A stretch of 20,000 bases of DNA from Trypethelium eluteriae. Lineage: Eukaryota. Under the pieces are notes generated by a model. The model saw only the letters and a program-made list of their open reading frames with translations. It did no database searches and was not told the DNA's origin. Positions 1 through 20,000 of the stretch are shown one piece after another (position 1 is the first letter of the stretch; each line of letters starts with the position of its first letter). Both the position numbers and the translations under genes were made by a program. The DNA is taken from the NCBI GenBank assembly GCA_051942245.1, contig JAVECL010000008.1, forward strand, positions 111,573 through 131,572, in the 5' to 3' direction.

Positions 1-156
1 TGATTGATAGCCACTAAAGTCTGAACCCTAATTCATGCCACCCATTTTCCGGCAGGTCGGCTCCGAGCCGCCAGGCGTATAATCCTTACCGCCCAAAACA
101 CCGGAAACTCCTGGAACCAAACGCCCCATTACCCATCTCTCAGGAAACCCCCGGGG

Positions 157-681
157 TCAAGCCTTCCCAAGTACCTGCACTAATTGCTGCAGGTTCCCTT
201 GCGCTGCATTACCAGCAGTCAATGCGCTTGCCGTGTTGCTCTGCGCGCCGCTCGCATTGCTCATCATCATCTGCTTCAGGTCCTGTGGGATCATGGTCGC
301 CGCCTCGATCTGGTTGACCAGGTGGCCGAGATAAGAAGCGCACGTCTCCAACGCCTGAGACTCGACCTCTTGCTCGGCAAGGGCACCCTCCGCAAGGATG
401 GACTCCTCGGCTGTGATGCCGTTAATGCTGTTAGAGTTCGAGGACGATGTTATCTCGTTGGCGAAGGAGAGAATAGCGTCGAGCTCGGTCGAGGCCTGAG
501 CGGCGGATTTTTGGAGATTCGTGATGACGCTGGTCAGAGTGCCTTGGTCGGTGGTAGAAAGTGAGGGGTTGGAGGCGACGGCAGTGAGGAGCGTTGTAAG
601 AGTGTCTTGGATGTGTTGGAAGATGGTAGCCTGAAATTGGCCGAATTGGATGATGCGGGCTTTAAGGTCGGGGGTAGACAT
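157..681 (-). CDS. Intronless 174-aa hypothetical protein, Ala/Gln/Ser/Thr/Leu-rich, predicted all-helical (probable four-helix bundle)
   Basis: Uninterrupted 174-codon ORF with a good fungal start context (ataatcATGt). It is preceded by a pyrimidine-rich 5' leader on the minus strand, has C-ending codon bias and amphipathic helical periodicity. No family recognised. Confidence 0.8.
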   Translation of the reverse strand: MSTPDLKARIIQFGQFQATIFQHIQDTLTTLLTAVASNPSLSTTDQGTLTSVITNLQKSAAQASTELDAILSFANEITSSSNSNSINGITAEESILAEGALAEQEVESQALETCASYLGHLVNQIEAATMIPQDLKQMMMSNASGAQSNTASALTAGNAAQGNLQQLVQVLGKA

Positions 682-2647
682 GATTATTATAGGTAAAGAA
701 TTGCTGGGTTGCTAGAGATGGAGAAAGAATGCTAGATACAGAGTAGAGGCAAGTTTGATTATATTGCAGAACGGTTTGAAACGAGATATTGAGTCAAGAG
801 AATGGAGATGTTGGAGGATCCGGATTCGGGTTTAATAACGAGATATCATCGCCTTGCGTGCCTGAGGTATGGGTTCTGTATTTAATTGATTAATCGCCCC
901 ATGGATCGCTTTTTTTTACTCAGCTTTCCAGACTCCATCAGGTGCAAGGCTCCCCCATTTGGGCCCTCACCAATGGAATCCTTCTCCTGCAGATTGAACG
1001 AGGCTTCAGAGGAGTATCATGAGGCACTGTAGCGTGCGCATGGTCGAGACCAGCATCGACACCCGCACGGGAGGATCGACTCATGACACCAACAGGGTGG
1101 TACGGCCGGCGTGCGAAATAATCTACACCAGGGTACATTCAGCTCAGATGTGGGGGAACCAGGATCTGGGTCGGGTAGAGGTTAACAGCACCACAGCTTC
1201 TGTCCTTGATGACTTGGGCGGTGAATATAGTGGTCTTTCTAAATTAATGGCAGCAGAAACCCTACCGCAGACCGAAGGATGCCTACTACCTATCGCATGT
1301 CCACTAGAGGGTGAGAGGCTTGTGAATCGAAAGCTTAGACGTGCGGGGGAGCCCATACTGAATTTGGGCTACCATAGGGCCGACGATGAGGCTGCTGTCA
1401 TACATGTTCTAGACTCTGGACCCTCATCCACTTAAAATGTTCTCAATGATCCGATCTCTCGTAGGTATGCTTCAGTGCGATCGTAACACGAGACTTAGCT
1501 GAGCTGAGCGACAGTTCGCTGTCATATCGCAGCGGTGGTTGGCGACGAATCTCGGGCATGATTCGTCGTCATTGCAACATTTGGTGGTGCAAAGAGGTGG
1601 CGGGACCTAGAGTACCTTAGGTACCTAATTAGGAGAGTCACGGGACTGATAGAGTGGCAACTTCAAGAATGAAGACCTCCACGAAAAGCTGACAGTAGGC
1701 CTAGACCGGTATTTGACCCCATTGGCCGCCATGTGTGAGGCAGCTATCTATCGAGACATTCTGCAGCAAAGCCATTCCCAACAATGTTATCGTATTTCCG
1801 CCTTGAAAAGCAGGGCATCGTTATGTTCATCGTGTAAGAGTGTGGCAGGGGAATGGGTTAGCTACATTTTCACAAAAGGTCAACAGCTTTTAAAAACTCT
1901 CAGGATACTCTTGCGTGTGTCTTTTCATTGCAAAGGCTTGGTTCGATTCTCTGTAAGACGAAGTAATAGACTCCTCACTATCCAAGCAAAAGTTCTAGCC
2001 CCCCAGTAGTCCACCCGCACGACCGGTTCTCCCAATTCCCTGGTTTTGGGACTCGCTTTCCCTTGCTTACTTAGGGATAGTGCGAAAGCATCACAACAAT
2101 CGAGCGCATAAAAACAAACGTCATGCTATTCTATTCTAACCCTAGTTTGAAGCACGTCGGTGACCGAACCGACTGAAGCTCCTTACGCTGTTTGATCTGG
2201 CCTTCCTGTATGGCCGACTGATGGGGGTTGTGGGAGCTCGAATCCTAATCACTTTACCAGCTTGCAACTTTCTATGCGTCATGTCAGCCCATAGCATACA
2301 CCACAACCAGCGATATAGCTTACACTAAACCGTTTTGATACTATAGATCAGATCACCTCGATTGCTTCAAAGCCATCGGGCCTTCCTAGCAATCAATCGG
2401 GAAGGCTATGGGAGTTGACCTTCCGTTGCTTCTCGGTCTTTCATGACAAAAGATTTCCGCGAAGATACAGGGGCAGAACCTTTACCTATGTTGTTGCGTT
2501 TTCGTGTAAAAGAATCTCCATCGAAATAAACGTCATGTCCTGTGAATACTGTCAAAGGCAAACCAACTCTCCCAGTCATCAGGCATAGCTCATACATTCT
2601 TTTTACGTAGAGTCTTTTTCAATTCTAGAGTAATTTTCTTTTCGTCC

Positions 2648-3749
2648 ATGCCAAAGATGTCATCTCGAACCACTGGTGGTTTCGTAATCGCGCCCACGAC
2701 CTCAGTATCCCAGGTTTCTCTTAGCCTTGCTTTGAATGGCATAAAGTATCTCACATGGATGCGGCAGGCCGCAGATGCCATGCAGACGCAGTCGTACGAC
2801 GAAGCCATTGGTCTCTACAACAACACGTGGTGGAAAAACGTCAACGGCTTGACCGCCATCGGCACCTCGCCGCTCTTTCTCTATTGTACCTGGACACTGC
2901 AAAGGGAATTCTTGACACCACCTTCGCCAAAATACCCGACATTTCGAATGAAAACGAACACGGAACCTGGCTTGACGGCTTCTACGACGACGAAGGCTGG
3001 TGAACGCTTACGAGGATCCAAGCACGCGAAGTCACAGAGAACAAGAAGTATCTGCAGGTTACATGACATATGACTAGCCAAGCGCATGCGACGCGGGATT
3101 GTGGTGTGATTACAAAAGCACATGCAGATCGTGTTAAACGCAAAACGAGTTATTTTTGAGCAAGGTAGCACGTCTGGCGGTTACCGAGAGCAAGGTCAGA
3201 AAGAACTTTTATGTTGACTGGGCGAGCAAGGAGTGGGATGTGTGCCACAAGGTGGGGGTCATTGAGAAGAAAGGTCTTCTCAGGGATGGTGTGGATGGTT
3301 CGACGTGCAAAGGCAATAATAAGACGACGCCCATGTTTCAGCAGAGCGTTATCTCGGGTGACTTGGTGGAGCTCGACAGGGCGCCAGGCAATGGTTCCAT
3401 TGTGCCGCCGACGCAGCACATTGCTGGCGCGGTCATTGCATCGGACACGTCCCACAAACAGGGGATTTTGGTTGGGCCGGGTCAGAAGAACAAGCCCGAC
3501 GGGGCAACGGATATCGCGCAATTCAAGGAATTCTTCATGCGTAACTCACACATCCTACGAAAAGCGGCCCTTAAACAGACATAGCGCGCTTTTGTGACCA
3601 AAAATGCGGAGTTGGTATGCAATAACGCGCGGAATAAAGGAATCTGATTGGGAGTTCTTGGCTAGGACCGTACGGTCCGGAAAGAACAGAGTCGGAAAAT
3701 CAGGCAAGCGAGCTGGATCAGCTTCAATGCGGTCTTTGGTATGTCTTAA
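2648..3749 (+). pseudogene. Glycoside hydrolase family 76 (alpha-1,6-mannanase-like) pseudogene
   Basis: GH76 motifs appear in the right order across changing frames: MQTQSYDEAIGLYNNTWWKNVNGLTAIG; after a frameshift near 2864, GFYDDEGW-TGA (3001-3003, where the family has YDDEGWW); TLTRIQAREVTENKKYLQV; CDAGLWCDYKST (3087-3122); NELFLSKVARLA (3144); YVDWASKEWD; LLRDGVDGSTCKGN; QQSVISGDLVEL; DIAQFKEFFMRN; then NLIGSSWLGPY...QASELD. Multiple stops (3001, ~3064, 3135, 3582) and frameshifts. The ends are approximate. Confidence 0.88.
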
Positions 3750-4085
3750 AGTAGGCACCTACGCTGCCTAGGTGTTCAGCTGATTTGGAGACACAATCAA
3801 TTGATTCAACCTGTGGCCAGCCAAATACTGCATTTATGGTTCAAGGCAATCAACAGAACCCTTTATACTCGCTCACAATCTAACTGTGCAGTGCATGGGG
3901 CAAGCATTGGAAAAAGTGGAAGGAAGCCCAGGTTGGTTGGACAAAGATAGGGAAATCTAAGGATACAGTGTCATTCTATCTAGAACGGCAATCAAATACA
4001 ATCGCAATGCCATCGTGAGACGTGGATCTATCTATCATTCAAAGTCGCCCGAAATTTTCCCAAAGTACGATACGAGAAAATCAAA

Positions 4086-5751
4086 TCAAATCTTTACCAC
4101 GAGTTTCGGCCCCGACTGAACGAATCTTGACGCGCCCAGTACAGCAGCACCGCCACAGCAGATGACGCCAGCGTAGATTTGCAGGTTACGATATTTACCG
4201 TGATCGTCGTCCACCAACGCACCTCCAATTGGATTGCTGATCAACACTGCAATGCTAACGATTCCAAACAAGGTGCCGGTGCGGACACCAATCTTTCGAA
4301 CGTCAGAGATCTGGGCAACGCAGGATGGTGCAGCAGAGACGAAGGCACCCGATCCGAAGCCATAAAGAGCAGCGAAGACGATGAGGGGCGCATTTGCGGC
4401 CGCTGGCAGCCAGAGAGCAAGGATAATGATGCCACTGAAAGCACACATGACGGTGAGGACATTGAAGCGGCCGACTTTGTCAGCAACATAACCTGGTATT
4501 GTTCGGCCAAACACACTGCAGATGTGTCAGCACGGAGCGTCTATTGGAAAAAATAGAAAGGGATACCATACCTGGCCGCATTGAGGATGGGAATCAAATA
4601 GCCCGCCAAGTCCTGGCTCATTCCGATAGACGGACCTTGGAGGATCAAGAAGTTGAAGGGTAAGAACAAGCCCAGGAAGAAGAGGAAGGAGCCAAGAGTC
4701 AGCAAGACGTAGGGAGGTTCTTTCAATGGAAGCACGAACTCAATCAGGTTGAGTGGCTTCTTGACCGGGGGAAGGCGAGATTTGACCGTTAAAATGGCAA
4801 TTATGCACAGTCCAAGGATCATAAAAGCACAAGCTCGCATAGTCCAGGGAAATCCTATCTGGGGAATGAGGCGTTGTACCATGATAGGAAATATAACACC
4901 TCCCATCGAGGAGCCTGACGCAACGATGCCAAGTGCAAACGCACGTTTGTGGAAGAACCATGAAGTAAGGCTGGTCATGGCTGATGGTAATGTTAGCAAG
5001 GTTATGTCTCTCACTCATTCAGACCACGCCTTTGACTTACCTGGATAAAAGACCATACTCGCACCTAGAGCGCTACAGATCCCCTGTGCCAGGATGAACT
5101 GGTAGTACTCGGTCGCTAAGGAGGTCATCATGAGGCCGAAGACGTGAAAGAACGTCCCAGTCACTAGGAGATAAAAGGGTCCATAGTTATCGTAGATTTT
5201 CCCAATGACCGCCCCCTGCGGACCGTCAGTAACGTGAAAACAGGTTGAATGGTTTTGCACGTACACCTGCAAACATCATGAATGCTTCCAGTGAAGGGAT
5301 CCAGGCGACTGTGCTGGGAGCATATTGTGACAGCATATGCGTCTGATAATACGCTTGAAAGACACCGATGCCTAAGTGGCAAGAGTTAGTTTAATCGCTT
5401 GCTTAACCATTCTGTCAAGAGGCATCTTCCAGGTGCAAACTCACAATTAATCCATCCAAATGAGACGAATAGGCAGCACCAGCATCCAGCAACGACTAAC
5501 CAGGCTTTTGCGCCTCCATCTGGAAAATCTGCTGGATTGAATGCTGGCGGTGCACTAGTTGGTGTTGCTTTTTCTAGATCCCCCACTTCATCTGTGCCGT
5601 TCGCTTGCTCCGTAGCCTCCCCTGGGAGCTTGGGAAGAGAGACATCACCGAGATCGTTCGTCTCTGTTGGGGCTTCAGAAGGAGCGTAGCCTCCATCCTG
5701 CTTCTCGCTCTTGTCTCGCATTGTAGACATGGAGGAATATTGGGAAACCAT
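4086..5751 (-). CDS. MFS transporter, monocarboxylate porter (MCT/Mch-like) family; 5 exons, 475 aa
   Basis: Exons 5751-5445, 5371-5265, 5215-5041, 4980-4572 and 4515-4086 are joined by GT-AG introns with CTAAC/CTGAC branch sites (1428 nt, open frame). Family motifs: [87 protein letters not shown]. Confidence 0.95.
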
Positions 5752-6864
5752 GATGAAAGAAAGGGAATGGTAAAACTACTGTGATGGTACAACCTGATCA
5801 GCCAGGGGGGAGATTGCGGAATTCAGCTTGATTCCAATGAGAGGGCAAGGTTGTTGGCACAGCAGCAAAGTCTTTTCTCCCCTCTCCAGAGGCCATCGAT
5901 ATATGTGAGAGCTCCATCTTGCATTCAAGACATTCGGCCTAGATCGGCTTTCGCTCTTTGCCATTCTTTTTGCCGCGAGCGAGAGCGAGCTCTGAGGGTC
6001 GGGTCGGGGGCTCGGCCGTAAGCCAAAAGCGAGGCGAGCCCGCGCGTGCGGGACGTGTCAGCCCTGGCGCTGGGTCAGCAGTGGGCCAATCTGCAGCCAT
6101 TGTTTCGTGCATCCCATCTCACATGTCGTACATGGGTCTTAAACAGCCAATGGACGCCGGGACTTGTCTCTGAATCTGAAGCTAGCTATCGAGCACCCAT
6201 GCCTGATCAAGGATCGATCAGCCTCATCAAAGGATTTTGAGTCCAAACTGCCCTCCAAGAAGTTTCGGCAGCGTCTCATCTGGTAATGTATGGTGGTATC
6301 TTCTCTTTTTTGTGACCGAGAGATCCGGCAACTCATCGACCAACACTACGAATCTGATATCAATAACCTGACTCATGTCCGCAGCGATGGTGGATGATTC
6401 TTCGAACTTTTTACGGAAATTTGTGAGAGCCCTGGTATGCTGCCGTTGCCCAATCGGAGCACTTTACTCCCTGCAAGTAGGTCTCAGAGTCACCGGGTGA
6501 TAGCCATTTCCATGCACGTCACGGCAATTCCATCACTGAACTGGTTGAATGTTGCAGGCAGGAAAGCAAGGAAATATACGTCTAGATGCAGATTATCCAA
6601 GTGCGTAAGCATCCTCGTAAGGCTCGGGTCACGCAATTGGAACTGAAAATTTTGTGCTGTTGAGCATGGTGGAGGCGAATTCATTGAAGAGTTATCAAAC
6701 CATCAAACTTGAAGACGAGAATCTGCCACATGGTACTCCGTACTGGTGGTACTGTGCTCCAAGAGATCTCGGCCACATCCTGGCAGGAAAGATCTGCTAG
6801 AGCCGCAAAGCTCCCAGAGCTGGGCATCGGTCAAGATTCGGACCCTGCCGTACGTCCATGAAAT

Positions 6865-7944
6865 CTATGTATAATGCCTCAAAAAGCCTTTGCCAAGTCT
6901 CACGCGTTCGCCTCTACCATACCAAAGCGTCCCCTGGTGAAAGTCAAGACCCTTCTCCTCTCCAATGATCCATTCGCCGCCAGCCTGAATAGGCGGGACT
7001 GCGTCTCTTGGCCAGTATTCCCTCTGCAGCCATGCATTCACCTCATCGATCTTCTCTACCACCTTTTTCATCTTTTCTGGGTCCGGAGTCTTTGCCTCGA
7101 CACCTTTCTCCGCATCTTGCGAGGTATCCTGCGGTGTGATGAAGCGACCTATTGTCAGATGAGATGACGGAACAGTATATCGTGATCCTATCTCCACGCC
7201 GGTACGGTTTGCAAGGGCATACACGTCACGTCGTAGGTGATGGTACGTGTATTCGTCGTCTGCTCTCACTCGGCCCTGACTGAGTCCCTCACCGGCCGCG
7301 GGCAGGAAGCTTAGAGCAAAAGCCGAGGCGTCGAAGCCGAGCATCGGCTTTATTAAGCGTGCGCGATGTGTGTACGTATAATCTGTTATTTCTGCAGCAT
7401 GAGGGGATATTTGTCCCACAAGCTGTGCGATTTCCTCACGGGTGCGGGAAAAGGTGATTTCCAGACAGGTCATATGCAGGTTCTCCGGGGGTTGGAACCA
7501 CATATCTGACGGGTTGGTGTCATCACTCTGTGAACAATTCAACGGATCGACTCACTTGGAAGCACAGATCGCAGTTGCTGCTGAATATTGGCAATTAGAT
7601 CCTTTACTCTCTGTGTAGGACGGGCCCAGAATACAAGGCAATGCCTCGTGTCTCTGAAACCTGGCTCGATCTCTGGATAGACAAGCTTTTGTAAAATTGG
7701 ATCAGGAGTCACACCTTGGAAATTTGGGTCGAGGAGCTTCGCGTTTTGCTGCTCGATTCTTGTCCTGCGATGCTTATCATAGATCGCTTGAAGTTGACAC
7801 TGCCATGGCTCAGGACGAGTTCCGCTCGAAAACTCCAAAACTTACGACATCGTTGTGAGATGCTTCAATTAGTGCATCATACGGATTGTCAAAGGCCCCG
7901 GCCGTGACTCCCGAATGATCCTCGTATAGGGTTGCTTGGGCCAT
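6865..7944 (-). CDS. 2H-phosphoesterase superfamily protein (RNA ligase/cyclic nucleotide phosphodiesterase-like); 3 exons, 327 aa
   Basis: Exons 7944-7846, 7799-7556 and 7505-6865, with introns GTAAGT..GCAG (46 nt) and GTGAGT..TCAG (50 nt), give 984 nt in frame. Two HxT motifs (LHMT in WFQPPENLHMTCLE and HLT in SSHLTIGRF) are the 2H hallmark. Also HCLVFWARP. Confidence 0.85.
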
Positions 7945-8949
7945 TTCGGCGAGAGCTCTGAGCCGCTCAGCAGATACTACAGGTTCTGGTGGATTGCACT
8001 CGCTCAACTGGTCACTCTTGCTACCATTCAAATGATAGTTCTAGTATTCAGAGCGCCAACTCAAGTCCTCACAAAGGTAGAATTACAATGTTCCGGCTCT
8101 TGAACAAGATTTGCCTTTCTCTATCTCCTAGAAAGGCCTAATTCCTGTAGTGACTGCGGTGCACAGAGCGACTAGAATCCATGGCTTGAGCTCTGGTGGA
8201 ACGAAAAGGCTTCCTCTGAAGGTTGAGGCATCGAGTGCGATCCAATCAAACCCAGCCGGCCGCTGGGTTGAAGCTAAGCTCACCGCTTTCCCGATTTCGT
8301 GATCCTGCATCTCGGACCTCAGCGCCTTCTGCAGCAAGATTTCTTCGAAAAGGAAGCGTATCTATTAATATTCCGCGAAAGCCTTGATGACCAATGTTGC
8401 ATCTTGGCTGCGCGATATCCCTTGTCTTTTATCGAGTGGATGCTCGTCCTCGTACAGTTTCTTTTGGGAATCGATCGCTGTGTCGTTCAGGCTGATCTCG
8501 ATTACGCTCTTGCTCTTCCCTAAGCTCATTGGCCCCTTGTCGACAGCTTCTCAGCTTGCCGCCTTGGTTTCGATATAGAGCACATTCGATCTGAGGTGAT
8601 GCTACGTGTGCTGCGGCAAAGACGGGAAGCCGGTGAATTTTTGACCGACATATCCCGGAAGAAGTGGCATTTGCTGTAGCCTTGTCTGTGTTGTTTTTTA
8701 AATCCTCAAAACGACTGTTCTCAACGGCTATGTGGGTAAAGGGGTTTATTAGAATTTTATTTTCTTCTTTCTTCTTCCGTTTTCACTCCTTGATTCCTCT
8801 ACGGTAGGCTCGTGCAGGCTCTGGACCTGCCGTGTTTCCAAAAAGCCCACCAAAGCCTGCTTAAACTCTTCGAAATGTACTCGAAAACGTACCACCTATA
8901 GAGCACGTGGATTCTTCTCGATGCTGCCGTTGCAAAATCAATATCCACG

Positions 8950-10580
8950 AGCGCAGACTCTATACAATCTGTCCGGATCTGGAAATGACATTCAGAATGC
9001 CTATTGGAACGTGGAGTACCCAGCAAATTCTACATGATTGCCTGAAAACCATTCAACCTCCAAGCTGGCCTACTGGTACCGGCCTCTTCTTCTAAAAACT
9101 ATTCATAAGACTGCTAGGTCACGATGGTAAAATCACAACCTCATCAGATCGATCATGAAAAGATGCGAACAATTCTCCTGGTAGGCCACCAACTTTCAAG
9201 GGTGCCGAGAGAACACCTTCGATTGATACGGTTGGCCAGACCATTTGGAAATACTCCATGAATTTGCTCTGTCCTTGTCAAGATTCCTCGTACCCTAATT
9301 CACTCTCACAATTATTTTTTAGCTTCTCATAGGACCATGCAACCATCTACCGTCACAACGATTGTTATGCGGAGCTGCAGCCTCCCGCTATGCAAACACC
9401 GACCCTGCTTTTACAACGAGCCAGGGAAACGAGTAAAGAGCCCAGAGAGCTGCCAACGGATATACCTGTCGCACTCATACTTGAATGGATAGTTGAGATG
9501 GAATTCCACTTTGCTTCATACGCTCTCAGCAAACTTGGAATGTTTACCTATCAGCATCAATATGTGGTGTTGCTGGATGTCTCAGAATTTGCTTCATCGA
9601 GACTCGCTCCTGATCTACCTACTGAGCCTCGTCATGCTTGAAAGAATCCGGCCCGAGATTTCGATCCATGGCACTTGTCCAATACTGCGTCTTGCATAGC
9701 TGGGTTCGCGTACGCGAGGATTAGACGTAAACGTCCTTGCATTCGTGGAGTCCTACACCATTTCTAAACCATTCCTGACCTTGTATACGAAGTTTTTGGA
9801 ACTGTGACCGGTAAATCCGCGATACCAGCTGGCAATCTCCCCAACATTCTTCCTGTAATGTTTCGTGGGTGCAGCCGAACTTTTCTACTTCATCCTAGCA
9901 GCGGCGAGCCCAGGTTCTGCGCAGATTGTGTCCGTTTAGCTGGATTCGAAGATCGCGTCCGTCTCAAAGAAAATTCTTAGCCCGGACTCGGATGGTGTCA
10001 AACTTGTCAGGCCTTGACTACTGTGTTGAGCTTCATACCATGGGTAGGAATGGCTGTCAGTTGCTTTCGGACACTGTTTCACGTAGCTACGCTTCGGTAT
10101 TACAGTACTGGGACCAAAGTGTCCGGGAAACCCCCAGCAATTTTTCCGCGCCAGCGAGCGGACGCTGTTTTCACATGACTGTAGTGCTTCGGGGCAGTCA
10201 GCCGCATACTCAGGGGCTGAACACAAGCCGCTGATCCATCCATTGATTCGCACGGTTCCACGACTTCCAGGCAAATGATCTATCAGAGATCTCAAGACAT
10301 GTCATACTTGCAGTCCGATGCATATGCTTACCTTCGAAGGAGTCTTTACGTTCCTTATGACGCCTTTGACGCTTCTTCAAAAGTCGACCTCTTAAAACCA
10401 ACCGACTGTATCTATCTACCGACCTTTGTGCAGGGAAATGCTTGGAAAAACTCCACAAATGGCCTAGAGCTTGTTCACAGTTATCTATCGTCTGAGTTCC
10501 TACTTGATGAATTAATGACAGCACGTATGAAGACGGTGCGACTTTTGGCAGACGGAGTCGCTCACCCACAAACAATGCAA
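8950..10580 (+). pseudogene. Possible heavily decayed TPR-repeat gene (fungal TPR/CHAT-type repeats)
   Basis: Scattered fragments resemble the RYERTGxxxDLxxAI...TPxxHP repeat: QTLYNLSGSGNDIQNAYWNVEYPANST*LPENH (8954-), LLQRARETSKEPREL and YALSKLG...RLAPDLPTEPRH (9390 ORF), and IYQRSQDMSYLQSDAYAYLRRSL (10275 ORF). No continuous frame. Similarity was judged by eye. Confidence 0.35.
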
Positions 10581-10801
10581 GTAAGCTTATCCTACGTGGT
10601 CATAATAACATAACAAATGGACCTTGAGCAGACTGACCTTTAACTAGTCCAAGTGTCGTCTCTTTCGGGTAAGATATATAGGGCGCACAATGTGTCTAAT
10701 TCCAATACCCTCGGATATGTGCTAGTGGCGGGCAAACTCTACACAGGCTCGAAGCCAGATATCTCTGCAACGTTGCCGATGTGATGTGTCCATTGTCTGG
10801 A

Positions 10802-11623
10802 ATGGTCCTTGGCTGGCTAGCATGTTTTGGAGGCGAGTAATCAAAGAAGGTTCCTGAGAAGTGAGAGGCCAAAACCGAGAAGGCAAGCGCTCAGCACCAT
10901 CAACGCTACGTCCCTCAGCCGACAGACCTCTCGTTTCCTATATGCCCCTTAACTTTGTTCTGCGGTGCTGGCCGTGTTTTGTAATCTCCATTGTTCGATG
11001 GCCCAGTCCCTGGGAGTAGTAGACTGGGTAATTCTGTGGGTTTTGAGGGCCTGCTTGAGCGCTTGCAAGATAGTGGTTGCGAGTATCATTCCTCAGGATA
11101 AACTCCGCGGACTAACAACAGTCCGGCGGCATCTCCTCGACAATCGCATCCCGCTCGTGAGGATGCAGCAGATACATCAAGTGAGGAGCGAGCCAAAGAT
11201 CGACTTGACCGATACAACTCGAGATGGGAACGGCTCTCATCAACAACGCAGTTGCCAGTGTCCTTCCCTATTCCAAACCTCTATGATCGCACTAAATTGC
11301 CCACGCTACGAGGCACTGACTGGACCGATGATGCCGCGGCCGGCGCGAATATCAAGCCCCTTTTCTTGCAGGGTTTCGGGATGTCTCTAAATGTTGGGAG
11401 CTCAAACGCAGTCAATGAAATGTACATTACTGGGCTGGATGAACGTAGGTTGACGAAATTGATAGAGCAGCTAAAGGAGCGTCTAAGATGGCATCCAGAC
11501 AGGCTAGAGCTGAGGCACAACGGTCATGAGAGCACCAATCAGGCTTTAGTTGATGACCGCTGAGCAAAGTCTATGTTGATCTCAGCGAATGAGCTGTCTG
11601 CGGGTTGCAAAAAGGAGGTTTGA
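10802..11623 (+). pseudogene. Pseudogene of an HPD-motif protein (NFKBIL1 C-terminal / J-domain-like RWHPD family)
   Basis: One frame runs from ATG 10802 to TGA 11621 with in-frame stops at 10838, 10862, 10982, 11099 and 11561. The C-terminal part reads RLDRYNSRWERL...VSFPIP...NIKPLFL...LKERLRWHPDRL...DDR*AKSMLISANEL, the typical layout of this family. The 5' boundary is uncertain. Confidence 0.6.
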
Positions 11624-12520
11624 TGTCATAAGGGCTGGTATGATCATGGAAATTGACTGTTAAGCGTGGCAAATGGGATGGATTTGTGTGGAAGAGATGC
11701 AAATAAGCAAGCTACGAAGTAGAGAAGTCTACAGACCCTAACCCGCCTATATTCTCTGGGATCAAATTCATCGAATGTAGATGTCTCGATTCCATGCAGT
11801 GACAAACTTTATGCACTTTCGTGGCATCACATACTCCTTGTGAAATTGAATGGCATCAGACTAGTACACAATCTTGGCGTGGAACTCGAATACTCAGTCT
11901 CTGAGATTTAAGTTGAGTGCTAGCCGATAGTTACCCTGATAGCTTGTCAAGCCTCCTCGATCTCACATGGAGATTTGAGAATCGAATGCAGAGGATCTAG
12001 ACGACTATGCGCGGCGCTTGACTCGATAAGGCTCGCTCCGTCGAGATTGGGACACGTCGAATACTATTTTCGGCGGACTAGACCACTCTTTACCAGGATC
12101 TTGCCCACATGGCGTCACTAGAGTCTAACGAAATCCAAGCCCGATCTCCTGTTCCTGTCAAACGCTGTCATATTTGACGTGGGTTTCCGGACTTATTCTG
12201 CGTCCTGCGCGTCTTGGATTTTTTCGAATCTTCTGCGAAAAAGTTTCTGGTGCTCCTATCGCAGCTACATGCATACGTTCCTTTCTTGATCTCGTTCTTG
12301 TTTCCCCGCAGATATCGTTATCAAAACAAGATTTGCCTGGAAGCATCCCTGTTGATTTAAATTGACATGACGACTTAATCTGTCCGCACATATCCTCAGG
12401 CCATTTATTTTCAACTTTCGTTTTAAACAGTTCTCATCCGAATTCACCCCTCTCTATCCACATTTAGGAACCGGTTCTGTTTTCGTCCGATATCCAATCC
12501 TACCACGAAGATATATTGTA

Positions 12521-13500
12521 ATGACTCCCTTTTTGGTTTTGACCCTATTGGGTGCTGTGCCACTCGCACTCGGCGACGCATCTTCAAAACGAGGACTTAT
12601 CTTCATACCCGATAATGACCATCCGAACGACGATAATGTCTGGGATTCATCAAGCTCAGATTTAACGTGGTACTATAACTATGGGCCGTCTCCGTCCCCC
12701 AATTATGCCAACACCAAGCTCGAGTTCGTACCAATGCTGTGGGGGAATGAGAGCGACAACTCCTTCCTGGATACGGTCTCGGGTCTGATAGACAGTGGTA
12801 CCAATGTTACGTACGCTCTTGGATTCAACGAACCGGACGGAGTGAGCAACGGTGGCTCCGGCATTGCTGCCGAGGATGCTGCCGCAACCTGGATTCGTCT
12901 TCTCGAGCCTCTTCGCGAGAAATACCATGTCAAGCTAGGCGCTCCTGCAGTAACAGGGTCTCCGTCCGGCTTCACCTGGCTTCAGAACTTCTTCACAGCA
13001 TGCAACGGTGGTTGTCACCCTGAATTCATCCCGGTGCACTGGTATGGAAATTTTGATGGGTTCGCTAGTCACATTGGTCAAGTCAATGCGACCTACATGA
13101 ACATGTCGATGTGGGTGACTGAGTTTGCAATTGCAGACGCCAATCTGAGCGATTCTCAGAGTTTCTTCAACATGAGCACACAGTTTTTGGATAGGCTCGC
13201 GTAAGTCCATCTCTACCGGTCTTGGAAATCAAGACATGCTTCATGATATCAGACTAACAGCCTTCCAGATATGTCGATCGCTACTCTTATTTCGGAGGCT
13301 TCCGCAGCTCAGCATCCAACGTCGGTCCGGATGCCTCAATGCTTGACCAGAACGGTCAGCTCACGGATATCGGAAGTTGGTATTTGGGTGGAAGCGCTAC
13401 CGGAAATGTTCCGAAGGGCATGGGCAGTAATGTCCAAGCCAACCTCTCGTTCGTTTGGACATTGTTTGCTATTCTGGTCCTCTTTTGGAGCGCCTCATGA
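12521..13500 (+). CDS. Glycoside hydrolase family 128 beta-1,3-glucanase (Asl1-like), secreted, probable GPI anchor; 2 exons, 303 aa
   Basis: Exons 12521-13200 and 13269-13500 (intron GTAAGT..CTAAC..CCAG). Signal peptide, then SSKRGL, WYYNY, EFVPMLWG, LGFNEPD (catalytic Glu), PVHWYG, WVTEFA (catalytic Glu) and YVDRYSYFG. Hydrophobic C-terminal tail LSFVWTLFAILVLFWSAS. Confidence 0.93.
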
Positions 13501-14463
13501 CCCAAACTTTAGCGGGCTCTGCCAACTGCTTTCGTAATGTATAGATCACAAGATAGACACAGCATCTTCAGATGTGGCATAGCAAGGTGTTCCAGGTTCA
13601 GCAGATTTTCAAGACTCTGACATTTTGGTACCTTTTCACCATCGTTTCGCGTTAAGCTCGTGTCAATTTCCAAATTTGCCCTCACTCCGGTATGTTCTCT
13701 ATGGATGTATATTTTTTATGCCTTCCGAAGCCTTTACAAAGAGTGCGCGTTACGCGTTTACACAAATATGCATCAGGTAGCTAAGGGTTTTAAGACAGTA
13801 CATAGCGGGTAGATAAACCGGGCTGTTCCAGCCGGGTTATATCACGCTTTGTTGAATGGAGCGTAGCTCATTCGAGAGTATCTCGATGCAAAAGGCGTAT
13901 CATTTTATTTGATGGCATTGTGAATGCTATGAAGGTGTCCATGCCTCTATCCTCGAGATCTTTCGAGTGCGGAGGTACTCCTTACTCGAGCTAGTACAGT
14001 GGTCATTTTTGAAGTGGGAGAGCACTAGACTGGGGGGCCTGGATACTACCAATCAGTATCCGTACTAGCCTTGTCTAGCCTCTGCCATCAACCCATGTAA
14101 AGACTTAGTAGAATAAATTTTGACCTATGAAAAGAATTAATACCTGTAGCAGCTATCCAGTAAAGGACTAAAGCTGTTTTTGAGAACCAATCGGATCACA
14201 CACTATAGTCTCCTGTCTAGCGCTGTCCCACTTCAAAAATGACCACTGTACCCAGCATGATCAAATCCGATAGAAGCGCCCGGCTCGGATACAACTTGAC
14301 GCACCCACCTGAAGCAGAGAGCTCAGCAGCGCTCAGTGGGCGGCTCAAGGCTTTGTTTTTCCGCAGCCTAATCTCACTCCTCGAGACATCTGCACCCGCA
14401 AAAACTGGTACAAATCTTCCTCCGGCCGAGGCGGAGGTTTCATCGGAGTTTTCGGGCTCGGCG

Positions 14464-14472
14464 TTATCAGAT
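14464..14472 (-). promoter_or_regulatory. Extended GATA element ATCTGATAA (SreA/SRE-type ATCWGATAA consensus) upstream of ISU1
   Basis: TTATCAGAT at 14464-14472 is a perfect reverse-complement match, about 210 bp upstream of the ISU1 ATG. A second TGATAA core (ttatca) lies at 14540-14545. Function is inferred. Confidence 0.5.
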
Positions 14473-14682
14473 CAGATGCGAAGTGTAGCACGTGATTTCG
14501 CCACCATGCCCAATTGAGGTCGCGCTTGCCGTCATCGGGTTATCAGGAAGAGCTTCCAGATTCCTCTTGTCATCACAGTACTCTCAATTTCCCTACGACA
14601 TCCACAAGCTTGCCATTCTAGAGACAATCGGTACTTCTGAAAGCCTTTGAGATCATCATTGTTGGATTCCAATTCTTTCGCG

Positions 14683-15468
14683 ATGATGCGGAGAGTGCTT
14701 GCGACAGCGCCACTCCGAGCCAGCCGGCACCTTTCATCCGCCACTCGACCTACGGTCCTTTCAGCACCAAGGGCAGTAGCACCATCTGCTGTGGGACTTA
14801 GCCGGAGGGGTTACCATGAAAAAGATAAGTGTCCATCTCAAGATACGCGCTACTGCCTTCGAGTCGCCAATTCGATGGAAGGGAAGGCTTCCTTAGATGT
14901 AGAGGTCGAATTGAACGCTACCTTTGGACATTAGGCTAACAGACCCAGCACTGCTAGATCATTACAATAATCCCCGAAATGTCGGAAGCATGGGCAAGAA
15001 CGAGGAAGACGTTGGCACGGGACTTGTCGGTGCACCAGCATGCGGCGATGTCATGAAGCTTCAAATCCGAGTGAATCCTGATGACAACACTATCAGTGAC
15101 GTCAAATTCAAGACTTTTGGCTGCGGTTCTGCAATCGCAAGCTCGAGTTACTTGACTGAACTCGTGAGGGGCATGACGTTGGAGCAGGCAGGCAAGATTC
15201 GCAACACCGAGATTGCGAAGGAACTCTGCTTGCCACCAGTTAAGCGTAAGTCTTGAAACGTAGACTTTTGGCGTGAGGCAATGCTAACACCATTGCGTTA
15301 GTTCACTGCTCTATGCTCGCCGAAGATGCCATCAAGTCCGCCATATCAAATTACTATACCAAGAATCCCAAGGCTAGAGCAACCGATCTTGGAGGCACTG
15401 GTGCGGCTATGCCCAAGGTTGAGATTGAGACAGTGACTACAAGCAACCCAAGTGCAGCTCCAGCCTGA
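14683..15468 (+). CDS. ISU1: Mitochondrial iron-sulfur cluster scaffold protein (IscU/NifU-N family); 3 exons, 200 aa
   Basis: Arg/Ser/Ala-rich mitochondrial presequence, then YHEK-V-LDHYNNPRNVG, GLVGAPACGDVMKLQI, FKTFGCGSAIASSS and LCLPPVKLHCSMLAEDAI. Exons 14683-14824, 14952-15245 and 15302-15468 (603 nt). Intron 2 is canonical GT-AG; intron 1 fits best as AT-AC. Confidence 0.97.
14825..14951 (+). other. Predicted non-canonical AT-AC spliceosomal intron (U2-type signals) in ISU1
   Basis: 5' end AAAG/ATAAGT, branch point GCTAAC at 14935-14940, 3' end CAGCAC/TGCTAGAT. Removing it gives AAA GTG CTA GAT CAT TAC = K-V-L-D-H-Y, matching the conserved IscU N-terminus. Confidence 0.75.
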
Positions 15469-16660
15469 GTTTTCTCATTTCATTTGGGAGGTAGAGCGTT
15501 CAAAACACCTAGGTCCTTCTTTCAGAAATTCCCTCGTTACGGCGTTGGGACTTCTGCGTACCATCTTTGACAGAGCGCGGATCTGAACAGCTTGAAGGAG
15601 AGATCGAAATGGTCCAGCATCGAGAATGATACCAGTTGGCTCGCTATTCCATATACAATGTTGTAGCAGTACAATAAAATTATGGGAGACATCAGGACAT
15701 CCCTACCTGGAAAGATAAAAATTAGGGGAAAGTACTCCGTAGAAACGGAAACGTTGACGCCTTTGAAGCTGTTTCCAGCTGGTGAAGCTTATTTCCAATC
15801 TTCGTAGGTGACGTTCTGTCAAGGTCGTAAGCAAGATTTCTATCCTCTGCCTTCGGGGGGCGTTGCTTTCCACGACTACGGTAGTTCTTGGGAATGTAGT
15901 CGCGAGCTCTCAGTCTAAATCATTCGGAGCATAAAGCTTCTTCACTAAACTTCAAGAATGACGACTACACACGCGTAAGGTGTTGTGCATGATTAATTCA
16001 GCAGTGTGGGCAAGTGCAAGCTGGGATAATCGCGGCTCTTGGGTCCCTACGACATGATCTAGCTGCGAAGTCGGGAATAGAGCCTGTGCTAAGAGACCAT
16101 AACATGGAGCACTATTGGAAAGTTGCATTCAGGGTTTCTTGCAAGATTTCAGCGAGCCACAGGGTCTTCCATTACTAAAAATACCCGTCCAAAGTGTTGC
16201 GAGCCAAACAACACGATGCTAACGTCATGGGATGTGTAAGGTGCGTGCCGAGCTTTGCGAGAAGCATGCAGACGAATCAACGCGAATGACACGAGCAAAG
16301 TGTGGACGTAACAGTCTGGATTGGGTACCGTGATACGACGTCTCACGGTCGCAATGTGGCTGAGCGGCAAAGATGGCGATGGCGCACTTCTTCCCCTGAC
16401 TCGGGCACTTCTGGAAGGGAACGTTGAGTGCGCCACGAGAACTGTCACCCGCCCAAAATATCACATACGGTAGCTAGCATGCGTGCTGTGGTCAAGCCCA
16501 AAATCTCGTAGATATTACCAGCGCGAGCCCGTCTGTGACTCTTGAGAGCATTATTTTCCCGAGCAATCATCGAAAGCTTCTCGAACCAGCCAGGCTTGGG
16601 TGCTTGGTTGCAATCTTAATCGCGGATCAACGGTGTCTGGACCTCGCGTGCCGCCAGACT

Positions 16661-16685
16661 GCACTTGACCGCACTTGACCGCACT
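16661..16685. repeat. Short tandem repeat (GCACTTGACC)x2.5
   Basis: gcacttgacc gcacttgacc gcact is read directly from the sequence, in the upstream region of the FLC-like gene. Confidence 0.8.
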
Positions 16686-17225
16686 CTACCCCGGACCTCC
16701 TGTCATTGGTCGGGACCCTGCAACTCCTACGATTCTCCGTGAAACCCAGGGTGCCAAGCCAGGGTTAGCCTGCTTCGTCTCCATCCCCCAGTCTCCAGAG
16801 TCTCCCTTCACAATCTTCCTCTCGCGCCCGGCCTCTCTTTTCTTTGTACGACAGGACTCTTCATCCTTGACCCTCTTTTCATCTTGATCGCTCGTTGTAT
16901 AGTGCCACTCATTATCGGAAAACCACACAGTCTCCTCTTGTTGTCCGTTACGACATTCACACGACCATCGCTTTTGGCACCTCCTTACTTTTCTCGGCAC
17001 GAAACACCGAGCCCATCTTCAAACCGTCTACACACTTCTGAAGCACTAATACGCAATCCGACTTCACGATCTCTAACACTTGGACTTTCATCACACGACT
17101 CACGATACCCATTTTAACACAGGCTCCATAACGTCACGAGAGCCCTCCATCGCATCGAGAAGACAAAACACCTCATCTTGCCCACTGGGCCGCCACCTAG
17201 GGCCGGGTCCAAGGCCACCTGCACC

Positions 17226-19566
17226 ATGAGAACCGCATCGCGTAGTTCAAATATTCTTTCTTCTCTATTTTTCCTTAGTGCTCTTCCTTCTGTTGTCCTC
17301 GGTGACAGCCAAATCCTCTCCACAGCCGGCTTCACGAACTGTTTGAACAATGGCTCGATCAATGTCACGCAAATGAATGTGGTCTACAACCATGCAACGA
17401 ACGCAATCGATTTCGATGTCGCTGGTACGAGCGCGTCGGAGCAAAAGGTCAATGCGACATTAACCTTCACTGCGTATGGCAAACAGGTGTATTCGAAAGA
17501 CTTTGATCCCTGTGACCCGTCAACGCTCGTTCAGCAGTTATGTCCAAGTATGAAAGCAGTCCCATTTTCAAGGAGAATCTCGAGCTGATTGCATACTATA
17601 GTACCCGCCGGACAATTTGCCGCGTCTGGCCAGCAAACCATCCCCGGTGAATTCGCAAAGCAAATACCTGCGATTGCTTTCAACGTTCCAGACCTTGACG
17701 GAGTCGGCAAGGTCGAACTGAAGTCACAAGATGGGCAGGATCTGGCATGTGTTCAATCGAACCTTGGAAACGGCAAGACGATGCAGAACGTTGCGGTGCC
17801 TATTGTTGCCGCTGCCATTGCAGGTGCAGCACTGCTCGTCTCTGCTCTTTCAGCATTGGCAAGTGGTGGACATCCGGGCAGCGCAAACCCAAGCCCAACC
17901 TTCACTGAGACCATGGGCTGGTTTCAATCCATGGCCCTCAACGGCATGCTGAGCGTTAATTATCCCTCGGTTTATCAAAGTTTCAGCACCAACTTTGCAT
18001 TCAGCACGGGCTTGATTCCGTGGGGACAGATGCAGACCTCCATTGACAACTTTCGAAACAAGACTGGTGGCAACTTGACCGATGACAATTACCAATTCTT
18101 GCGCAATAATGTTACCCTGGTCCAGACCGACGGGCAATCGACGAATATCACCAAGCGCGGTATCGACTTGTTCCTTGAAAAAACTGTATTATTTGTTCGG
18201 GATAGCATCAGCACAAATGTGAATGGATCCTCTGAGGGCACTGGTAATGGAACTGGCAATAACTCCACCAGCGGAAACAACAAGGAATCGCTTCTTGTCC
18301 ATGGCATCCAAGGTTATGTCGAGGAACTTACTATTCCACAAGCAAATACCTTCATGACTGTACTTTTGATCTTTGCCATCGTCATTGCTGGCATCACCGT
18401 CGGAATTCTTCTCTTCAAAGTCATCCTCGAAACTTGGGCACTCTTCGGATCTTTCCCCAAAAAGCTTCAAGGTTTCCGCAAACGATACTGGTGGCTACTT
18501 GCCAAGACCATTACCAATTTGATTCTTCTCCTTTATGGCACTTGGACCCTGTACTGTGTCTACCAATTTACTAACGGAGATTCCTGGGCCGCCAAGGTGC
18601 TTGCAGGAGTCACACTCGCGGCCTTTACTGCTATCCTCGCGTTTTTCACCTGGAGAATTTGGAGTCTCGCGCACAAGTTCAGGCGGGCAGAAGGCGACAC
18701 ATCGGCGCTTTTCGACGACAAGGAGACTTGGCGCAAGTACAGTCTCTTCTACGAGAATTACAAGCGTGGGTACTGGTGGCTATTCGTGCCTGCTATCGTC
18801 TACATGTTTGCTCGTGGTTGTGTCATCGCTGGTGGAGACGGACACGGTCTTGCACAATCGGTTGGACAGCTCGTCATCGAAAGTTTGATGCTGATCCTCC
18901 TGCTTTGGTCTCGCCCTTACTCACTGAAGAGTGGAAATTGGATCAACATCGTCATCCAGGTCGTGAGGATCTTGTCTGTTGTTTGCATCTTGGTCTTCGT
19001 CGAAGAGCTTGGAATCGCCCAAACCACAAAGGCCATCACAGGCGTGATCCTTATTGTCATGCAATCCGTCTTGACTGGACTCTTGGGAATCTTAATTGCA
19101 GTCAACGCCATTGTGACCTGCTGCAGAGAGAATCCACACCGAAGGAAGAGAAAGGAAGCCGGTAAGTTTGACTATCCCTTTGACCGCATCAGGCCCCTTC
19201 CACACGGAATGCTAATATTAGCTCTCTTCAGAAAAACTTCACCGCGACCTCGACACTCTCACTCCCCTGGACGCCCGCAACTCCCTCCTTATGGACCCCA
19301 CCGAAGCCAAGAAATTCATCCCCGCCCCCACCACTACAAAATCACCCCTCGTCTCGCCAAATCCTATGGCAGCACCTTCCAACTTCTCTCGCAAGGGTGG
19401 TTATGGCCCTGTTGCTCAAGATCAACACGGCCTCATGTCGGATGCGGCGCCCATGGGTGGGCATGACCGGAGCGTCAGTCCTGCGCCGTGGGATGAAGAG
19501 GTGGGACGGGAGCCAAAGCTACCCGACTTGGATGCTGATACGAGCTATCATCGGGGAAGATGGTAG
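17226..19566 (+). CDS. TRP-like ion channel / flavin carrier family protein (FLC/Pkd2-like; TRP_N ML-like domain plus TRP membrane domain); 3 exons, 738 aa
   Basis: Exons 17226-17547, 17602-19161 and 19232-19566 with GT-AG introns (2217 nt). Signal peptide, then GFTNC, AYGKQVYSKDFDPC, IPAIAFNVPDLDG, LACVQSNLGNGKT, WFQSMALNGMLSVNYPSVYQSFSTNFAFSTGLIPW, IPQANTFMT, GDSWAAK and multiple TM helices. Exon 3 begins EKLHRDLDTLTPLDARNSLL. Confidence 0.95.
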
Positions 19567-20000
19567 TAGGTCCCGGAGCTGGTTCTACGGGTCCAGGATT
19601 TTGATGGGAAGCAAAGGGTGAATAAGAGAGTGATGAGGCCTATGACCTGGCTTCTATCTCGTGCTTCAGTCGTCTTATTAAGCCTGGGATGGCGTCTTTC
19701 TCATACAACCATATGCGTTTTGCTGTTTACGAAGCCTCTGACGGCTGTCATTTCTTGTGTCTAACCACTATTTCCCCACCCTTTCATCACTCCTTTTCTT
19801 TCCATTTAGACTTTTTGATAGCGAAAGCGTTGCATAATCTATGGGGACGCACAGCCCTCTAAACTGGGCACGGCATTGTACTTGTGTAGTATGTAGTGAG
19901 ATATCCGAAGAAGCAAGAGAATTTTTGATACTCAATCATGCATCGTCCTATGCAGCCTGGGCCCGGTTGAAGATCGAAGCCCTCATGTTCTGTCCACTCA

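What the first reader, a model, noticed from the sequence alone, without database searches (positions are those of the whole stretch)
14825..14951. Non-canonical AT-AC intron in the Fe-S scaffold gene ISU1
Seen: exon 1 ends ...TAC CAT GAA AAA G followed by ATAAGT, a GTAAGT donor with G+1 changed to A. A GCTAAC branch point is followed 11 nt later by ...CAC/TG CTA GAT CAT TAC. Only the AT...AC junction gives the conserved YHEKVLDHY. The best canonical alternative (weak donor GTCCAT at 14831 to CAG at 14948) gives YHEKDKSLLDHY, and AT-AG gives YHEKALLDHY. Established: the signals are U2-type (no U12 ATATCC donor or TCCTTAAC branch site), filamentous ascomycetes are generally considered to lack the minor spliceosome, and paired A..C terminal changes are known to be mutually compensating. 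Inference: this is a rare major-spliceosome AT-AC intron that gene callers would mis-splice. Retention reads to TAG 14932-14934 and yields only the presequence plus junk, so splicing efficiency could throttle Isu1 levels.
Basis: partly seen in the sequence, partly recalled or inferred. Interest (0 to 1): 0.85.

Follow-up and report, generated by a model that had tools for sequence, protein, structure and literature searches.

The report
Ancient AT-AC intron in fungal ISU1
The first intron of this lichen-type fungus's iron-sulfur scaffold gene ISU1 really begins with AT and ends with AC instead of GT and AG, is cut out exactly there in transcripts, is shared with distant filamentous ascomycetes, and often misleads gene predictors, but nothing shows that it regulates the gene.

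Summary
Observation confirmed. ISU1 (+ strand, 14683-15468, 200 aa) has two introns. Intron 1 (14825-14951, 127 nt) starts ATAAGT, has a GCTAAC branch site 11 nt before its end, and ends CAC. Of all in-frame open splice options tested, only AT(14825)-AC(14951) gives YHEKVLDHY. A public cDNA-like contig, identical to the window, joins 14824^14952 exactly. A second contig joins the ordinary GT-AG intron 2.

All 4 orthologous metagenome loci that carry an intron at this site have AT...AC with U2-like signals. One is 99% identical to the truffle relative Terfezia (Pezizomycetes), so the state predates the split from Dothideomycetes. Four other loci lack intron 1. None has GT-AG.

Of 226 related public protein models, 36 read through the intron ends and 24-26 lack exon 1.

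The signals are major-spliceosome type. Published surveys find no minor spliceosome in Ascomycota.

The idea that the intron throttles Isu1 is unsupported: the intron interior is not conserved and some relatives have lost the intron.

This is a new member of a known kind (U2-type AT-AC introns). I found no paper on it. This scan had already noted it in three other fungal genomes.

The parts
14683..14824 (+). ISU1 exon 1: start codon and arginine-rich N-terminal presequence, ending ..GYHEK plus the first base (G) of the Val codon
   Evidence: Translation. The same MMRRVLATAP start is seen in the Bogoriella model P0013. A cDNA-like contig covers 14739-14824.
14825..14951 (+). Intron 1, 127 nt, AT-AC termini, phase 1
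   Evidence: Sequence. A contig joint 14824^14952 is reported as 'AT..AC, skips 127, both 0'. It is the only splice option giving YHEKVLDHY.
14825..14830 (+). 5' splice site ATAAGT: the U2-type GTAAGT with A at +1
   Evidence: All 5 aligned introns read ATA-N-GT.
14935..14940 (+). Branch site GCTAAC (presumed branch A at 14939, 12 nt from the intron end)
   Evidence: CTAAC is present in all 5 orthologous introns. Intron 2 of the same gene also uses GCTAAC.
14949..14951 (+). 3' splice site CAC (a YAG-like site with C as last base)
   Evidence: The intron ends CAC in 4 of 5 introns and AAC in L010.
14946..14948 (+). Unused CAG 3 nt upstream of the real 3' end. Gene predictors take it as acceptor and produce ..ALLDHY
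   Evidence: The ALLDHY signature appears in public models P0012 and P0013. A CAG near the end is present in the window, L009 and L011 but not in L007 or L010.
14932..14934 (+). In-frame TAG that ends translation if intron 1 is retained
14952..15245 (+). ISU1 exon 2: NifU_N core, from the last two bases of the Val codon through ..LPPVK
   Evidence: Pfam NifU_N E 8.7e-39. Contigs cover 14952-15055 and 15158-15245.
15246..15301 (+). Intron 2, 56 nt, canonical GTAAGT...GCTAAC...TAG
   Evidence: Contig joint 15245^15302 is reported as 'GT..AG'. The intron at this position is GT-AG in L003, L007, L009, L010 and L011.
15302..15468 (+). ISU1 exon 3 with stop TGA at 15466-15468
   Evidence: A contig covers 15302-15498.

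Best explanation
Intron 1 of the mitochondrial Fe-S scaffold gene ISU1 is a constitutive AT-AC intron removed by the major (U2-dependent) spliceosome.

Proposed mechanism. The donor AAG|AUAAGU can pair with U1 and U6 at every usual position except +1. GCUAAC is the standard fungal U2 branch site. The unusual A at the first intron position is matched by C at the last position. This replaces the G-G contact between intron ends that the second catalytic step needs.

Proposed history. The state is old: it is shared by Dothideomycetes and a Pezizomycete. It probably persists because changing only one end (GT-AC or AT-AG) would impair splicing of an essential gene. The easy evolutionary exit is then loss of the whole intron, not conversion to GT-AG.

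Practical effect. Gene predictors that allow only GT/GC-AG produce wrong or N-terminally truncated Isu1 models.

Shown here: the termini, the exact junction in a transcript-like contig, conservation in relatives, and the mis-annotation. Inferred: U2 dependence, the A-C end contact, and the 'trap' explanation.
For: Junction and sequence:
- Sequence and coordinates.
- Only AT-AC restores YHEKVLDHY.
- Run X1 has a 190-nt contig joining 14824^14952 (AT..AC, 86 and 104 nt on the two sides, no mismatch, joint not slidable) and a 285-nt contig joining 15245^15302 (GT..AG). No cover lies in either intron or outside the transcript.

Orthologues, 11 fungal loci among 80 returned:
- 4 carry an intron at this site, and all 4 are AT...AC (L007 ATAAGT..CAC, L009 ATAGGT..CAC, L010 ATAAGT..AAC, L011 ATACGT..CAC), each with CTAAC.
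- 4 lack intron 1 but keep intron 2 (L001, L003, L004, L005). L003 lies on a 244,961-bp contig.
- 3 lack both introns and look like cDNA (L002, L006, L008).
- 0 have GT-AG at this site.
- L011 is 99% identical to Terfezia boudieri IscU, which is Pezizomycetes.
- The nearest named relatives of the window are Trypetheliales, Dothideomycetes.

Protein models:
- Of 226 related proteins, 36 have an aberrant junction (bins 38; 2 of these, P0005 and P0006, are ordinary non-fungal forms).
- 35 of the 36 have Leu just before LDHY, as expected from C|TN.
- In all 35, the residue before that Leu is A, L, S, P, T or V, each of which has a codon ending in A. This fits an intron ending in AC.
- 12 keep YHEKD, which fits G|AT read through.

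Signals and literature:
- No U12-type donor or branch motif is present.
- Passages state that U12 splicing components and minor introns are absent from Ascomycota (PMC2846911; PMC10639083).
Against: - U2 dependence was not tested. No genome is held for this window, so I could not check that U11, U12, U4atac and U6atac genes are absent in this species.
- Run X1 is only guessed to be RNA. My reading of it as cDNA rests on exact removal of both introns and on missing cover of introns and flanks. Depth is low (about 2.8) and only one study holds it.
- Contigs cannot show minor isoforms, so use of the CAG at 14948 or intron retention at some level is not excluded.
- The orthologue sample is small (4 introns). 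Three of them (L007, L009, L010) could not be placed taxonomically.
- L001, L004 and L005 could be partly spliced RNA rather than genomic intron loss.
- The protein-model signature is indirect. The second protein search admitted shorter proteins, which enriches for truncated models.
- The 'evolutionary trap' argument is inference.
Confidence: 0.88

Rival explanations
1. The intron is a regulatory throttle or switch. Inefficient AT-AC splicing, or competition with the CAG 3 nt upstream, would set Isu1 protein levels, perhaps in response to iron. Retained or mis-spliced RNA would give only the presequence or a one-residue-longer protein.
For: Retention does stop at TAG 14932-14934. A CAG lies 3 nt before the real end and would give YHEKALLDHY. 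The AT-AC ends are conserved over a very long time.
Against: - Apart from the splice signals, the five introns share no conserved block, and their lengths range from 90 to 146 nt.
- The nearby CAG is absent in L007 and L010 and sits at a different distance in L011.
- The intron has been lost outright in at least L003, and probably in L001, L004 and L005. It is therefore dispensable.
- Conservation of the ends is explained more simply by the need to change both ends at once.
Confidence: 0.08
2. The intron is a minor-spliceosome (U12-dependent) AT-AC intron.
For: AT-AC termini. The branch-to-3'-end distance is short (12 nt in the window; 10-12 nt in 4 of 5 introns). The intron is phase 1.
Against: - The donor is ATAAGT, ATAGGT or ATACGT, not the ATATCC type.
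- The branch site is G/A-CTAAC, the same as in the GT-AG intron 2 of this gene, not TCCTTAAC.
- Passages in PMC2846911 and PMC10639083 report no U12 snRNAs and no convincing minor introns in Ascomycota.
- Short branch-to-3' distances are usual for fungal U2 introns (recalled knowledge).
Confidence: 0.03
3. It is an artefact. Either assembly errors at 14825 and 14951 hide an ordinary GT-AG intron, or the joined contig comes from an intron-less DNA copy rather than from RNA.
For: The junction contig has low depth (2.8), and run X1 is only guessed to be RNA.
Against: - The same A...C ends occur in four independently assembled loci from other fungi.
- They are implied by 35 independent mis-spliced gene models.
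- A DNA run of the organism would also cover introns and flanks, and X1 does not.
- Two errors that happen to compensate each other are improbable.
Confidence: 0.01

Closest known systems
U2-type ('type II') AT-AC introns of animals, e.g. human SCN4A and SCN5A (described in Sheth et al. 2006, PMC1557818; passages read)
   Same: AT-AC termini on an otherwise U2-type 5' splice site. The ends are conserved over long evolutionary distances. Very rare (24 of 610,067 introns in that survey's table).
   Different: This case is in a fungal lineage reported to have no minor spliceosome at all. It sits in a housekeeping mitochondrial gene. The introns are short (90-146 nt) with a fungal CTAAC branch site. 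U2 dependence is not shown experimentally here.
Engineered first-base G-to-A and last-base G-to-C double mutants of yeast introns (Parker and Siliciano 1993; Chanfreau et al. 1994; both listed in the references of PMC1557818; details recalled, papers not read)
   Same: An A at the first intron position is rescued by C at the last. This is the pairing seen naturally here in 5 of 5 introns.
   Different: Those are laboratory mutants in S. cerevisiae reporter introns. Here the pair is a natural state kept across classes of fungi.
U12-type AT-AC introns of the minor spliceosome
   Same: The terminal dinucleotides, the non-zero phase and the short branch-to-3' distance.
   Different: There is no ATATCC-type donor and no TCCTTAAC branch site. 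The host lineage is reported to lack U12 splicing.
AT-AC II introns suspected in xylanase genes of filamentous fungi (mentioned in PMC1557818; original work not read)
   Same: Filamentous fungi, with AT-AC ends thought to be handled by the major spliceosome.
   Different: A different gene. I did not see their sequences or how widely they are conserved.
Earlier notes of this scan: conserved AT-AC intron in ISU1 of three other fungal genomes (e1-7709876, e1-7679997, e1-7502421), and AT-AC introns in fungal U1-C and CTP synthase genes
   Same: For ISU1, the same gene, same position and same reading. For the others, the same class of intron in other housekeeping genes.
   Different: These are AI notes on other DNA, used only as leads. 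This report adds an exact transcript-like junction in this species and a Pezizomycete (Terfezia-like) orthologue with AT-AC.

Membership tests
U2-type (type II) AT-AC intron | Intron begins AT and ends AC | tested here: met
   AT at 14825-14826 and AC at 14950-14951. The contig joint is reported as AT..AC.
U2-type (type II) AT-AC intron | 5' splice site matches the U2-type consensus except for position +1 (the criterion used in PMC1557818) | tested here: met
   ATAAGT against GTAAGT, with exon side AAG. All 5 introns read ATA-N-GT. No position-weight score was computed.
U2-type (type II) AT-AC intron | The intron is actually removed at these ends in vivo | tested here: met
   A 190-nt contig joins 14824^14952 with no mismatch and cannot be slid. 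Caveat: the run is only guessed to be RNA, it is one study, and depth is 2.8.
U2-type (type II) AT-AC intron | Splicing needs U1/U2/U4/U6 and not U11/U12/U4atac/U6atac | not testable with these tools
   Inferred from the signals and from literature passages saying Ascomycota lack U12 splicing. No genome is held for this window.
U12-type intron | Donor of the A/G-TATCC type | tested here: not met
   The donor is ATAAGT in the window and ATAAGT, ATAGGT, ATAAGT, ATACGT in the orthologues.
U12-type intron | TCCTTAAC-type branch site 10-15 nt from the 3' end | tested here: not met
   The branch site is GCTAAC or ACTAAC. The distance would fit but the motif does not. The consensus is recalled, not taken from a call.
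ISU1/ISCU Fe-S scaffold (NifU_N) | NifU_N domain | tested here: met
   Pfam PF01592 E 8.7e-39 on exon 2, continued in exon 3. Identity to named fungal Isu1 proteins is 88-99%.
ISU1/ISCU Fe-S scaffold (NifU_N) | Three cluster-binding cysteines and the LPPVK motif (feature list recalled) | tested here: met
   APACGD, FGCGSA, LPPVK and HCSML are visible in the translations.
Regulated intron-retention or alternative-acceptor switch | Conserved intronic control element or conserved competing site | tested here: not met
   No conserved block beyond the splice signals. The competing CAG is not conserved in place.
Regulated intron-retention or alternative-acceptor switch | Alternative isoforms present and condition-dependent | not testable with these tools
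   Only assembled contigs of one run could be laid. Contigs drop rare variants and give no levels.

The most novel reading that the evidence does not exclude
The ISU1 AT-AC intron may be a molecular fossil of a U12-type AT-AC intron. The same could hold for the few other AT-AC introns this scan has noted in housekeeping genes of filamentous ascomycetes (U1-C, CTP synthase).

On this reading, when the ancestor of Dikarya lost the minor spliceosome, these introns survived. They acquired U2-type donor and branch signals but kept the AT-AC ends, which can only be changed together. Such introns would then mark the sites of former minor introns and show how a lineage escapes dependence on the second spliceosome.

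Not excluded by my data: the intron is phase 1, it is at least as old as the Pezizomycete-Dothideomycete split, and its branch site lies close to the 3' end. Weakly against: 'ISCU' does not occur in the held supplementary files of two minor-intron surveys.
Probability: 0.12. Interest if true: 0.75.

Novelty: new member of a known kind. Interest (0 to 1): 0.48.

Why it matters
1. Annotation. ISU1 is an essential, much-studied gene. A sizeable share of public fungal models are wrong at this point. Of the 226 proteins examined, 36 have aberrant junctions and 24-26 start only downstream of the junction. One model is fused to the upstream glycosyl hydrolase gene (P0012). These models lose the mitochondrial presequence or carry junk residues, which affects localisation predictions and comparative studies. 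Allowing AT-AC at this site would correct them.

2. Splicing biology. This is a natural, long-lived example of the first-base/last-base pairing rule of the major spliceosome, in a lineage reported to have no minor spliceosome. In this small sample the pattern is 'AT-AC or no intron, never GT-AG'. That fits the idea that such ends are an evolutionary trap.

3. Origin. The intron offers a concrete site at which to test whether AT-AC introns in Dikarya descend from minor introns.

Tried and rejected
- Own genome: none is held, so I could not search for minor-spliceosome snRNA genes or survey other AT-AC introns in this species.
- Sequencing runs: no RNA holder is listed on record. The single run returned (X1) is labelled 'RNA?' as a guess. 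It was laid once. Only contigs were available, so levels, retention and minor isoforms could not be assessed. The parts without cover say nothing.
- Genome-contig scan with exon 2: all 80 loci are bacterial IscU (Acidobacteriota and others). No fungal DNA was gained. By identity (75% or less), L012-L080 of the metagenome scan are likewise taken as non-fungal and were not analysed.
- Naming L007, L009 and L010 by local BLASTP of exon 2 against the named proteins failed. Exon 2 is too conserved, with many classes tied at 87-95%.
- The search of earlier findings by sequence and by place returned nothing.
- Literature. The search was too loose (40,195 hits) and gave nothing usable. The 'AT-AC' hits in PMC3091305 are polyketide-synthase domain strings. 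PMC3577648 only lists AT-AC among rare splice sites of Fusarium graminearum. 'ISU1' with 'AT-AC' gave 0 papers. 'ISCU' with 'U12-type intron' gave 1 paper, on pseudoexons, which I did not read.
- 'ISCU' in the held supplements of PMC11347168 and PMC10639083 had 0 occurrences. Only one file per paper was held, so this is weak.
- Canonical splice alternatives (GT at 14810, 14829 or 14831; GC at 14801 and others) were rejected. All change or lengthen the conserved YHEKVLDHY, and none is seen in the contigs.
- I did not use the third protein search, structure prediction or complex prediction. They would not bear on the question.

Full report
**1. What is in the sequence**

On the + strand the window holds a three-exon gene: exon 1 at 14683-14824, exon 2 at 14952-15245 and exon 3 at 15302-15468 (stop TGA at 15466-15468). 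It encodes 200 residues.
- Exon 2 matches Pfam NifU_N at E 8.7e-39, and exon 3 continues the domain.
- Over exon 2 the protein is 88-99% identical to named fungal Isu1/IscU proteins.
- The nearest are models from Trypethelium subeluteriae (99%) and Bogoriella megaspora (97%). Both are Trypetheliales, Dothideomycetes. The window therefore comes from a lichen-type fungus of that order.
- Neighbouring genes are a Glyco_hydro_cc gene upstream (12371-13204), a TRP-like channel downstream (17118-19466) and an MFS transporter on the other strand.

**2. Check of the observation**

- the donor ATAAGT lies at 14825-14830, after ...AAA G;
- GCTAAC lies at 14935-14940, followed by 11 nt that end in CAC at 14949-14951;
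- exon 2 starts TG CTA GAT CAT TAC.

One search tried every GT/GC/AT donor between 14790 and 14869 against every AG/AC acceptor between 14900 and 14989, keeping combinations that hold the frame open.
- Only 14825-14951 gives GYHEKVLDHYNNPR.
- Retention ends at TAG 14932-14934, after 36 unrelated residues.

**3. Transcript evidence**

One public run (coded X1, labelled 'RNA?' as a guess) held 29% of the sampled words of 14560-15660. Two of its contigs lay on 14400-15800.
- A 190-nt contig covers 14739-14824 joined directly to 14952-15055. It is reported as 'skips 127, AT..AC', with 86 nt on the shorter side, no letters that fit on either side of the joint and no mismatch.
- A 285-nt contig covers 15158-15245 joined to 15302-15498 ('skips 56, GT..AG').
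- There is no cover in either intron, upstream of 14729 or downstream of 15527.

Exact removal of both introns, with no intronic or flanking cover, is what cDNA gives. I therefore read X1 as transcript-derived.

Limits: one study, depth about 2.8, and contigs only. Minor isoforms and levels cannot be judged.

**4. Relatives, at DNA level**

A scan of metagenome contigs with exon 2 returned 80 loci. Only L001-L011 are fungal by identity (66-93%). The rest (75% or less) resemble the bacterial IscU loci found in the genome collection.

At the YHEK|V site:
- Four loci carry an intron, and all four are AT...AC:
  - L007: ATAAGT...GCTAAC...CAC, 105 nt
  - L009: ATAGGT...GCTAAC...CAC, 146 nt
  - L010: ATAAGT...ACTAAC...AAC, 128 nt
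  - L011: ATACGT...GCTAAC...CAC, 90 nt
- Four loci have no intron 1 but still have intron 2 (L001, L003, L004, L005). L003 lies on a 244,961-bp contig, so it is a genomic intron loss. The other three could be genomic or partly spliced RNA.
- Three loci lack both introns and look like cDNA (L002, L006, L008).
- None has GT-AG at this site.
- In the same genes, intron 2 is GT-AG in all five loci checked, and L011 has one further GT-AG intron.

L011 is 99% identical to Terfezia boudieri IscU, a member of Pezizomycetes. The AT-AC state is thus shared between Dothideomycetes and Pezizomycetes, which NCBI's lineage places outside the clade leotiomyceta, and so is very probably ancestral for filamentous ascomycetes.

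Aligned, the five introns share only G|ATA-N-GT, CTAAC and the terminal AC.

**5. Relatives, at the level of gene models**

I examined 226 proteins from two searches (120 of 171 aa or longer; 106 new ones of 119 aa or longer). One search sorts them as follows:
- 153 have the canonical junction.
- 38 are binned as aberrant. Two of these (P0005, P0006) are ordinary non-fungal forms, leaving 36.
- 24 start at the internal Met just after ..NVGS. Two more of this kind (P0134, P0138) sit among the 11 'other'.

Among the 36 aberrant models:
- 35 have Leu directly before LDHY. This is what reading ...AC|TN in frame gives (C-T-N).
- In all 35, the residue before that Leu is A (15), L (9), S (6), P (2), T (2) or V (1). 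Each of these has a codon ending in A. None is a residue without such a codon.
- Eighteen of the 38 binned aberrant show 'LT' a few residues upstream, which is CTAAC read in frame.
- Twelve of the 38 keep YHEKD, which is G|AT read through.

Named examples come from several groups:
- Dothideomycetes: Trypethelium, Bogoriella, Phyllosticta, Aureobasidium, Coniosporium, and genera I take from recall to be Pleosporales;
- Candelariomycetes: Candelina and Pycnora;
- Pezizomycetes: Terfezia.

Truncated models occur in further genera (Geoglossum, Trichoglossum, Lignoscripta, Lambiella, Loxospora, Candelaria). Truncation alone is weaker evidence.

Within Phyllosticta both correct and wrong models exist. 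A correct YHEKV in a model therefore does not show a GT-AG intron.

The sample is not random, because the second search admitted short proteins.

**6. Which spliceosome**

The donor differs from the fungal U2 consensus only at +1. The branch site is the same GCTAAC that the GT-AG intron 2 of this gene uses. The U12-type donor and branch motifs (recalled consensus) are absent in all five introns.

Passages read in PMC2846911 and PMC10639083 state that U12 components and convincing minor introns are missing in Ascomycota. Passages in PMC1557818:
- define U2-type 'AT-AC II' introns by the same criterion;
- count 24 among 610,067 introns of five animals and plants;
- note that a first-base G-to-A change is rescued by a G-to-C transversion (the shown passage breaks off before the position; last base is recalled from Parker and Siliciano 1993, which it cites);
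- mention that some xylanase genes of filamentous fungi were suspected to hold such introns.

PMC7072748 finds AT-AC rare in fungal annotations. I conclude, by inference, that the major spliceosome removes this intron.

**7. How it most likely works and why it persists**

Shown:
- AT-AC ends and the exact junction;
- deep conservation of both ends together;
- repeated loss of the whole intron;
- no GT-AG form in the sample.

Inferred: U1/U6 recognise AAG|AUAAGU despite A at +1, U2 pairs with GCUAAC, and the A(first)-C(last) pair substitutes for G-G at the second step. Because either single reversion would break that pair in an essential gene, the state is stable. Lineages leave it by intron loss.

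**8. The regulatory idea**

Nothing found here supports a throttle on Isu1:
- the intron interior is not conserved;
- the competing CAG is not conserved;
- the intron is dispensable in some relatives.

The idea cannot be excluded, because expression levels and isoforms could not be measured.

**9. Novelty**

The kind is known (U2-type AT-AC introns). The ISU1 case is a new member.

I found no paper holding both 'ISU1' and 'AT-AC'. Nothing relevant appeared among the 6 papers with 'AT-AC' and 'Pezizomycotina' (listing only) or the 18 with 'AT-AC', 'filamentous fungi' and 'intron' (listing; passages read). Subscription journals are not searched.

This scan itself has already reported the same intron in ISU1 of three other fungal genomes, and similar introns in U1-C and CTP synthase. 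I used those notes as leads only.

**10. Verdict**

- Real feature: 0.95.
- U2-type AT-AC intron, old and constitutive: 0.88.
- Regulatory switch: about 0.08.
- Relic of a minor intron: about 0.12. This is the most novel reading left open.

Interest is moderate. The main values are correcting the annotation of an essential gene and providing a natural test case for the intron-end pairing rule.

Noticed in passing
window 13994-14033 and 14212-14251: An inverted repeat with 40-nt arms, 93% complementary, 178 nt apart, lies in the spacer between the glycosyl hydrolase gene and ISU1. It looks like a small foldback or MITE-like element. A related word seems to recur near 15950 (ORF translations).
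   Followed up: no
window 12371-13204 through 15468; protein P0012: The public model of the Trypethelium subeluteriae orthologue (961 aa) fuses further upstream sequence and the upstream Glyco_hydro_cc gene to ISU1, entering exon 2 through ..PALLDHY. This chimera was probably created because the predictor could not splice the AT-AC intron.
   Followed up: partly
L003 1671-2700 and L007 1670-2700: Two ISU1 loci with the same assembly prefix (apparently one metagenome assembly), each 90% identical to the window's exon 2, differ in structure. L003 has no intron 1 and L007 has the AT-AC intron. Both keep the GT-AG intron 2.
   Followed up: partly
L011 2001-2170: The Terfezia-like orthologue has an extra GT-AG intron inside the APAC|GD cysteine motif of exon 2. 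The Dothideomycete loci lack it.
   Followed up: no
L001, L004, L005: These three short contigs have YHEKVLDHY uninterrupted but still carry the intron after PPVK. They are either genomic copies that lost intron 1 (L001 is 98-99% like Cladosporium-type proteins) or transcripts that retain intron 2.
   Followed up: partly
window 17118-19466 (+) and 4086-5014 (-): A TRP-like ion channel gene (TRP_N plus TRP, E 4e-152) is split over two adjacent reading frames, probably by an intron. An MFS transporter is split likewise. These are ordinary neighbours.
   Followed up: no
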